Of a stretch of 64,000 nt of DNA, positions 1 through 64,000 are shown in pieces (positions within the stretch are counted from its first letter, which is position 1; every line of letters starts with the position of its first letter). This DNA is from Escherichia phage vB_EcoM-G28. The stretch is from the sequence record NC_054916.1, one strand, 5' to 3'. The translations under genes were made by a program, and so were the position numbers. The notes beneath the pieces are model-generated. The model searched no databases and had not been told where the DNA came from. It saw only the letters and a program-made list of their open reading frames with translations.

Positions 1-86
1 ATAAATTGACCGGATTTAAGCATAATACCAGAGTTAATAGTAGCGAAATTTTTAAGCAGAGCAGTAGTATCTTTAGACAGTTTCAT
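1..86 (-). CDS. 45: DNA polymerase sliding clamp gp45, N-terminal 28 codons only (gene runs off the left edge)
   Basis: Minus-strand translation from ATG at 84-86 reads MKLSKDTTALLKNFATINSGIMLKSGQF, matching the T4 gp45 N-terminus as I recall it; synteny with 46/47. Confidence 0.85.
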   Translation of the reverse strand, partial: MKLSKDTTALLKNFATINSGIMLKSGQF

Positions 87-115
87 GTAATTTCCTTCAA
101 TTCAAATGAGATTTA

Positions 116-140
116 ATTTTATAACTAATTTAATAAAGCA
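116..140 (-). promoter_or_regulatory. Middle-type promoter upstream of gene 45 (MotA box TGCTTTA, 12-nt spacer, -10 TAAAAT)
   Basis: Minus strand reads TGCTTTA-ttaaattagtta-TAAAAT about 30 nt upstream of the gene 45 ATG. Confidence 0.5.
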
Positions 141-141
141 A

Positions 142-531
142 TTAACGATTAAAATCAGCAGCAATTGTTTCCGCAACAATTTGAGCAGCAACAATTAGAC
201 GTTCATCTGCATTACCGCAATAACCATCTTCAAGGCGTTCACCACATGAAGTCATAATAAATTTAGCACCAGCATTTAGAGATTCTGTCGTATGTTTGCG
301 CATTAGTTCAATCCATTTATCACTCACTTCACGATCGATGGCTTCATAATACGCATGACGAGCAGGTGCAGATTTAATTTTGCTCTGAATAACTTCCATC
401 GCGTTATCAGAAAGAGACAAAACCCATGCTCGACGAATTTTATTTTGGTTTTGTGGATTTGATTCAGAACGCACGTGTTTTGGCTGAATATCTTTTACAT
501 CAACAGTATAATTCACAGTAATTTTAGTCAT
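142..531 (-). CDS. rpbA: 129-aa early protein at the rpbA position between 45 and 46
   Basis: ORF size and position match T4 rpbA; sequence itself not independently recognised. Confidence 0.55.
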
Positions 532-540
532 AATACACCT

Positions 541-732
541 TTAGTCATAATAATCAGTAACAGTCCAAGCTTCATTTCTATTGGACATTATTTTTGTATA
601 TTCTGCTTTAAATGCATTCCTAAGCATAGATTCAGTAACTATATGCTCTTCATTAGAAAAATTATTTCTCAGAATATATCGTTTTATTTCAGGAAAAGTT
701 AATAAATGCTGTCCAGTTGAATATTCTGCCAC
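541..732 (-). CDS. Hypothetical small early protein (63 aa)
   Basis: ORF in track, tightly packed on the same strand as neighbours. Confidence 0.4.
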   Translation of the reverse strand: MAEYSTGQHLLTFPEIKRYILRNNFSNEEHIVTESMLRNAFKAEYTKIMSNRNEAWTVTDYYD

Positions 733-783
733 AGTTCCTCCGTATAAATATGTTTATCACTCGCTGTATCAAAAGGATATGTT

Positions 784-1500
784 ATGAATTATAAACTAAT
801 TTATGAAAAGTTAATCTCTAATGCTAAATCTCGAAAACTTGATTGCTATACTGAATCTCATCACATTATACCACGCTGTTTAAATGGTAGCGATGATGCT
901 TCAAACTTAGTAGATTTAACACCAGAAGAGCACTATGTAGCTCATCAACTTTTAGTAAAAATTTATCCTTCTGAACCAAAATTAGTCTATGCTGCTAACA
1001 TGATGACAGTTTCCACGAAATACGCTAAACGCAACAATAAAACTTTCGGTTGGATTCGTCGTAAACTCTGGGAAATAGAAAAGAATAAAGAATTCTCCCA
1101 GGAGACACGAAAGAAAATGTCTGATGCAGTAGCTAATAAAGCAAGACTAACTTGTCCTCATTGCGGTAAATCTGGATTAAGCGGGAATATGAATCGATGG
1201 CATTTTGATAACTGCCCGAATCACCCTAATCCTAAAGTTAGACCACCGATGTCTAAAGAACATAGAAATAATATCTCAAACGGACTTAAAGCAATCGTTC
1301 TTGAAGAAACATCCTGCGAATTCTGCGGAATGATAGGCAAGAAATGCGTTATCGCAGCGCATAGAAATTTCTGCAAGAAAAATCCAAATGGACGCAAGAA
1401 AACTGAAAAGACTGGTACTTGCGTCCATTGTGGTAAAGTTACCACTTTCGGAAATTTATCAAGATGGCATAATGATAACTGTAAATATAAACCTAGCTAA
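784..1500 (+). mobile_element. Free-standing HNH homing endonuclease (Mob family) with three C-terminal CxxC zinc-finger repeats
   Basis: N-terminal HHIIPRC...N...EEH HNH motif; three repeats of C-x2-C...W-H-x-D-N-C; ATG with AAGGA SD; only plus-strand gene in the early region. Confidence 0.8.
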
Positions 1501-3181
1501 TCTTAGCTAAACTAAATCTACCAACTTTTTCCATCTGAATATGCTGACCATATTCTTGTGGGTCATGGTCTTTATGCGAAATTATGAAGAAGTTGGTATC
1601 CTTCAAACCATCTAAAATTTTAGCTACATTTTTAATACCTTCAGCATCAAATGCACCGTCATACACTTCATCAAGAAATAAACAACTTATTTTAACACCT
1701 GAAACTTTTTCAGCAATATCACGCCAAGTAAATAAAAGAGCAATATCAATTCGTGCTTTTTCACCTTGACTAAATGAAGCATAACTAAAATCTTCACGAC
1801 CACGGGATTTAATTGTCTCATTAAATTCTTCATCTAATGTAAACACATAATCCGCTTCCATTATTTTAAGATAATGGTTAATCTGCTTATTAAATAATGG
1901 AATGTACTTTTTAATAATAGCACCTTTAATACCAGAATCTTTGAGCATATCAGTCAAAATTCCTCTATGGTATTTTTCCATTACTAAATTAGTTTTTGTC
2001 TTAACAATTTTATCAAGTTCTTCTTGAAGCAGTGCTATTTCATCAGCGTGGTCAATAAACTCGGATGATGCTTTTTCTATAGCCGCTTTAACCTTTTTAG
2101 CTTTATCTACCGTCGTGATTAAGGATTGCTTTTTATTACGAATATCATTTGCCAATGACTGCTGAGTCTTAATATTATCTCGGTATTCATCGACAAGAAC
2201 TTTTAAATTATCACGATGTGTTGAAAGCTGTTCAAACGAATGCGTGCATTCAGAAACTTTATCTTTAATTTTAGAAACAACTTTATCACCGGAACTTAAT
2301 TGTGACAAACAGGTTGGACATAATCCACCTTCGTGATACATATTAATGACTTTATTATACGAGTCAATTTTTGATTTAATCAAAACTGCTTCTTGACCGA
2401 TTTTATTAAATGCATCAGTCGGGTCTTCATCTAAAACAATATTAACTAATCTTTCATTAGCTTCTTCTATTTCCGATTTTAGCGTTCTAGCTTCCTTTGC
2501 CAAATCGTCATACATATTCTGTAGACGAGTAAGGTTGTCACCAGTTAATTTTTTCTGGCGTTCAACGTTATCATTATATATTTTAATTTGCTGGATAATA
2601 CTATCTTTTTTAACATCAAGCACTTGGTTTTGTGAATTTAATTCACGTATTAGTGCTTTATTAAGTTTATCCATTTCAGCTAATGTTCCTACTTCGAGCA
2701 GGTCTTCGACAAGCTTTCTTCTTGCAGGAGTGGATAGGCCCATAAAAGGGGTATATCCAGCCGTGCCGAGTACGACGATCTGTTTGAAACTGGCGTATGA
2801 CATTCCGATAAGCTGTTCAAATTCTGCTTGGAAATCTTTACTGCTGGCAGATTCATTAAGACGTGTACCGTTAACGGTGATTTCGAAAACATTTGGTTTT
2901 TGTCCTCTTTTGATATAGTACTTTTTCTCATCATATTCCATCCACAGTTCAACTAAAAGTTCTTTCTTATTTGTGCTGTTTATTAATTGGCCTTTCTTTA
3001 CATCACGAAATGGCTTGCCAAAAAGCCCAAATGTGATGGCTTCTAACATAGTAGACTTACCACCGCCATTTCGTCCAGTAATAAGAGTTTTTTGAGCCTT
3101 ATCTAGTTGAATGTCAACTCCATTTTGACCAACTGACATTATATTTTTATATTTTACTCTATTAAGTTTAAATGATTTCAT
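1493..3181 (-). CDS. 46: Recombination endonuclease subunit gp46 (SbcC/Rad50-like ATPase)
   Basis: 562 aa; Walker A GRNGGGKST near N-terminus; long central coiled coil with CPTC zinc hook; C-terminal ABC signature region. Confidence 0.95.
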   Translation of the reverse strand: MKSFKLNRVKYKNIMSVGQNGVDIQLDKAQKTLITGRNGGGKSTMLEAITFGLFGKPFRDVKKGQLINSTNKKELLVELWMEYDEKKYYIKRGQKPNVFEITVNGTRLNESASSKDFQAEFEQLIGMSYASFKQIVVLGTAGYTPFMGLSTPARRKLVEDLLEVGTLAEMDKLNKALIRELNSQNQVLDVKKDSIIQQIKIYNDNVERQKKLTGDNLTRLQNMYDDLAKEARTLKSEIEEANERLVNIVLDEDPTDAFNKIGQEAVLIKSKIDSYNKVINMYHEGGLCPTCLSQLSSGDKVVSKIKDKVSECTHSFEQLSTHRDNLKVLVDEYRDNIKTQQSLANDIRNKKQSLITTVDKAKKVKAAIEKASSEFIDHADEIALLQEELDKIVKTKTNLVMEKYHRGILTDMLKDSGIKGAIIKKYIPLFNKQINHYLKIMEADYVFTLDEEFNETIKSRGREDFSYASFSQGEKARIDIALLFTWRDIAEKVSGVKISCLFLDEVYDGAFDAEGIKNVAKILDGLKDTNFFIISHKDHDPQEYGQHIQMEKVGRFSLAKIS

Positions 3182-3196
3182 TTTGTATCCAATTGT

Positions 3197-4051
3197 TCAC
3201 AATGAAGAAAATTCTTTAACTAAAGCCTGTAATGAAGCCTCTATTGGATATCCATTCTTAACTAACATTTTCCTAAACATTACATGTTTAGGACGATTAT
3301 ATGATATCCACAATTCATACAATTTATCTTTATTATCCCAATGATAGCCTTTTCGTCGAGATGCTATATGAGCTTTTCTAATCTCCGGATTTTTCCAACT
3401 AGCAGCTACTGAATTTGATATAGCTATTTTATATTCAGGTTTTGATAAAGCAGCACGAACAGCCTTTTGGTGTTTAATTTTATTTTCTTCGTTATTAAAC
3501 CATTCCCTTGAAGCAATTGAAATTTTTTGTTTTGTTTTAAAATTATTTAATCTTTCTTTGTTATCTTTCCTATTTTTTGCTACTGAAAAATATTTTAATG
3601 CCCTTTCTCTAGCAGCATTTCTATTTTGCGGATTTGAATAATACTGTTGAAGCCTTTTTGATATTGTGTCACTTACATCTTGTTTTATAAAACTATATTC
3701 AGCAGCTATTAAATCAACTTCGGCTAAAGATAAATTTTTATATGTTTTTCCTGACATCATTCTATTTAAAGCATTTAGCATTTTTCCATTTTTACCTTTT
3801 GCTAATAAGAAATGTGCTTTAAAATGATTAAAATGACTTAAATTAACTAAATTCCATGTAGATTTTAAATATTCAGGAAATATTGATTTAGGAAGCACGT
3901 GGTGTGCTTCCGTTTTACCTGGAGTTTTAACAGTTGAATTCATAGAAATAAAATTAATGTAAGACTTGGCGTCTTCTTCACTCAACGCTAATTTTTCAAC
4001 TAATTCCTTTATTAAAAATTCATCATTAATGTCAAGTTTAAAATTCTTCAC
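3197..4051 (-). mobile_element. Free-standing HNH homing endonuclease between genes 46 and 47 (GTG start per track)
   Basis: EAHHVLPKS...NLVNLSHFNHFKAHFL HNH motif; C-terminal half resembles the C-terminus of the HNH at 23701-24480. Confidence 0.75.
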
Positions 4052-4311
4052 AAAAGATTCCTTTTAATGTATCTTTTAGACCATTCTATCATATCATCAT
4101 AATCTAAAAAGTATTCGTCAAATTCAGCCATGCAAACAACGCCTTGTGCTGTTTTTGATGTAATGTAAATTATTCCAACATATCTAGAATCTTCTTCGAT
4201 ATAATCAATATTTGCTATGAATTCATCATTAATGTCAAATGTCGAAAACTTCACAGTATGCATCCTTAATACAAGATACAGCCATATCTCGTAATGATTT
4301 AGGTGTGTCAT
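4048..4311 (-). CDS. Hypothetical small protein, start uncertain (ATG at 4311 or 4263)
   Basis: ORF in track; contains the DINDEF segment whose 19-bp coding sequence is repeated at the 5' end of the HNH gene. Confidence 0.4.
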   Translation of the reverse strand: MTHLNHYEIWLYLVLRMHTVKFSTFDINDEFIANIDYIEEDSRYVGIIYITSKTAQGVVCMAEFDEYFLDYDDMIEWSKRYIKRNLL

Positions 4312-4498
4312 TATCTAAAATGTTGAAGTTAAAAGATACAGCCCAGTCAGTGCAGACTGTAACCTTTTTAATACAATTATCTTCAACCTCTAACGGTTCA
4401 AACCAATATTCAATAATTTCTTTATGCCCAATATCATCTTTTACTTCGCATTCAAAATGCTGACTCATCATAACATTTTTAAATTCATCAAAAGTCAT
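4235..4498 (-). CDS. Hypothetical small protein (87 aa)
   Basis: ORF in track starting in overlap with the gene 47 stop. Confidence 0.45.
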   Translation of the reverse strand: MTFDEFKNVMMSQHFECEVKDDIGHKEIIEYWFEPLEVEDNCIKKVTVCTDWAVSFNFNILDNDTPKSLRDMAVSCIKDAYCEVFDI

Positions 4499-5514
4499 TG
4501 TGTTGCCTCTACATATAACTGATTTGCATATTGAATAAGTGCTTCACGGTCAGAATCAGTGATGTCTGGAATTGCATTAATGTATTCTTCCATCAATGTC
4601 TGAAGAGATTGAACTTCAACTTCTTCACTATCATCTGACTCGACAGAGTTATCAATCTTTGACACAACTCGTAATGAATGCACAACTTTTTCTAGTTCAG
4701 ATTCGAACTTCGTTAGATTTTTGTCTACTTCAGTTACTATAACACGTACTGATAGATTTGTAAAATCTTTATAGTCAATTTTTCCTTTAAATGGATAATG
4801 AATTCTACGATGCCAGGTAGTGTTGTTTGGAATAAATTCCATTCGTTCTGTTTCTGTATCAAACATCCAGAACCCACGAGGGTCATTCTCGTCACCTGCA
4901 GTTAGTGTCCATGGTGTCCCAATATATCTGACGTTAGCAGCCTCAGAGATAGTATGGAAGTGACCAGACCACACTTCTTTATAAGTCTTAAGGAAATCAG
5001 GTTCAAGACCATGAGATTTCATTCCTTTATAAAAATAAAATCCATTCAGTTCCCAGTGACCAACACAAAAAGAAGCAGAAGAAGTTTTTATGTGCTCGAG
5101 AATTTCACCAGTATTTTCTTCACACATCCAAGGAATTAAATCAATTAAACATCCGTCAAAATCTACTGTAGTAGGCTTATCATACACTTTAACATTAGGA
5201 TATTTAGCCAAAAGCTCAGTAGAAGCATTTGGATGCATTACATTTTTGTAGTGGAGATCGTGATTTCCTACAATAGTATGTAATGTGATTCCAGCGTCAT
5301 CAAGCATTTGAACTATTTCACGGGCAAACTCCATAGTTTTATGTGTAATTGCTTTTCGCACATCAAAAATATCACCATATTGAATCCATACAGTAATTCC
5401 ATTTTTCTTAGAATATTCTATCGCTTGCTTAATTCCATCAATTTGAATACCGCGAATCCACTCATCATCAGCTTTAACGCCTAAATGCCAATCACCCAAG
5501 TTTAGTATTTTCAT
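4495..5514 (-). CDS. 47: Recombination endonuclease subunit gp47 (SbcD/Mre11-like phosphoesterase)
   Basis: 339 aa; N-terminal LGDWHLG and GNHD metallophosphatase motifs. Confidence 0.95.
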   Translation of the reverse strand: MKILNLGDWHLGVKADDEWIRGIQIDGIKQAIEYSKKNGITVWIQYGDIFDVRKAITHKTMEFAREIVQMLDDAGITLHTIVGNHDLHYKNVMHPNASTELLAKYPNVKVYDKPTTVDFDGCLIDLIPWMCEENTGEILEHIKTSSASFCVGHWELNGFYFYKGMKSHGLEPDFLKTYKEVWSGHFHTISEAANVRYIGTPWTLTAGDENDPRGFWMFDTETERMEFIPNNTTWHRRIHYPFKGKIDYKDFTNLSVRVIVTEVDKNLTKFESELEKVVHSLRVVSKIDNSVESDDSEEVEVQSLQTLMEEYINAIPDITDSDREALIQYANQLYVEATQ

Positions 5515-6115
5515 GGTGTCTTTTCCATCCTAATTTAGCTGCTTTTGAAACCAGTTCTTTAATTTTTCCTTTTGTCCATTCAGGACCAGGAGGTTCATGA
5601 CATAACATTTGCTTAACTCCGTTATTATACCATTTTTTACCTTTATTATGTGATGAAGCTTTAAATTTATTTGACCTTCCTTTTACATAACCTTCTGGAA
5701 TATAAGGCAAAAAGGCAGATTTTCCTGTTAATGGATCATGTGAATGTATATTTCCTTTACAATTATGAGAACCATATAATGGATGATTTTGTCCTTTATT
5801 ATCTCTTCCAAATGAACCTTTTGGAGCAGCATATGACATATTAAAGAATAATGGATTTTTAACTGCATCATGCAATCGTTGATAATATAACTCGCATTTA
5901 ATAGCTTCTTCACGCGTATCAAATTCAGCTAAAATGCATGAATCAAATAAGTGAGGATTATCTGAAAGCTCTTTATTATAAATTTTCTTATACTTTTTAG
6001 ATAAAACTGAACCATGATATCCAGCTAAATGCCTATCTAAAGACGTAGATCCAATATAAAAAGGAGGAAGTTTATCTCCGCTATATATTGTTAAATAAGT
6101 TATATATTTTTTCAT
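5492..6115 (-). mobile_element. Free-standing GIY-YIG homing endonuclease (Seg-like)
   Basis: N-terminal YLTIYSG...FYIGST with conserved Arg and Glu; basic C-terminal region; 3' end overlaps the gene 47 start by 23 nt. Confidence 0.75.
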
Positions 6116-6252
6116 ATATCAAGAACCGTCATTGAAATGCAAAATAAAATTATTGAAATAAACCCATCTGGTGTGCTAAAGAACCCAATCCAACATGCTC
6201 TAGTGAATAGATAAAATGCAAGAAAAAGTATCACATATCCAAGAAATATCAT
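6112..6252 (-). CDS. Small hydrophobic protein (46 aa), not in ORF track
   Basis: ATG at 6250-6252 with GGAG SD; translation MIFLGYVILFLAFYLFTRACWIGFF...; stop overlaps the ATG of the GIY-YIG gene. Confidence 0.4.
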   Translation of the reverse strand: MIFLGYVILFLAFYLFTRACWIGFFSTPDGFISIILFCISMTVLDI

Positions 6253-6275
6253 TATATCAAACTCCGTATAAAGCT

Positions 6276-6294
6276 AAAGGGCCGAAGCCCTTTA
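6276..6294. terminator. Stem-loop GGGC-CGAA-GCCC with flanking T-run
   Basis: Perfect inverted repeat with tetraloop; same core at 7547-7560, 9918-9929 and 36187-36200. Confidence 0.5.
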
Positions 6295-7494
6295 TTTTGT
6301 AATAATGTCAAACTGTTCTTTAAAGCAGAAGCTTGAATCTTGATGCTGATACAAAAATTCATAAGCTTTTTCGCGTTCGCGGTCATAAAGAGTTCGGTCA
6401 GATGACAGTTCTTTAATACGTTCAAATGTTGATTCCATGTCATTTTCATCAAACCAAATGATACCGCTATCATGCGAGGTCAAAGGAGTATTATCAACAC
6501 GGAATTTTAAATTTTCGCCAGTAGATTTCCAAAATACCGGAATTGTTCCACATGCACCAAGCTCGAGATGAGTATATTCTAAAGAGCGCTGTAGATATTT
6601 TTTATCCAACTTACTCAACTGATAACCAAAACCGGATTTACTCATACGTTCAAGCATTTCGCTATTTACATAACGGTCAAGAATTTGCGTTGGTAAATTA
6701 GGAGCAATTTTAATTTGGTCTACTTGATGAAGACGATAATACTCGTATGGAATTCCTTTTTCTTTAATAGGAATGAACGCTGGAGAACGTTCCAGACCTT
6801 CCATAATAGTACTTAGTCCTGCAGGTTTAAGATGTTTTTCATGAAAATCAAACATCTGATAAAAACCTTTCCATGTAGTCGTACGACCAATCCAACGGTT
6901 GATATTCATGTTAATTTCAGAAACATCTTTCCAGTAGGTTGACCGAACCTTCGCAATATCCATAGGAGGCTGAAAGTTATATACTGTCGGTGCTTCTTCA
7001 ATATCATCAAACAGAGAAACTGTTTCAGGATACCATTCTTTCATCAGAACTTTATTAAAATCACCATTATCAGAATGGCTAAAAATAACATCAGCTCGAC
7101 GAACAGTTTCTTCTAATCCCAAATTTCGGCGTAAAGAAAGAGAAGAATGGTCATGTTGATAAACTACAACACGAACCGAAGGTTTAATGTTATCAATAAT
7201 TTTTTTATAGTTATTAATAGTGTCTTCTTCAACTGAAGTAGCAGGAACTGAATTGATAATTAGAATATCACAATCATTTACCAGCTTAAGTGTTTTATCG
7301 TATTCTTTTGCCAATAAAACCGGAATTGAAAATGATTTATAATCATGCGCGCAATTACGAGTAAATGATTTATCTTTAGCATAAACCAAAGTTACTTCAT
7401 GACCATTCTTAATAAACCAATCACGTTGCTCAAGAGAAAATTTAGTTACACCACAACCTTCAAGACCTCGAGCCATAAAAATACATACTTTCAT
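6292..7494 (-). CDS. a-gt: DNA alpha-glucosyltransferase
   Basis: 400 aa; translation matches T4 alpha-glucosyltransferase along its length as I recall it (MKVCIFMARGLEGCGVTKFSLEQRDWFIKNGHEVTLVYAKDKSF...). Confidence 0.95.
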   Translation of the reverse strand: MKVCIFMARGLEGCGVTKFSLEQRDWFIKNGHEVTLVYAKDKSFTRNCAHDYKSFSIPVLLAKEYDKTLKLVNDCDILIINSVPATSVEEDTINNYKKIIDNIKPSVRVVVYQHDHSSLSLRRNLGLEETVRRADVIFSHSDNGDFNKVLMKEWYPETVSLFDDIEEAPTVYNFQPPMDIAKVRSTYWKDVSEINMNINRWIGRTTTWKGFYQMFDFHEKHLKPAGLSTIMEGLERSPAFIPIKEKGIPYEYYRLHQVDQIKIAPNLPTQILDRYVNSEMLERMSKSGFGYQLSKLDKKYLQRSLEYTHLELGACGTIPVFWKSTGENLKFRVDNTPLTSHDSGIIWFDENDMESTFERIKELSSDRTLYDREREKAYEFLYQHQDSSFCFKEQFDIITK

Positions 7495-7517
7495 TTAATA
7501 TCCTCTTTGTTTTGGTT

Positions 7518-7541
7518 TATTTTACCAAAAATTTATAAAGC
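7518..7541 (-). promoter_or_regulatory. Candidate middle promoter upstream of a-gt (TGCTTTA, 11-nt spacer, TAAAAT)
   Basis: Minus strand motif about 24 nt upstream of the a-gt ATG. Confidence 0.4.
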
Positions 7542-7546
7542 AATAT

Positions 7547-7560
7547 AGGAGCCGAAGCTC
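7547..7560. terminator. Stem-loop GGAGC-CGAA-GCTCC
   Basis: Perfect inverted repeat with CGAA tetraloop. Confidence 0.45.
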
Positions 7561-7737
7561 CTATCCACATAATACGCCATACAGAGGCTCGTTAGAACTT
7601 CTAAATTTTCTGCGCTTATATGTTATAGTTCCTTCTGCTTTAGCTTTATCATGAGACTCTTTAAAGCGTCTCATCATTTCCTCTTTAGAGGAACAAATTT
7701 TATTATAATCTATTTCAGAAGTCTGGGTGTTCATCTT

Positions 7738-7944
7738 TCATAACTGCCACCATTTTTTGACTTGATAAGAATCAACCCACACTTTCATATTAGGGTCTGC
7801 TCTTACAATAGGAGGATTAACTTCTTTAATTGAACTATCATGGTATTCTTTTTCAGAAATTTTCACACAAAGATGACCATTCAAAGATTCAGTAAATCCT
7901 GCATTAATTTTAAGACGCTTGAATTTTACGTGTGTAAGCATCAA
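7738..7944 (-). CDS. Hypothetical small early protein (68 aa)
   Basis: ORF in track. Confidence 0.45.
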   Translation of the reverse strand: MMLTHVKFKRLKINAGFTESLNGHLCVKISEKEYHDSSIKEVNPPIVRADPNMKVWVDSYQVKKWWQL

Positions 7945-8227
7945 TCATATCCTCAATCTGCGATCTAGTAGTCTTCCAAAGAATACTGATGAGTTCATCG
8001 TTATATGGCTGTTTTAGAATATCCCGACTTTTCTTGATAGCATATTCGTATTGAGCAAAATTATTATTTTCAGCTGCAATCTGAGCGTGCTTATAAAGAC
8101 GATTCAGTTCGCGTTTGTTTTTAGACAATAACTTATTTGCTTTTCTTTCTGCTTCAAGACGGTTCTTTTCTTCAATAGAAGAAATAAGCTTTTCCACTTC
8201 ATCATTAATTTCGGGTTTATCAGTCAT
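7910..8227 (-). CDS. Hypothetical early protein (105 aa), predicted helical/coiled coil
   Basis: ORF in track; charged heptad-like sequence. Confidence 0.5.
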   Translation of the reverse strand: MTDKPEINDEVEKLISSIEEKNRLEAERKANKLLSKNKRELNRLYKHAQIAAENNNFAQYEYAIKKSRDILKQPYNDELISILWKTTRSQIEDMIDAYTRKIQAS

Positions 8228-8228
8228 A

Positions 8229-8447
8229 TTATTTCTCTAATATAAAATAAAAATCATCATCTGTTAAATGATACCGATAATTTAATTCTACACCATTAGA
8301 TTTAAAAGCGGTATCATACGGATTTTCTGGATCAATATCAATGTCAAGAGCTAAAACTTCCCTGAGATACATTTTAAGTAAATAGGGAATAGCTTCAACT
8401 TCAGGTATTTCTTCCAAGAATCCGGAGAGGTTAATCGTTAGCCTCAT
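8229..8447 (-). CDS. Hypothetical small early protein (72 aa)
   Basis: ORF in track. Confidence 0.45.
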
Positions 8448-8988
8448 ATAAAAAATCCAAACTAGGAGAATCGTCTACAACACTTTTCTTTTCAGCCCCC
8501 GGTGTTCTATAGGTTGATTCTTCGTAATGCGTCATTTTATCGTAGATGTCTTGAATAAAAGTTTCATCTACTAACGCAACCATATCGTCGTCACGGCTGT
8601 CATAGACATTGTGAACGAAGTAACTATATTTCTTTGCAACTTCCTTACGTTCTTTTTTAATACGTTGGACGAATGCATTAAAACAAGCTTGAGTTATATA
8701 CGCATGTGGGTTTTTATATTTCGTTTCATCAAAATTATGAAGCCCCTTAATAGAAGCTTCTATACCATCTGCAATCATTTCTTGTTTCCAAGACTGGGTG
8801 TATCCTGAAAAGTTGAAACGTTTAGATAAGCCTTCTGCAATAAGCATAATGGCTAATCCGATAGTATCATTTTGACGAACTACTTTATTTGGGTCTTTAT
8901 TATTTGCTAATTCTGTTTTCCAATCAATAATAGCTTGTAAAAGCTCTTTATTGTTTACGTAATTATATTTAGGCTTAGTTTCTGACAT
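8431..8988 (-). CDS. 55: Late-transcription sigma factor gp55
   Basis: Translation from the internal ATG begins [24 protein letters not shown], 185 aa, matching T4 gp55. Confidence 0.9.
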
Positions 8989-9025
8989 TTTCACCTCTTA
9001 GCTCAATTCATAGATCTATTATATC

Positions 9026-9053
9026 ATAATATTTGAAGATCTATCTTAAAGCA
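9026..9053 (-). promoter_or_regulatory. Possible promoter upstream of gene 55 (TGCTTTA box, 15-nt spacer, TATTAT)
   Basis: Motif present but spacer longer than typical for MotA promoters. Confidence 0.25.
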
Positions 9054-9066
9054 CAGAGGATATCAG

Positions 9067-9336
9067 TTATCTAAGTAAACAGTATGCTTGGAACACTTTC
9101 TCCATCATCTTTTTAAATTCATGAATATCTATATAATGACTAGTTAAATCAGCATGATATAAAAAGTCTAAAAACTTTTCATGTGTGCTAACATATTCAC
9201 TTTCATTTAATTCAGAAACATGACTTTCCCAATATCCAACACCAGTCTTATTTGGGAAAAATGAAATTTTCATATATTGGTCAACATAGAAAATGCCATA
9301 ATTTTCAATAGTAATAGAAATATTAATAAATTTCAT
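9067..9336 (-). CDS. Hypothetical early protein (89 aa)
   Basis: ORF in track. Confidence 0.45.
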   Translation of the reverse strand: MKFINISITIENYGIFYVDQYMKISFFPNKTGVGYWESHVSELNESEYVSTHEKFLDFLYHADLTSHYIDIHEFKKMMEKVFQAYCLLR

Positions 9337-9554
9337 ACATTCATCAACTTAGCCGCTTCGAGAGCTGCATCTAGTGAATCAAATTGGTCAACATATTCAA
9401 TCAATTCGCCGTAATTAGCATATAACCACCATTGGCTAAATTCATACTCAAGGATGAATCCGTTTCCTTCAATTTGAGTTAAACCAATGCCATTTGTATT
9501 TACTTCATACCCAGCAAGACGCAAATCGTTAATAAGAGCTTCGTTCATATTCAT
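9333..9554 (-). CDS. Hypothetical early protein (73 aa)
   Basis: ORF in track. Confidence 0.45.
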   Translation of the reverse strand: MNMNEALINDLRLAGYEVNTNGIGLTQIEGNGFILEYEFSQWWLYANYGELIEYVDQFDSLDAALEAAKLMNV

Positions 9555-9877
9555 ACCTTAGTAATTTTCAGGTCTGCAAATTTTTTCTTGCGTTGATTTT
9601 TCATACGACGAATAGTCTTATCGGAAATTTCACGCTTTTGATAAGCTTTAGATTCTACACCGAAAGCTTTAACATCAAATTCTGACAAGATATATTGAAC
9701 CAACAATTCACGGACAGTATTGCGTCCAATCTTCTGATCATTCTGTTTCATCGTCTGATGAAGCTCTTTTTCCCATTTATCCAAAATTTGAGGAGTTACA
9801 ATATCGCCTTTTTCTAACAAAGAAACTACTTTATCATATGCGTAAGAATTGATGGCGTTTTTAATTTGAATAGTCAT
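9551..9877 (-). CDS. Hypothetical early protein (108 aa)
   Basis: ORF in track. Confidence 0.5.
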   Translation of the reverse strand: MTIQIKNAINSYAYDKVVSLLEKGDIVTPQILDKWEKELHQTMKQNDQKIGRNTVRELLVQYILSEFDVKAFGVESKAYQKREISDKTIRRMKNQRKKKFADLKITKV

Positions 9878-9929
9878 ACATTATCCTCAATTACGTTAAA
9901 ATTTTATTATCCAAAAAGGGCCGAAGCCC

Positions 9930-10130
9930 TTAGCTAAACTTTTTGGCACCCTTCCAGCCTTCATACATCATTGCGGCTGATATTAATATTGCTCCTGAGC
10001 AACTTGAATATTTGTGGTTCCAAAACCAATTCAGAAAAACTTCGTCGTCAATACCTTGGGCTATCATATTTTCAAAGAATTGACGACGAGCTTCGGCAAT
10101 TCGCTGTGATAATTTAGATTCAGGATTCAT
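9930..10130 (-). CDS. Hypothetical early protein (66 aa)
   Basis: ORF in track. Confidence 0.4.
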   Translation of the reverse strand: MNPESKLSQRIAEARRQFFENMIAQGIDDEVFLNWFWNHKYSSCSGAILISAAMMYEGWKGAKKFS

Positions 10131-10349
10131 TTAAATTTCCCACCAATTGCCATTTTCATCAATGAATTTAATCCAGTCATTTACTGACCACTTGGTCGTA
10201 TCACCTTTTGGAGCAACATTTAAAGTATATAATCCTTGTTTAAAAAGCATGCGTTTGATATTCATATTTTCCTCAGCTGTAACGATAACACTCGTTTGAT
10301 TTGCGCTTAGCAACTCGTTGAGAAGTATTATAATCAAAATCATCATCAA
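10131..10349 (-). CDS. Hypothetical small protein; true start probably internal (MNIKRMLFKQ...)
   Basis: ORF in track; N-terminal extension overlaps upstream gene. Confidence 0.35.
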   Translation of the reverse strand: MMMILIIILLNELLSANQTSVIVTAEENMNIKRMLFKQGLYTLNVAPKGDTTKWSVNDWIKFIDENGNWWEI

Positions 10350-10566
10350 TGTAAACTGATTTTTTCAACTTTCTTACTTCACCACGTAATTGGCGATTTA
10401 GCTCATCTTTAACTTCTGAGTCAATGCCTTTCATTCTACGCCATTTATCTGAGCGAAAAATGTTTTCAACCATATCTTTATGACTTACACCATCAGGAGC
10501 TTTACGCTTTCCGAAATAGTCATAATCACGAACTTTTAAGTCTTTACGACGATACGTTTTACCCAT
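10273..10566 (-). CDS. Hypothetical basic protein (about 97 aa from MGKTYRRK)
   Basis: ORF in track trimmed to internal ATG that overlaps the stop of the upstream small ORF. Confidence 0.45.
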   Translation of the reverse strand: MGKTYRRKDLKVRDYDYFGKRKAPDGVSHKDMVENIFRSDKWRRMKGIDSEVKDELNRQLRGEVRKLKKSVYIDDDFDYNTSQRVAKRKSNECYRYS

Positions 10567-10735
10567 TGAGTTTAATTTCCTTAGCAACTGAACTAAATAC
10601 AGCACGATCGCAAATCATCTGTTTATTCCATTTAAGTACAGTATAATGAACATCTAGATCATCTACTGCTGTAACAATAACAATATGTCCGTTAACACGA
10701 TAATACTGATCTCTTTTAATCTCTTTATCAACCAT
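10559..10735 (-). CDS. Small protein (58 aa), not in ORF track
   Basis: ATG at 10733-10735 just downstream of an early promoter; translation MVDKEIKRDQYYRVNGHIVI... Confidence 0.4.
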   Translation of the reverse strand: MVDKEIKRDQYYRVNGHIVIVTAVDDLDVHYTVLKWNKQMICDRAVFSSVAKEIKLNG

Positions 10736-10765
10736 ATCAAATCCTCAAAGGCAATTCATATGTTA

Positions 10766-10795
10766 ATAATACCACAGTTTGAACTTCTTGTAAAC
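10766..10795 (-). promoter_or_regulatory. Early promoter (GTTTAC -35, 18-nt spacer, TATTAT -10)
   Basis: Member of a conserved repeat family found upstream of minus-strand early genes. Confidence 0.6.
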
Positions 10796-10892
10796 AACTT
10801 TGTGAAATTATTTTAAGGAATGATAAGAAGGGAACGATAGCTTAGAATGGTAATATACAGAATGTGAGAAAGAAAGGCCCAGAGGGCCCGTC

Positions 10893-11201
10893 TTAGTCTT
10901 CTATGATATCTCTATCATATCCAAGTGAAATGAGAGTTTCTTTGAAGTGTTTAATGTTCTTTTGTCTAGAATCATTAATGAAAATGACTGGATAACGAAT
11001 GTTAAGAGATGTGAATCCAGCTCGTTTAGCAAGAGATACAATCAGTGGACGATCATACTCAATCTTACCATTATTTGTAAGAACTTTATAGAAAGTAAAA
11101 GGAGCATTGAGCTCCTTTAGAAGTTTTGTAACTGATTGACATCCAGGACAACGACCTACTTCATCTGGAATTCCATAGACTTCAATCTTATTTTGTTTCA
11201 C
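10893..11201 (-). CDS. nrdH: Glutaredoxin-like protein NrdH
   Basis: 102 aa; CPGC redox motif near N-terminus; adjacent to nrdG/nrdD. Confidence 0.8.
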   Translation of the reverse strand: MKQNKIEVYGIPDEVGRCPGCQSVTKLLKELNAPFTFYKVLTNNGKIEYDRPLIVSLAKRAGFTSLNIRYPVIFINDSRQKNIKHFKETLISLGYDRDIIED

Positions 11202-11203
11202 AA

Positions 11204-11440
11204 CTATTCCTTACTAAGAGCAGCATTCAGCTTGTTAGTAATTTTATCCAGACGCTCATTGAACTCACTAGAAGATAAGCCCTTTTCTGGAGAAATTAAA
11301 CTAATAACGAAAAATACAACAATAAAAGGAATAAGAAAAATAGCTCCAACTGCCATAAACAGAAAGAATGTTACAGTTGTAAGAAAATCAGCTAAACCTT
11401 TACGAAATTTATACATATTTACCCTTAATTTATTAACCAA
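11204..11440 (-). CDS. Small membrane protein (78 aa)
   Basis: ORF in track; central hydrophobic helix. Confidence 0.45.
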   Translation of the reverse strand: MVNKLRVNMYKFRKGLADFLTTVTFFLFMAVGAIFLIPFIVVFFVISLISPEKGLSSSEFNERLDKITNKLNAALSKE

Positions 11441-11530
11441 GCATTGATAAGTACTAAACTATACTGCGAATAAAATTCTGGACCAAAATGAAAAATCATA
11501 TCATTTATAGTATCAATAATATAATTCAGT

Positions 11531-12001
11531 TTAATCATGTTTCCACACCCCATCGGTATTTGACCAAAGTCGCTGATTATCTGAACCTCGCCACAGCTTT
11601 TTGGTCGGAAGATTTTTCTCATACTTCCCATCAATAATAACATCAACATATTTAAGCATTTCTAGTTGTTTAATATCTTCAAACTTATATCCTGTCCACA
11701 ACCAAATGCTTTTATTGGGATAAAGATTTTTAATAGTTTGAACCACAGAGTGAATCACGTCTCTGTTATCAGGATAAAGAGGGTCTCCTCCAGTTATAGT
11801 TAATCCTTCTATATAATCATTATTCAAACATTCAATTAATTGCTCTAGTGTTTCACCAGTGAATGGAATGCCATTTCTAGCATTCCATGTTGATTTATTA
11901 TAACACCCTTCACATTTATGCAAACAACCTGTAACGAAAAGAACGACCCTGCAACCAGGGCCATTCACAAAATCGCAAGGATAAAATCTATCATAATTCA
12001 T
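11531..12001 (-). CDS. nrdG: Anaerobic ribonucleotide reductase activating protein (radical SAM)
   Basis: 156 aa; CxxxCxxC radical SAM cluster motif (GCLHKCEGC). Confidence 0.95.
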   Translation of the reverse strand: MNYDRFYPCDFVNGPGCRVVLFVTGCLHKCEGCYNKSTWNARNGIPFTGETLEQLIECLNNDYIEGLTITGGDPLYPDNRDVIHSVVQTIKNLYPNKSIWLWTGYKFEDIKQLEMLKYVDVIIDGKYEKNLPTKKLWRGSDNQRLWSNTDGVWKHD

Positions 12002-13815
12002 TGGTGTTTAACCCTATGCATGATTTCTTTATTTTTACCGAGATTAAATCCGCGTTCGTTCGGATTTCCCAAATAACCACATGTTCTTCTTATTGTGTTC
12101 ATCTTTTTAGGATCAGTTTCTCCACAAATAGAACAAACAAATCCGCTTTCAGTAGGAGTCATTTCATGGGTACTTCCGCATGTAAAACATTTATCTACCG
12201 GCATGTTAACACCAAAATAATCTAAATGTTGTGCAGCATAATCCCATACGGCCTCAAGACCCTTTAAGTTATTTTTCATATCAGGAAGTTCAACATAAGA
12301 AATGTGACCACCTGTCGCAATGAAATGATATGGTGCTTCACGAGAAATCTTTTCAAACGGAGTAATATTTTCTTCTACTGAAACATGGAAACTGTTAGTG
12401 TACCAGCCTTTATCTGTAACATCTTTTACGCTTCCATATTTTTCTGTATCGAGTTTACAGAAGCGATAACAAAGGTTTTCAGCAGGAGTCGAATATAAAC
12501 TAAAAGCAAAACCGGTTCTTTGAGTCCACTGCTTAAGATGAGCATTCATTTTAGTTAAAATTTCTTGTCCAATATCACGACCGACAAGAATATTCAATTC
12601 GTGAATACCAATGTATCCTAAAGACACTGAACTTCTACCGTTTTTAAATAACTCAATTATGTCGTCATCAGGTTTAAGACGAACCCCGAATGCACCTTCT
12701 TGGTAAAGAATAGGAGCAACAGTCGCTTTAACTCCTTTTAAGGAACTAATTCTACACATCAAAGCTTCAAAACATAAATCCATTCGTTCATTGAATAATT
12801 CGATAAATTTCTGTTCATTGAACTGTGTTCCAATATAAGAATCTAACGCGATGCGAGGAAGATTTAATGTTACAACACCGAGATTATTACGTCCATCAAG
12901 AATTTCATTACCGGTTGAATCTTTCCACACACTCAAGAAACTACGACAACCCATTGGAGAAACAGGAATAGATGAGCCGGTGATAGCTTTATTGTTCTTA
13001 GCTGAAATAATATCAGGATACATTCTTTTGCTTGCGCACTCTAGAGCAAGCTGTTTAATATCATAGTTCGGATCGTCTTTATAAAGATTAACACCTTCTT
13101 CAACGAACATAACAAGTTTAGGGAAAATAGGAGTTATCCCATCACGACCAAGACCTTTAATACGATTTTTCAGAATTGCTTTCTGAATCATTCGTTCAGT
13201 CCAGTCAGTTCCTGTACCAAATGTAATTGTTACAAAAGGTGTTTGTCCGTTTGAACTAAAGAGAGTATTTACTTCATATTCATAAGCTTGGAATGCATCG
13301 TATACATCTTTTTCTGTTTTAGATTGAGCATAATTCAACGCATCAGCGATTTGCCATTTTTCTGCATCCTCAATATGTTTTGCATAGGTGCGTTTAACAT
13401 AAGGAGAAAGTACTTTATCTACATTCGCAAAAGTCGTTCCGCCGTATTGGTGAGAAGCAACTTGCGCAGTAATTTGTGCCATAATTGCAGTAGCAACTCC
13501 AATTGATTTAGGAGTTTCAATCTGCGCATTACCTAGCTTAAATCCGTTTTCAAGCATTCCTTTTAAATCTACTAAACAGCAATTAGTAAATGGAAGAGCA
13601 GGGGAATAATCAATATCATGGAAATGAATAATTCCGCTTTCATGCGCTTTCATAATAAAAGACGGGACCATATTTTTGGCAATGTGTTTAGACACAATAC
13701 CAGCCATAAGGTCCCGTTGAGTTGGAAAAACACGAGAATCTTTATTAGCATTCTCGTTTAAAAGGTCTTTATTAGTTTTATGAATCAATCCTTCAATTTC
13801 TTTTTCAATTGTCAT
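11998..13815 (-). CDS. nrdD: Anaerobic ribonucleoside-triphosphate reductase, uninterrupted
   Basis: 605 aa continuous ORF; C-terminal zinc ribbon CFTCGS...CSICG and glycyl radical region RRTCGYLG. Confidence 0.95.
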   Translation of the reverse strand: MTIEKEIEGLIHKTNKDLLNENANKDSRVFPTQRDLMAGIVSKHIAKNMVPSFIMKAHESGIIHFHDIDYSPALPFTNCCLVDLKGMLENGFKLGNAQIETPKSIGVATAIMAQITAQVASHQYGGTTFANVDKVLSPYVKRTYAKHIEDAEKWQIADALNYAQSKTEKDVYDAFQAYEYEVNTLFSSNGQTPFVTITFGTGTDWTERMIQKAILKNRIKGLGRDGITPIFPKLVMFVEEGVNLYKDDPNYDIKQLALECASKRMYPDIISAKNNKAITGSSIPVSPMGCRSFLSVWKDSTGNEILDGRNNLGVVTLNLPRIALDSYIGTQFNEQKFIELFNERMDLCFEALMCRISSLKGVKATVAPILYQEGAFGVRLKPDDDIIELFKNGRSSVSLGYIGIHELNILVGRDIGQEILTKMNAHLKQWTQRTGFAFSLYSTPAENLCYRFCKLDTEKYGSVKDVTDKGWYTNSFHVSVEENITPFEKISREAPYHFIATGGHISYVELPDMKNNLKGLEAVWDYAAQHLDYFGVNMPVDKCFTCGSTHEMTPTESGFVCSICGETDPKKMNTIRRTCGYLGNPNERGFNLGKNKEIMHRVKHQ

Positions 13816-14285
13816 TTTAAACTCTTTCTAAGCTGCTTCTTAAATGAAGCTATTAACTGTGTTTTGGTGTCAGATTCATTATATTCAAATCCTCTTTGAA
13901 GCATCTCGGCCATCATTTCCTCTTTTCCTAAACGAGAAAATTCCTTTGATTTATCTCCAACAAAGTTAGGGTGAATATTATTTTGGGTGTAATCGGATTT
14001 TAAATAAGTAAGTAAATTTTCTAACCATTCAAGATAATCAACACCTTGTCCCTTTAAGCCAGAACGATTAAATTTATGCTTCATTTGACCTTCTGCGGCA
14101 TTGCAGAGATTACAAAGCAATCCACGTACCTTTCCAGCTTTCGGTCCGTTTAATTCATGGTCATGGTCGAGGTGATTAGCTTGAACATCAGGATTTAGTT
14201 CTCGTTGGCAAATTAAGCATTTACCGTTTTGCGCATCATAAAATTTCTGTTTTTCTTCTTTATATAATTTGCCAGTCAATAACAT
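13812..14285 (-). CDS. 49: Endonuclease VII (Holliday junction resolvase) gp49
   Basis: 157 aa; CLICQ...HLDHDHELNG...CNLCN motifs as in T4 endo VII. Confidence 0.95.
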   Translation of the reverse strand: MLLTGKLYKEEKQKFYDAQNGKCLICQRELNPDVQANHLDHDHELNGPKAGKVRGLLCNLCNAAEGQMKHKFNRSGLKGQGVDYLEWLENLLTYLKSDYTQNNIHPNFVGDKSKEFSRLGKEEMMAEMLQRGFEYNESDTKTQLIASFKKQLRKSLK

Positions 14286-14326
14286 AATAAACCCTTACCT
14301 TAAATAGATAAGGGTATTTATTATTT

Positions 14327-14812
14327 TCAAGTATTGTAAAACATTTGATGCAATCGCTTATATTGCCGAATCTTTTGGTCAGAAAAATAAATTTGATTTT
14401 CAAGCCATTCAATGTATTCTGCGGCAGCTTGCATCAGGTTACCTTCATAGCCATCGTTATTTTCTTGTGCAGCTAATTTAGCTAATGCGTATGAAATACG
14501 TTCACCTTGAAAATCGGCTTTAGGCTTCTGAACAACTTGATTAGTTCGCTCTACAACTTCTTCAATTTCGCCATTTTCGACTGATTCAGTATTCCACAAG
14601 CACCAATACGTAATTGGCTTATCGTAGATGTTAATAATTTTTCCATCAGAAAGTTCAATTTCAATAATTCCAGTGTCAGGCTCTATATCATCTTCACATT
14701 CTTTTGCAAGTTCACGAACTTTAAAGACAGTACCTGCACTAAGTTCCGGCCAGTAATTACACAGCCCTGTATCAGCACGATTAATTCTAAACCACTTATC
14801 TACTGTAATCAT
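14327..14812 (-). CDS. Protein at the pin (protease inhibitor) position, about 161 aa from second ATG
   Basis: Size and position relative to 49/nrdC match T4 pin; sequence not independently recognised. Confidence 0.45.
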   Translation of the reverse strand: MITVDKWFRINRADTGLCNYWPELSAGTVFKVRELAKECEDDIEPDTGIIEIELSDGKIINIYDKPITYWCLWNTESVENGEIEEVVERTNQVVQKPKADFQGERISYALAKLAAQENNDGYEGNLMQAAAEYIEWLENQIYFSDQKIRQYKRLHQMFYNT

Positions 14813-14902
14813 GTCCCATCTCCATATCAATTAAGTCATTTATCGTTGGTTCATTATATACTGTTTCTTCATCAGTGTAAACCGGTTCTTCCGGCTCTGG
14901 CT

Positions 14903-15106
14903 CTACAGTTTCCCATCTAGCCGCCCACCAAGGTTTAACCCCCGAAGCTTATTAAGTTCTTCATCATCAATCCAGGATTCTAGTCCTGATGGCAGGTCAC
15001 ATTCAATTTCCCAAAGAAGTTCTTCAATTTTCTGAAGACGATCTAGTTCTTCGGCTGGAATAGTAACCATTGACGGAGCTCGTGATACATTAATATCGTA
15101 AATCAT
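14903..15106 (-). CDS. Hypothetical small acidic protein (67 aa)
   Basis: ORF in track. Confidence 0.4.
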   Translation of the reverse strand: MIYDINVSRAPSMVTIPAEELDRLQKIEELLWEIECDLPSGLESWIDDEELNKLRGLNLGGRLDGKL

Positions 15107-15108
15107 AT

Positions 15109-15324
15109 TTACCCCAATTTAACCATACAATCGCCGTATTTCCACTTAGAAATAGACTTTTCACCATTAGAATAATAAACTTCGAGTTTAGCACGATTAT
15201 TTTTAATTTGAATAACCTTGGCTGTCATCAAAGTTCCATACCCATAATAAACTGCAACTTCATCACCTACATATACCGCGCTTCCGCGGTAATCATGAAT
15301 ATAGTCAGTTCCTTCGAGCATCAT
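15109..15324 (-). CDS. Hypothetical small protein (71 aa)
   Basis: ORF in track. Confidence 0.45.
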   Translation of the reverse strand: MMLEGTDYIHDYRGSAVYVGDEVAVYYGYGTLMTAKVIQIKNNRAKLEVYYSNGEKSISKWKYGDCMVKLG

Positions 15325-15584
15325 TTAAAATATTCTCGCAGTTGGTCAAATCCACCAATATGACTTCCATCAGGAGCAAATACCTGGGGCATTGTCAAGC
15401 CGATTTGAGTATCACGACCTAGTTTAGTCAGAAGCTCAGCGATTTTCTCATCATCAAAAACACCTTTTTCCGGCATAATGTTGATAAATTCAAACGGCTG
15501 TTTCTTCACGGTCAAAAGACGTTTTGCATTATCGCAATACACACATTTATGAATGTTGCTATCATAACCATATACTTTAAACAT
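15321..15584 (-). CDS. nrdC: Thioredoxin/glutaredoxin NrdC
   Basis: 87 aa; CVYC active site; matches T4 NrdC in size and motif. Confidence 0.9.
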   Translation of the reverse strand: MFKVYGYDSNIHKCVYCDNAKRLLTVKKQPFEFINIMPEKGVFDDEKIAELLTKLGRDTQIGLTMPQVFAPDGSHIGGFDQLREYFK

Positions 15585-15585
15585 A

Positions 15586-15828
15586 TTATTCCTTAATTCC
15601 TAGTACTTGTTTAAAAGTCTCGTCGTAATCAAGACTTTGGCCCGTTTGTTCTTTATGTTTGTATATAATATCACTTACTTCTGATAGCATATTTTTATAT
15701 GAACGAGTTAAAGCAGATTTAAGCACGCTGTATCTATCAGGAAATTTACCATGTTCATTATAATAAGCTATTGCTAATTCACGGACTGCCTTTTCAGCAG
15801 CCTCCATATATTCTTTACGCTTGGTCAT
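15586..15828 (-). CDS. Hypothetical protein (80 aa), nrdC.1 position
   Basis: ORF in track. Confidence 0.5.
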
Positions 15829-15830
15829 TT

Positions 15831-16220
15831 TTAATCCAAAATATTATTAGGCATTGGTTGAACACTCACAAGTTCTTTAAAGAACTCAGTAGAGTCAGGT
15901 AATTTAACCATTTCCGGAGCATGCTTACTGAATTTATGTTTACATTGACGGCATTTATATTCAAGCTCTGGTTTACGCCAGTTAATCAACTGAACTTGTT
16001 CAGTACCGCATTCAGGGCAATTAGGAACGTTTTTAGAAGCTCTTTCACGTCGTTCAACCATAGCCATAATAGCATCCCATGCTGGAGGTTTAAAATCTAA
16101 ATCGTCGCAGCCGTGAATCTTTCCACGCATTTCCATATCATCTTCCTCACCAGCCATAATAATTTTAATTAAACTGGAATTACTTGAAGCTGCAATGTCT
16201 TCTAATAAACGCTTTTTCAT
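15831..16220 (-). CDS. Zinc-ribbon protein (129 aa), nrdC.2 position
   Basis: CPECG...CRQCKHKF four-cysteine motif. Confidence 0.55.
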
Positions 16221-17146
16221 TTCAATACCTCAATAGCATTACGTAAACCATTTGCTTTTGCATTAAGAGCTTTTAACAATTTGGTGTGTTCTGCAATTTG
16301 GGCTTCAACTTCAATCAAACGGGCATTGAGATATTCACGTTCTTCACTCAGATTATCAACCTTTTCTACTTTAGGCTCTTTTACAACTGTCTTATATGTA
16401 TTAGGGTTCTTCAGTTTAATTAGAATGCGTGAACTGTATAACATTGAACCATTATCTTCGGTTTCGTCATACATTTCCACTACGTCCATAATTTTTAACA
16501 TCATGCGGAGTTTATAAGACAACGAACGAATAGTTTTGTTGTGCTTATTAATTTCTTTAGCTGTCATGGTGCCAAGATTACGTGAGTAATAATAAGGAAC
16601 CTGGATATTAATTAATACTGATGAACCACCTGGCTTGTGTGTTACTTCATCAGCAATAACCCAGTCCTTAACATGAACTGTATTTGTACGGTCATCGCCC
16701 GCGGTAAATAGTTTGCGAGCATGCTTAAAAAGCATATTCACTTGGTCATTGAATTGACAAGCAAATTTATCAGCAAATTTAGTTTCAGGAATGGTAGAAA
16801 ACCAATCAGCCAAATAAGTCTTTTTAACATCATTAACAATAGTAAATTCAACCAAATCGGTTATAGATGTCTCAGATTTAATGAAGCTCGGCTTCATAAA
16901 GTTTTTAATGTTCTCATGAGCTACAGTAGAAGATAACATACGAGAACGTTTAAACCATTCAAGCAAATTGCCTAACGAATGAGAATAAGCGTTTTGAGTA
17001 TCTTTACAGATATGATTTTCCTGACCAACATATTGAAGGAAATCACGAAGAATATTATTGATTATTGCTCTGTGTCCTATCTGATAATTACGGTGTTTAG
17101 TAATAAGACTATCAAAATAATCAATATAATGTTTACGAGTTTTCAT
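16217..17146 (-). CDS. Hypothetical protein (309 aa) with C-terminal coiled coil
   Basis: ORF in track; C-terminal amphipathic helix. Confidence 0.6.
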   Translation of the reverse strand: MKTRKHYIDYFDSLITKHRNYQIGHRAIINNILRDFLQYVGQENHICKDTQNAYSHSLGNLLEWFKRSRMLSSTVAHENIKNFMKPSFIKSETSITDLVEFTIVNDVKKTYLADWFSTIPETKFADKFACQFNDQVNMLFKHARKLFTAGDDRTNTVHVKDWVIADEVTHKPGGSSVLINIQVPYYYSRNLGTMTAKEINKHNKTIRSLSYKLRMMLKIMDVVEMYDETEDNGSMLYSSRILIKLKNPNTYKTVVKEPKVEKVDNLSEEREYLNARLIEVEAQIAEHTKLLKALNAKANGLRNAIEVLK

Positions 17147-17198
17147 ATTCTTCTCACTTGGTTAATGGTTTATACTCCGAGCCATCCTTGGCTTTAAA

Positions 17199-18200
17199 TT
17201 ACTTAATTAACTGTAAAGCTTGTTCAAGACGATCAAGACGATTAACAGATTCTTCCCAAATCCTTTTAGCCTGCTCATATTCTTTCTGCGCTTTATTAGA
17301 AATTTCTAGAGCTTCTTTATAAGCTTTTTCTAATGCAATAACTTCTGGACGAATTTCTACCGATTTAGGCGAATCATCAAGATTATCCATTAGTTCCTCA
17401 AGTGTAGTTTCTTCTTTAGGAGTATTCACAATTTCTTCACATTTTTGTTGGTAAATTTCTTTATCAGTCGGTGAGTACGCACATTTTACTTCACGAAGGC
17501 TAATTACAATTTTATATCCTTCCCAACCGCATATATTCTTAAAAGGATAAGTATGAATATTTTCTACTGTTTCCATACAGCCCAAAACCGCCTCTAATTG
17601 ATAAGTTATAGTGCTAGCAATTGAGAAAAATTTATTAATATTCTTTTGGTTAGCGTTTGGTGTAAAAAATCCATAATTCACAAAAATAGCTACTTTATTT
17701 TCATCAAGCTCATATTCTTTTACGATAATCATATCAGAAGCCAAAGGATGAATTTGACGATAATCGCCATAACATAATTTAGAAGCTGATTTTAGAATTT
17801 GTCCTTTGAAAAGTCTGAAATTACTAATCCAACGACGAGTAAAAATATTCTCAGGGTCTTCTTTATTATTAAGATGATAAGAATTAACATCACCGAACCA
17901 ATTATATCCTACTACATCTTTAGTTCGTTTAATTTCTTTCCCAAATTTACTAAGAATATCTCTGTTGACTAAGTATGAAAGAAGACGAGACCCTTTAAAG
18001 GTTTTCTTAATGTCATCTTTATCTGTACGACTAGAAATTTCACGAACTTCATGAATAAATTTGCCGGAAGAAACAATACTTGCATCAGTATTATTGAGCC
18101 ATTGATTGATAATAGAAATCACACTATTCTTACTAGACATAGGTTTAACTTTATCATCAATAACGCTGTTGAACGATTTAATATATTCGTTGCGAGTCAT
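17199..18200 (-). CDS. Hypothetical protein (about 333 aa) with C-terminal coiled coil
   Basis: Start moved to ATG at 18200 with GAGGAG SD because the track start lies inside the upstream promoter. Confidence 0.6.
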   Translation of the reverse strand: MTRNEYIKSFNSVIDDKVKPMSSKNSVISIINQWLNNTDASIVSSGKFIHEVREISSRTDKDDIKKTFKGSRLLSYLVNRDILSKFGKEIKRTKDVVGYNWFGDVNSYHLNNKEDPENIFTRRWISNFRLFKGQILKSASKLCYGDYRQIHPLASDMIIVKEYELDENKVAIFVNYGFFTPNANQKNINKFFSIASTITYQLEAVLGCMETVENIHTYPFKNICGWEGYKIVISLREVKCAYSPTDKEIYQQKCEEIVNTPKEETTLEELMDNLDDSPKSVEIRPEVIALEKAYKEALEISNKAQKEYEQAKRIWEESVNRLDRLEQALQLIK

Positions 18201-18228
18201 ATTAATCTCCTCAGTAGAAAGTAAGAAC

Positions 18229-18258
18229 ATTATACCACATCCTTGTGGCGAAGTAAAC
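18229..18258 (-). promoter_or_regulatory. Early promoter (GTTTAC, 18-nt spacer, TATAAT)
   Basis: Conserved early-promoter repeat family. Confidence 0.6.
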
Positions 18259-19265
18259 TAGTTTAGTGCATTTAGTGCGTTGTTCAATTTAGAACGTTGC
18301 TTCATGAGATTTTTTACTTTTTCTTGAGCTTTTTCTAGCATCTTTTCAGCTTCTAACACTTCATTAGTTGCTTTAACGAGTTCATCATCTACTGCCTTGA
18401 TAGACTTCTCAATCGCATCCGCGTGCCATTTTTCAACAGGTTTAAGACTCGGATTTTCAACAGGAAGAAAATTCACTTTATTGAATTTCCATGCATCATT
18501 ATTACCTGAACTATACATCCAAAATTTAGGATCGTTTGATGAGTAATTAGTTTGGGGTTCAGGTTTTTTCTCTTGTGTAACTTCGTCCTTTCTCAAAAAA
18601 TCATATTTAAATGAAACGATCATATCAAGTTCATATGTTGTCGTATCTAATTTAAATCGTTCGAAATGCTGCGAAATCTTAGATTGAACAGCAGCAACAA
18701 CATCCATATACTTAAATGCTTCTGTCAGCTGTGATTTAAGACATTCACAAATTGAAAGAGAATTTTTTGTATTAGGTTTAAATCTAATTCGTGCAGTTCT
18801 ATTATTTTCTTTTAATGGTCTTACTTCCATCTGAAGAGTATAACCATCAAATTTCAGATTCTTTAAGTTAATATCAGAACCTTTTAATCGACTAGCAGTA
18901 GACAAAATTTGCTTTAATTGTTTACGGAATAAAGCAATAAATCTCCATTCAAGACGATAATGATTTGGATTAAAAAATCCAGTTGATAGATCAGTCTTAC
19001 TTTGACCAACGCCTCGAACAAATAGAGGATTTTTATAATCAATAGTTTTACAGAAATCAACGAGCTGTTCGCGAGCAGTCATTTGTGTAATATATCCTGC
19101 TTCATTAAAATTACGCACCCATTCACTGCTGTTCAGATGTTTAAAGGCGTGAATGGAACAATTAACTTTACCAAGGTCTAAATTATTTTCGCACAAAAAT
19201 GTCATAGCATCACGAGTATAGCTGGCATTACGAACCATATCTTCAATTTGAGAACGAGTTTTCAT
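18258..19265 (-). CDS. Hypothetical protein (335 aa) with C-terminal coiled coil
   Basis: ORF in track. Confidence 0.6.
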   Translation of the reverse strand: MKTRSQIEDMVRNASYTRDAMTFLCENNLDLGKVNCSIHAFKHLNSSEWVRNFNEAGYITQMTAREQLVDFCKTIDYKNPLFVRGVGQSKTDLSTGFFNPNHYRLEWRFIALFRKQLKQILSTASRLKGSDINLKNLKFDGYTLQMEVRPLKENNRTARIRFKPNTKNSLSICECLKSQLTEAFKYMDVVAAVQSKISQHFERFKLDTTTYELDMIVSFKYDFLRKDEVTQEKKPEPQTNYSSNDPKFWMYSSGNNDAWKFNKVNFLPVENPSLKPVEKWHADAIEKSIKAVDDELVKATNEVLEAEKMLEKAQEKVKNLMKQRSKLNNALNALN

Positions 19266-19273
19266 GGTATTCC

Positions 19274-20182
19274 TTAAGATTTAAGTAAATCAACAATTTT
19301 AATTAATTTTTCACGTTCAGATTTAGCTTTACTACTCAATCCAGATAGTCTGAAAATTTCATCGTCATATTGTTGAATAGAAATATTCAGCTCTTCAATT
19401 TGCTTATTAAAATAATCAATTTGTTCAGAATGTTTTTCGTTACTACGAACTGGTACAGGTTTTGTAGGCAATTTAGTTAAACTGGATTCATCCGGGCGAT
19501 AAATTAAAATACAACTTGAACCAATCGGGCATTTAGCACCAGATGAATATTCTAACGTTCCAGCTTCTTTTAAAACTTCAAAAGCTAAACAGAGATGATG
19601 CCCCATATTAACATAATCTGTAGAGCGAGCTCTGACGTAATAATCATCGCCGCGAATACTAAATTTAAAGCATTTAAGGTCTTCTGTATTATTGGTCTTA
19701 AAAATCATTTGTTTATCTAGACCTTTAGCTAATCGAGCGCCTAATGCTAATAATCGTCGTTGATTTTCCCACAAATCCGCAATCATTTGATCGAATGATA
19801 ATTTCGGCATTAGTCGACCATAAAGGTCATATCCTTTATTATAATTGCGAAGGATTTCACTCGCGTTAATACGAGACAACGCTCCAATTTTATTAAGGGC
19901 TTTCATGATGCGATTAGATAAACCCATTCCAGACCCGTTTGTTCGTTGTAAATGTTTATCTAATCCAAACCCAATATCAACTTTAAATTTATCTAAAATT
20001 TCAGCATGAACATCTCTGTCAATAACATTCAAATCCAAAGTTGGGTTAAATCTATGAAAAAATTTATCTGGCTCTCCACGACGAAGTATAGTCCATTCAT
20101 TCAATTTTTTATTAACTAAAGATTTAATTACTGCATTGACATTATTAATTACTACTGACATATTTTCCTCACTCAATTTCAA
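19274..20182 (-). CDS. Hypothetical protein (302 aa) with C-terminal coiled coil
   Basis: ORF in track. Confidence 0.6.
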   Translation of the reverse strand: MKLSEENMSVVINNVNAVIKSLVNKKLNEWTILRRGEPDKFFHRFNPTLDLNVIDRDVHAEILDKFKVDIGFGLDKHLQRTNGSGMGLSNRIMKALNKIGALSRINASEILRNYNKGYDLYGRLMPKLSFDQMIADLWENQRRLLALGARLAKGLDKQMIFKTNNTEDLKCFKFSIRGDDYYVRARSTDYVNMGHHLCLAFEVLKEAGTLEYSSGAKCPIGSSCILIYRPDESSLTKLPTKPVPVRSNEKHSEQIDYFNKQIEELNISIQQYDDEIFRLSGLSSKAKSEREKLIKIVDLLKS

Positions 20183-20576
20183 TTTTACTAAATATACAGA
20201 ATAAGATGGAACAGACTATATAAGCACCACACACAGATTGAACTAATACCATTCCAAAGAACCAAACAATATTATCAAACAATGTCTGTTTTACGTCGAA
20301 AGGACGTAAACTTACAGTAATATTATCGCCTTTTTCTATTGATGAATACATCTCTGGTGAAATATATTCGCTAAATCTATAACCGTCTTTGAGTTCATAT
20401 ACGGCAATAAACGATAAACTAGACCCCTTTCCTTGAGTTACTGTAAGGGTATTAACTACAGTAACATCATAATCTTTATAATACATATAATCATTAATTG
20501 CGTAATAACCATATGCAATTACTATACATAAACAACATATCAATAAATTCAATCTTTTAATTATCAACTGTTTCAT
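20169..20576 (-). CDS. Membrane protein (135 aa)
   Basis: Hydrophobic segments at both ends. Confidence 0.5.
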   Translation of the reverse strand: MKQLIIKRLNLLICCLCIVIAYGYYAINDYMYYKDYDVTVVNTLTVTQGKGSSLSFIAVYELKDGYRFSEYISPEMYSSIEKGDNITVSLRPFDVKQTLFDNIVWFFGMVLVQSVCGAYIVCSILFCIFSKIEIE

Positions 20577-20605
20577 AATAATCTCAATTAAAAGGGCTTA
20601 GAACC

Positions 20606-20628
20606 ATTATACCATCCTTGGTATAAAG
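20606..20628 (-). promoter_or_regulatory. Promoter-like element (CTTTAT, TATAAT -10)
   Basis: Weaker member of the early-promoter family upstream of 20169-20576. Confidence 0.4.
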
Positions 20629-20631
20629 CGG

Positions 20632-21159
20632 TTATGCGAGTACCGTCTTTAACCGTTCTTCAAACTTCCGAAGAGTATTTTGGCGTTCAGCTCTTTGCTT
20701 TTTGTAAGTTTCAATACGCTCTGAAATGAGAGAGTATCGTTCATTTACTGATTCTTTCATAAAATCAGGAATTTCACGAGAAGCTTTAATCTCGTCAAAT
20801 TTATCAATAACAGCTTGCTCTTCAGCAATTAAGTTATCATACATCAAAATATCTTTCTTGATGAACTCAATATCTTCTTGAGTTACACGAGATAATTTAG
20901 ATGCTTTATCCTTTTTGTACTGTTCGTTAGTATCACGAGACCAGTGTAATGTACGATTTTTATTCGTATTCTTGTAAATTTCTACAATACCAATCTCATC
21001 GATAATAACGATCCAATTCCAACGGGATTTGTAAATTTGTCCTCCATCAACCGTGATTTCACCTCCGATTGAGATGTCATTAAAGAACTTGCTTTGTGCT
21101 TCAGATTTAAATTTACCATCGTTGTAATTTACCAGGTTGAAAATATCTTTAGCGTTCAT
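20632..21159 (-). CDS. Hypothetical protein (175 aa) with C-terminal coiled coil
   Basis: ORF in track; GGAGG SD before ATG. Confidence 0.55.
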   Translation of the reverse strand: MNAKDIFNLVNYNDGKFKSEAQSKFFNDISIGGEITVDGGQIYKSRWNWIVIIDEIGIVEIYKNTNKNRTLHWSRDTNEQYKKDKASKLSRVTQEDIEFIKKDILMYDNLIAEEQAVIDKFDEIKASREIPDFMKESVNERYSLISERIETYKKQRAERQNTLRKFEERLKTVLA

Positions 21160-21187
21160 TTTCTGTTCCTCCGTAGTTGATAGTTGT

Positions 21188-21217
21188 ATAGTACCACAGA
21201 GGAACAGTCTTGTAAAC
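21188..21217 (-). promoter_or_regulatory. Early promoter (GTTTAC, 18-nt spacer, TACTAT)
   Basis: Conserved repeat including ACAACTATCAAC start region. Confidence 0.6.
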
Positions 21218-21219
21218 CA

Positions 21220-21534
21220 CTAAAAGAAACTTCTTTCACAATTTTTTCCACTGAACCATGCGCTCACTGCTTTCTTAGTCTCAGGAGCAGTGTTATCCAT
21301 AAACCATTCAAAGGAAGCCTTTTTATGATTCTGGAGGGCTTCTCGGGCTTTAATCTGCTCACGGTCTATTAACACTAACATATGAGCCTTTCTTGTCACC
21401 ATGGGCTTCTTATGATTTTTTGAATATTCCCAATCATTTGTCCATCGCATCGTTGTTGCGAATTGAAGTACAGCTTCTTTAATTTTAGTTTCGTAAATTT
21501 CACGAGCCTTTGAGTATAACATCACTACCTCCAT
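21220..21534 (-). CDS. Hypothetical protein (104 aa)
   Basis: ORF in track. Confidence 0.5.
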   Translation of the reverse strand: MEVVMLYSKAREIYETKIKEAVLQFATTMRWTNDWEYSKNHKKPMVTRKAHMLVLIDREQIKAREALQNHKKASFEWFMDNTAPETKKAVSAWFSGKNCERSFF

Positions 21535-21623
21535 TTATCAGTTTAATTCTAGTCATCTTTTTAATGGCAGTCCATATAATCTATTTCTGAACTGCCTTTT
21601 TGTCATAGAAGTCCTCTTATGAA

Positions 21624-22604
21624 TTATTTCAGAAGAGTAACCTCAGCGATTTCTTCCCAACCGTTTTTGTCGGTCATAATAAAGTCAGCAAGATAAAGTG
21701 CAGTACGCAGTGAAACATTGCGTAAACGATTAACATTGACTTTCATCCATGATAATGCTTTATAAGTTTCTTCATCAGAAAGACCGCGCTTTTGCATCAT
21801 GTCAGTTGAAAGAATAACATCTTCAACCCTGACCATAATTTCTTCATTAGTGTGAACACCCAAATCTAAATAAACTGAGCGGGACACTAATGCTTGTAAA
21901 TGTGGAGCAAGTTTAGTACCACGGTCTAATTCGCGGTCAATGTCAACGTTTGTGATAAAAACAATCGTTCCTTTAAATTCAAACTCACGCTCAATGCCTT
22001 TTTCTTCTAAGTAAGAAGATGCAGTGCTCCAGCAGACTTTACGGGTCTCTCCAGTGTCCAGAGCAGCTTTCAGAAGATTAAGAATGTCCATATCAGAGAA
22101 AACATCCACATCATCAATCAAAAGGACAGAATTCTCTTCACGATTATTCCAAAGCTGTTCATAAAGACCGATACCAGAGATTTTACCATTAATGCTTTTA
22201 TATTCAATGTATCCAATATCATTTGCTTTATTTAAAGCTTTATCCAAAGAATACGTTTTACCAATACCTGCTGCTCCCGAGATAATTAATGAACGAATGT
22301 TTCCGTTAATAATACCATTCGTCATCATTCCCATAACATTAAATCTTTTATTAATGCGGGTTTTCATATCTTCATATGATTCTTTAACTTCTTCAACTTT
22401 TACACCATCATATGAAATGTCTGATTTGTAAACCCAAACACCACGACGTTTACCATCAATTTCAACAAAAACTTTACCATCTCCTTGTGCATCTACCGGA
22501 GCATTATCTGGGAACCATTCACCTAAGAGCTCAAAAGTTCCAGAGATTTCTTTACCAAAGTAGATACCCTTATTGATAGTTACAGTTTTCATTTTATTCT
22601 CCAA
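21624..22604 (-). CDS. P-loop (AAA-like) ATPase, nrdC.10 position; likely start at second ATG (22592)
   Basis: Walker A GAAGIGKT and Walker B VLLIDDVD. Confidence 0.7.
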   Translation of the reverse strand: MENKMKTVTINKGIYFGKEISGTFELLGEWFPDNAPVDAQGDGKVFVEIDGKRRGVWVYKSDISYDGVKVEEVKESYEDMKTRINKRFNVMGMMTNGIINGNIRSLIISGAAGIGKTYSLDKALNKANDIGYIEYKSINGKISGIGLYEQLWNNREENSVLLIDDVDVFSDMDILNLLKAALDTGETRKVCWSTASSYLEEKGIEREFEFKGTIVFITNVDIDRELDRGTKLAPHLQALVSRSVYLDLGVHTNEEIMVRVEDVILSTDMMQKRGLSDEETYKALSWMKVNVNRLRNVSLRTALYLADFIMTDKNGWEEIAEVTLLK

Positions 22605-22626
22605 ATCCGTATCAGTTGATAGTTGT

Positions 22627-22656
22627 ATAGTACCATAAAGCTTTATGCTTGTAAAC
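22627..22656 (-). promoter_or_regulatory. Early promoter (GTTTAC, 18-nt spacer, TACTAT)
   Basis: Conserved repeat with upstream A/T tract. Confidence 0.6.
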
Positions 22657-22686
22657 CGTTTTGTGAAAAAATTTTGAAATAAAAAA

Positions 22687-22704
22687 GGGAGCCTTCAGGC
22701 TCCC
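22687..22704 (-). terminator. Rho-independent terminator (GGGAGCC-TTCA-GGCTCCC then U-run on minus strand)
   Basis: Perfect hairpin directly 3' of the nucleotidyltransferase gene, followed by T6 on the minus strand. Confidence 0.6.
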
Positions 22705-22706
22705 TA

Positions 22707-23717
22707 TCATTTATAATAACTTCGGTGGTTTTCAAGATAGACCTTCTCAAGGAAGTCATCCCAGAAACCCATGTCCACTTTTTGCTGCATACCGTTCTTA
22801 GAAGCTTCAGTAGATGCTGCTTCTACTTGATCGACCACATCTTCCAAAAACTCTTGAACTGTTTTAAATGGATGCTTACCCAACTTCACGTCGAGAATAA
22901 ATGGAGCATCTTGGAGTGGATAAACCAAGTCACCAGTTTTGTAAATTTCCAATAGTTGGAGTCCACCACGACAAGCATGACTCAGAGCTTTCCAGTCAAT
23001 GCCCTCATTCGCTTCAGCCTTACGAGCGCGTTCGCCGTATTCAGCATCAAGTTTATTCAAAGATTGCTTAAGCTCGATAAGAGAAAGCGTTGTTTGATAT
23101 TTACGACCCAACACAGTGTAGAACGTTTGTGGGCCTGTTTTCTCATGATTATGGAACACCCATTCACAGAATTCGTTTTCTGGAAGACGATGCTTAATAT
23201 CTTCAACTTTAGTACGACGCTGCTTAATGGAACCGTCTTCTTGATAATCAACCCACTGATCAGGGATTTGATTAACTACTTTCAATACATCACGTAATGC
23301 GGCCAAACGAGAACCCTTAACGCCGTATTTAGAAGCTTGCTTGCGAACATATCCTAAATAGGATTTCATGTTAGTCGTATAAAAACGAGAACGATTGTCT
23401 TGAATAAACTTCCATACATCAGGCAAATCAGATTTAACCACTAGTTCAGGCGGAGTGTGAAGCATATCCAATGCTACAGTTTCACCATCTGCTGCTAATT
23501 TAAAGAAATACTTAAGACTGTATAGTTCATGGTCAATATCATCTTTAGTGTTTTTAGATGATGTGTTGTTAGTGTTTTTACTCATATGCTCTTTAACATT
23601 TCCGATAAGAATATCACGAGCAGGAGGAACAAAGATTTCTTTAAAATCTACATCAGATTCTGGAGTAGAAGTTCCATAAAGATGACTACCAAAATAAGAC
23701 TTAACTACAGTTTTCAT
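22707..23717 (-). CDS. Pol-beta-superfamily nucleotidyltransferase-like protein (about 336 aa), nrdC.11 position
   Basis: N-terminal GSHLYGTSTPESDVDF (GS...DxD) motif; track start is TTG, moved to ATG at 23717 with AAGG SD. Confidence 0.6.
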   Translation of the reverse strand: MKTVVKSYFGSHLYGTSTPESDVDFKEIFVPPARDILIGNVKEHMSKNTNNTSSKNTKDDIDHELYSLKYFFKLAADGETVALDMLHTPPELVVKSDLPDVWKFIQDNRSRFYTTNMKSYLGYVRKQASKYGVKGSRLAALRDVLKVVNQIPDQWVDYQEDGSIKQRRTKVEDIKHRLPENEFCEWVFHNHEKTGPQTFYTVLGRKYQTTLSLIELKQSLNKLDAEYGERARKAEANEGIDWKALSHACRGGLQLLEIYKTGDLVYPLQDAPFILDVKLGKHPFKTVQEFLEDVVDQVEAASTEASKNGMQQKVDMGFWDDFLEKVYLENHRSYYK

Positions 23718-24480
23718 TATTAGACCTTTCATAATCTTCATTAAATTGTACAATCAATCGATGATAATTAGATTTTGGATATCCTAATTTACTTATATAA
23801 GTTCCGAATGACCCACGTTTAGGTCTATTTAATTTAATCCATAACTTATAAAGTAAGTCATAGTCTTGCCAATGTTTACCAGTTCTTTGTCTAATTTTAG
23901 ATGAATTTGATTGTTTCTTTTTAGTTTCAAAATTATTCAAAGATTTTTTGACTGCAGCAGAGTGTTTTTCTTTAACTCCCGGTCGTTTAAAAGCAGCTTT
24001 CACCCCTTTAGATATTTTTTCTTTAACTTCCGGTTTGTTTTGTGCTTCTAACTGGGATTCTGAAATTTTAGCCCTTATTTCAGGAAGACTTAATGTTATC
24101 GAACGTTTTTCTCTGTATTCATTAGACTTCCACATTTCTTTCATTGTATTAGAATGTATTTTTGAAAATTTTTCTCTAACTAACTGATATCCTCTTGAAG
24201 TTAATTTGAGATTTCTTCCTAAAGAATCTTCTCCAAAATTATAAAATGACCACCATGCATAAATTAATCCAGGCGAATTATAATGAATTTTAGCTAAAAG
24301 CCAATGGGCTATAAAATGCTCTCTAGCTGTTAATAAAACTAGATTATCAGAATCATCATTACCACCAATACAAGATGGAATAATATGATGCTTTTCCGTA
24401 TAAAAATTTAATTTAGATTTATCTAATTTTCTGAGTTTTCCTTTCTTAATTAAATTATTATATACTTTAGTATAATTCAT
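23701..24480 (-). mobile_element. HNH homing endonuclease at the mobD position (Mob family)
   Basis: EKHHIIPSC...N...REH motif; N-terminus paralogous to the HNH at 784-1500; C-terminus paralogous to the HNH at 3197-4051. Confidence 0.8.
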
Positions 24481-24554
24481 TGGTTCTTCGTCTCATTTAA
24501 TTTTGCTTTGCATTTATAACACATGTCTGTTCCACTTGAAATAAACATATTTCC

Positions 24555-25088
24555 TCACTTCGAAATCATAGTTGGAATGACAGAATCAAGATAAGTCTTT
24601 AGCGCAATAGCTTCGTCTTTGGTAAATGTGACAATATGTGCTCGAGAATCATCATTTTGGCGAACAAGTACGACATCGCCATCTTCATAACATTTTGATA
24701 CATTTAAAAGAGTTTCATCATTCTGATTGCAAGCGTTAGTAATAATAGCATTGCAATTTTTGAGCCATTTTAAACTATGTTTTCTTTCATTAGAATAATA
24801 AAAATATTTAATCTTAGCTATAAAACTATCCCAATGGATAACTGATAAACACATTGACTCACTTTTAATATTAAATCCTGGGCATGAAGAATAAAAATGA
24901 ATTTTGTGCTCATCATTGATGCTTACTATTTTATCAGTATAAGGATATTCAATTTGGGTTAAATGAATGATTTCACTAGGCGTAAAATATAGCATATCGT
25001 CTTCTTGCGTCAAACGATACATGTTATTTACTTTTTCTATAGCCAATTCACCAAAAAGCGGACTAACTTCTAATACTAATCGTTTCAT
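24555..25088 (-). CDS. Hypothetical protein (177 aa)
   Basis: ORF in track. Confidence 0.5.
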   Translation of the reverse strand: MKRLVLEVSPLFGELAIEKVNNMYRLTQEDDMLYFTPSEIIHLTQIEYPYTDKIVSINDEHKIHFYSSCPGFNIKSESMCLSVIHWDSFIAKIKYFYYSNERKHSLKWLKNCNAIITNACNQNDETLLNVSKCYEDGDVVLVRQNDDSRAHIVTFTKDEAIALKTYLDSVIPTMISK

Positions 25089-25089
25089 A

Positions 25090-25368
25090 TTAATCCTTTT
25101 TATTGGAACGAATTTGTTCTAAAATTTTAGAGTATTCCTTTGTATCAGATTTACGTACAATCGATACGCTATAAGGCATACTATCAGTGTCTTTTATAAA
25201 TCGTTCCAAATGACACTCTAACAAAATTTCTGGATTATAAATCGTGTACATCAAATTACCTGTTGCTCCACGATATTGACAGATTTCTACTGATTGAGCA
25301 TCATTCCACAATTTTGTTAAAACTAAATCACCTACTTCTAATTTAGGAAAGCCCATGTTATTCACCAA
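25090..25368 (-). CDS. Hypothetical protein (92 aa)
   Basis: ORF in track. Confidence 0.45.
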   Translation of the reverse strand: MVNNMGFPKLEVGDLVLTKLWNDAQSVEICQYRGATGNLMYTIYNPEILLECHLERFIKDTDSMPYSVSIVRKSDTKEYSKILEQIRSNKKD

Positions 25369-25543
25369 TTAAAGTTTCAATATAAAAATCAAGATTTACT
25401 TTAGCTTCTTCCATAAGAGTTTTGTATTTAATCTTGTTGGCATGTCCGGAGAAAGCTGATTCATCAATAATTGTTGATGTATGAACAGCTTTACTATACG
25501 TCTCAATTAATTCTCTTAATTTAAAAGCCTGCTCACTTGTCAT
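25358..25543 (-). CDS. Hypothetical protein (61 aa)
   Basis: ORF in track; GAGGAG SD. Confidence 0.45.
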   Translation of the reverse strand: MTSEQAFKLRELIETYSKAVHTSTIIDESAFSGHANKIKYKTLMEEAKVNLDFYIETLIGE

Positions 25544-25675
25544 TACATACTCCTCTGAATCATATCAATAATGTTGTTCACCAGATTATAAGTAAACATT
25601 GGGTAATTATATTGAATCATCACATACACAACAAACAAAACTTTCATTCTCTTCTCCTTGATAGTTGACAAGATT

Positions 25676-25705
25676 ACTATATCATAACCTTGCCAACTTG
25701 TAAAC
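25676..25705 (-). promoter_or_regulatory. Early promoter (GTTTAC, 18-nt spacer, TATAGT)
   Basis: Conserved early-promoter repeat. Confidence 0.55.
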
Positions 25706-25870
25706 CATTAAATGACGTTTTCGATAAAATTCTGAAGCTTTGTGTGAGCATCAACCATGATTTTCATTTCTTCTTTAGCGAAAGCTGTGCCTCTTTCCCG
25801 AGAAGAACATTCATAGTCAGAAACTGCATTAGCATATTCTTCAATTAGCTTCATTAAAAACATCTGCTTT

Positions 25871-26065
25871 TCAGTTTTCATTATTCCACCTAATCATTTC
25901 AAGATATTGAACTAATTTAGCTTTAGATTTATCCAAATCCTTTTTAGCTGCTTCTATACCGTCGTATGAATATCCTTCACAATGCTCAACTGCTAATTGA
26001 TATGAATCTATTTCAATATCATGCGCTAATTTAATGATTTTTTCAAACTGTTCACGTGTTAGCAT
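25871..26065 (-). CDS. Hypothetical protein (64 aa)
   Basis: ORF in track. Confidence 0.4.
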   Translation of the reverse strand: MLTREQFEKIIKLAHDIEIDSYQLAVEHCEGYSYDGIEAAKKDLDKSKAKLVQYLEMIRWNNEN

Positions 26066-26067
26066 AC

Positions 26068-26286
26068 TTAAACTCTCGTATTATGATCGATAATTTCATC
26101 AAGAAACATATCTAACGCTTCTAAAGCATTATCAACTTTAGCTTCAAATTCTTCAATACCTGATAAGGCAAAGTTAATGCGTTCCTCATCTGCTTTACGA
26201 ATTAAAGCTACCAATTCCTTAATTTTATCCGCTTGTTCGATACTAATCATTATTCCACCACATATGAAAGAGAGAATATTGCACAC
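26068..26286 (-). CDS. Hypothetical protein (72 aa)
   Basis: ORF in track. Confidence 0.4.
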
Positions 26287-26438
26287 GCCATGTGAGTTGC
26301 AACTTCATCACACATATTATAACGTTTCTTGAGAAGTTCTACAAGTTCTTCACTAGTAACTTCATCCATGTCGACGAAAAAATCACCATTAATGATGACG
26401 TAGATATTTCCTTCTTGATTAAGTGCTTCAATTTTCAT
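26250..26438 (-). CDS. Hypothetical protein (about 62 aa from MKIEALNQ)
   Basis: Start moved to ATG at 26438 with AGAGGAG SD because the track start lies inside the promoter. Confidence 0.45.
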
Positions 26439-26466
26439 GATGTTCTCCTCTTTATCTGATAGTTGT

Positions 26467-26496
26467 ATAGTACCATAACTCAAACGGAAAGTAAAC
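26467..26496 (-). promoter_or_regulatory. Early promoter (GTTTAC, 18-nt spacer, TACTAT)
   Basis: Conserved early-promoter repeat. Confidence 0.6.
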
Positions 26497-26512
26497 CGGT
26501 AAAATGAAAAAA

Positions 26513-26528
26513 GTCTCCCGAAGGAGAC
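26513..26528 (-). terminator. Rho-independent terminator (GTCTCC-CGAA-GGAGAC then U-run on minus strand)
   Basis: Hairpin 3' of the 26534-26920 gene. Confidence 0.55.
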
Positions 26529-26533
26529 TAATG

Positions 26534-26920
26534 TTATTCAAGGGAAAGAAGATACTTACTCTGGTAAAACATTCCAGTAATATCATCTATCGTGCTTTGG
26601 ATGGCTGGAGGCATTTCTTTATAAATGCTGTTAGATTGGTCTAGTATGCGATCAATCATTTTAATTGTGTCGGTAGGAAGTTTACTGGCATCTGGAATTG
26701 AAGGTGTGTATTTTCTACCAGAATACCCCAAATATTGCTCACCAAATTTATCAATTAAATCTGGCAACTCGGAGAAAATAAAATCGTATGCTTTGTGTCT
26801 AGCATAACTTTTAGTTTCAAAATGTGCAGAATGAAAATAAGCTTGTGCAGCCATTAATAAACCTAAGTATTCATCTGCCTTTGAAGGTTTTCCACTTTGT
26901 GAAAAGTCGCTGAATTTCAT
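26534..26920 (-). CDS. Hypothetical protein (128 aa), rI.1 position
   Basis: ORF in track adjacent to rI. Confidence 0.55.
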
Positions 26921-27210
26921 TCAGTCTCCAATTTAATGTTCATAATTCTAGCGTATGATTGTGCCATCTCCGCGCCTCGTTCTATACATTCAAAATCAGA
27001 AGAGCACAGGTCATTTTTATAGGTCGTTCTCATAAAACTATAGAATTGTTCAGACGATTCTACGCTTTTATTTTCAAAAAGCATATAAACGTGCCTAATA
27101 CCAGATTCCATAAATTTATCAAAATGAGGATCGACATTCGCTTCAATCGATGGAGATAAAACAAATGACAATCCTAGCATGGCAAATAGTGCCGTTGCTT
27201 TTAAGGCCAT
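26917..27210 (-). CDS. rI: Lysis inhibition regulator RI
   Basis: 97 aa; MALKATALFAMLGLSFVLSPSIEANVDPHFDKF... matches T4 RI as I recall it. Confidence 0.9.
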   Translation of the reverse strand: MALKATALFAMLGLSFVLSPSIEANVDPHFDKFMESGIRHVYMLFENKSVESSEQFYSFMRTTYKNDLCSSDFECIERGAEMAQSYARIMNIKLETE

Positions 27211-27222
27211 AAATGCCTCCTA

Positions 27223-27435
27223 TCATTTTTGTCCTGTATTTACTTTATGCCGATGCACGGCCTTAACTTTATCAAGGTATTTTTCAAAATTTCGCAATCT
27301 AGTATAGTCTGCCGGAGATTGGTTGAGTGATACTTCTCGACGCAAAGCTGAAATGATATTTCCAACTTCCCTACGAATTTCATCTAATTGAAGCACAGTA
27401 AGATTGCGAAGTTGCTTTTCAGTTAATTGTAGCAT
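27223..27435 (-). CDS. Hypothetical protein (70 aa), rI.-1 position
   Basis: ORF in track. Confidence 0.5.
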
Positions 27436-27460
27436 ATATACCCCTTTAGTTAGATAAACC

Positions 27461-27468
27461 TATTTATA
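27461..27468 (-). promoter_or_regulatory. Late promoter TATAAATA (minus strand) upstream of the rI region
   Basis: Exact TATAAATA octamer about 26 nt upstream of ATG. Confidence 0.5.
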
Positions 27469-27477
27469 ACTTTTGCA

Positions 27478-28059
27478 CTAACCGAGCTTTTTAGTTAATT
27501 CATTCCAATGTTTTCTGCACAAAGAAACATAAATTTCATCACCAATACAGATTTGATTACCTTCTTTAACTGGTGTTCCATCTTCCATTAATCGAGCTGT
27601 CATAATCGCTTTTTTACCACAATGACAAACTGCCTTTAGTTCAATAAGTTTATCTGCAATCGCTAAAAGTTCTTTAGAACCTTCAAACAATTTTCCAGCG
27701 AAATCAGTCCTTAATCCATAAGCCATAACAGGAACATTATATGTATCAACAATTCGACTTAATTGATGCACCTGTTCAGTTTTTAAAAACTGAGCTTCAT
27801 CTACAAATACGCAATGAATATCTTTTTGTGCTTCAGCCCATTTATAGAACTCGAAAATATCCATATCATCTGTAATAATATTCGCTTCCTGCTTAATTCC
27901 AATGCGAGAAACGACTTCACAGACAGAATCGCGAGTATCAATAGCAGGCTTAAGAACTAATACACTCATTCCACGTTCTTTATAATTATGTGCAGCAGTC
28001 AAAAGAGAAGCAGATTTTCCAGCATTCATTGCTGCATAAGTAAAAATTAAACTCGCCAT
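27478..28059 (-). CDS. tk: Thymidine kinase
   Basis: 193 aa; P-loop AAMNAGKS; C-terminal zinc-binding cysteines. Confidence 0.95.
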   Translation of the reverse strand: MASLIFTYAAMNAGKSASLLTAAHNYKERGMSVLVLKPAIDTRDSVCEVVSRIGIKQEANIITDDMDIFEFYKWAEAQKDIHCVFVDEAQFLKTEQVHQLSRIVDTYNVPVMAYGLRTDFAGKLFEGSKELLAIADKLIELKAVCHCGKKAIMTARLMEDGTPVKEGNQICIGDEIYVSLCRKHWNELTKKLG

Positions 28060-28068
28060 ATCACCTTC

Positions 28069-28254
28069 TTAAAGCGTATTCACATAAGCTATTAATTCAT
28101 TTTCTTTCTTATCAAACCGATCAGCAAATTCTTCCTGCTGTTCGGGAGATAGCGGGCCGTATTCATCATAAAAGGTGTTTGCTTCTATATGCTCATCTAG
28201 AAGTTCATGGATAAGCTCAAACAATTTATCTTTTTGTTCTTTGCTTAGACTCAC
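28069..28254 (-). CDS. Hypothetical acidic protein (61 aa)
   Basis: ORF in track. Confidence 0.45.
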   Translation of the reverse strand: MSLSKEQKDKLFELIHELLDEHIEANTFYDEYGPLSPEQQEEFADRFDKKENELIAYVNTL

Positions 28255-28427
28255 AGTATGTCAATCCCCAAAAGTTTTAAAATGACTCGTTTCTGATTCA
28301 TAACCGCTACGATTGAATGACCGTTGGGGTCTTTTTGACCTGATCCAATTATAAATCCTTTTTGCGCAGAAAGTTCAATCAAAACATCAAGTTCACGTAA
28401 TAATTGATATTTTAAATCATCATTCAT
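28251..28427 (-). CDS. Small protein (58 aa), not in ORF track
   Basis: ATG at 28425-28427 overlapping the stop of the upstream gene; translation MNDDLKYQLLRELDVLIELS... Confidence 0.35.
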   Translation of the reverse strand: MNDDLKYQLLRELDVLIELSAQKGFIIGSGQKDPNGHSIVAVMNQKRVILKLLGIDIL

Positions 28428-28651
28428 TTTGGTTTACCTTCTTTAACGAAATCAGGATAAGGATAAAATCCCGAATAAAATCCTTCACCTTTATGATTGA
28501 TGCATCCTTTATTAGAACAATAGCACCAATAATCGAAATCACAAGCCATTTCATCGTTGCATAAAGCAAAAACAACCGGCCACTTACACTTTTCACAGTG
28601 GGCATTTTTAAGAATATTAGTTTGGCTCATAACCATGTAACCTTTAAGCAA
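28424..28651 (-). CDS. Cysteine-rich small protein (75 aa), probable zinc ribbon
   Basis: Nine Cys/His including CEKC and CYCSNKGC. Confidence 0.5.
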   Translation of the reverse strand: MLKGYMVMSQTNILKNAHCEKCKWPVVFALCNDEMACDFDYWCYCSNKGCINHKGEGFYSGFYPYPDFVKEGKPK

Positions 28652-28839
28652 TATTCTTCTACATGTTGTTTACGACCTTTCTTATCAATAAAGGTATATT
28701 CAACGAATGTTCCAATGTAGTCTTTATCTACATCGTGTGGACTATTAATTGGACATTTAGTACGGCAAATGCGTTCCCATTGACGAATAATTACTGCTTT
28801 GTTTTTAGGATCAAACGGATGCGGGTAATGTACTTTCAT
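28627..28839 (-). CDS. Hypothetical protein (70 aa)
   Basis: ORF in track. Confidence 0.45.
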   Translation of the reverse strand: MKVHYPHPFDPKNKAVIIRQWERICRTKCPINSPHDVDKDYIGTFVEYTFIDKKGRKQHVEEYCLKVTWL

Positions 28840-29290
28840 AATCCACCACTATTAAATCAATATCAGGAGTAAACATGTCGATTAATTTAGAAACCTTATC
28901 CCAATCGCCGCCAGCAATACCACAACCTATGCGTGGAATGTAAATTACCGGTTTAAACAAAAGGGTTTCTGCCTGTAGATTTAATTCTATCATGCAGTTT
29001 ACTAAAGCACCATAATCAAGATTAGGACCTGGTTCGTATTGCGTATACAAGTTATAACATATGCCAAAACCATTAGGTTTATGTTTAAAAACAATAGACA
29101 TATCGCCTAATTTATCACGAGAACCGTACTCAGTAGTGGTTTTATCTATTTCTAAAATTTTGGGATAGGCTCTTGCTAATTGACCAGCTACACCACTGCC
29201 CATTGTATGAAAACAGTTACACCCATGCGCAATAATATTACCTTCAAGAAAGAGGGCGACAATATCGCCCTTGATATATTTTACAATCAT
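28811..29290 (-). CDS. Macrodomain protein (TARG1/OARD1-like ADP-ribose-binding fold)
   Basis: GDIV...AHGCNCFHTMGSGVAGQL and IPRIGCGIAGGDW motifs align with macrodomain signature segments. Confidence 0.65.
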   Translation of the reverse strand: MIVKYIKGDIVALFLEGNIIAHGCNCFHTMGSGVAGQLARAYPKILEIDKTTTEYGSRDKLGDMSIVFKHKPNGFGICYNLYTQYEPGPNLDYGALVNCMIELNLQAETLLFKPVIYIPRIGCGIAGGDWDKVSKLIDMFTPDIDLIVVDYESTLPASV

Positions 29291-29634
29291 CTAGTACTCA
29301 ATCCTCGATTATAAGAATCTACCAAACGGTCAACCATTGAATGACAAGCGGCTTTATCTTTCTCCTCCGCAACTGAACATTCTAAGGTATTCCACTTTTT
29401 AGCATATCGTTTTAACAATGTATCATTTTTGTATCTGCTTGATTTATCTCTTTCTCCGTCTTTATATGCATATATTAATTTCTGCGCAAATTCAGCTTGA
29501 CATGCTTTATTTTTCCCACAATAATCTGCCGCAGTGCGGTTCACATACTCCCTAATTTCAGTATATGATGTATCTGCTGACGCATAAGCAGAAAATGAAA
29601 TTAATCCTATACATAAAACCAAAATTTTAGTCAT
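29287..29634 (-). CDS. Secreted/periplasmic small protein (115 aa) with signal peptide, vs position
   Basis: N-terminal signal peptide (LVLCIGLISFSAYASA); four cysteines. Confidence 0.5.
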   Translation of the reverse strand: MTKILVLCIGLISFSAYASADTSYTEIREYVNRTAADYCGKNKACQAEFAQKLIYAYKDGERDKSSRYKNDTLLKRYAKKWNTLECSVAEEKDKAACHSMVDRLVDSYNRGLSTR

Positions 29635-30172
29635 TTACTATTTCCAAAAGTTTATTATTTTTAAGGTAATTAGCCTTTTCTAGGACTTCAGAAGCATATT
29701 TAGAACCTGCTTTAACATTCCATCCCGAATTATAAGAGGATATTGCTTTTCTTATATCGCCCTTATGTATATTTAACCAATAAGAAAGTTCAATGTACGC
29801 CCAGGAAGCTGAATTGGATCGTTTATTCAACATTCTTTTTATTTCAGCATCGGTCATATTATAACCAAGTTCCTTAACTCTCGCTCGCATAGTAGGCAAA
29901 TAATTTTGGAACATTCCATAAGCGTGATGCTTTGGTTTAGATTTTAAATTAACTCCGCCAGAGCTTTCTTGCCATAAAATAGCAGCCATTATATGACCTA
30001 ATCCGCTCTTGTGGATATTTTTGTGTGTTTTATATTTTCCATCCTTAGAAAATTGTTCCCCGAATTGATATGCGTAACGCATGTTATCGAGTTGGACATT
30101 ACTGAAAGTATGCTCGGAGCTATGTGCCATCATTGAAATGGCCAATAGACCAGCGAGTAGTGCTTTTCTCAT
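29627..30172 (-). CDS. Soluble lytic transglycosylase-like protein with signal peptide
   Basis: Signal peptide then ILWQESSGG catalytic-Glu motif typical of SLT domains. Confidence 0.6.
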   Translation of the reverse strand: MRKALLAGLLAISMMAHSSEHTFSNVQLDNMRYAYQFGEQFSKDGKYKTHKNIHKSGLGHIMAAILWQESSGGVNLKSKPKHHAYGMFQNYLPTMRARVKELGYNMTDAEIKRMLNKRSNSASWAYIELSYWLNIHKGDIRKAISSYNSGWNVKAGSKYASEVLEKANYLKNNKLLEIVND

Positions 30173-30179
30173 GCTTACC

Positions 30180-30641
30180 TCATTGAGTTTTAATTACTGC
30201 TTTAGAAGCCTTTCCTGGTAAACGACGACTGTTAATAATTGCCATCCTGCACTGAAGCGACGGGTCTTTGAACTTCGCATTAGGTTTACAAACTGTAAAT
30301 CCAAGCCAAAGATTTCCATCTGTGATTTCTAAACGTCCAGGACGGTATTCAACCCCATCAATAAAATCCTCGTCAATGTCAGGACGCGGAGGCATACTCA
30401 GGAATTCATTAACTTCTAAAACATGGTCTTTTATTTTGTGGAATAATTCAAAAACATATGTCTCATCAATCTCCCGTTGAATTGCACGATCAAGAAGATG
30501 CTGAGAATATTTTAGATGAAACGATGAGACTCCTGCTGCTTTTGATGCCTCACGAATCTCATTGTTAATTTGACGAAACTCCGACTCAAAGTGACGACGG
30601 AGCTTATTTCGACGGATAAAAACTTCTGTGTTGATAGTCAT
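30180..30641 (-). CDS. regB: RegB-like site-specific endoribonuclease
   Basis: 153 aa, same size and position as T4 RegB; sequence not independently verified. Confidence 0.65.
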   Translation of the reverse strand: MTINTEVFIRRNKLRRHFESEFRQINNEIREASKAAGVSSFHLKYSQHLLDRAIQREIDETYVFELFHKIKDHVLEVNEFLSMPPRPDIDEDFIDGVEYRPGRLEITDGNLWLGFTVCKPNAKFKDPSLQCRMAIINSRRLPGKASKAVIKTQ

Positions 30642-30668
30642 GTTATTCTCCTCTTAACTGATAGAAAA

Positions 30669-30698
30669 ATTATACCACAGTCAAGAGGAAAAGTAAAC
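30669..30698 (-). promoter_or_regulatory. Early promoter (GTTTAC, 18-nt spacer, TATAAT) for regB
   Basis: Conserved early-promoter repeat. Confidence 0.6.
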
Positions 30699-30700
30699 AG

Positions 30701-30979
30701 TTATTCTTTAAATCTGATCAATTTATTCATAGACTTTGAAACTTCTGCACGAACCTCATGTAAGTTTTTAAGCTGTTCAAGACGCTGTTCATAGTAAGCA
30801 ATTTCATCTTCTTCGAGACAGTCCTGTGAATCTTCTTTAAGATAGCGTGCATAGTCCTGGAAAGCTTTACGGACTACTTCCTGGAAGTCATCAAGACTTT
30901 GAATTTTCTTAGGAGCGGCAGATACACGACGAGGGGCAGTATAATACTCATAACCAAACCCTGCACTTAATTGAGCCAT
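30701..30979 (-). CDS. Hypothetical protein (about 92 aa), vs.3 position
   Basis: ORF trimmed to internal ATG overlapping the upstream stop. Confidence 0.45.
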
Positions 30980-31245
30980 TAGTATTTTTCCTCTGGTTGG
31001 AACACAGCACGGCAAGCCCACATACTTGCTTCTTTGAGTTTCGTTTTAGCAATAGTTAACTGATCGAGGCTTTCGGCGTAATTCTTCGCGAGTTCATCAT
31101 CTTCACAGCTATCAAATGCTTCCCAGAATTCATCGTATAAAGCGTCAAAGATAAGTCCCAAACGAACTTCAGCGTCTTTGATAGCATTCACTTTACCGAT
31201 TTTCTCTTCAGTATGCGGCTTATAACCCTTAATATCTTCAATCAT
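30979..31245 (-). CDS. Small helical protein (about 88 aa) at the vs.4 position; candidate Acb2-like cyclic-nucleotide sponge
   Basis: Position (second gene after regB) and size only; ATG with GAGGA SD. Confidence 0.35.
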
Positions 31246-31459
31246 ATTTAACTTCCTCACCAGTACATAAATCGTATTCAACTAAACGAATAGGTTCATG
31301 AATGCCATATCCCTGAACAGAAATTTCTGTCGTAGGATAAATTCCATCAATATCACCCATATTCCAGGCTTCATTAAATTGCTGTTCGCCTGAATTACTA
31401 AACCACTCGGCGAAAGCATTTAGTACATCTTTAGAACCTTCAATAATTATCTTTGCCAT
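31238..31459 (-). CDS. Hypothetical protein (73 aa)
   Basis: ORF in track. Confidence 0.45.
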   Translation of the reverse strand: MAKIIIEGSKDVLNAFAEWFSNSGEQQFNEAWNMGDIDGIYPTTEISVQGYGIHEPIRLVEYDLCTGEEVKYD

Positions 31460-31821
31460 TATAAGCTCTCAGTAAAGGTACGAGCGATAACGTCGCGCTG
31501 CTGTTCCGGAGTCAGAGAGTTAAAGCGAACTGCATAACCTGATACACGGATGGTCAGCTGCGGATATTTTTCCGGATGCTTAACTGCATCTTCCAGGGTT
31601 TCACGACGCAGAACGTTAACGTTCAGGTGTTGACCACCTTCAATTTTAACTGTAGGCTGTGTTTCAATTTCAATTTCACGGGCGTGCAATCCATAGAAAA
31701 TTTCCGGGTCTACAAAAGAGTCCTCTTTAAAGGTTTTAGAGACAATAATTCGTGCTTGAATACCATCTTCAAAATAAATAGTACCTTTATGTGTGCCTTC
31801 AAGAATTTGATATGCTTTCAT
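31459..31821 (-). CDS. Autonomous glycyl-radical cofactor (GrcA/YfiD-like)
   Basis: C-terminal about 60 aa ([56 protein letters not shown]) carries the RVSGY glycyl-radical motif and matches E. coli GrcA as I recall it. Confidence 0.8.
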
Positions 31822-31828
31822 ATAAACC

Positions 31829-32161
31829 TCAATTAGAAAATAAATTTATCCAAGATTGTTCTTTAATTAAAAATGGCTCAGAATCATATGCCATTAAACT
31901 TTGGGTGATTAGTCCTTTAAAAGGTCCATCAATAAATTCCATGGTAAAATATGGAATTTTATTCATTAGCCGTGCATTAGGAGCAGTACATAAAACTCTG
32001 CATCCTTTGAATACACCCTTTTGTAATTTGTATTGCTTGGGATAAAATTCGCTCAAAATGTTATTATTTGCTAAAATTTCAAAATGATTCACCAATTTAT
32101 TTTTAATAGTTTTTGGCGAAAAATAGAGATATTCGAAAAGCTGTGTGTCTGTCATCATTGC
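31829..32161 (-). CDS. Hypothetical protein (about 110 aa from MMTDTQ)
   Basis: ORF trimmed to ATG overlapping the upstream double stop. Confidence 0.45.
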
Positions 32162-32694
32162 ATTCCGATTACGAAAAACTGTGGACGAGTAATACCACCA
32201 ATACAACATTTAATATTACAGCAGCAGTGTACAGTGTCAATATGGACACTATAAATCTTATCCATATCAGGAGATTTGACAGGCTCATCAATTATATACA
32301 AAATTCGCGAAAGCGATAAACCTCTGAACTTACTTCCTTTATTACCAATAAAACTGCGTACAGAATCAGTAAATAAACGAAAACGTATATCATCATTAGA
32401 ATAACGCGAAAATTCCTTTTTGATGTTATTTGCAGAAATTTTAGCATAAGCTGAAGTATTAGAAAGAACAATAACTGTTCCGCCATCATACAACCAATTA
32501 GCAGCGAAGTTAGTCACAGCAATTGATTTACCGGATTGACGTCCACCATCTAGTCGAAGTGTGCAATACTGTTTAAGTAAGTCTTCAAATGGCGGGATAT
32601 ATTCGTTTTTACAAATTTCTTCTACTCTAGCATCAGAATGGTGTGTAAAAGCATTCATCAGGGATAGATAAGGACCAGTTAAAAATGTTCTCAT
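32155..32694 (-). CDS. Small P-loop NTPase with C-terminal cysteine cluster (about 179 aa from MRTF)
   Basis: Walker A GGRQSGKS, Walker B-like LYIIDEP, C-terminal HCCCNIKCC. Confidence 0.55.
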   Translation of the reverse strand: MRTFLTGPYLSLMNAFTHHSDARVEEICKNEYIPPFEDLLKQYCTLRLDGGRQSGKSIAVTNFAANWLYDGGTVIVLSNTSAYAKISANNIKKEFSRYSNDDIRFRLFTDSVRSFIGNKGSKFRGLSLSRILYIIDEPVKSPDMDKIYSVHIDTVHCCCNIKCCIGGITRPQFFVIGMQ

Positions 32695-32835
32695 TTTGTT
32701 CTCTCTAGGTTTGGGCCATTCCATGGCGCATGAATTGTCCATTTCTGTATTTACCCATTACCGCACTTGGGCTCGACCTTATTACAGGTTGGCGGGAATC
32801 CCTTATAGAATCATAAGGTCCAGGTTGTTCCCATA

Positions 32836-33309
32836 TTATTTGAACGATTTAACGTACTGAATAGAACCTTTACTATTTACAAAGGCAATTTTACCATTTT
32901 TATTATACATGGTAGCAGTACGTTGATAGCCATAAGTTTGTTTACCAGATTGATAACCAACTAATGCGAAATTATCTTCACCCATTTTATTCTGTTTAGC
33001 GCGAATGCGTTCATGACCATGTGCCATAAGAACCTTAGCATCACCAGTTGCAATGGATCGACGAGTTTTTTCATCTTCAACTGTATTAACAAAGTCGTCA
33101 AATGAATCAAATTTAGCATGAGATTTATTATACAATTTTCCATCTACTGCATAATTATATCCCTGTACATCCATCTCAACTTCTGTACCATCATCCAATA
33201 CAGCAGTGATTTTTTGACCTTTTTTAAATTTCAAAAGATCAGTAAAAGATTCAGCAATAATTTGAGAATTAATAGCTGCTTCAGTGATAAATTCTTGATA
33301 TGTTTTCAT
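32836..33309 (-). CDS. Internal (capsid-packaged) protein with capsid targeting sequence
   Basis: N-terminus MKTYQEFITEA matches the T4 internal-protein capsid targeting sequence; ipII/ipIII position next to e. Confidence 0.7.
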   Translation of the reverse strand: MKTYQEFITEAAINSQIIAESFTDLLKFKKGQKITAVLDDGTEVEMDVQGYNYAVDGKLYNKSHAKFDSFDDFVNTVEDEKTRRSIATGDAKVLMAHGHERIRAKQNKMGEDNFALVGYQSGKQTYGYQRTATMYNKNGKIAFVNSKGSIQYVKSFK

Positions 33310-33362
33310 ATATTTCCTTTAAATATTTTAATTAGCAATTTGTCTCTTCAAGCAACTGTGAA

Positions 33363-33393
33363 TATACTATCACAATTCTAGGAGAAAGTAAAC
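33363..33393 (-). promoter_or_regulatory. Early promoter (GTTTAC, 18-nt spacer, TAGTAT) for the internal protein gene
   Basis: Conserved early-promoter repeat. Confidence 0.55.
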
Positions 33394-33397
33394 AACT

Positions 33398-34366
<969 letters not shown>

Positions 34367-34385
<19 letters not shown>

Positions 34386-34855
34386 TCAGTGATAAAGTTA
34401 TTTAAATTTTGAGTATATTTCTTTTCATCAAAAATCTTTTGTTGTCTGCGTAAACGCCATGGCATTTCAATGAACATACGCCATATTCCTGATAATACTG
34501 CTGCTGTAAAAATATTAACAAGTATAGTTAAAAGAACCCAATCTCCTATTCTGTCCATTGGATTTTTTATAAAAAAGTAAAATACGAACGATGATATAGG
34601 AAGACTAATGATATACCACAGAAGAACCTTCTTATCTGTGAACCAATCAGCATTCGTTAACTTAGCGCGACCGTTTTGAATACATACGAACTTATCATCT
34701 GTTACAGTAAATGGCTTAGCTGCTTGATATCCCATTCTAAACTCCCTAATCAACAAATTTTTCATATCTTCGGAACAACCATTCCAGTCAACTCTATCAA
34801 CTGAAATGCCATCATCCCCATCATCTAAATCATACCAGCGAGTTTTTAAAATCAT
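34367..34855 (-). CDS. Membrane protein (162 aa), two predicted TM helices
   Basis: Hydrophobic core; C-terminal NNFITECRKLK. Confidence 0.55.
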
Positions 34856-35214
34856 TTAATTTTCCTACAATCACTCACAAACTCTTTCATTGATTCATTT
34901 TCAATATAAGACATGTAGCTATTATATTCTTTTAATTGTATTTTGTAATCCTTTTTTCTTTGCCAATTTATTTTAAAATTATCATAATAAAAATATAACA
35001 TGGTACCAAAGAATGAAAATAATGAAATAATTTTAGTATAGTGAAGTTCACTCCAAACTTCTATTATATTTACTGTGCCGTCGATGTTTAAAATAATACA
35101 GTCAATTAACAATCCAAAAAGACTACCCGCAAGAGCTGCAGCCAACGCCACAGCAAAAATTAAAAATGACTCAGGAAGCGAATATTTGACTTTATTTAGT
35201 TTTGGCTTTTGCAT
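34852..35214 (-). CDS. Membrane protein (120 aa)
   Basis: Hydrophobic core; C-terminal KEFVSDCRKIK. Confidence 0.55.
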   Translation of the reverse strand: MQKPKLNKVKYSLPESFLIFAVALAAALAGSLFGLLIDCIILNIDGTVNIIEVWSELHYTKIISLFSFFGTMLYFYYDNFKINWQRKKDYKIQLKEYNSYMSYIENESMKEFVSDCRKIK

Positions 35215-35588
35215 CGTGATTCCTTAACAAATTTCATAATTTCATCAAATTCATGCGCAGCAAGTTTAAGCTGATGTTCCTTTTTAATCTTTTTACACTG
35301 AGCTTTCCAATCACATACACGTTTACGATAGTGTCTTCCTTGATACCAGTATCCTATCCAATTTATAGGTACTAATAAAAGCGGAACTACCAATGGAAGA
35401 ATTAGTGTTGCTCCAAATATTGCACCAGATTCAATATCAGTCATAACGTCTATAACTATTCCAGCAATCAGCAGAATCACAAATGATACGGCTACCACAG
35501 GACCTATTAACACATCAGTAGAAATTATCTGACGCTTTAGTTCATACTTCAAAGGTTTACTTGGAAGGTATAGTGATGGCTTTGACAT
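35196..35588 (-). CDS. Membrane protein (about 130 aa)
   Basis: Hydrophobic core; C-terminal MKFVKESRCKSQN. Confidence 0.55.
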   Translation of the reverse strand: MSKPSLYLPSKPLKYELKRQIISTDVLIGPVVAVSFVILLIAGIVIDVMTDIESGAIFGATLILPLVVPLLLVPINWIGYWYQGRHYRKRVCDWKAQCKKIKKEHQLKLAAHEFDEIMKFVKESRCKSQN

Positions 35589-36165
35589 ATTCTCTACATT
35601 CCTTAACAAATTTTTCTAGTAATAAATCGCTTTCAAAACTAGGATTTTCCACGAATTTATCAAAAAGATCATCAACAATATTCAAGATATTCCTTTTACT
35701 AAGAATACGTTTATTTTCATGCTTCGTTTCAGAATCAACTATAAGAGTAAAGAAATATTTCTTTCCCTGAAATTTTACCGTAGTATCAATATAAAATAAA
35801 TTTGACTTTTGTAAGTTACGTTTAAACCATGCGTCACTTAAACTATAAACACCGAGATAATCAAAATCGTCGTTTAAATAACAAACTGTCCATTCAGGAG
35901 AAATGAAATCAGTAAATTCAACATCAAAATCACACGTCAGTGAATGAATTGATTCAATACTGTTAATAAGTATTCCAGGACGTATTAAAGACTTTTTACC
36001 TCTAGAAAATCTTCCAGAAAGACTTTCATCAGTTTCATATGAAGAACCCCAATAATAATTACGTCCTTCTGCCATACGTTTAAGAGCATTTAGTAATTGG
36101 TCTGGAACATCAACTTGTCTTTGGAACTCTTCAAACATTGAATTGAAATCATTTTGCATTCTCAT
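35557..36165 (-). CDS. Hypothetical protein (202 aa)
   Basis: ORF in track; C-terminal EKFVKECREYVKAI. Confidence 0.55.
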   Translation of the reverse strand: MRMQNDFNSMFEEFQRQVDVPDQLLNALKRMAEGRNYYWGSSYETDESLSGRFSRGKKSLIRPGILINSIESIHSLTCDFDVEFTDFISPEWTVCYLNDDFDYLGVYSLSDAWFKRNLQKSNLFYIDTTVKFQGKKYFFTLIVDSETKHENKRILSKRNILNIVDDLFDKFVENPSFESDLLLEKFVKECREYVKAITIPSK

Positions 36166-36186
36166 TTCTATTTACTCCAAGTAATA

Positions 36187-36200
36187 GGGGCCGAAGCCCC
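36187..36200. terminator. Stem-loop GGGGC-CGAA-GCCCC
   Basis: Perfect inverted repeat with CGAA tetraloop. Confidence 0.45.
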
Positions 36201-36206
36201 TTATCA

Positions 36207-36800
36207 TTATTTAAGAGAATTAATGTATTCCTGAACATCGGCAGAGGTAGTTTCAACCCCAGAAATATTACCATTAAAGGTTTCAACTCGAGCAAGAGTA
36301 TCTTCAATATCAACCTTAGTCAGTGCTGCAATTTCAACTACATCATCAGCAGTACTAATTCCAAGGGCATTTGCTGCACGAGTTTCACGGATATATTCCA
36401 ATTTAACCGCAAGTTCTTGGCGTGCATCATCTAACTCAACTACTTTCTTGGCGATTTCAATTCGCATTTCAGCATAACCATCAGCTTTAGTAGTCAACTG
36501 CTCAGCTGTTCGACGATATAGCAAGCCGAGTTTAGCATGCATTGTTACATCTTGACCTTCGGAAAGAAGCTTGCGAATTTCACGCTCTTTTGATTCGGCC
36601 TGCTTATTCTTTTCGACAATAAGTTCACGAATACGCTTTTCTTCATTAATAGATTTAACAGAAGCAGTTTTTAGGTCTTTAATTTTATCAAGCAGTTTTG
36701 CTGCTGCGGCAGTATACTGTTCTTCAACAGATAGATTTTTAGCCATAGCAGAACCAAGTTTAGTGCGAATAAACTCAACAATTTTCTTCAGTGTGTTCAT
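36207..36800 (-). CDS. Long coiled-coil protein (197 aa), possibly PspA/IM30-like
   Basis: Heptad-rich charged sequence throughout; family assignment tentative. Confidence 0.5.
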
Positions 36801-36843
36801 AGTAGTTCCTTAGGTTGATTAAGATTTAAAATCCATGAGAGTA

Positions 36844-37020
36844 TTATACTCCGGATAGTTTGTAAACTATTTCAACATCGCCTTTTGCTGCTTTATAACC
36901 TTCAGCCCAAGATACAACCGAGTTTTTATCCGAAGATTCAAATTCTGGCATTGGGCTTTCGCCAATGTTCACGCAGTATGTTTCTTCATTTTCGTCGAAC
37001 CAAATAATTAAAGTAGTCAT
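36844..37020 (-). CDS. Small acidic protein (58 aa), not in ORF track
   Basis: ATG at 37018-37020 with GGAG SD; translation MTTLIIWFDENEETYCVNIGESPMPEFESSDK... Confidence 0.5.
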   Translation of the reverse strand: MTTLIIWFDENEETYCVNIGESPMPEFESSDKNSVVSWAEGYKAAKGDVEIVYKLSGV

Positions 37021-37088
37021 TTATTTCTCCGTTTCTGTGTTTATTTTGATAAGTCTATAATAACACCGTCCTTAGTGTTTGTACACAA

Positions 37089-37352
37089 TTATTTCATATT
37101 ATTGAAATGTTCTTCTGCAATTTCGTCGTTATCATGGTAAACTTTAGAAGACAGTTTAACATAACTTTCAGCAGTGAACATGTTAATCACAACTTTTACA
37201 GTATACCACTGACCGTCTTCATTACCCATTACCGCATAGGTTTCAAACATCGGATGATCAGGACCGATAACTTTAATATCATTCACTGTACGACCGAAAT
37301 CTTCTGAAACGCATTTCATAAAGAAGTTGAACAGTTCGCCGTAATTATCCAT
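37089..37352 (-). CDS. Hypothetical protein (about 87 aa from MDNYGELF)
   Basis: Track start is TTG; ATG at 37350-37352 has GGAGAA SD. Confidence 0.55.
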   Translation of the reverse strand: MDNYGELFNFFMKCVSEDFGRTVNDIKVIGPDHPMFETYAVMGNEDGQWYTVKVVINMFTAESYVKLSSKVYHDNDEIAEEHFNNMK

Positions 37353-37394
37353 TTCATTCTCCAAATTGTTTTCTGTATCAGTAGTTGATAGTTG

Positions 37395-37424
37395 TATAGT
37401 ACCATGGAAGAACGGGGATGTAAA
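37395..37424 (-). promoter_or_regulatory. Early promoter (GTTTAC, 18-nt spacer, TACTAT)
   Basis: Conserved early-promoter repeat. Confidence 0.6.
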
Positions 37425-37554
37425 CCGTTTTGTGAAAAAATTTTAAAAATTTTTAGGGAATTCTAGGGCGGGGAGGGGCAATTAAAAGATAGGATAATAT
37501 ATTATAAAGGGTAGAAACTAAATGATGCCTAGAGAGGCCCAGAAAGGCCTAGAT

Positions 37555-37585
37555 ACCAAAAAGCCCCAACCTTTTGGTCGGGGTT
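37555..37585 (-). terminator. Rho-independent terminator (CCCCGACC-AAAA-GGTTGGGG then CUUUUU on minus strand)
   Basis: Hairpin is perfect only on the minus-strand RNA (G-U pair); a second hairpin AGGCC...GGCCT lies just 3'. Confidence 0.6.
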
Positions 37586-37592
37586 AAGAATG

Positions 37593-37862
37593 TTATTTGA
37601 TTTGTTTAGCAGACCAAATGCGGTCTTTAATAATTTTTTGGATGTCTTCAACATACTCAAGAGAGTGAACATGTGGATTATCTTTGAAACTATAGGCACG
37701 GGCTAACTTTTGGCCTTCGGTTTTGATTACTAAAAGCTCTTTAAGGATAGCTTCATACTTAGCGATAATTCCTTTAACAATATTTTTTTTCTTGTGTAGC
37801 TTTAGGATCTGCTTTAGGAGCAGGTTTACCCGAAGCCTTTGCAAAAGCAGCGCCAGTAGCAA
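37593..37862 (-). CDS. ORF with no ATG start (TTG in track); possibly the frameshifted 3' part of the upstream internal-protein gene
   Basis: No in-frame ATG; overlaps 37774-38067 across an A8 run; followed by a terminator. Confidence 0.3.
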   Translation of the reverse strand: MLLALLLQRLRVNLLLKQILKLHKKKNIVKGIIAKYEAILKELLVIKTEGQKLARAYSFKDNPHVHSLEYVEDIQKIIKDRIWSAKQIK

Positions 37863-38067
37863 CTAGACTTTTCCAGGCCATACTAACCGCATTTCCCGTA
37901 AATCCTTCTGCTTTCATGTCGCGAGCAAATTGGAATCGTGATTCGTCAGAAGCATCTTTATAGGAATATTTACCCGCTGCAATGGCTGCTTTTGCAACAG
38001 CTTGAATTTCGGTGCTAGATGCTTCATTTAACACCGCTTCATTTAAAAATTGAGCATATGATTTCAT
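37774..38067 (-). CDS. Internal-protein-like gene with capsid targeting sequence (97 aa)
   Basis: N-terminus MKSYAQFLNEA with LNE-A protease site; AGGA SD; late promoter upstream. Confidence 0.6.
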   Translation of the reverse strand: MKSYAQFLNEAVLNEASSTEIQAVAKAAIAAGKYSYKDASDESRFQFARDMKAEGFTGNAVSMAWKSLVATGAAFAKASGKPAPKADPKATQEKKYC

Positions 38068-38103
38068 CTTATTTCCTGTTTTAATTCGTAGATTTAATAT
38101 ACT

Positions 38104-38111
38104 TATTTATA
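38104..38111 (-). promoter_or_regulatory. Late promoter TATAAATA (minus strand)
   Basis: Exact octamer about 36 nt upstream of the 38067 ATG. Confidence 0.5.
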
Positions 38112-38113
38112 CT

Positions 38114-38140
38114 AAAAAGCCCCAACCTTTCGGTCGGGGC
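38114..38140 (-). terminator. Rho-independent terminator (GCCCCGACC-GAAA-GGTTGGGGC then UUUUU on minus strand)
   Basis: Hairpin plus T-run at the 3' end of the stable-RNA region. Confidence 0.6.
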
Positions 38141-38145
38141 TAAGC

Positions 38146-38457
38146 CTTGCGGCAACCTTGTCGGGGTTCCACCTGCTAAGGCAAGTGTTTGTACGAAACG
38201 CCGGGATTCGAACCCGGTTATTAAGCAGTTGACGCTACTCAATATTTTTAAAAGGCCATATCTCGACCATATCCGAACGTTCCGTCAAAAACGCTACTCG
38301 GCTTACGGCAAAGATATTTCCTCGAATCGATAATTCGGTGCGCCGTTTCTGCTGTGATGTAAGGGGATATTAACAAATCATAAAGATTTATTAAGACCAG
38401 TCCTTACTCAGGGAACATCAGTCCGACGTCTTGCCGGTAGCGACCCGGCTTCTTGTC
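38146..38457 (-). ncRNA. Stable small-RNA region (position of T4 species 1/2 RNAs rnaC/rnaD)
   Basis: Non-coding 310 nt between tRNA-Arg and a terminator; tRNA-like T-arm CCGGGTTCGAATCCCGG; exact RNA ends not determined. Confidence 0.4.
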
Positions 38458-38460
38458 TGG

Positions 38461-38533
38461 TCGAGGCAGTAGGGATCGAACCTACGACCCAGGACTTAGA
38501 AGGTCCTTGCTCTTCCTTCTGAGCTATGCCCCG
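38461..38533 (-). tRNA. tRNA-Arg: tRNA-Arg (anticodon UCU)
   Basis: Cloverleaf folded by hand: 7-bp acceptor stem, anticodon loop CTTCTAA, T-loop GGTTCGATCC. Confidence 0.85.
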
Positions 38534-38536
38534 TAA

Positions 38537-39202
38537 TTAAAATTTCATTTTTCGACCTTTAAACCATCCTTCTGGAATTGGGTCAGTTTTCTTAATACGT
38601 TTAGAAACTTTTTCATCTAATGAATGAATCCACATCATACCAAATTGGGAATTCTTTTCGCCCTGTTGGTGTTTATTTCTGGCGTGAGATTCTTTCATTT
38701 TATTAATAGTTTCATCTGAATGGGACTTACCCAAGAAAGATTTAGTATTTGAAAATTTCTCTCTATACTTAGGATTATCCCAAAGCTGTTTAAACCTTTC
38801 TGAACCCATTTTACGATATTTTTCTTTAAGGTCTGGGTCGTTCTCAAATCTGGTTTTAAAAGCGGCAACTCCTTTTAAGGAAGCTTCTTTCTTTTTATCC
38901 AAATATTCTTTAGTGTTTAAATGGTCCCAACCACCTTCACCACCTAATTTCAAATTATAAACGTCAGGGCGCTTTAAAAACTCTTCAGTCACAATATTCT
39001 TTTCTGACTCAAACATAGAGGTTTTATCGTCAAAGAACTCTAATATTTCTTTAGAGAAATTTTCTATACCATACTTGTCTTGGGCTCTTTTTAATAATTT
39101 ACCAGAACCCATATATCCATCATCTAAATTTTCGGTAGAATGAGCGCCTATATAGATTTTATTATTAATTTTATTTGTTATTTTATAAGTGTAATGGAAC
39201 AT
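38537..39202 (-). mobile_element. segB: GIY-YIG homing endonuclease SegB in the tRNA cluster
   Basis: 221 aa; N-terminal YTYKIT...IYIGAHS GIY-YIG motif; same size and location as T4 segB. Confidence 0.8.
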
Positions 39203-39241
39203 AAATATCTCCTATTTCTAAGAGTATTTATGTTCCCAAAA

Positions 39242-39313
39242 TATGGCCCTGGGTGGAATTGAACCACCATCTGGCGATTATGAGTCGCTTGCTTGAACCT
39301 TCCAGCTACAGGG
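39242..39313 (-). tRNA. tRNA-Ile: tRNA-Ile (anticodon CAU, lysidine-type)
   Basis: Cloverleaf folded by hand; anticodon loop CTCATAA; T-loop GGTTCAATTCC. Confidence 0.8.
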
Positions 39314-39319
39314 CCTTGA

Positions 39320-39392
39320 TATGCTGATTGACGGAATCGAACCGCCGACGTCCTCATTACAAGTGAGGTGCTCTACCTACTGAGCTAAATCA
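39320..39392 (-). tRNA. tRNA-Thr: tRNA-Thr (anticodon UGU)
   Basis: Acceptor GCTGATT/AATCAGC; anticodon loop CTTGTAA. Confidence 0.85.
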
Positions 39393-39399
39393 GCGAAAT

Positions 39400-39486
39400 T
39401 ACGGAGGCGATAGGATTTGAACCTATGAGTCGCCGGAGCGACTGCCGGTTTTCAAGACCGGTGCATTAAACCACTCTGCCACGCCT
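39400..39486 (-). tRNA. tRNA-Ser: tRNA-Ser (anticodon UGA), long variable arm
   Basis: Acceptor GGAGGCG/CGCCTCC; anticodon loop CTTGAAA; 87 nt. Confidence 0.85.
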
Positions 39487-39488
39487 CC

Positions 39489-39562
39489 AGTCTCCATACA
39501 AGGATTTGAACCTTGGACCTCCTGATCCCAAATCAGGCGCTCTACCAAACTGAGCTACACGG
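39489..39562 (-). tRNA. tRNA-Pro: tRNA-Pro (anticodon UGG)
   Basis: Anticodon loop TTTGGGA; T-loop GGTTCAAATCC; 2 nt from tRNA-Ser. Confidence 0.85.
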
Positions 39563-39575
39563 AGTAAATTAAATT

Positions 39576-39648
<73 letters not shown>

Positions 39649-39655
39649 AAACTTT

Positions 39656-39739
39656 GGTACGAGAAGTGGGACTCGAACCCACAAGGAAATCATTCCGCAG
39701 CATTTTAAGTGCTGTGCCTTTACCAATTTGACCATTCTC
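39656..39739 (-). tRNA. tRNA-Leu: tRNA-Leu (anticodon UAA), long variable arm
   Basis: Acceptor GCGAGAA/TTCTCGT; anticodon loop CTTAAAA; CCA encoded. Confidence 0.85.
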
Positions 39740-39740
39740 G

Positions 39741-39813
39741 CGCTGGGAATAAAGGACTCGAACCTTTGCATCCTGGAATCAAAATCCAGTGCCTTACCAA
39801 CTTGGCTAATTCC
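39741..39813 (-). tRNA. tRNA-Gln: tRNA-Gln (anticodon UUG)
   Basis: Acceptor TGGGAAT/ATTCCCA; anticodon loop TTTTGAT. Confidence 0.85.
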
Positions 39814-39912
39814 CAATTATTAACAAAGGCTCTTAAGCAAGAACCCTTGATGATAGAGGGTATTAATCAGTGCGGTATGAGTTAATAATAACAAATAATT
39901 CTTAAAGCATAT

Positions 39913-40206
39913 TTACCATTTATGATAATACATATTTACGATGCATTCAAGACCCAAAGGATTCTTGAAAATATCATATTCAAGAGGACCTTTTTCTGTT
40001 TCAATAAAGAAATCAAAATTTACTGTATTAAATTTACGGTCTTCCTTTACTAATTTAACTTGAGAAGATGAACGGTCAATGTAAACCTTTTCAACTTCAA
40101 AACATGTTAAAATGCCATAATCATCAATCAAGGCTTTAGCTGCTTCTTGATCATATTTATATCCATTTTCAATGGATGATACTTTCGCATAAAGAATCAT
40201 TATCAA
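39913..40206 (-). CDS. Hypothetical protein (97 aa)
   Basis: ORF in track. Confidence 0.5.
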   Translation of the reverse strand: MIMILYAKVSSIENGYKYDQEAAKALIDDYGILTCFEVEKVYIDRSSSQVKLVKEDRKFNTVNFDFFIETEKGPLEYDIFKNPLGLECIVNMYYHKW

Positions 40207-40586
40207 CCTTCATCAACAATAGTGTGCGTATTGGCATTAACTATTTGCCACCAATCAAAGCGATTAAAACCATACATCGGTTTGTTTTCATTTTCTTTGA
40301 TAATGTCACGGAGTTCATCTTCGGTAGCGGCTTTCGCTATTAAATCAGCATATCCACCACGAGGATAATAATTATCACCTGCAAAAAGTAAAAAGTTTGG
40401 TTTAATGTTATTGAACTCTTCAAGAGTAATAACTTTTCCTGATGGTAGTTGAACAATCTCTACATATTTATATCCCAATTTTTGAGCAGCATCTACTGCT
40501 TCAAGCAAAGTATCATGAGCCCATCCAATTTGACAACCTGGCTTTTCAGATGGATTAGCCTGATAATCCGCATACACTTTGTACAT
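40203..40586 (-). CDS. Hypothetical protein (about 127 aa from MYKVYADYQ)
   Basis: ORF trimmed to ATG overlapping the upstream stop. Confidence 0.5.
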   Translation of the reverse strand: MYKVYADYQANPSEKPGCQIGWAHDTLLEAVDAAQKLGYKYVEIVQLPSGKVITLEEFNNIKPNFLLFAGDNYYPRGGYADLIAKAATEDELRDIIKENENKPMYGFNRFDWWQIVNANTHTIVDEG

Positions 40587-40587
40587 T

Positions 40588-40773
40588 CTATTCACCTTTA
40601 GAAATTTTATCCATAACGATAGCAATTAAACCAATTAAAAATGCTACTACAAGTGAAAAAACATTTTCTGCTGTAGTCAATAATCCGCATATAAATCCAA
40701 CAAACATTGAAAAACTAAAAGCGGAAGCAGAAATTGCAATAGCAACATTTCGAATTAATTCACAACGTTTCAT
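40588..40773 (-). CDS. Small membrane protein (61 aa)
   Basis: Two hydrophobic segments; GAGGAG SD. Confidence 0.45.
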   Translation of the reverse strand: MKRCELIRNVAIAISASAFSFSMFVGFICGLLTTAENVFSLVVAFLIGLIAIVMDKISKGE

Positions 40774-40801
40774 TTTATTCTCCTCAGTAGTTGATAGGGT
40801 A

Positions 40802-40831
40802 ATAGTATCACAACTAAAACCCTATGTAAAC
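40802..40831 (-). promoter_or_regulatory. Early promoter (GTTTAC, 18-nt spacer, TACTAT)
   Basis: Conserved early-promoter repeat. Confidence 0.6.
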
Positions 40832-40849
40832 AACTTTGTGAAATATTTA

Positions 40850-41140
40850 TTACAAAAGATTTTTAGCAATAATCTTGAGATGTGCCGCAGAAATGTGTTT
40901 AGCTTTAAACAACGCAGTTTCTTCAGCAGGAGAGATAACGATTGTAGCACCATCCTTTTTAGCAGACCACCCATCACCTAGGTAAACAGTACCTTTGATT
41001 TCTTCGCCATCAACCAGACTAATCATTGGTTTACCTTCTCGTCCTTTATTTGCTTTAATAACTTCAGAAGTAAGAGTAGCTTCGGTAATGGTAGAAACCG
41101 GGGTAGTTGTAGTAGAAGTAAATTCTTTAAATGTTTTCAT
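40850..41140 (-). CDS. Internal-protein-like gene at the ipI position next to 57B (96 aa)
   Basis: N-terminus MKTFKEF resembles the capsid targeting sequence, with ITE-A protease site; own early promoter. Confidence 0.55.
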   Translation of the reverse strand: MKTFKEFTSTTTTPVSTITEATLTSEVIKANKGREGKPMISLVDGEEIKGTVYLGDGWSAKKDGATIVISPAEETALFKAKHISAAHLKIIAKNLL

Positions 41141-41170
41141 TTTATTTTCCTAATTAATTTTGATGAGGTA

Positions 41171-41200
41171 ATAGTATCACTACCTCATCAGTATGTAAAC
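41171..41200 (-). promoter_or_regulatory. Early promoter (GTTTAC, 18-nt spacer, TACTAT)
   Basis: Conserved early-promoter repeat. Confidence 0.6.
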
Positions 41201-41212
41201 AACTTTGTGAAA

Positions 41213-41909
<697 letters not shown>

Positions 41910-41910
<1 letters not shown>

Positions 41911-42635
41911 TATAGTACCTTTAGTGTATTTTTAATTTTAGAAAAAAGTTCTTCAAGAGAACCATCGTTTGTAATTACTAAATCGCCATCACGAATTGGC
42001 AATCCAGCTTCTGTAATATGTGTATCATTGGATTTTTGACCAGGACGAACTACATGAATTACTGTAGCACCCATCGCCCTAGCCGCATCCATTTCATGAT
42101 CTTGACGGGTATCAGGAACGATATAATAATCATAACCTGAGTTAAATTTATCAAGATAATCTAAAGCAAATAATTTTACCCAGTACATGCGGTCGAAGTT
42201 ATTAACAATCAAATCCGTACCTAGGGCTTGCATCAGACGACGGACTGACCATTGATCTTCAATATTATTTATAACGTCAATAATCTTGTTAAATGCTACG
42301 GAATTAACTGATTCTTGTCCTTCGTCATCAAAAACAAACACACCCTTAATTGGGCTTTTACCATTAAGATAGCAAAATGCTTGTTCCATAATCGTGATTA
42401 CTTCTAATTTAGTCAGATTTAAATTAGTCTCACGATCATAGTCAATTCCTTCAAACTCTTTACGAGTTAAGCAAGGATAGTCAGTGTTTGCTGCAAATAC
42501 TCCCCATGCATAAGCCAATGCATCCTTAATAGGACCAGCAAGTTGGTATTTAACTGCAGAATAATTGCTCATGATAAAATCAGCAGTAGTATCTTTTCCA
42601 CTACGCTTTACACCGCTTAAAAAGATTAGTTTCAT
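41910..42635 (-). CDS. 1: Deoxynucleoside monophosphate kinase gp1
   Basis: 241 aa from MKLIFLSGVKRSGKDTTADF (P-loop). Confidence 0.93.
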
Positions 42636-42684
42636 GTGTTTCTCCTCAAATTTAATTAAGATTATAACACACAAAACTGAAGCA

Positions 42685-43215
42685 TTAAACTTCTGCTATA
42701 ATTTTTCCATCTTTTTCTACTTGAAAATAGGTGTAAGGAATCGTTGCAGTACATACTAAAGCCGGGTCTGAATCTTCTGTGTAGCTAAATTCTACTTCAG
42801 ATAGGTCAGAAACCCAAGGCTTATAAAAATTTATTGACATCACGATTTCAGTTTTGCTATTATCTAAGATGTAAAGCGTAATGTACTCAGGACCTGTTTT
42901 TTGGGCAGTATTTTCACCTGTAAGATAGTTGCTAGTTCCTAGCATCCATTCATACATTCCTATCCACGACTTAAGTTCTTCATCAACTATAAATCTCACG
43001 ATGAGTGGATCGTACTCAAATGTAACTCCTGGACGTTGTGCTCGGCCCAGTCCAAATGGCCCAGTCACGGTATCAGTAACAGGTATTCTAATTCCTGGAA
43101 TAGGAACTGACTGGGCATTTAAAGTAAAAGCAGATGTAGTATTACTATGTGGTATTGATACTACAAAGTTAGTTGTATTTGCTTGGTTAAAAATTTGTTG
43201 CAGAGCTTGCGACAT
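42685..43215 (-). CDS. 3: Tail completion / sheath stabiliser gp3
   Basis: 176 aa from MSQALQQ; size and position as T4 gp3. Confidence 0.8.
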   Translation of the reverse strand: MSQALQQIFNQANTTNFVVSIPHSNTTSAFTLNAQSVPIPGIRIPVTDTVTGPFGLGRAQRPGVTFEYDPLIVRFIVDEELKSWIGMYEWMLGTSNYLTGENTAQKTGPEYITLYILDNSKTEIVMSINFYKPWVSDLSEVEFSYTEDSDPALVCTATIPYTYFQVEKDGKIIAEV

Positions 43216-43321
43216 ATATTCCTCATAATGCTTTATAACTGTTGGTGGTATAATGGGTCTAAGTCCCTTCCATTCAATTCCATTTAGAACAAACAACAGA
43301 AAAGAATGGAAGATAATAGAA

Positions 43322-44146
43322 TTAGATATTTGACCAGACTTTGTTTGCAGAGAAACGTTTTCCTTTTGAAACGAACTGCTGAAGTGGCATCAACACAACG
43401 TTCGCCCAGTCTTTCGGGGCGATTTCAACAAGGCTACCCATAATATTACCGGGTATATATGCCTTAATCATTTGGTCTGCACCCCTAAATCCTTTCACTT
43501 GACTCCAATCAATTTTTAATTTCGTTTTATTAGTAATAGTAGGTGTATTTGCATATTGCTTTAAAAGCTCTTCTAGGAATTGCTGACGAGCTTTAGGTGG
43601 AATATAGTGCAAGTTTAATCCGTACATTAAATTATGCTTACCTAAACCAAGGTAAATTATCAAAGGAAATTTATCCCAGTAAGGAAGAGTTTCCTTGTGT
43701 TTAGCATCATAAGCAAAAGCATATATTCGTCCCGGCTGCGGGCGAACAACTTTATGTCCTTTTACTTGCTTAATAGTTTCAGCAAACCACTTTCTGGTTT
43801 TATTATTAATTGCTGCACCTTCATTACGAATTTTATCACGCAATGTTTGTCTGAATGAATTTATCATAAGCAGTTGTCTTTCTTGCTTATTGAGTTTATT
43901 CATTGGTTTTGATTCAAGCTTTTGAATCTTTTCAGCCGTTTTAATTCCTGAAGCATATTTTGACATTGCTGAAGTAAACGTAGAGTATTTGATTCCTCTT
44001 TCTTCAGCAAATTGCTTTCCTGTCATTCCTTTTGCTTTGGCCTTTTTATATTCAAGACCTATCTGAATCCATTTCTTTTCGTTTAATGATTGCTTAACCT
44101 TTGGAACTTGGGGAGTGCTTTCATTAATTATTTGAAAAATAGCCAT
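43322..44146 (-). CDS. 2: DNA end protector gp2
   Basis: 274 aa basic protein; size and position as T4 gp2. Confidence 0.8.
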
Positions 44147-44598
44147 TATGCCCCCTTAAAGCCAAGAGCTCGTAATCCATCTTCTGTTAGAATTCTAAAT
44201 TTTATTCCACGCTTTTCAGCTAAAGACTGTGCTGCTTTCCATTTGTCGGTATTAACAGAATATGTATAAATTTCATTCATAAATCTTTTCTTCGCTGCAG
44301 TTGTTAGATGTGCTGGTTTAACTGGTGGTTGTGTTTCTTTTTTAGGTTTTATTTCAATAAAAAATTCTTGTCCAGAAGAATCTTTCATCCAAATATCCAT
44401 GAAGTATCTACGTTTTTTCCCTTCGGCATTACAAAAATAAGGAATTACTGCTGTTTCACTACCCCATGCAATAATTTCTGGATTTTTATCTAACCATTCA
44501 AAAAAGAATTTTTCCCAATTTGATCTATACGTAATTTTTTTAGGGTCACCTCTATACTTTGATATATTTTTAGGAACCCATTTTCCAGAATATGCCAT
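44146..44598 (-). CDS. 4: Head completion protein gp4
   Basis: 150 aa; size and position as T4 gp4. Confidence 0.8.
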
Positions 44599-44609
44599 TG
44601 GATTCTCCT

Positions 44610-44617
44610 TATAAATA
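44610..44617 (+). promoter_or_regulatory. Late promoter TATAAATA for gene 53
   Basis: Exact octamer 28 nt upstream of the gene 53 ATG. Confidence 0.6.
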
Positions 44618-44624
44618 GATAATA

Positions 44625-44632
44625 TATTTATA
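44625..44632 (-). promoter_or_regulatory. Late promoter TATAAATA (minus strand) for gene 4, divergent from the gene 53 promoter
   Basis: Exact octamer on the minus strand 27 nt upstream of the gene 4 ATG. Confidence 0.55.
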
Positions 44633-44645
44633 AACAGGAGGGCCC

Positions 44646-45236
44646 ATGCTCTTTACATTTTTTGATCCGATTGAATATGCGGCCAAAACTGTGAATAAAA
44701 ACGCGCCGACTATTCCTATGACAGATATTTTTAGAAACTATAAAGACTATTTTAAACGCGCTCTTGCGGGATACCGCTTACGTACTTATTATATCAAAGG
44801 TTCACCACGCCCAGAAGAATTAGCAAATACTATATATGGAAATCCGCAGTTGTATTGGGTTTTATTGATGTGTAATGATAATTATGATCCGTATTATGGA
44901 TGGATTACTTCACAAGAAGCAGCTTATCAAGCATCTATACAAAAATACAAAAATGTAGGTGGAGACCAAATAGTATATCATGTGAATGAGAACGGTGAAA
45001 AATTTTATAATTTAATATCATACGATGATAATCCATATGTTTGGTATGATAAAGGCGATAAAGCTAGAAAATATCCTCAATATGAAGGAGCACTTGCTGC
45101 GGTCGATACGTATGAAGCTGCTGTTCTTGAAAATGAAAAACTTCGTCAAATAAAAATAATAGCAAAATCAGACATCAATTCATTTATGAACGACCTTATA
45201 CGTATAATGGAGAAATCTTATGGAAATGATAAGTAA
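44646..45236 (+). CDS. 53: Baseplate wedge protein gp53
   Basis: 196 aa; first plus-strand late gene, as in T4. Confidence 0.88.
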   Translation: MLFTFFDPIEYAAKTVNKNAPTIPMTDIFRNYKDYFKRALAGYRLRTYYIKGSPRPEELANTIYGNPQLYWVLLMCNDNYDPYYGWITSQEAAYQASIQKYKNVGGDQIVYHVNENGEKFYNLISYDDNPYVWYDKGDKARKYPQYEGALAAVDTYEAAVLENEKLRQIKIIAKSDINSFMNDLIRIMEKSYGNDK

Positions 45237-46947
45237 TAACCTTAATTGGTTTGTCGGTGTTGTTGAAGATAGAATGGACCCATTAAAATTAGGTCGTGTT
45301 CGTGTTCGTGTGGTTGGTCTGCATCCACCTCAAAGAGCGCAAGGTGATGTAATGGGTATTCCAACTGAAAAATTACCATGGATGTCAGTTATTCAACCTA
45401 TAACTTCTGCAGCGATGTCAGGAATTGGAGGTTCTGTTACAGGACCAGTAGAAGGAACTAGAGTTTATGGTCATTTTTTAGACAAATGGAAAACTAACGG
45501 AATTGTCCTTGGCACGTATGGTGGAATAGTTCGCGAAAAACCGAATAGACTTGAAGGATTTTCTGACCCAACTGGGCAATATCCTAGACGTTTAGGAAAT
45601 GATACTAACGTATTAAACCAAGGCGGAGAAGTAGGATATGATTCCTCTTCTAACGTTATTCAAGATAGTAACTTAGACACTGCAATAAATCCCGATGATA
45701 GACCACTATCAGAGATTCCAACCGATGATAATCCAAATATGTCAATGGCTGAAATGCTTCGCCGTGATGAAGGATTAAGACTAAAAGTTTATTGGGATAC
45801 CGAAGGATATCCGACAATTGGTATTGGTCATCTTATCATGAAGCAGCCAGTTCGTGATATGGCTCAAATTAATAAAGTTTTATCAAAACAAGTTGGTCGT
45901 GAAATTACTGGAAACCCAGGTTCTATTACAATGGAAGAGGCGACGACTTTATTTGAGCGTGATTTGGCTGATATGCAACGGGACATTAAATCACATTCTA
46001 AAGTAGGACCAGTCTGGCAAGCTGTCAACCGTTCTCGTCAAATGGCATTAGAAAATATGGCATTTCAAATGGGTGTTGGCGGTGTAGCTAAATTTAACAC
46101 AATGTTAACTGCTATGTTAGCCGGAGATTGGGAAAAAGCATATAAAGCCGGTCGTGATTCATTGTGGTATCAACAAACAAAAGGCCGTGCATCCCGTGTT
46201 ACCATGATTATTCTTACGGGGAATTTGGAATCATATGGTGTTGAAGTGAAAACCCCAGCTAGGTCTCTATCAGCAATGGCTGCTACTGTAGCTAAATCTT
46301 CTGACCCTGCTGACCCTCCTATTCCAAATGACTCGAGAATTTTATTCAAAGAACCAGTTTCTTCATATAAAGGTGAATATCCTTATGTGCATACAATGGA
46401 AACTGAAAGCGGACATATTCAGGAATTTGATGATACCCCTGGGCAAGAACGATATAGATTAGTTCATCCAACTGGAACTTATGAAGAAGTATCACCGTCA
46501 GGAAGAAGAACAAGAAAAACTGTTGATAATTTGTATGATATAACAAATGCTGATGGTAATTTTTTGGTAGCCGGTGATAAAAAGACTAACGTCGGTGGAT
46601 CAGAAATTTATTACAACATGGATAATCGTCTTCACCAGATAGATGGAAGTAATACAATATTTGTACGTGGCGATGAAACTAAGACAGTTGAAGGTAATGG
46701 AACTATCTTAGTTAAAGGTAATGTTACTATTATAGTTGAAGGTAATGCTGACATTACAGTTAAAGGAGATGCTACCACTTTAGTTGAAGGAAATCAAACC
46801 AATACAGTAAATGGAAATCTTTCTTGGAAAGTTGCCGGGACAGTTGATTGGGACGTTGGTGGTGATTGGACAGAAAAAATGGCATCTATGAGTTCTATTT
46901 CATCTGGTCAATACACAATTGATGGATCGAGGATTGACATTGGCTAA
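45220..46947 (+). CDS. 5: Baseplate hub / tail lysozyme gp5
   Basis: 575 aa; central lysozyme domain MAEMLRRDEGLRLKVYWDTEGYPTIGIGHLI; C-terminal beta-helix repeats VEGNGTILVKGNVTIIVEGNADITVKGD. Confidence 0.96.
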   Translation: MEMISNNLNWFVGVVEDRMDPLKLGRVRVRVVGLHPPQRAQGDVMGIPTEKLPWMSVIQPITSAAMSGIGGSVTGPVEGTRVYGHFLDKWKTNGIVLGTYGGIVREKPNRLEGFSDPTGQYPRRLGNDTNVLNQGGEVGYDSSSNVIQDSNLDTAINPDDRPLSEIPTDDNPNMSMAEMLRRDEGLRLKVYWDTEGYPTIGIGHLIMKQPVRDMAQINKVLSKQVGREITGNPGSITMEEATTLFERDLADMQRDIKSHSKVGPVWQAVNRSRQMALENMAFQMGVGGVAKFNTMLTAMLAGDWEKAYKAGRDSLWYQQTKGRASRVTMIILTGNLESYGVEVKTPARSLSAMAATVAKSSDPADPPIPNDSRILFKEPVSSYKGEYPYVHTMETESGHIQEFDDTPGQERYRLVHPTGTYEEVSPSGRRTRKTVDNLYDITNADGNFLVAGDKKTNVGGSEIYYNMDNRLHQIDGSNTIFVRGDETKTVEGNGTILVKGNVTIIVEGNADITVKGDATTLVEGNQTNTVNGNLSWKVAGTVDWDVGGDWTEKMASMSSISSGQYTIDGSRIDIG

Positions 46948-46957
46948 TATATTTCCA

Positions 46958-47476
46958 ATGAGCGCTGATTTAGGAGAATCCATGGAAGGTTCTTCTATCG
47001 ACGTCACCTTTACCGCTCAATTAGAAACAGGTGAAACGTTAGTATCTATAAATATAACTAGTTATGAAGAAACTCCTGGGGTTTTAGTAGAAGAAAATCG
47101 CTTATATGGAACATATGAATCTGTATTTGGATTTGGAAATGACGCATTGAAATATCGTTTAGGCGATGAATTTAAAACTGCTGCTTCATGGGAAGAACTT
47201 CCTACTGATTCTGATACTCAGTTGTATTTGTGGAAAGCTCCTCAAAACCTCCAGAAGACATTCACTTACGAAGTAACATTAATATATGACTACCAAGAAC
47301 AAAGTGAATCTGGAGGTTCTGGCAGTAATTCTAGGTCATCTTCTGATACTACTGAACCGACAGATCCTCCTGCTCCAGTAAGAAAAACACTTGTTAAAAA
47401 TTATACTAAAACTATAGTTGGAAATTGGAGTCGTTGGGCTAATAAACTGAGAAGCTATGTATATGAGAGGCCATAA
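46958..47476 (+). CDS. Hypothetical late protein between gp5 and gp5.4 (gene 5.1 position)
   Basis: ORF in track trimmed to ATG after the gp5 stop; Ser-rich C-terminal half. Confidence 0.5.
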   Translation: MSADLGESMEGSSIDVTFTAQLETGETLVSINITSYEETPGVLVEENRLYGTYESVFGFGNDALKYRLGDEFKTAASWEELPTDSDTQLYLWKAPQNLQKTFTYEVTLIYDYQEQSESGGSGSNSRSSSDTTEPTDPPAPVRKTLVKNYTKTIVGNWSRWANKLRSYVYERP

Positions 47477-47770
47477 ATGTCAGGATTAAGTTATGATAAG
47501 TGTGTTACTGCTGGCCATGAAGCGTGGCCTCCAACAATTGTGAATGCTACACAAAGTAAAGTATTCACTGGAGGAATTGCTGTTCTCGTAGCAGGCGATC
47601 CAATTACAGAACATACAGAAATTAAAAAGCCGTATGAAACACATGGCGGAGTGACACAACCCAGAACTTCTAAAGTATATGTCACTGGAAAGAAAGCTGT
47701 TCAAATGGCTGATCCAATATCATGCGGTGATACTGTGGCTCAGGCATCATCTAAAGTATTCATTAAATAG
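47477..47770 (+). CDS. 5.4: PAAR-repeat spike tip protein gp5.4
   Basis: 97 aa; same size and position as T4 gp5.4. Confidence 0.75.
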
Positions 47771-47778
47771 GATTTAAA

Positions 47779-49761
47779 ATGGCAAATACCCCTGTAAATT
47801 ATCAATTAACAAGAACAGCAAATGCTATTCCCGAGATATTCGTCGGGGGTACGTTTGCTGAAATAAAACAAAACCTCATTGAATGGCTTAATGGCCAAAA
47901 TGAATTTTTGGATTATGATTTTGAAGGCTCAAGATTAAACGTTCTGTGCGACCTTTTAGCTTATAATACATTGTACATTCAGCAGTTTGGTAATGCTGCT
48001 GTGTATGAAAGCTTTATGCGTACTGCTAACTTACGAAGTTCAGTTGTTCAGGCTGCACAAGATAATGGATATTTACCTACTTCAAAATCCGCTGCACAGA
48101 CCGAAATTATGTTAACATGCACTGACGCATTGAATAGGAATTACATTACAATTCCTCGCGGAACTCGCTTTTTAGCATATGCAAAAGATACTTCTGTTAA
48201 TCCATATAACTTCGTTTCTACCGAAGACGTTATTGCTATTCGTGATAAAAATAACCAATATTTTCCGCGTTTAAAATTGGCCCAGGGACGTATAGTAAGA
48301 ACTGAAATCATTTATGATAAATTAACACCTATTATCATTTATGATAAAAATATTGATAGAAACCAGGTTAAATTATATGTTGATGGAGCGGAATGGATTA
48401 ACTGGACGAGAAAGTCAATGGTTCATGCTGGTTCAACATCAACGATTTATTATATGCGTGAAACTATTGATGGAAACACTGAATTCTATTTTGGTGAAGG
48501 TGAAATTTCTGTTAATGCTTCTGAAGGAGCTTTGACCGCTAATTATATCGGAGGTCTTAAACCTACTCAGAACTCTACGATTGTTATTGAGTACATCAGT
48601 ACTAATGGTGCTGACGCGAACGGAGCAGTCGGATTTTCATACGCAGATACATTAACAAATATAACTGTCATCAATATTAATGAAAATCCAAACGATGACC
48701 CAGATTTTGTTGGGGCAGATGGCGGCGGTGATCCAGAAGATATTGAGCGTATTCGCGAATTGGGTACTATTAAACGCGAAACCCAACAACGATGCGTAAC
48801 TGCGACTGACTACGATACATTCGTTTCAGAGAGATTTGGTTCTATTATTCAAGCTGTTCAGACTTTCACTGATTCTACTAAACCTGGGTATGCATTTATT
48901 GCTGCTAAACCTAAATCAGGATTGTATTTAACTACTGTGCAACGTGAAGATATTAAAAATTATCTCAAAGACTATAATTTAGCTCCTATTACGCCATCAA
49001 TTATTTCTCCTAATTATCTTTTTATTAAGACTAATTTAAAAGTCACATATGCTTTAAATAAACTGCAAGAATCCGAGCAGTGGCTTGAAGGTCAAATAAT
49101 TGATAAAATTGATCGCTATTATACCGAAGATGTAGAAATTTTTAACTCGTCTTTTGCCAAGTCTAAGATGTTGACATATGTAGATGATGCAGATCATTCT
49201 ATCATTGGTTCATCAGCGACAATTCAAATTGTTCGTGAAGTACAAAACTTCTATAAAACGCCTGAAGCAGGTATTAAATACAATAATCAAATAAAAGATC
49301 GTTCTATGGAATCTAATACGTTTTCATTTAATTCTGGACGAAAGGTTGTAAATCCTGATACTGGTTTAGAAGAAGATGTATTATACGATGTTCGTATAGT
49401 ATCAACAGACCGAGATTCTAAAGGAATTGGTAAAGTTATTATTGGTCCATTTGCTTCTGGCGATGTTACAGAAAATGAAAACATTCAGCCGTATACAGGC
49501 AACGATTTTAACAAATTAGCAAATTCTGATGGACGCGACAAATACTATGTTATTGGTGAAATAAATTATCCAGCTGACATGATTTATTGGAATATCGCTA
49601 AAATTAATTTAACATCTGAAAAATTTGAAGTTCAGACTATTGAATTATATTCTGACCCAACCGATGATGTTATCTTTACTCGCGATGGTTCACTGATTGT
49701 ATTTGAAAATGACTTACGTCCACAATACTTAACTATCGATTTGGAGCCTATATCACAATGA
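47779..49761 (+). CDS. 6: Baseplate wedge protein gp6
   Basis: 660 aa; size and order as T4. Confidence 0.9.
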   Translation: MANTPVNYQLTRTANAIPEIFVGGTFAEIKQNLIEWLNGQNEFLDYDFEGSRLNVLCDLLAYNTLYIQQFGNAAVYESFMRTANLRSSVVQAAQDNGYLPTSKSAAQTEIMLTCTDALNRNYITIPRGTRFLAYAKDTSVNPYNFVSTEDVIAIRDKNNQYFPRLKLAQGRIVRTEIIYDKLTPIIIYDKNIDRNQVKLYVDGAEWINWTRKSMVHAGSTSTIYYMRETIDGNTEFYFGEGEISVNASEGALTANYIGGLKPTQNSTIVIEYISTNGADANGAVGFSYADTLTNITVININENPNDDPDFVGADGGGDPEDIERIRELGTIKRETQQRCVTATDYDTFVSERFGSIIQAVQTFTDSTKPGYAFIAAKPKSGLYLTTVQREDIKNYLKDYNLAPITPSIISPNYLFIKTNLKVTYALNKLQESEQWLEGQIIDKIDRYYTEDVEIFNSSFAKSKMLTYVDDADHSIIGSSATIQIVREVQNFYKTPEAGIKYNNQIKDRSMESNTFSFNSGRKVVNPDTGLEEDVLYDVRIVSTDRDSKGIGKVIIGPFASGDVTENENIQPYTGNDFNKLANSDGRDKYYVIGEINYPADMIYWNIAKINLTSEKFEVQTIELYSDPTDDVIFTRDGSLIVFENDLRPQYLTIDLEPISQ

Positions 49762-52700
49762 CAGTAAAAGCACCTTCAGTCACTAGTCTCAGAATTTCCA
49801 AGTTATCCGCAAATCAGGTGCAAGTACGCTGGGATGACGTTGGTGCTAATTTCTACTATTTTGTAGAAATCGCTGAGACAAAAACAGACTCGGGGGAAAA
49901 TCTCCCGAGTAATCAATACCGATGGATTAATTTAGGATATACAGCAAATAATAGTTTCTTTTTTGATGATGCTGATCCACTAACATCATACATCATTAGA
50001 GTAGCTACGGCGGCGCAAGATTTTGAGCAATCTGATTGGGTTTATACAGAAGAGTTTGAAACTTTTGCTACGAATGCTTATACATTTCAAAACATGATTG
50101 AAATGCAATTAGCCAATAAATTCATTCAGGAAAAATTTACTCTTAATAATTCTGATTATGTTAATTTTAATAATGATACTATAATGGCTGCATTGATGAA
50201 TGAATCGTTCCAATTCAGCCCATCATATGTTGATGTTTCATCAATCAGTAATTTTATTATTGGTGAAAATGAATATCATGAAATACAAGGTTCCATTCAG
50301 CAAGTATGTAAGGATATTAACCGAGTTTATTTGATGGAATCAGAAGGGATTCTATATCTTTTTGAGCGCTATCAACCCGTAGTTAAAGTATCTAATGATA
50401 AAGGACAAACCTGGAAAGCTGTAAAGCTCTTCAATGACCGTGTAGGATATCCTTTATCTAAGACAGTATATTACCAATCTGCAAACACGACATACGTTCT
50501 AGGATACGACAAGATTTTCTACGGCCGCAAATCTACTGATGTTAGATGGTCAGCTGATGATGTCAGATTTAGTTCACAGGATATAACATTTGCTAAATTA
50601 GGAGACCAACTTCATTTAGGATTTGATGTAGAAATTTTTGCCACTTACGCGACTTTGCCAGCTAATGTATACCGCATTGCAGAAGCTATTACTTGCACCG
50701 ATGATTACATTTACGTTGTCGCCAGAGACAAAGTTAGATACATAAAAACGAGTAATGCACCTATAGATTCTGATCCATTATCTCCAACATATTCGGAAAG
50801 ACTTTTTGAACCTGATACAATGACTATAACTGGAAATCCTAAAGCAGTATGCTATAAAATGGATTCTATCGGTGATAAAGTTTTTGCTCTTATTATTGGA
50901 GAAGTTGAAACATTAAATGCCAATCCGAGAACATCAAAAATAATTGATTCTGTTGATAAAGGAATATATGTTTTAAATCATGATGAAAAAACATGGAAAA
51001 GAGTTTTCGGTAATACCGAAGAAGAAAGAAGACGTATTCAACCCGGATATGCGAATATGTCAACTGACGGTAAATTAGTTTCTCTGTCTTCGAGTAATTT
51101 TAAATTTTTAAGTGATAATGTTGTTAATGACCCTGAAACTGCAGCAAAATATCAGTTAATTGGCGCTGTTAAATATGAATTTCCTCGTGAATGGTTAGCT
51201 GATAAGCATTATCATATGATGGCATTTATAGCGGATGAAACATCTGATTGGGAGACTTTTACTCCTCAACCAATGAAATACTACGCAGAACCGTTCTTTA
51301 ACTGGTCTAAAAAATCTAACACACGTTGTTGGATAAACAACTCTGATAGAGCTGTAGTAGTTTATGCTGATTTAAAATACACTAAAGTTATAGAAAATAT
51401 TCCGGAAACATCACCAGATAGATTAGTTCATGAATACTGGGATGATGGTGATTGCACTATAGTAATGCCAAATGTTAAATTCACTGGATTTAAAAAATAT
51501 GCGTCTGGGATGCTTTTCTATAAAGCCTCCGGTGAAATAATTTCTTACTATGATTTTAACTATCGTGTGAGAGATACAGTAGAAATTATTTGGAAGCCAA
51601 CTGAAGTATTTTTAAAAGCATTTTTACAAAACCAAGAGCACGAGACTCCTTGGTCACCAGAAGAAGAGCGTGGATTAGCTGACCCCGATTTAAGACCATT
51701 AATTGGCACAATGATGCCTGATTCTTATTTGTTACAGGATTCGAATTTTGAAGCATTTTGCGAAGCATATATTCAATATCTTTCTGACGGATACGGAACT
51801 CAGTATAACAATTTACGAAATTTAATTCGTAACCAATATCCACGAGAAGAGCATGCATGGGAATATTTGTGGTCAGAGATATATAAAAGAAACATTTATT
51901 TAAATGCTGATAAACGTGATGCTGTTGCGAGATTCTTTGAATCGCGTAGCTATGATTTTTATTCTACTAAAGGAATTGAAGCATCATACAAGTTTCTTTT
52001 TAAAGTTCTTTATAATGAAGAAGTTGAAATTGAAATTGAATCTGGGGCTGGTACTGAATATGATATAATCGTTCAATCTGATTCTTTGACTGAAGATTTA
52101 GTAGGACAAACGATTTATACGGCAACAGGAAGATGTAATGTTACTTATATAGAAAGAAGCTATTCTAATGGTAAATTGCAATGGACCGTAACTATTCATA
52201 ATCTTTTGGGACGATTAATTGCTGGTCAAGAAGTTAAAGCAGAAAGACTCCCTAGTTTTGAAGGCGAAATTATTCGTGGAGTTAAAGGAAAGGATTTGCT
52301 TCAAAACAATATAGACTATATTAATAGAAGTAGATCATACTATGTAATGAAAATTAAATCCAATTTACCTTCTTCCCGTTGGAAATCTGACGTTATTCGT
52401 TTTGTTCATCCAGTAGGATTTGGATTTATAGCAATTACCCTTTTAACGATGTTTATTAATGTTGGTTTAACTCTTAAACATACAGAGACTATAATTAATA
52501 AATACAAAAACTATAAATGGGATTCTGGATTGCCTACTGAATATGCTGATAGAGTAGCTAAATTAACTCCAACCGGTGAAATTGAACATGATTCAGTAAC
52601 AGGCGAAGCAATTTATGAGCCTGGCCCAATGGCTGGTGTAGAATATCCTCTTCCTGATGACTATAATGCTGAAAATAATAATTCAATATTTCAAGGTCAA

Positions 52701-52856
52701 TTGCCGTCTGAACGACGTAAATTAATGAGTCCTTTATTTGATGCATCTGGAACAACATTTGCGCAATTTAGAGATTTAGTTAATAAACGTCTAAAAGATA
52801 ATATAGGAAATCCAAGAGACCCTGAAAATCCAACACAGGTTAAAATAGATGAATGA
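49758..52856 (+). CDS. 7: Baseplate wedge protein gp7
   Basis: 1032 aa; size and order as T4. Confidence 0.9.
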   Translation: MTVKAPSVTSLRISKLSANQVQVRWDDVGANFYYFVEIAETKTDSGENLPSNQYRWINLGYTANNSFFFDDADPLTSYIIRVATAAQDFEQSDWVYTEEFETFATNAYTFQNMIEMQLANKFIQEKFTLNNSDYVNFNNDTIMAALMNESFQFSPSYVDVSSISNFIIGENEYHEIQGSIQQVCKDINRVYLMESEGILYLFERYQPVVKVSNDKGQTWKAVKLFNDRVGYPLSKTVYYQSANTTYVLGYDKIFYGRKSTDVRWSADDVRFSSQDITFAKLGDQLHLGFDVEIFATYATLPANVYRIAEAITCTDDYIYVVARDKVRYIKTSNAPIDSDPLSPTYSERLFEPDTMTITGNPKAVCYKMDSIGDKVFALIIGEVETLNANPRTSKIIDSVDKGIYVLNHDEKTWKRVFGNTEEERRRIQPGYANMSTDGKLVSLSSSNFKFLSDNVVNDPETAAKYQLIGAVKYEFPREWLADKHYHMMAFIADETSDWETFTPQPMKYYAEPFFNWSKKSNTRCWINNSDRAVVVYADLKYTKVIENIPETSPDRLVHEYWDDGDCTIVMPNVKFTGFKKYASGMLFYKASGEIISYYDFNYRVRDTVEIIWKPTEVFLKAFLQNQEHETPWSPEEERGLADPDLRPLIGTMMPDSYLLQDSNFEAFCEAYIQYLSDGYGTQYNNLRNLIRNQYPREEHAWEYLWSEIYKRNIYLNADKRDAVARFFESRSYDFYSTKGIEASYKFLFKVLYNEEVEIEIESGAGTEYDIIVQSDSLTEDLVGQTIYTATGRCNVTYIERSYSNGKLQWTVTIHNLLGRLIAGQEVKAERLPSFEGEIIRGVKGKDLLQNNIDYINRSRSYYVMKIKSNLPSSRWKSDVIRFVHPVGFGFIAITLLTMFINVGLTLKHTETIINKYKNYKWDSGLPTEYADRVAKLTPTGEIEHDSVTGEAIYEPGPMAGVEYPLPDDYNAENNNSIFQGQLPSERRKLMSPLFDASGTTFAQFRDLVNKRLKDNIGNPRDPENPTQVKIDE

Positions 52857-53853
52857 TTCAAGTGTTATCTATCGTGCGATAGTTACTTCAAAATTTAGAA
52901 CAGAAAAAATGTTGAATTTTTATAATTCAATTGGAAGTGGTCCGGATAAAAACACTATCTTTATCACATTTGGAAGATCAGAACCGTGGTCATCAAATGA
53001 AAATGAGGTGGGCTTTGCCCCACCTTATCCAACCGATTCTGTATTAGGCGTAACTGACATGTGGACGCATATGATGGGAACAGTAAAGGTTCTTCCATCA
53101 ATGCTTGATGCAGTTATTCCTCGTCGAGATTGGGGAGATACTAGATATCCGGATCCGTATACATTTAGAATTAACGATATTGTAGTGTGTAACTCAGCTC
53201 CTTACAATGCTACTGAATCAGGCGCAGGCTGGTTAGTATATCGTTGTTTAGATGTTCCTGATACTGGAATGTGTTCAATAACATCTTTAACTGATAAGGA
53301 TGAATGCCTCAAATTAGGTGGAAAATGGACACCTTCTGTTAGGTCAATGACTCCTCCTGAAGGCCGAGGAGATGCTGAAGGAACAATTGAACCTGGAGAC
53401 GGATATGTTTGGGAATATCTATTTGAGATTCCGCCTGATGTATCTATAAATAGATGCACGAATGAATATATCGTGGTTCCTTGGCCTGAGGAATTAAAAG
53501 AAGACCCGACTAGATGGGGGTATGAAGATAATCTCACTTGGCAACAAGATGATTTTGGATTAATTTACCGTGTTAAGGCAAATACTATCCGTTTTAAAGC
53601 ATATTTAGATTCAGTTTATTTTCCTGAAGCTGCATTGCCGGGAAATAAAGGATTTAGACAAATATCAATAATTACGAATCCTCTTGAAGCTAAAGCTCAT
53701 CCAAATGACCCAAACGTTAAAGCTGAAAAGGATTATTATGACCCAGAAGATTTAATGAGGCATTCGGGTGAAATGATTTATATGGAAAATAGGCCACCTA
53801 TTATTATGGCAATGGATCAAACAGAAGAAATCAATATTCTGTTTACATTTTAA
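52849..53853 (+). CDS. 8: Baseplate wedge protein gp8
   Basis: 334 aa; size and order as T4. Confidence 0.9.
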   Translation: MNDSSVIYRAIVTSKFRTEKMLNFYNSIGSGPDKNTIFITFGRSEPWSSNENEVGFAPPYPTDSVLGVTDMWTHMMGTVKVLPSMLDAVIPRRDWGDTRYPDPYTFRINDIVVCNSAPYNATESGAGWLVYRCLDVPDTGMCSITSLTDKDECLKLGGKWTPSVRSMTPPEGRGDAEGTIEPGDGYVWEYLFEIPPDVSINRCTNEYIVVPWPEELKEDPTRWGYEDNLTWQQDDFGLIYRVKANTIRFKAYLDSVYFPEAALPGNKGFRQISIITNPLEAKAHPNDPNVKAEKDYYDPEDLMRHSGEMIYMENRPPIIMAMDQTEEINILFTF

Positions 53854-53858
53854 ATTAA

Positions 53859-53881
53859 GGGAGCCCATGGGCTCCCTTTTT
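53859..53881 (+). terminator. Rho-independent terminator after gene 8 (GGGAGCCC-AT-GGGCTCCC then TTTTT)
   Basis: Perfect hairpin followed by T-run on the plus strand. Confidence 0.65.
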
Positions 53882-53884
53882 CTT

Positions 53885-53892
53885 TATAAATA
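53885..53892 (+). promoter_or_regulatory. Late promoter TATAAATA for gene 9
   Basis: Exact octamer 25 nt upstream of the gene 9 ATG. Confidence 0.6.
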
Positions 53893-53916
53893 CTATAAAC
53901 TCATAAGGAAACCGCT

Positions 53917-54783
53917 ATGTTCATTCAAGAACCAAAGAAATTGATTGATACCGGCGAAATTGGTAACGCTTCTACTGGTGATATCTTATTCGACGGTGGT
54001 AATAAAATTAATAGTGATTTTAACGCAATTTATAATGCGTTTGGCGATCAGCGTAAAATGGCAGTAGCAAATGGCACTGGAGCTGATGGTCAAATTATCC
54101 ATGCTACTGGATATTATCAAAAACACTCTATTGCTGAGTATGCAACTCCAGTAAAAGTTGGCACTAGACATGATATTGATACCTCTACTGTAGGTGTTAA
54201 AGTTATCATTGAAAGAGGAGAACTTGGCGATTGTGTTGAATTCATTAATTCTAATGGATCAATATCAGTTACTAATCCTTTAACGATTCAGGCTATTGAT
54301 TCAATTAAAGGTGTTTCAGGTAATTTGGTAGTAACTACTCCATATAGTAAAGTTACTTTACGCTGTATTTCATCTGATAATTCTACGTCGGTTTGGAATT
54401 ATTCTATTGAAAGCATGTTTGGTCAAAAGGAATCACCAGTTGAAGGTACGTGGAATATTTCTACATCTGGATCAGTTGACATTCCATTGTTTCATCGCAC
54501 TGAATATAACATGGTTAAATTGTTAGTTACATGCCAGTCAGCAGATGGAAGAAAAATTAAAACAGCAGAAATAAATATTCTTGTGGATATTGTTAATTCA
54601 GAGGTCATTTCTTCTGAATATGCTGTCATGCGAGTTGGGAATGAAACCGAAGAAGACGAAATCGCTAATATTGCATTTAGTATTAAAGAAAATTATGTAA
54701 CGGCGACTATAAGTTCTTCAACTGTCGGTATGAGAGCAGCAGTTAAAGTTATCGCTACGCAGAAAATCGGGGTGGCTCAATAA
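53917..54783 (+). CDS. 9: Baseplate protein gp9 (long tail fibre socket)
   Basis: 288 aa; size and order as T4. Confidence 0.9.
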   Translation: MFIQEPKKLIDTGEIGNASTGDILFDGGNKINSDFNAIYNAFGDQRKMAVANGTGADGQIIHATGYYQKHSIAEYATPVKVGTRHDIDTSTVGVKVIIERGELGDCVEFINSNGSISVTNPLTIQAIDSIKGVSGNLVVTTPYSKVTLRCISSDNSTSVWNYSIESMFGQKESPVEGTWNISTSGSVDIPLFHRTEYNMVKLLVTCQSADGRKIKTAEINILVDIVNSEVISSEYAVMRVGNETEEDEIANIAFSIKENYVTATISSSTVGMRAAVKVIATQKIGVAQ

Positions 54784-56588
54784 TGAAACAAAATATTAAT
54801 ATCGGTAATGTTGTAGATGATGGTACCGGTGACTACCTGCGTAAAGGTGGTATAAAAATAAATGAAAACTTTGATGAGCTTTATTACGAGCTTGGTGACG
54901 GTGATGTTCCATATTCAGCTGGTGCCTGGAAAACTTATAATGCTTCATCAGGACAAACATTAGCAGCAGAATGGGGAAAATCATATGCCATTAACACTTC
55001 ATCTGGAAGAGTAACTCTACAACTTCCTAAAGGAACAGTTAATGATTATAATAAAGTAATTAAAGCTAGGGATGTATTTGCAACATGGAATGTTAATCCA
55101 GTTACTCTAGTAGCCGCTTCTGGTGATACTATTAAAGGATCATCGTCATCGGTTGAAATTAACGTTCAATTTAGTGATTTAGAGCTAGTTTATTGCGCTC
55201 CGGGTCGTTGGGAATATGTCAAAAATAAACAAATTGACAAAATTATTAGTTCAGACATTAGCAATGTAGCTCGTAAAGAATTTTTAGTCGAAGTTCAAGG
55301 ACAAACAGACTTTTTAGATATTTTCCGTGGAACTAGTTATAATGTTAATAACATCAGAGTAAAACACCGCGGTAACGAATTGTATTACGGCGATGTTTTT
55401 AGCGAAAACAGTGACTTTGGCTCTCCAGGGGAAAATGAAGGAGAATTGGTTCCTCTTGATGGATTTAATATTAGATTAAGACAGCCTTGTAATATTGGTG
55501 ACACTGTTCAAATTGAAACATTTATGGATGGTGTATCGCAGTGGAGAAGTTCATACACAAGACGTCAAATAAAAGTATTAGATTCAAAATTAACATCAAA
55601 AACTTCTTTGGAAGGAAGTATTTACGTTACTGATTTATCGACAATGAAATCAATTCCATTCTCCGCATTTGGATTAATTCCAGGAGAACCTATTAATCCT
55701 AATTCTCTTGAAGTTCGTTTTAATGGAATTTTACAACAACAAGCTGGAACAGCCGGATATCCTCTGTTTTTATGTGAAGGCGCTAATTCAGATACACAAG
55801 AAGGATGTATATCTCTTGGTGGTGAATGGAAAGAATCAAACACAGATTATTCTATAGAATATGAAGATGGAAAACCGATCAGTCTTTTATTTGATAGAAA
55901 ATTTGAATCAGGTGATATAATCGTTATAACATGGTTCAATAATGATTTAGGAACTCTTTTGGAAAAAGATGACATCATTGAATTAACTGATGAACGCTAT
56001 GTTAGCAAAGGATCATCTACTGAAGTTACTGGTGATGTAGCCTTAACTGATTTTGATAAAATCGGTTGGCCAAATGTTGAAAAAGTTGATTCTTATACTA
56101 GAACATATAATTCAATATCATCTATTTTCGATAGCATTTATCCCATTGGTTCAATTTATGAAAATGCTATAAACCCAAATAATCCGGTGACTTATATGGG
56201 ATTTGGTTCATGGAAATTATTTGGTAAAGGACAAGTTTTAGTAGGATGGAATGATGATGTTACGGATCCAAACTTTGCATTAAATAACAATGATTTAGAT
56301 TCTAGCGGAAATCCTTCGCATACTGCCGGTGGAACAGTTGGAACAACATCAGTGACACTTGAGAACGCAAATCTTCCTGCGACTAAAACTGATGAAAAAG
56401 TTTTAATTGAAGATGAAAACGGATCAGTTATTATTGGAGGTTGCCAATATGACCCAGATGAAACTGGTCCTATATATACAAAATATCGTGAAGACTACGC
56501 AACAACAAACTCTTCACATACTCCTCCTGCTAATATTAGTAATATTCAACCGTCTATTACTGTATACCGTTGGATAAGGATTGCATAA
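54783..56588 (+). CDS. 10: Baseplate wedge protein gp10
   Basis: 601 aa; size and order as T4. Confidence 0.9.
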
Positions 56589-57247
56589 TGAGTTTACTTA
56601 ATAATAAAGCGGGAGTTATTTCCCGCTTAGCAGATTTTCTTGGTTTTAGAACTAAGAAAAATGATATTTCGGTTATGAATAATCAGCCGGTAGGTGCTGT
56701 AACAATTTCACAAATAGCAAAAGGTTTTTATGACCCAAATGTAGAATCTGCTATCAATGATGTTAGAAATATGGCAGAGCAACAGGTTGGAGCTGTATTA
56801 GTTAATATAAGTGGCGTATCTCCTACTGGCGTGCAGCAAACAGACTATTGGTCATTTGAAGGAACTGTTACTGATACTTCAGCCAAACCGGGTGACCCAG
56901 TTATTGTTAATATGTTTGGCATTCCTGTTAAAGCTACTAATGGAATGACTTCAATCGAATTTACCAGTGCCGTTAGAACAGCTCTGCAGGAAATGGTTGC
57001 AAAATTTATTGCAATTGATTCATTTGAAGACCATCCTACCATAGGAAATAAAATACAAGTTAAGTATTTAGATAACCAAGAACATATCTTAGAACAATAC
57101 TCTGATAAAGGAATTACTTTCAAACAGGAAATAATTTCTCCTTCTAAACCTGGGTATGGAACTTGGCAATTATTAGGTGCGCAAACTGTTACGCTAGATA
57201 GTCACACCCAACCTACAGTATTTTATTATTTTGAGAGAATAGCATGA
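56588..57247 (+). CDS. 11: Baseplate wedge protein gp11
   Basis: 219 aa from the internal ATG overlapping the gp10 stop. Confidence 0.85.
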
Positions 57248-58794
57248 GTAACAATACATATCAGCACGTATCAAATGAATCAAAATACGTTAAATTCGAT
57301 CCTGCAGGATCGAATTTTCCTGACACTGTCACGACAGTGCAGTCAGCATTATCAAAAATAAGTAATATCGGCGTAAATGGTATTCCTGATGCAACTATGG
57401 AAGTTAAAGGAATAGCAATGATTGCATCGGAGCAAGAGGTTTTGGATGGAACTAATAATTCTAAAATCGTTACACCAGCTACATTAGCAACAAGATTATT
57501 GTATCCAAATGCTACTGAAACTAAATATGGATTAACGCGCTATTCAACAAATGAAGAAACTTTAGAAGGCTCAGATAATAATTCATCAATAACGCCGCAA
57601 AAACTGAAATACCATACTGACGATGTATTCCAAAATAGGTATTCATCTGAATCATCAAATGGAGTTATTAAAATATCATCTACTCCTGCGGCTTTGGCTG
57701 GAGTAGATGATACTACGGCGATGACTCCGTTGAAAACCCAAAAACTCGCAATAAAATTAATTTCGCAAATAGCTCCTTCAGAAGACACAGCATCAGAATC
57801 TGTTAGAGGTGTAGTTCAGTTATCAACTGTCGCTCAAACTCGTCAAGGAACTCTCCGCGAAGGATATGCAATTTCTCCGTATACCTTTATGAATTCTGTT
57901 GCAACACAAGAATATAAGGGTGTTATACGTTTAGGAACACAATCAGAAATTAACAGTAATTTGGGAGATGTTGCAGTAACAGGTGAAACATTAAATGGTC
58001 GAGGAGCTACCGGTTCTATGCGTGGAGTAGTTAAATTAACGACGCAAGCCGGTATTGCCCCTGAAGGTGATAGTTCTGGAGCATTAGCATGGAACGCAGA
58101 TGTAATTAATACTCGTGGTGGACAAACTATTAATGGTTCTTTAAATTTAGACCATCTTACAGCAAATGGAATTTGGTCGCGCGGCGGAATGTGGAAAAAT
58201 GGCGATCAACCTGTTGCCACTGAAAGATATGCGTCCGAAAGGGTTCCAGTTGGAACTATTATGATGTTTGCTGGAGATTCAGCTCCTCCTGGTTGGATTA
58301 TGTGTCATGGTGGAACCGTGTCAGGAGATCAATATCCTGATTATAGAAACACAGTTGGAACGAGATTTGGTGGCGATTGGAATAATCCTGGCATTCCTGA
58401 TATGCGAGGTCTTTTCGTCAGAGGAGCTGGTACTGGTGGTCATATTTTAAATCAACGAGGGCAAGATGGTTACGGGAAGGATAGACTTGGTGTAGGATGT
58501 GACGGAATGCATGTTGGCGGTGTTCAAGCGCAACAGATGTCATACCATAAACATGCTGGTGGTTGGGGAGAATACCAAAGACATGAAGCTCCATTTGGCG
58601 CGTCCGTTTATCAAGGATATCTTGGAACTAGAAAATATGCCGACTGGGATAATGCTTCATACTTCACTAATGATGGATTTGAATTAGGTGGACCGAGAGA
58701 TGCCCTTGGTACACTTAATCGTGAAGGATTAATTGGTTATGAAACTAGACCATGGAATATATCATTAAACTATATTATTAAAATTCATTACTAA
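57244..58794 (+). CDS. 12: Short tail fibre protein gp12
   Basis: 516 aa; [13 protein letters not shown]... and C-terminal ...[12 protein letters not shown] match T4 gp12 as I recall it. Confidence 0.92.
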
Positions 58795-58803
58795 GGATTA
58801 CAA

Positions 58804-60261
58804 ATGATTGAATTAAAAGATTTACCTTTTGTTGATAGCGTTCCTGACGAAGGTCAGGAGCGTATTTCATGGATTAAAAATGGTGAAGAAATACTAGGAG
58901 CTAGTACTAAGTATGGAAACGATGGATCAATGAATAGACCAACTGTGTCCGTATTTAAAAATGTTGAGGTTCTTGATGAAAATATAGGAATTCTTAAAAC
59001 TGCCGTTGAAACATCACAGGAAGATATTAAAACAATTCAAGGCATTTTGGATGTATCTGGAGATATCGAAGCACTATCACAGATTAGCGTTAATAAAAAT
59101 GACATATCAAATTTAAAGACGCTTACGAATGAACATACTGATATATTAAATGGTACAAATGCCACTGTTGACCGCATTCTTTCTGATATAGGTCCATTTA
59201 ATGAACACGCAAATTCAGTTTATAGAACAGTTCGAAATGATTTGTTATGGATTAAAAGAGAATTAGGGCAATATGCTGGACAAGATATTAATGGTCTTCC
59301 TGTTGTAGGAAATAGCAGCACGGGTATGAAGCACCGTATCATTAATAATACAGATGCTATAACTTCCCAAGGAATACGTCTAAGTGATTTGGAAGAAAAA
59401 TTTATTGAATCTGATGTAGGTTCACTGACAATTGAAGTTGGAAATCTTAGACAAGAACTTGGACAAAGACCATCTTCATTTAGTGAAAGCATATATTCAC
59501 GTATGCATAATTTAGATCAATCGCAGATTAATCTTAGTTCCGAAATTAAATCTATCAAAACTTCTATTGGATATCCAGGAAATACTTCAATAATCACAGA
59601 TGTCAATGTCAATAGTCAAGAAATTTCAGCTTTAAATGATGAACTAAATAAAAGTGGCGGCGTTAAACAGCGATTAACTGTTATTGAAACATCGATTGGT
59701 TCAGATGATATTCCTTCTAGTATTAAAGGTCAAATTAAAGATAATACCACTTCTATTGAATCTTTAAATGGAATTGTAGGTGAAAACACTTCGTCCGGTT
59801 TAAGAGCTAACGTTTCATGGCTAAATCAGATAGTTGGAACTGATTCTAGCGGAGGTCAACCTTCTCCTCCGGGGTCTCTTTTAAATAGAGTTTCAACAGT
59901 TGAAACCTCTGTTAATAGACTTAACAATGATGTTCAAAACTTACAGGTTGAAATTGGTAATAACAATTCCGGAATTAAAGGGCAAGTTGTAACACTAAAT
60001 AAATTAGTAAATGGAACAAATCCGAATGGTTCAACTGTCGAAGAACGCGGATTGACTAATTCAATAAAAGCTAATGAGACTAACATTTCTTCAATTAATC
60101 AAGAGATTCGTAGTATTAAAGGTAATGTGTCCTCATTACAGAGGGATGTCCAGACTTTACAAGAAGCTGGTTATATTCCTGAAGCTCCAAAAGATGGTCA
60201 AGCTTACGTTCGTAAAGACGGCGAATGGGTATTGCTTTCTACCTTTTTATCACCAGCATAA
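58804..60261 (+). CDS. wac: Fibritin (whisker antigen control)
   Basis: 485 aa coiled coil ending in the foldon [27 protein letters not shown]. Confidence 0.95.
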
Positions 60262-60264
60262 CAT

Positions 60265-60279
60265 GGGGCCGCAAGGCCC
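60265..60279 (+). terminator. Stem-loop GGGCC-GCAA-GGCCC after wac
   Basis: Perfect inverted repeat with GCAA tetraloop; weak T-run. Confidence 0.4.
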
Positions 60280-60292
60280 TAAAGGATTTTAA

Positions 60293-61995
<1,703 letters not shown>

Positions 61996-62036
61996 TAAAT
62001 ATTATAAACTAATTAAAGCCCAGATTAGGAGAAATC

Positions 62037-64000
<1,964 letters not shown>

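Follow-up and report, generated by a model that had tools for sequence, protein, structure and literature searches.

Identification of the ORF as vs.8

A minus-strand ORF of 179 codons, closed by a TGA stop (32155..32157), occupies 32155..32694 of the window, the 64,000-nucleotide stretch of Escherichia phage vB_EcoM-G28 DNA (NC_054916.1) that was analyzed. It encodes a P-loop and a run of cysteines beside an internal virion protein gene, which raises the question of whether it is a new gene or one known from T4, and of what so small a P-loop protein does for the phage. A PHROG 1488 match covering residues 3-179 (E = 2.1e-79) and 1,006 phage records covering at least 80% of the protein put the ORF far beyond chance. 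The product differs from T4 Vs.8 (T4p119, NP_049732) at 3 of 179 residues, the other 176 core residues being identical, and has the same motifs and the same C terminus. One position carries S in place of the T4 K, and a cysteine-rich stretch reads HCCCNIKCC here and HYCCNSKCC in T4, giving the G28 protein one more cysteine. The counterpart is annotated vs.8 in RB69, RB14 and T4 in the same order, vs.6-vs.7-vs.8. The ORF has the position expected of vs.8 as the first gene past the internal-protein/denV block, followed by vs.7 and vs.6; in T4, vs.7 likewise lies downstream and internal-protein/lysozyme genes lie upstream. Sequence and synteny identify it as the ortholog of T4 vs.8. The sequence-only reading had named no known T4 gene for it and had placed it where T4 has denV and ipII/ipIII; the three differences in 179 residues and the identical synteny overturn the first point, and the T4 gene at the corresponding position is vs.8. 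The clear T4 orthology leads to a named gene that is still poorly characterized. The protein is already known, having been named since the T4 genome annotation, and literature searches for vs.8 under other identifiers returned no relevant paper.

The ORF list and the sequence bear out a minus-strand ORF that starts with the ATG at 32694 and ends at 32155. Two further in-frame ATGs lie upstream (32724 and 32742). The ATG at 32694 is the right start because sequence comparison finds an equivalent M[RK]xxLT opening every distant homolog and because the DNA upstream differs in reading frame between phages. The T4 reference record gives Vs.8 219 residues instead of 179. The 40 extra T4 codons come from an 8-nt tandem duplication right before the real ATG, are not conserved as protein, and overlap a conserved RNA motif (below), part of which is annotated in that record as the vs.8 N terminus. 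The 179-residue form, not the annotated 219-residue T4 form, is the proper version of Vs.8 for expression experiments.

Genes adjoining vs.8

The vs.7 gene (31829..32158, minus strand; 109 aa; PHROG 2049, E = 5e-54) follows vs.8 directly, and its ATG overlaps the vs.8 stop codon (ATGA). A Vs.7 homolog lies directly 3′ of vs.8 in four of five phages compared (RB69, SonariX, Merlin and F48; phmmer E = 3e-43 to 4e-7); in the fifth, TG1, the gene next to vs.8 was not significant as a Vs.7 homolog by phmmer. Vs.7 belongs only to an uncharacterized Pfam family and has few distinct homologs. As a conserved, translationally coupled partner, vs.7 is worth testing together with vs.8.

The gene on the other side (32836..33309, minus strand) encodes an Ip4-type internal virion protein, identified by Pfam DUF7412 (E = 6e-96), PHROG 3155 ('internal virion protein') and the RB14 annotation Ip4. 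It fills the slot that denV-ipII-ipIII occupies upstream of vs.8 in T4, exactly as in RB14. The earlier statement that the window holds no DenV-like sequence stands: tblastn with T4 and RB69 DenV gave no match at E ≤ 10. The implied connection between the ORF and the missing denV/ipII/ipIII does not, the difference being one of a neighboring cassette and common to RB14. A promoter and terminator scan near vs.8 found nothing above chance.

Nucleotide-binding motifs and predicted fold

The Walker A motif GGRQSGKS (residues 50-57; 32524..32547, minus strand) and the Walker B-like LYIIDEP (residues 132-138) are both present as first read. The Walker A motif carries a terminase-type P-loop arginine, Arg52. 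Across 17 sequences reaching down to 40% identity, the run D49-G-G-R-Q-S-G-K56 does not vary and is followed by S or T, and Arg52 and Gly55 are at least 90% conserved across 33 sequences. Only the remotest members of the family (P0056, P0058, P0061 and P0066) have a degenerate Walker A. Within Walker B (LYIIDE, residues 132-137; 32284..32301, minus strand), Leu132, Ile134, Ile135 and the catalytic-type Glu137 are invariant, as is the following Pro138, and Asp136 is present in 16 of 17 sequences. Both motifs are thus kept among homologs down to 40% identity, and the proposal of a small stand-alone P-loop NTPase is supported. An invariant Arg124-Gly125 pair (32320..32325, minus strand) lies just upstream of Walker B.

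The AlphaFold2 model of Vs.8 is confident (pLDDT 80) and of the α/β type with five strands, with a strand at residues 45-47, the P-loop at residues 50-57 and a helix at residues 55-69. The predicted core is a parallel β-sheet in which the P-loop connects strand 1 to helix 1. This arrangement, a Walker A of the form GxxxxGK[ST] and a Walker B of the form hhhhD followed by a catalytic glutamate are the features of ASCE P-loop NTPases. These motifs suggest that Vs.8 binds ATP and possibly hydrolyzes it. Foldseek comparison of the model with the PDB returned generic P-loop matches with TM scores of 0.4-0.5, and the fold alone therefore cannot name the Vs.8 family. NCBIfam had no match to Vs.8; across Pfam, NCBIfam and PADLOC no enzymatic family was matched, and the HerA match given by PADLOC (E = 0.03) is meaningless. 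In myoviruses and jumbo phages, small ATPases that likewise stand alone are widespread (PHROG 2586; BFVD).

Relationship to the terminase ATPase

Sequence profiles point to the ATPase subdomain I of the T4 large terminase gp17 (PDB 2o0h, 3cpe and 3ezk; Pfam Terminase_6N). Vs.8 itself matches Terminase_6N below the curated threshold (12.7 bits, with the cut-off at 22; E = 0.1) and PHROG 2 (TerL) weakly. When 33 members of the Vs.8 family were scanned singly, 16 matched Terminase_6N (best E = 1.4e-4) and 18 matched PHROG 2 (best E = 3.9e-8). A profile of the 33 sequences searched against 177,635 PDB sequences returned gp17 chains as its top three matches (E = 9.5e-5 to 2.9e-4), in an alignment that begins at gp17 residue 139, passes through Walker A and reaches IDE-256; only this profile found gp17, and a narrower one built from the 17 closest homologs gave nothing significant among the PDB sequences. 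Comparison of Vs.8 with gp17 by hhalign gave E = 0.0026 with both Walker motifs in register. Walker A aligns with gp17 160-LSRQLGKT-167, Walker B with gp17 MIYIDE 251-256, and Arg124-Gly125 with gp17 R246-G247 ('vRGNSFA'), which makes this pair a candidate equivalent of the terminase arginine finger. The adenine-recognition Q-motif region of gp17 (residues 139-150) aligns with a variable Vs.8 stretch that has no conserved glutamine.

The alignment ends at about residue 275 of the 610 residues of gp17. Vs.8 ends at residue 179, directly after its fifth strand, and has neither a lid nor a C-terminal nuclease domain. The protein closes with the segment QFFVIGMQ (residues 172-179; 32158..32181, minus strand), in which Phe173, Gly177 and Gln179 are invariant among 17 sequences and residues 172-175 form a strand in the model. 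If this strand is equivalent to that of the terminase coupling (C) motif, Vs.8 would stop at about the position of that motif. Unlike gp17, Vs.8 has no counterpart of gp17 residues 1-138, of the lid (subdomain II), of the nuclease domain or of the portal-binding parts, and its gene lies in the regB-vs cluster and not among the packaging genes. TerL requires the Lid subdomain (PMC5389665). Because it ends after the fifth strand without lid and nuclease domain, Vs.8 is not a terminase and is only terminase-derived. When 1.84 billion proteins were searched exhaustively with a profile, all matches were proteins of ∼160-260 residues, nearly all of 160-185, and no full-length terminase was among them. 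The terminase link read from these sequences is a remote one. Gene 17 is the presumed evolutionary source of the fold; its first 219 codons are in the window (63342..63998, plus strand), where the gene is cut by the window end, and residues 1-219 are 99.5% identical to T4 gp17 by tblastn.

Another ancestry considered for Vs.8 is descent from the RecA1 domain of an SF2 helicase, not from a terminase. The terminase and SF2 ATPase cores are alike in structure, and fold scores therefore cannot separate the two origins. The N-terminal domain of the phi29 gp16 packaging ATPase and SF2-helicase RecA1 domains match Vs.8 at the fold level only, with 8-17% identity. A second RecA-like domain is missing from Vs.8, and no helicase motifs were found beyond Walker A and B. 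The sequence profiles favor terminases, with gp17 chains as the three best PDB matches and TerL PHROGs as the only recurrent named function. The arginine of the RQxGK[ST] P-loop is a terminase feature, conserved in TerL, where it contacts the γ-phosphate (PMC5389665), and PSI-BLAST in a published study converged on T4-like terminases (PMC13601566). Helicase ancestry is accordingly improbable. That the ORF is the decaying, functionless remnant of a terminase or helicase gene that had been duplicated would fit its truncated ATPase core and its remote terminase similarity, but more than 1,000 phage genomes of several genera carry an intact full-length Vs.8 ORF (37-100% identity) in which the catalytic motifs are invariant and the start and end conserved, which leaves decay hardly credible. 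We are confident in the assignment of the ORF as the T4 vs.8 ortholog, one of the accessory genes that T-even-type phages carry in their regB-vs cluster; it encodes a stand-alone, truncated ASCE ATPase core remotely derived from the N-terminal ATPase subdomain of gp17.

The cysteine-rich stretch

The protein had been described as ending in HCCCNIKCCIGG and as having a metal-binding tail. The stretch HCCCNIKCCIGG spans residues 156-167 (32194..32229, minus strand) and packs five cysteines and one histidine into nine residues, but 12 more residues follow it and are better conserved than the cysteines. Close relatives vary within the stretch, which reads QHCCKSKYC in RB69 and HYCCNSKCC in RB14 as in T4. 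Cysteine counts per homolog range from 5 to 0, with 4 in T4, 1-2 in more distant homologs and none in P0014-P0017. A search for a conserved Cys/His ligand set across the Vs.8 homologs found no conserved cysteine column in the cluster, and AlphaFold2 gives residues 157-168 a pLDDT below 50. The metal-binding tail is not supported on either count, the cysteines being unconserved even among close relatives and the segment being of low confidence. The run of cysteines forms a variable loop with no conserved metal site, and those studying Vs.8 can ignore it.

The composite picture from which the inquiry set out, a new P-loop NTPase with a metal-binding cysteine cluster, unrelated to T4 genes and replacing denV/ipII/ipIII, drew on the density of cysteines and on the absence of denV from the window. 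It is very improbable: the gene is T4 vs.8, some homologs have no cluster cysteines at all, the cluster falls in a low-confidence loop with conserved residues beyond it, and RB14 has the same denV-less layout.

Possible roles of Vs.8

Vs.8 has been described as an uncharacterized ATPase-like protein with conserved Walker A and B motifs that is homologous to the T4 terminase ATPase (PMC13601566, 2026). T4 Vs.8 is reported to be toxic on coexpression with the terminase sensor EcAvs2 and to trigger that immune sensor, and it is predicted to sit in the EcAvs2 sensor pocket with a bridging ATP (AF3 ipTM 0.84; PMC13601566). The same study lists it as a possible third triggering example beside Ksap1 and Ksap2, which activate Avs2 without being terminases (PMC13601566). 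Like Vs.8, Ksap1 and Ksap2 are small, lineage-restricted phage proteins said to have a terminase-ATPase-like fold (PMC13601566). They differ in coming from Dhillonvirus and Stephanstirmvirinae, their likeness to Vs.8 is by description, and Vs.8 keeps the Walker A and B motifs and terminase sequence homology. With its terminase-like ATPase nature and Avs2 triggering published in 2026, Vs.8 matters little as a discovery in its own right.

By comparison with gp17, Vs.8 lacks every part needed to move or cut DNA, namely the N-terminal region, the lid and the nuclease domain, and it should be unable to act as a translocase. It would most likely be an ATP-loaded look-alike of the terminase ATPase that engages partners recognizing that surface. 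We tentatively suggest that Vs.8 may be a factor of the anti-defense or decoy type, or may modulate proteins that bind the terminase, perhaps in concert with Vs.7. The grounds for an anti-defense role are the gene neighborhood and analogy. Within the same cluster, vs.4 encodes a cyclic-nucleotide sponge. The vs.3 product is the anti-Thoeris sponge TadIV-1 (PMC13243611). The narrower proposal of a terminase-ATPase mimic or decoy kept for an arms race with terminase-sensing immune receptors is somewhat doubtful. The reported Avs2 interaction does not itself reveal what the phage gains from vs.8, because Avs2 triggering harms the phage.

A working enzyme with a substrate of its own, for example one that remodels nucleic acid or protein in an ATP-dependent manner with Vs.7, would account for other features of the family, and it is likewise a possibility that we would not favor. 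Its terminase likeness would then be a leftover and its recognition by Avs2 an evolutionary by-product without part in its function. Conservation at Glu137 and Arg52 is no less strict than at the binding residues, which a pure shape mimic would not obviously require; vs.8 and vs.7 are kept together as a translationally coupled pair in different genera; and small stand-alone ATPases of this kind recur in myoviruses and jumbo phages. The 179 residues, on the other hand, hold no lid, second RecA-like domain or obvious substrate-binding module, and the database scans assign Vs.8 to no enzymatic family and Vs.7 to an uncharacterized one.

Conserved RNA structures upstream of vs.8

The interval between the Ip4 gene and vs.8 contains an RNA motif (32742..32833, minus strand) composed of helices P1 and P2, a P4/P5/P6 three-way junction and a pseudoknot. 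The covariance model R1 scores it at 83.7 bits (E = 6e-15). The T4 counterpart lies at 64848..64939 of that genome (minus strand). The motif is ∼90 nt long here and ∼75-110 nt overall and covaries strongly; the pseudoknot was assessed by a position-specific test that replaced an uninformative search for the longest stem anywhere. No Rfam 15 family matches the motif, and tRNA/tmRNA prediction found none at this site. Single-sequence folding of either strand was no better than that of shuffled sequences, and RNAalifold on a plain MAFFT alignment recovered two hairpins only. Alignment A3 diverged too far for loci to be retrieved with it, and the L131-type region had no match among annotated phages. 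An antisense-strand motif was suggested by lower minimum free energies and by A·C mismatches in P1 and P7 that become G·U; it was rejected because the motif is co-oriented with tRNA genes in other phages. The upstream region is not coding, because its reading frames differ between phages, and this candidate was also rejected.

The motif occurs in more than 1,000 phage genome records, including many unrelated phages, often within tRNA gene arrays and on the same strand as the tRNA genes. It occurs once in the present window, which should contain the tRNA region of the phage because it spans vs.8 to gene 17. In cellular genomes the motif is absent, a single bacterial-genome pattern match (a MAG contig) not being confirmed by the model. 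It is apparently an independent element and not part of the Vs.8 protein, and we think it somewhat probable that it represents a genuine RNA class with a function, one that has so far gone undescribed. Phage noncoding RNAs found beside tRNA genes include the T4 species 1 and 2 RNAs (rnaC and rnaD) and the large ROOL and GOLLD RNAs. Like these, the motif is phage-borne and often lies in or next to tRNA arrays. It is much smaller than ROOL and GOLLD, and its architecture, a three-way junction with a pseudoknot, is its own. If this reading is right, the motif defines a new class of phage noncoding RNA that probably has an important role, for example in tRNA-related anti-defense, processing or regulation.

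A second conserved structure, the hairpin GCCA-UGGAA-UGGC followed by CCC (32713..32727, minus strand), lies in the 5′-UTR ∼20 nt upstream of the vs.8 start codon and is unique in the window. GGA is always present in its loop. Fully compensatory stem variants are found, namely CAGCA/UGCUG (L021), GGCA/UGCC (L023) and GACA/UGUC (L041), and 107 of 116 cells are Watson-Crick. In F48, the hairpin still adjoins vs.8 although the upstream RNA motif is displaced.

Identification of the gene as vs.8

The P-loop open reading frame lies on the minus strand with its stop end at 32155, and its longest form starts at 32742 and encodes 195 aa. The 179-aa form that begins at the ATG at 32694 is present as the sequence-only reading described it, with the Walker A motif GGRQSGKS at residues 50–57 and the Walker B-like LYIIDEP at residues 132–138. 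The protein does not end in HCCCNIKCCIGG, as that reading stated; this stretch occupies residues 156–167 and is followed by 12 further residues. Comparative sequence evidence identifies the ATG at 32694 as the real start, because all distant homologs begin at an equivalent M[RK]xxLT and because the upstream DNA reading frame differs between phages. The annotated starts vary. The gene is 219 aa in the T4 reference (NC_000866), where the conserved start gives 179 aa, 189 aa in RB14 and 167 aa in RB69. T4 owes its 40-codon extension solely to an 8-nt tandem duplication (CTTATAGAG) ahead of the real ATG.

The neighbors are the T4-type lysozyme gene e (33398..33892), the nearby nudE, an Ip4-type internal virion protein with an MKTYQEFI targeting sequence (32836..33309, minus strand; DUF7412, PHROG 3155) and vs.6, a GrcA/YfiD-like autonomous glycyl-radical cofactor that carries the same annotation in T4 (31459..31821, minus strand; Pfam Gly_radical, E = 2e-18), and therefore place the locus in a T-even-type phage. 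The 5 kb around the ORF are 96–97% identical to many Tequatrovirus genomes, RB14 among them, and the product has 1,006 near-full-length protein matches in annotated phage genomes. The counterpart is annotated vs.8 in RB69, RB14 and T4, and the gene order is always regB, vs.3 to vs.7, vs.8. The 179-aa core differs from T4 Vs.8 at three positions (one K to S, plus HYCCNSKCC to HCCCNIKCC). The sequence-only reading correctly sighted a real P-loop gene and misinterpreted it on two counts, its identity and its cysteines. The gene had been considered unassignable to any known T4 gene; it is the T4 ortholog vs.8, already named and published as terminase-ATPase-like.

The ORF had also been placed in the T4 denV/ipII/ipIII position. 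The vs.8 annotation and the shared gene order show that it instead occupies the vs.8 slot. The adjoining slot holds a single Ip4-type gene in place of T4 denV-ipII-ipIII, a layout identical to that of RB14. The reported absence of a DenV-like sequence held up in a tblastn search of the whole 64-kb window (E ≤ 10). Classically, phages of the T2 type are described as lacking the T4 denV (v) gene. Some otherwise similar phages carry a ~400–720 bp insertion here that is annotated as endonuclease V and produces two-piece matches.

Vs.8 is a truncated terminase-type ATPase core

Walker residues are retained among homologs in aligned sets of 17 and 33 sequences. Across the 17-sequence set, which extends down to 40% identity, D49-GGRQSGK56, R124-G125, L132, I134, I135, E137 and P138 never vary, and D136 is kept in all but one (16 of 17). 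R52 and G55 are still at least 90% conserved in the 33-sequence set, which reaches 17–30% identity; a degenerate P-loop (GH[ST]) and loss of the acidic pair are confined to its four most distant members. The cysteines behave differently. The cluster contains five in this phage, four in T4 and RB14, three in the RB69 type, one or two in other homologs and none in four homologous proteins (P0014–P0017), and the aligned homologs share no conserved cysteine column within it. An AlphaFold2 model built with the family alignment is confident (pLDDT 80, pTM 0.81) except at residues 157–168, where pLDDT is <50. The variable cysteines and the low pLDDT of this segment therefore leave the proposed metal-binding tail unsupported; the cysteine cluster is a variable loop.

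Direct family scans of the ORF product give weak matches to Pfam AAA_14 (E = 0.03) and Terminase_6N (E = 0.1) and to PHROG 2 (large terminase; E = 1.3e-5). When the 33 members were scanned singly, 16 matched Terminase_6N and 18 matched PHROG 2 (best E = 3.9e-8), and terminase was the sole named function that recurred in PHROGs. The top three hits of the 33-sequence profile against all PDB sequences are chains of gp17, the T4 large terminase (E = 9.5e-5 to 2.9e-4). The profile aligns with gp17 from residue 139 to IDE-256, taking in SRQLGKT (161–167) and RGNSF, and hhalign gives the identical register. In terminases the P-loop arginine is conserved and contacts the γ-phosphate, and a lid subdomain and an arginine acting in trans are required as well (PMC5389665). 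Vs.8 retains the P-loop arginine and an invariant Arg-Gly ahead of Walker B, whereas it lacks the first 138 residues of gp17 and, since it ends right after the fifth strand, has neither lid nor nuclease domain. Among 1.84 billion representative proteins, an exhaustive search returned only 50 clusters, nearly all ~160–185 aa (longest ~260 aa), with no full-length terminase among them. The nearest neighbors in a viral structure library are many small uncharacterized myovirus and jumbo-phage proteins. Gene 17 itself enters the window at 63342..63998 on the plus strand (residues 1–219, 99.5% identical to T4; the window ends inside the gene), and vs.8 is therefore ~31 kb from its presumed ancestor and on the opposite strand. 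Vs.8 is not a terminase but an ASCE ATPase core derived from one, truncated and stand-alone, and would act like a nucleotide-binding module.

Proposed role of Vs.8 with Vs.7

The start codon of vs.7 (31829..32158, minus strand) overlaps the vs.8 stop (ATGA, stop 32155..32157), and a Vs.7 homolog directly follows vs.8 in RB69, SonariX, Merlin and F48, so vs.8-vs.7 is a conserved coupled pair. Vs.7 (PF26834, PHROG 2049) contains an internal repeat of a DGPFKG-like motif.

In the surrounding cluster, vs.4 is a known cyclic-nucleotide sponge. The cluster also contains vs.3, shown to be the anti-Thoeris sponge TadIV-1 (PMC13243611). T4 proteins have been screened in silico against EcAvs2, an immune sensor of terminase (PMC13601566; Nat Commun, Aug 2026). 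[quoted passage not shown] The authors leave the role of vs.8 open and suggest such activators as possible anti-defense proteins (PMC13601566). Our analyses match this description and extend it with the corrected start, the finding that the cysteines are not conserved, the small size of the family and the conserved vs.8-vs.7 pair.

The conserved ATP-binding and catalytic residues are shown to sit on a minimal terminase-type core without motor or nuclease parts. Vs.8 would bind ATP, may hydrolyze it, and would present a terminase-ATPase-like surface. It probably acts together with Vs.7, because the vs.7 start overlaps the vs.8 stop and homologs lie downstream in other phages. The anti-defense-rich neighborhood and the Avs2 result tentatively favor an immune-decoy, anti-defense or terminase-partner-modulating role as the single most likely one. 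An independent enzymatic role for Vs.8 ranks next and is only slightly less likely; each of the two is less likely than not.

A structured RNA motif upstream of vs.8

The adjacent RNA motif is a more interesting object than vs.8. The stretch of ~140 nt separating Ip4 from vs.8 is preserved at the DNA level even between genera whose Vs.8 proteins share only ~40% identity; conserved blocks alternate with variable inserts, and reading frames are inconsistent. The motif spans ~75–110 nt, with helices P1 and P2, a three-way junction of P4, P5 and P6, and a pseudoknot. It occupies 32742..32833 (minus strand) in the window, 5849..5940 (minus strand) of the T4 locus, 3840..3947 of the RB69 locus and ~70 further loci. 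Anchored dissection identified the helices and their variants: GGGAA/UUCCC, GGGAG/CUCCC, AAAGG/CCUUU, AAAGA/UCUUU and AAGC/GCUU in P1; CCUUAU/AUAAGG versus CCUCAU/AUGAGG in P2; CCA/UGG, CCCU/AGGG and CUGG/CCAG in P4; ACCU/AGGU versus GCCU/AGGC in P5, which has a GURA-type loop; and GC..GC, GU..AC and GG..CC in P6.

A covariance model (R1) was built from P1, P4 and P5 and run over loci retrieved by a core-only DNA pattern, giving 59 matches in a first batch and 14 in a second, ~35 of them in non-T4-like contigs. Statistics were computed on the model-based alignment of 55 matches (54 distinct). Paired cells reach 89.5% versus 68.6% in shuffles, a value attained by 0 of 500 shuffles, and the covariation score is 0.575 versus 0.162 in shuffles and at most 0.24 in slid registers. 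Each of the five P1 pairs occurs as three or four standard pair types (four at 4/5), and P1 lies outside the pattern used to retrieve the loci. A position-specific test supports a pseudoknot that joins the segment following the 5′ strand of P1 to the 3′ tail. The 4-mer at offset 3 has its strict Watson-Crick complement in the tail of its own sequence in 24 of 48 cases versus 3.2% of cross-pairings, and 12 different 4-mers contribute to these matches. Offset 4 gives 29% versus 3.0%, and every other offset is at background (0–10%).

Of 24 non-T4 contigs examined, 16 place the motif within or next to a tRNA array and on the tRNA strand. It lies 5 nt after tRNA-Ser in L140 and 23 nt from tRNA-Glu in L053, and sits between two tRNAs in L129; eight contigs (e.g., L112, L118, L121 and L125) have no adjacent co-oriented tRNA. 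This co-orientation establishes the vs.8 strand as the transcribed one. The tRNA-array placement in other phages argues for an independent small RNA. No Vs.8-like protein is encoded in the 212 kb of sequence retrieved from these non-T4 contigs, and in Marfavirus F48 another gene separates the motif from vs.8. One idea is that the motif may be a tRNA-related decoy or processing element, and the P5 loop might be likened to GUN anticodon loops or the lambda boxB loop. Two T4-like contigs and one unrelated contig (L101, 5085..5304; L115, 8967..9187; L112, 799..967) carry the motif twice in tandem, with ~30–100 nt between the copies; in the T4-like ones the second copy is a shortened variant whose P6 has a CGC loop. 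Matches to the Rfam abiF RNA (RF03085) lie near the motif in two of the non-T4 contigs: L065 (583..618), where the match is 52 nt downstream, and L079 (3624..3655), where it is ~440 nt upstream. L129 carries a group I intron (4112..4333).

No Rfam 15 family matches the motif, and its core sequence has no literature match. Over 1,300 annotated phage records, Felixounavirus and 47–70-kb Klebsiella phages included, have matching regions, and these are annotated as 'none' or 'hypothetical protein'. A stringent core pattern had a single, unconfirmed match in 596 Gb of bacterial and archaeal genomes; the motif is essentially absent from cellular genomes. In the T4 reference it starts at the denV stop codon and extends into vs.8 as annotated, whose extra first 40 codons (5849..5913 of the locus) overlap it; this is probably why it was not seen as intergenic.

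A separate conserved hairpin, GCCA-UGGAA-UGGC followed by CCC (32713..32727, minus strand), lies ~20 nt upstream of the vs.8 start. Its stem has fully compensatory variants in other phages, with GGA always in the loop, and in F48 it remains with vs.8 although a gene separates the RNA motif. The hairpin resembles GGA-loop sites that CsrA-type regulators bind. Some 15 nt further upstream there is a second conserved AUGGAC.

Follow-up and report, generated by a model that had tools for sequence, protein, structure and literature searches.

Two overlapping reading frames in the genome of Escherichia phage vB_EcoM-G28 are the two parts of a single gene for a 157-aa protein, put out of register by one additional A in a homopolymeric run. 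The length of this run is polymorphic among related phages, frameshifts at the run have recurred, and the A8 allele carried by G28 has spread. We consider it likely that G28 carries a natural frameshift allele (A7 to A8) of an accessory gene, produced by slippage at a contingency-type homopolymer. The window in which this gene was analysed is the whole stretch of 64,000 nucleotides from sequence record NC_054916.1, and all coordinates given without another source refer to it.

Results

Two frames meet at an A8 run

On the minus strand of the window, an ORF that starts with ATG (38067..37774, 97 aa, MKSYAQFLNEA...KATQEKKYC*) overlaps a second ORF in the +1 frame (37862..37593, minus strand, ...HKKKNIVKGII...SAKQIK*), which starts with TTG and contains no ATG. 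An earlier note on this DNA had pointed to these two ORFs and to a run of eight T's at their junction, and the sequence bears it out on both points: the frames meet exactly at the T8 run of the plus strand (A8 in the mRNA) at 37783-37790, across which frame 0 reads GCT ACA CAA GAA AAA AAA TAT TGT TAA. The note had also predicted that a shift in the run would fuse the two frames into one protein of about 160 aa. Removal of one A from the run gives a repaired translation of 157 aa, and this is the protein that relatives with an A7 run encode.

As it stands in G28, the ORF at 37774..38067 (minus strand) encodes an N-terminal helical domain and a Lys/Pro/Ala linker followed by the out-of-frame residues KYC*. 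In the repaired translation, the coding sequence of a C-terminal helical hairpin (37593..37782, minus strand, IVKGII...SAKQIK*) is intact in the +1 frame. We read the whole of this C-terminal frame after the A8 run and found no ATG, GTG or TTG, which leaves the downstream ORF without the independent start that the earlier note had considered. Since its frame has no start codon, the C-terminal domain cannot be made by itself.

The A8 run at 37783-37790 is the only homopolymer of at least eight nucleotides in the 64-kb window, and only two runs of seven are present. At a G+C content of 35%, chance alone would, by our arithmetic, produce about seven A8/T8 runs. Long runs are thus strongly avoided elsewhere in the window, which makes the A8 run conspicuous.

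The gene lies in a cassette between two repeat copies

The window comes from a mosaic Tequatrovirus, of which a 20-kb stretch is ~96-97% identical to many such phages and an exact match to none. The T4-type tRNA cluster (eight tRNAs) and the rnaD and rnaC homologues lie upstream of the gene, which is encoded on the minus strand. In T4, rnaC and e.8 have no gene between them, and the repeat hairpin found there is present in a single copy. At this place the window has an inserted cassette of ~520 bp, composed of a predicted late promoter, the gene and a terminator, with a copy of a ~35-bp direct repeat on either side, each containing a terminator hairpin. Alignment of the two copies places the left one, at the upstream edge of the cassette, at 38109..38144 and the right one, at the downstream edge, at 37553..37588 (both minus strand). 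Within the left repeat, a terminator scan located a hairpin at 38141..38118 (minus strand), which marks the 3' end of an rnaC-like small RNA. The terminator that had been noted after the downstream ORF corresponds to a terminator-like hairpin 3' of the gene, within the right repeat (37583..37564, minus strand). Reading of the sequence further revealed TATAAATA, a motif of T4-type late promoters (38104..38111, minus strand) that lies 37 nt ahead of the ATG, and a Shine-Dalgarno-like AGGAAA between this motif and the gene.

The cassette is missing from T4 and from ~300 other relatives that match its flanks. These relatives match the flanks and not the gene because the cassette is inserted between the repeat copies. 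The cassette would be lost or gained by recombination between the copies, in keeping with the ~300 cassette-less relatives.

Several features of the surroundings were recorded along the way. T4 rnaC and rnaD, which specify the stable species 1 and species 2 RNAs, share 97% identity with the minus-strand stretch 38118-38400; no Rfam family matched this stretch, the nearby Rfam matches being tRNAs alone. Between tRNA-Arg and the next tRNA, the minus strand carries a 221-aa GIY-YIG homing-endonuclease-like ORF (38537-39202), at the position that segB occupies in T4. In some relatives, vB_VIPECOOM02 (735 onward) and EcNP1 among them, the next gene downstream is a 564-nt CDS (187 aa). The vB_VIPECOOM02 record labels this CDS, too, as phrog_2280, which suggests a paralogue in tandem. 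In the window, that position is taken by an e.8-like gene (37364..37089).

The undivided gene is the normal form of the family

About 400 GenBank phage records carry the gene, which belongs to PHROG 2280, a family of unknown function. The majority state in relatives is an A7 run within a single CDS of 474 nt that encodes 157 aa, as in AR1, ECp13, JB75, ESh16, NBG2, KRT47, HY01, phiD1 and others, so that the predicted fusion is the gene in its normal state. Over residues 1-157 the fused protein has a PHROG 2280 match (E = 7e-61); in Pfam it has none. An exhaustive search of representative sequences returned 11 matches, the weak ones being uninformative on function. Distant homologues, in Yersinia phage fHe-Yen9-01 and Klebsiella phage KP01, are single proteins of 173-182 aa and lack the A-run.

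The AlphaFold model of the fused protein (mean pLDDT 73) places an N-terminal four-helix bundle at residues 18-71 and a C-terminal helical hairpin at residues 88-154 (AF2 helices at 88-125 and 132-154), joined by a Lys/Pro/Ala linker of low confidence (residues 72-87). The A-run codes for residues 94-96, just beyond the linker. A search with this model found no significant fold match in PDB or BFVD outside the gene's own family. Between diverged lineages of the family, pN/pS is 0.05-0.15 in the C-terminal domain and 0.25-0.3 in the N-terminal part; by these ratios, purifying selection acts on the family as a whole, and the gene is not decaying.

The N-terminus resembles that of T-even internal proteins

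To judge from its N-terminus, the gene product is probably an internal protein that is packaged and injected. The first ten residues, MKSYAQFLNE, followed by Ala (38038..38067, minus strand), had been described as being of the capsid-targeting type, and they do resemble MKTYQEFIAEA of T4 IPII and IPIII. With T4 IPI, IPII and IPIII and with T2 ipIV the protein shares an N-terminal M-K-[ST]-Y-x-[EQ]-F-[LI]-x-E followed by A. This capsid-targeting-like motif is retained across all lineages of the family, and the junction between the last E and the A of MKSYAQFLNEA is a predicted prohead-protease cleavage site. The internal proteins of T-even phages have been described as diverse injected anti-defence proteins, with the targeting sequence as their sole common feature (PMC3012670). 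Like the T4 and T2 internal-protein genes, the gene described here is small and lysine-rich, is preceded by a late promoter motif, and lies in a variable region with patchy presence among relatives. In the Yersinia phage fPS-65, the site equivalent to the promoter of the window is annotated as a predicted late promoter. Unlike the T4 and T2 internal proteins, the product has no sequence or fold similarity to them outside the targeting sequence, and unlike T4 ipI and ipII/III the gene is located between rnaC and e.8.

The window also contains a second N-terminus of the capsid-targeting type. It belongs to a minus-strand ORF at 33309..32836 (157 aa, MKTYQEFITEA, Pfam DUF7412), which is probably an ipIV-type internal protein, as annotated in T2 (474 nt). 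This ORF is equal in length to the gene under study (157 aa) and unrelated to it in sequence.

The run varies from A6 to A9 among relatives

A comparison of the homopolymer length in related phages, as the earlier note had proposed, identified the run (37783..37790, minus strand) as the frameshift site in the alignment and showed that its length varies from A6 to A9, the A7 majority giving one 157-aa CDS. We read the run directly in 35 sequences from GenBank, IMG/VR and metagenomes, a sample enriched for unusual alleles: 24 were A7, six A6, four A8 and one A9. The shifted alleles lie on different haplotypes and represent at least seven independent events. A8 is carried by the clade of the window, by ph0021 and by an ESCO10-like metagenome contig; A6 by SfPhi01 / PP355091, by a P0004-like lineage and by an a48-like contig; and A9 by fPS-65. 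Among 60 GenBank records drawn at even spacing from 399, in which those with a deviating match length were checked by sequence, two were shifted at the run. A metagenome scan with a loose pattern yielded a small sample, in which 7 of 120 loci among the matches listed were the gene. A pattern scan of IMG/VR yielded three loci, all A7.

Once the run is reset to A7, every shifted allele stays open as far as the canonical stop. The repaired proteins are often identical to that of an in-frame relative; that of the A8 metagenome allele, for example, is the ESCO10 protein.

BLAST match lengths had suggested a large A9 clade, which direct reading of the run ruled out; ZN18, NBG2, KRT47, HY01, IME537 and FriedrichMiescher are A7, with indels outside the CDS. 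In EcNP1 (MK886800.1, locus ~363-370), the gene is broken by a change from T5 to T4 inside the targeting sequence. The product there is MKSYAQF*, and the depositors' annotation uses an internal start.

One A8 allele has spread by recombination

Public accessions from vB_EcoM-G28, T4_ev240 and ECO07P3 contain the 97-aa product in identical form, as do 15 contigs, among them assemblies of several gut metagenomes (MUNK18, LIXU21, SRR14000879, ERR2241744). All retrieved copies are A8, and all have a Thr92 codon (ACA or ACG) directly before the run; among the sequences read, no A7 allele had this codon. The Thr92/A8 allele occurs on three combinations of flank haplotypes. The window has one N-terminal haplotype and shares with ECO07P3 an identical 310-bp 3' block that includes A8. 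ECO07P3 has an N-terminal haplotype that differs from that of the window. In T4_ev240 and the metagenome contigs, the 3' half is identical to that of A7 phages, for example phiD1. The occurrence of Thr92 together with A8 on three flank combinations indicates one persistent allele that has been spread by recombination. Between haplotypes, the N-terminal ORF of the A8 clade has accumulated 12 synonymous and 0 amino-acid changes. In the C-terminal region of this clade private substitutions are few, and recombination has given it flanks that match A7 alleles.

These data bear on the first of the three causes put forward by the earlier note, a sequencing indel. Homopolymer length errors are common on some platforms, and a true A7 run could have been miscalled or misassembled with an extra base. 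Such an artefact is highly improbable here: the 310-bp block with A8 is identical in ECO07P3, the same 97-aa product was recovered from three independently sequenced phages (G28, T4_ev240 and ECO07P3) and from 15 contigs of separate metagenome assemblies, all with A8, and A8 is strictly tied to a private Thr92 codon that a miscall could not create. An allele that persists and is moved by recombination excludes this explanation for practical purposes.

Recoding at the run has little to recommend it

Another cause suggested by the earlier note was programmed slippage producing two isoforms. Under such recoding, whether programmed or exploited, one gene would give both a 97-aa and a 157-aa product, as in dnaX or IS elements, through slippage in transcription or a +1 shift of the ribosome. 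The run does lie at a domain boundary, with the low-pLDDT linker at residues 72-87 and the C-terminal helices from residue 88; all shifted alleles keep the downstream frame intact, the A8 allele has endured in nature on several backgrounds, and RNA polymerase slippage is possible on A/T runs of 8-9 (PMC6260861; PMC1088944). The out-of-frame layout is however a minority state in a family with an A7 majority and distant homologues that have no run at all. The A6 and A9 alleles would require the opposite correction to A8, and A6 is too short for slippage. In addition, folding of the 93 nt downstream of the run is no more stable than that of shuffled sequences (z = 0.37), and the shift site, AAA AAA then UAU, offers neither a slow codon nor a stop.

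Transcription of T4 late genes relies on the core RNA polymerase of the host. The repair of A8 would take a deletion of one nucleotide. In reporter assays with the E. coli RNA polymerase, slippage was undetectable on poly(A) shorter than 8, and deletion slippage was seen on none of the poly(A) runs up to A8 (PMC6260861). Genes rescued by slippage, such as tssM of Citrobacter rodentium (PMC4256274) and those of IS elements (PMC1088944), are likewise interrupted at an A-run with the downstream frame intact. Their runs are longer, of 9-11, and corrected transcripts have been demonstrated. The gene studied here differs from them in having a run of eight and in requiring a deletion, for which the reporter data (PMC6260861) predict little or no correction. 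With a layout that is not conserved, no downstream RNA structure and no support for deletion slippage, we regard recoding as quite unlikely.

Decay and the conservation of the gene

The remaining cause proposed by the earlier note, a recent pseudogenising frameshift, comes closest of the three. A frameshift it is, but neither private nor very recent, as the three flank haplotypes attest, and the gene family itself is under purifying selection. In its plainest form, decay would make the frameshift a step in the loss of a dispensable gene and the run a hot spot without adaptive meaning. The absence of the cassette from T4 and ~300 other relatives, the second kind of inactivating frameshift in EcNP1 and the unknown function of PHROG 2280 are all consistent with this. 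The constraint on the family (pN/pS of 0.05-0.15 in the C-domain and 0.25-0.3 in the N-domain) speaks against it, however, as does the fact that none of the shifted alleles has acquired a second lesion. The purely synonymous variation of the A8-clade N-terminal ORF (12 synonymous versus 0 amino-acid changes) also speaks against decay. Decay alone is therefore an unlikely account.

Discussion

The reading that we favor remains a natural A7-to-A8 frameshift allele that arose by slippage. The classical basis for such an event is the slipped-strand frameshifting described by Streisinger in T4. The extra A would have arisen by slipped-strand mispairing of this type during DNA replication, at the longest homopolymer of the region, a site at the end of the linker between the N-domain and the C-terminal hairpin. 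The resulting protein of 97 aa retains the targeting sequence, the N-domain and the linker and lacks the C-terminal domain, and full-length protein would be made from A8 in trace amounts at most, through errors of the polymerase or the ribosome. In this scheme the gene would be expressed late, as predicted from its promoter motif. Switching between the full-length and the truncated form at the run may be frequent and is probably reversible, in the manner of a contingency locus.

We infer the hypermutability and reversibility of the A8 run from other runs in related phages. Homopolymers of at least six nucleotides in T2, T4 and T6 have been described as contingency loci (Gomez, Barrick, Waters 2025, bioRxiv 10.1101/2025.10.21.683753). 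According to that preprint, one-base indels in stocks occur at ~3e-4 on average, the 7-nt runs read from part of the T2 table gain or lose one base in ~5e-4 to 4e-3 of reads, homopolymer frameshifts revert 1,000-10,000 times more than point mutants, and reverting frameshifts let the phage escape defence systems; the published examples are a 7-nt run in agt (positions 289-295, the type example) and an A6 in rIIA. The gene studied here shares with these loci its genus, Tequatrovirus, an A/T homopolymer of at least six inside an accessory ORF, and +1/-1 frameshifts that truncate the product or switch the gene off. Frame-changing variation in repeat length, by which a contingency locus is recognized, is found here between genomes (A6-A9 in 35 sequences). 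Unlike the loci of Gomez and colleagues, where the off state is a minority of 1e-3 in a stock, the off state here is the consensus of isolates and of metagenome contigs, has been spread by recombination, and affects a different and uncharacterised gene.

Both 7-nt runs of the window also lie within ORFs. The first, at 7200-7206, corresponds to positions 289-295 of agt and matches the published T2 run; it is in frame in this ORF (6292..7494, minus strand, 1203 nt, 400 aa, Pfam AGT E = 4e-237). The second, at 44535-44541, is in an ORF at 44146..44598 (minus strand, 150 aa) with a TnsA-like endonuclease domain (PF08722). It is in frame here and is a candidate for another hot spot.

Strong purifying selection on the C-domain implies that its loss should usually be costly. 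That the A8 allele is widespread despite this conservation, and has come through several recombination events, could mean that selection favors the short form, or that the full-length protein continues to be produced in some amount. A stronger version of our interpretation takes the injected internal protein to be under a true contingency switch, with Thr92/A8 as its short-form state, kept by selection. The C-terminal hairpin would then be toggled on (A7) or off (A6, A8, A9), and would counter one host defence while being sensed by, or costly against, another. We regard this adaptive version as rather unlikely, if a little less so than decay.

For the annotation of T4-like genomes, the consequence is that the hypothetical proteins of 97 aa, of 108-112 aa and of 93 aa in several of them are frameshifted forms of one gene of 153-157 aa, and that such forms should be taken neither for separate families nor for sequencing errors. 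In themselves, these observations leave current understanding unchanged and add one more example of frameshifting at a known kind of homopolymer hot spot. With at least seven A6-A9 events at one run and one of the alleles common, they support the contingency-locus proposal made in 2025 for T-even phages. An uncharacterised gene with a capsid-targeting-like N-terminus and a C-domain that is conserved yet repeatedly switched off is a candidate for tests of trade-offs between defence and counter-defence in injected proteins. If the adaptive reading is true, this would be the first natural case in which the off state of a contingency locus has become fixed and is spreading in wild T4-like phages.

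Follow-up and report, generated by a model that had tools for sequence, protein, structure and literature searches.

Organization of the ipI locus

The window analysed here is a 64,000-nucleotide stretch from the genome of Escherichia phage vB_EcoM-G28 (NC_054916.1). It belongs to a Tequatrovirus that is not T4 itself; the best database records are about 96% identical over 20 kb and about 98% identical over 2.8 kb. Around ipI the gene order is that of T4, running from gene 1 (dNMP kinase) through 57A, 57B, ipI, trna.4, trna.3 and trna.2 to the tRNAs. The ipI frame opens with an ATG codon behind an AGGA ribosome-binding site and encodes the precursor MKTFKEFTSTTTTPVSTITEATLTSEVIKANKGREGKPMISLVDGEEIKGTVYLGDGWSAKKDGATIVISPAEETALFKAKHISAAHLKIIAKNLL (Table 1). 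A preliminary description of this DNA had placed here a 96-aa product beginning MKTFKEF, next to 57B, with a plausible prohead-protease site written ITE-A. The open reading frame list confirms that frame on the minus strand, directly downstream of 57B, and the protease site is present, with the solved mature chain (PDB 2JUB) beginning right after it, at residue 21. Read from the sequence, both the targeting motif and the cleavage site are intact. When all six frames of the 64-kb window were scanned for the motif, only two open reading frames, ipI and ip4, proved to have a targeting sequence.

The upstream neighbour encodes a protein 100% identical to T4 gp57B over 151 aa, which scores 203 bits against the Pfam family PF23474 (Acb1, anti-CBASS nuclease). 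Two known anti-defence genes, 57B and ipI, are therefore adjacent, as in T4. On the other side, the tRNA cluster comprises eight genes (Arg, Met-anticodon CAT, Thr, Ser, Pro, Gly, Leu and Gln), and an open reading frame for a 221-aa GIY-YIG endonuclease is inserted between tRNA-Arg and the remaining tRNAs. The position and length of this frame match those of T4 segB.

Two promoter cassettes bracket ipI as copies of a 54-nt direct repeat that are 83% identical to each other. Promoter scanning and folding place a stable hairpin over the promoter in each copy (-17.4 kcal/mol and z -3.35 upstream; z -2.94 downstream), and the downstream copy is nearly identical to its T4 equivalent, with one SNP. 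Both cassettes fit the PeSL element of Arbiol 2010 and Comeau 2014, in which an early promoter and a stem-loop flank a variable gene, and its T4/PST consensus TTTACW-N17-TAYWAT (PMC4122927). Such PeSL elements have been proposed to mediate the shuffling of variable genes, including the internal-protein locus (PMC4122927). The earlier statement that T-even phages exchange this locus holds good in the light of this proposal and of the additional ip gene in phage ECML-134. That gene (NC_025449.1, 1433-1666), for an 'internal virion protein' of 77 aa, lies between ipI and trna.4 and is found neither in the window nor in T4. Despite this variation among relatives, the window keeps the T4 arrangement at ipI. 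As for late transcription, the nearest upstream copy of the late-promoter motif TATAAATA on the ipI strand lies at 42266-42273, inside gene 1, and the number of copies in the window equals chance expectation.

Table 1. Coordinates of features at the ipI and e loci and in the tRNA cluster; positions count from the first nucleotide of the window
Feature	Position	Strand	Basis or remark
ipI CDS, internal protein I precursor, 96 aa + stop	40850..41140	minus	Open reading frame list, Pfam PF11634, phrog_4363, T4 synteny
Propeptide with capsid targeting sequence, residues 1-20, MKTFKEFTSTTTTPVSTITE	41081..41140	minus	Ends at predicted gp21 site ITE-A
Mature IPI* (76 residues), predicted GmrSD inhibitor	40853..41080	minus	76/76 identity to PDB 2JUB chain A
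Extra ACT codon (Thr10) relative to T4, sole coding difference	41111..41113	minus	DNA alignment with T4
Ribosome-binding site of ipI, AGGA	41148-41151		
PeSL-type early-promoter/stem-loop cassette upstream of ipI	41160..41213	minus	TTTACA-N17-TACTAT at 41199-41171, 13-bp hairpin
Downstream PeSL-type cassette, serving as trna.4 promoter	40791..40844	minus	TTTACA-N17-TACTAT at 40830-40802
57B, ipI upstream neighbour, Acb1 anti-CBASS family	41213..41668	minus	T4 gp57B identity, Pfam
tRNA cluster	38458-39815		Eight tRNA genes
GIY-YIG endonuclease frame	38537-39202		221 aa
e locus	31459-33892		e to vs.6
e	33398-33892		Upstream neighbour of ip4
ip4/ipIV, 157 aa, MKTYQEFITE-AAINS...	32836..33309	minus	Directly downstream of e; Pfam, PHROGs, UniRef
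vs.8-like frame	32155-32742		
vs.6, 120 aa	31459-31821	minus	Pfam PF01228

Identity of the ipI product with T4 internal protein I

A sequence search of the PDB with the ipI product returned one match, chain A of 2JUB ('Internal protein I', E 1e-44). This chain, which starts ATLTSE at residue 21 of the product, corresponds to residues 21-96 without a single mismatch. Against the Pfam family PF11634 (IPI_T4, 'Nuclease inhibitor from bacteriophage T4'), whose curated cutoff is 25 bits, the product scores 180.1 bits and covers model positions 1-76 of 76, and PHROGs assigns it to phrog_4363, internal virion protein. By tblastn, 289 of 50,697 phage records contain an IPI homologue. One of them is T4 (AF158101.6), in which the match falls on the feature 'ipI: IpI internal head protein'. 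The gene thus belongs to the IPI_T4 family by its family score, its correspondence to 2JUB, its targeting sequence and the gp21 site after it, of the form I/L-x-E followed by A, and its position between 57B and trna.4.

The agreement extends to the DNA. Over 441 window bases spanning the gene and both flanks, the only coding change relative to T4 AF158101.6 is one in-frame 3-nt insertion (ACT); outside the CDS, the A-run that precedes the ATG differs in length by 1 nt, and one SNP lies beyond the stop codon. The T4 translation has 95 aa and reads TSTTTP, while the window product has 96 aa and reads TSTTTTP. This exact 96-aa sequence is already public on 31 contigs, including RB27 (AIT74508.1) and ECML-134 (AFO10664.1). 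The 5' 101 nt carrying the four-threonine allele are also 100% identical in RB27, where the gene is annotated ipI, and in vB_EcoM-101117BS1, PM107, PM108 and PM133.

These comparisons bear directly on the claim of the preliminary description that the remainder of the protein does not resemble T4 IPI. If that were so, the locus would hold a divergent internal protein that has only the targeting sequence in common with IPI and is aimed at an unknown defence system. The plasticity of ipI in relatives, where ECML-134 has its extra gene next door, fits such a replacement, as does the finding that the 289 records with an IPI homologue compare with 895 that match the surrounding 2.8 kb. The mature part, however, is 100% identical to T4 IPI*, and from one flank through the gene to the other the DNA hardly differs from that of T4, which leaves this reading a vanishingly small probability. 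The perceived lack of resemblance was an error; T4 IPII begins MKTYQEFIAEARVGAGKLE, and this may be the sequence with which the product had been compared. The alignment with known internal proteins that had been proposed as a check came out as a 100% match to mature T4 IPI*.

Divergent cargo at ipI is ruled out by the PDB, Pfam and DNA comparisons. The general class proposed earlier, a capsid-targeted, processed and injected anti-restriction protein at ipI, has stood, while the notion of a variant with an unknown target is refuted by sequence identity, the mature protein being the characterised IPI* with published targets in CT596 GmrSD, Eco94GmrSD and BrxU. Judged by its sequence, the window gene is the T4 allele of IPI and not a variant internal protein. 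With that candidate gone, the picture of ipI is unchanged: the gene encodes a textbook anti-restriction protein of published structure, processing and targets, in an allele that has already been deposited.

Length variation in the propeptide

The single coding difference from T4 falls inside the propeptide, a location that raises the possibility of a functionally altered allele in which the extra threonine affects targeting or the efficiency of gp21 cleavage, so that delivery of IPI* is reduced or lost. When 15 family members are aligned, only the segment from F7 to S16 varies in length, giving proteins of 94-96 aa, and its sequence is variable too (TSTTTP, TSTTN and ISPVAN). RB69 IPI reaches 99 aa through a longer annotated N-terminus and not through this segment. 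Positions of the targeting motif and the gp21 site are invariant or conservative across the same alignment; M1, K2, E6, F7, S16, T17, T19, E20 and A21 do not change, so that the STxTE-A site and the targeting residues persist despite the variation in the linker between them. In the related protein IPIII, targeting depends on positions 4 and 7 and processing on positions 8 and 10 (PMC9026906).

Moreover, the four-threonine allele is kept in several independent isolates, which argues for neutrality. An altered allele is on these grounds very improbable, and the extra threonine is treated here as a neutral length polymorphism, as the family alignment suggests. Its likely cause is replication slippage, since the inserted codon sits within a short CTA/ACT repeat.

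Proposed function and mechanism

In T4 internal proteins the propeptide serves as a capsid targeting sequence that has affinity for the scaffolding core, and the prohead protease gp21 removes it (PMC9026906). Cleavage of IPI by gp21 yields a mature IPI* of 76 residues (PMC3012670, PMC12409352). This protein has a compact fold; about 360 copies of it enter the head and are later injected along with the DNA (PMC3012670, PMC9026906). Its target is GmrS/GmrD (PMC3012670), and it shields glucosyl-hydroxymethylcytosine DNA from the GmrS/GmrD of E. coli CT596. A phage deleted for ip1 is restricted by Eco94GmrSD more than 10^6-fold, and co-expression of IPI* rescues cells from CT596 GmrSD (PMC4437046). 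Additionally, IPI* inhibits BrxU both in vivo and in vitro (PMC12409352). Of the three proteins Ip1, Ip2 and Ip3, each acts against a GmrSD variant of its own and gives no protection from the variants that the other two block (PMC12373910).

Since the mature product has exactly the sequence of T4 IPI*, this published biology would carry over directly to the window gene. We infer its packaging, its cleavage after Glu20, its injection and its inhibition of GmrSD from the T4 work by way of that identity. The N-terminal capsid targeting sequence would direct the 96-aa precursor into the scaffolding core of the prohead, where gp21 would cut after Glu20 (ITE-A) and release the 76-residue IPI*. About 360 copies would then be kept in the head with the DNA and injected together with it. 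Once in the cell, IPI* would bind and inhibit GmrSD-family type IV endonucleases and so save the glucosyl-hydroxymethylcytosine DNA from being cut by them. The mechanism calls for a prohead protease, and gene 21 is assumed to be present in this phage since it is a Tequatrovirus; the gene lies outside the window, which by position ends near genes 13-16. Taken as a whole, the reading of this gene as the ipI of a Tequatrovirus near T4, encoding a packaged, cleaved and injected GmrSD inhibitor, is given a probability of roughly 97%.

The second capsid-targeted gene and the e locus

The preliminary description had also pointed to a second gene with a targeting sequence beside e, a 157-aa frame beginning MKTYQEFITEA, and the open reading frame list bears this out on the minus strand. 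Its product matches the Pfam family DUF7412 (PF24183) over its full length with 319 bits, against a cutoff of 27, and is assigned to phrog_3155. Sequences at least 99% identical to it occur in 289 phage records, and the matches listed are 100% identical, for example those of RB33 and PP01, which bear the annotation 'IpIV internal head protein'; many T2-like phages have it unchanged. UniRef uses the same name, with phage T2 as the representative, and the protein has been seen on 459 contigs. The family is narrow, with 14 clusters that are all at least 60% identical. Ip4 is therefore a known, long-named internal protein.

Its similarity to T4 IPIII and IPII in BLASTP comparisons is essentially limited to the leader. 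No solved relative of Ip4 was found by sequence, the best PDB match, a designed repeat protein (E 6e-4), carrying no meaning. An AlphaFold2 model, built on a shallow alignment of 12 sequences, reached a pLDDT of 75.6 and a pTM of 0.69. When this model was compared by Foldseek with viral models (BFVD), the only significant match was 'Ip4 [Enterobacteria phage K3]'; the predicted fold is without an informative relative. A literature search for 'Ip4' returned no paper with that term and no target, unlike for Ip1, Ip2 and Ip3. Since each of those three blocks a different GmrSD, Ip4 may by analogy be injected to inhibit a further restriction enzyme of the GmrSD type, or another defence, a tentative suggestion that we put at somewhat below even odds. 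If true, it would concern an abundant, long-named gene family and nothing special to this window.

In the window, the e locus runs in the order e, ip4, a vs.8-like open reading frame, vs.7 and vs.6. In T4 the order is e, ipIII, ipII, denV and vs.8, whereas in PP01 it is e, ip10, ipIV and vs.8. Neither ipII nor ipIII is present here in the window, nor is the UV-repair gene denV, and ip4 sits where T4 has ipIII and ipII. The locus is thus of the T2/K3/PP01 type and not of the T4 type. At its far end, the vs.6 product carries a glycyl-radical domain (Pfam PF01228, 67 bits; motif RVSGYAV). We take this product to resemble the small stand-alone glycyl-radical cofactor GrcA/YfiD.

Comparison with known systems

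The closest known counterpart of the window gene is T4 IPI, with which it shares the identical 76 mature residues, the MKTFKEF start, the ITE-A site, the promoter cassettes on either side and the gene neighbourhood. It differs in one additional threonine in the propeptide, which gives 96 aa as opposed to 95 aa. The IPI proteins of RB27 and ECML-134 are identical to that of the window, including the run of four threonines, although the ECML-134 locus differs in having a second ip gene downstream of ipI.

For the second capsid-targeted gene, the counterparts are the Ip4/IpIV proteins of K3, T2 and PP01, which are 99-100% identical (99% for K3 Ip4), lie in the same place beside e and begin with the same MKTYQEFITE-A leader. 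A T4-allele ipI together with an e locus of the T2/K3 type makes this phage an example of the known mosaic shuffling among internal-protein genes.
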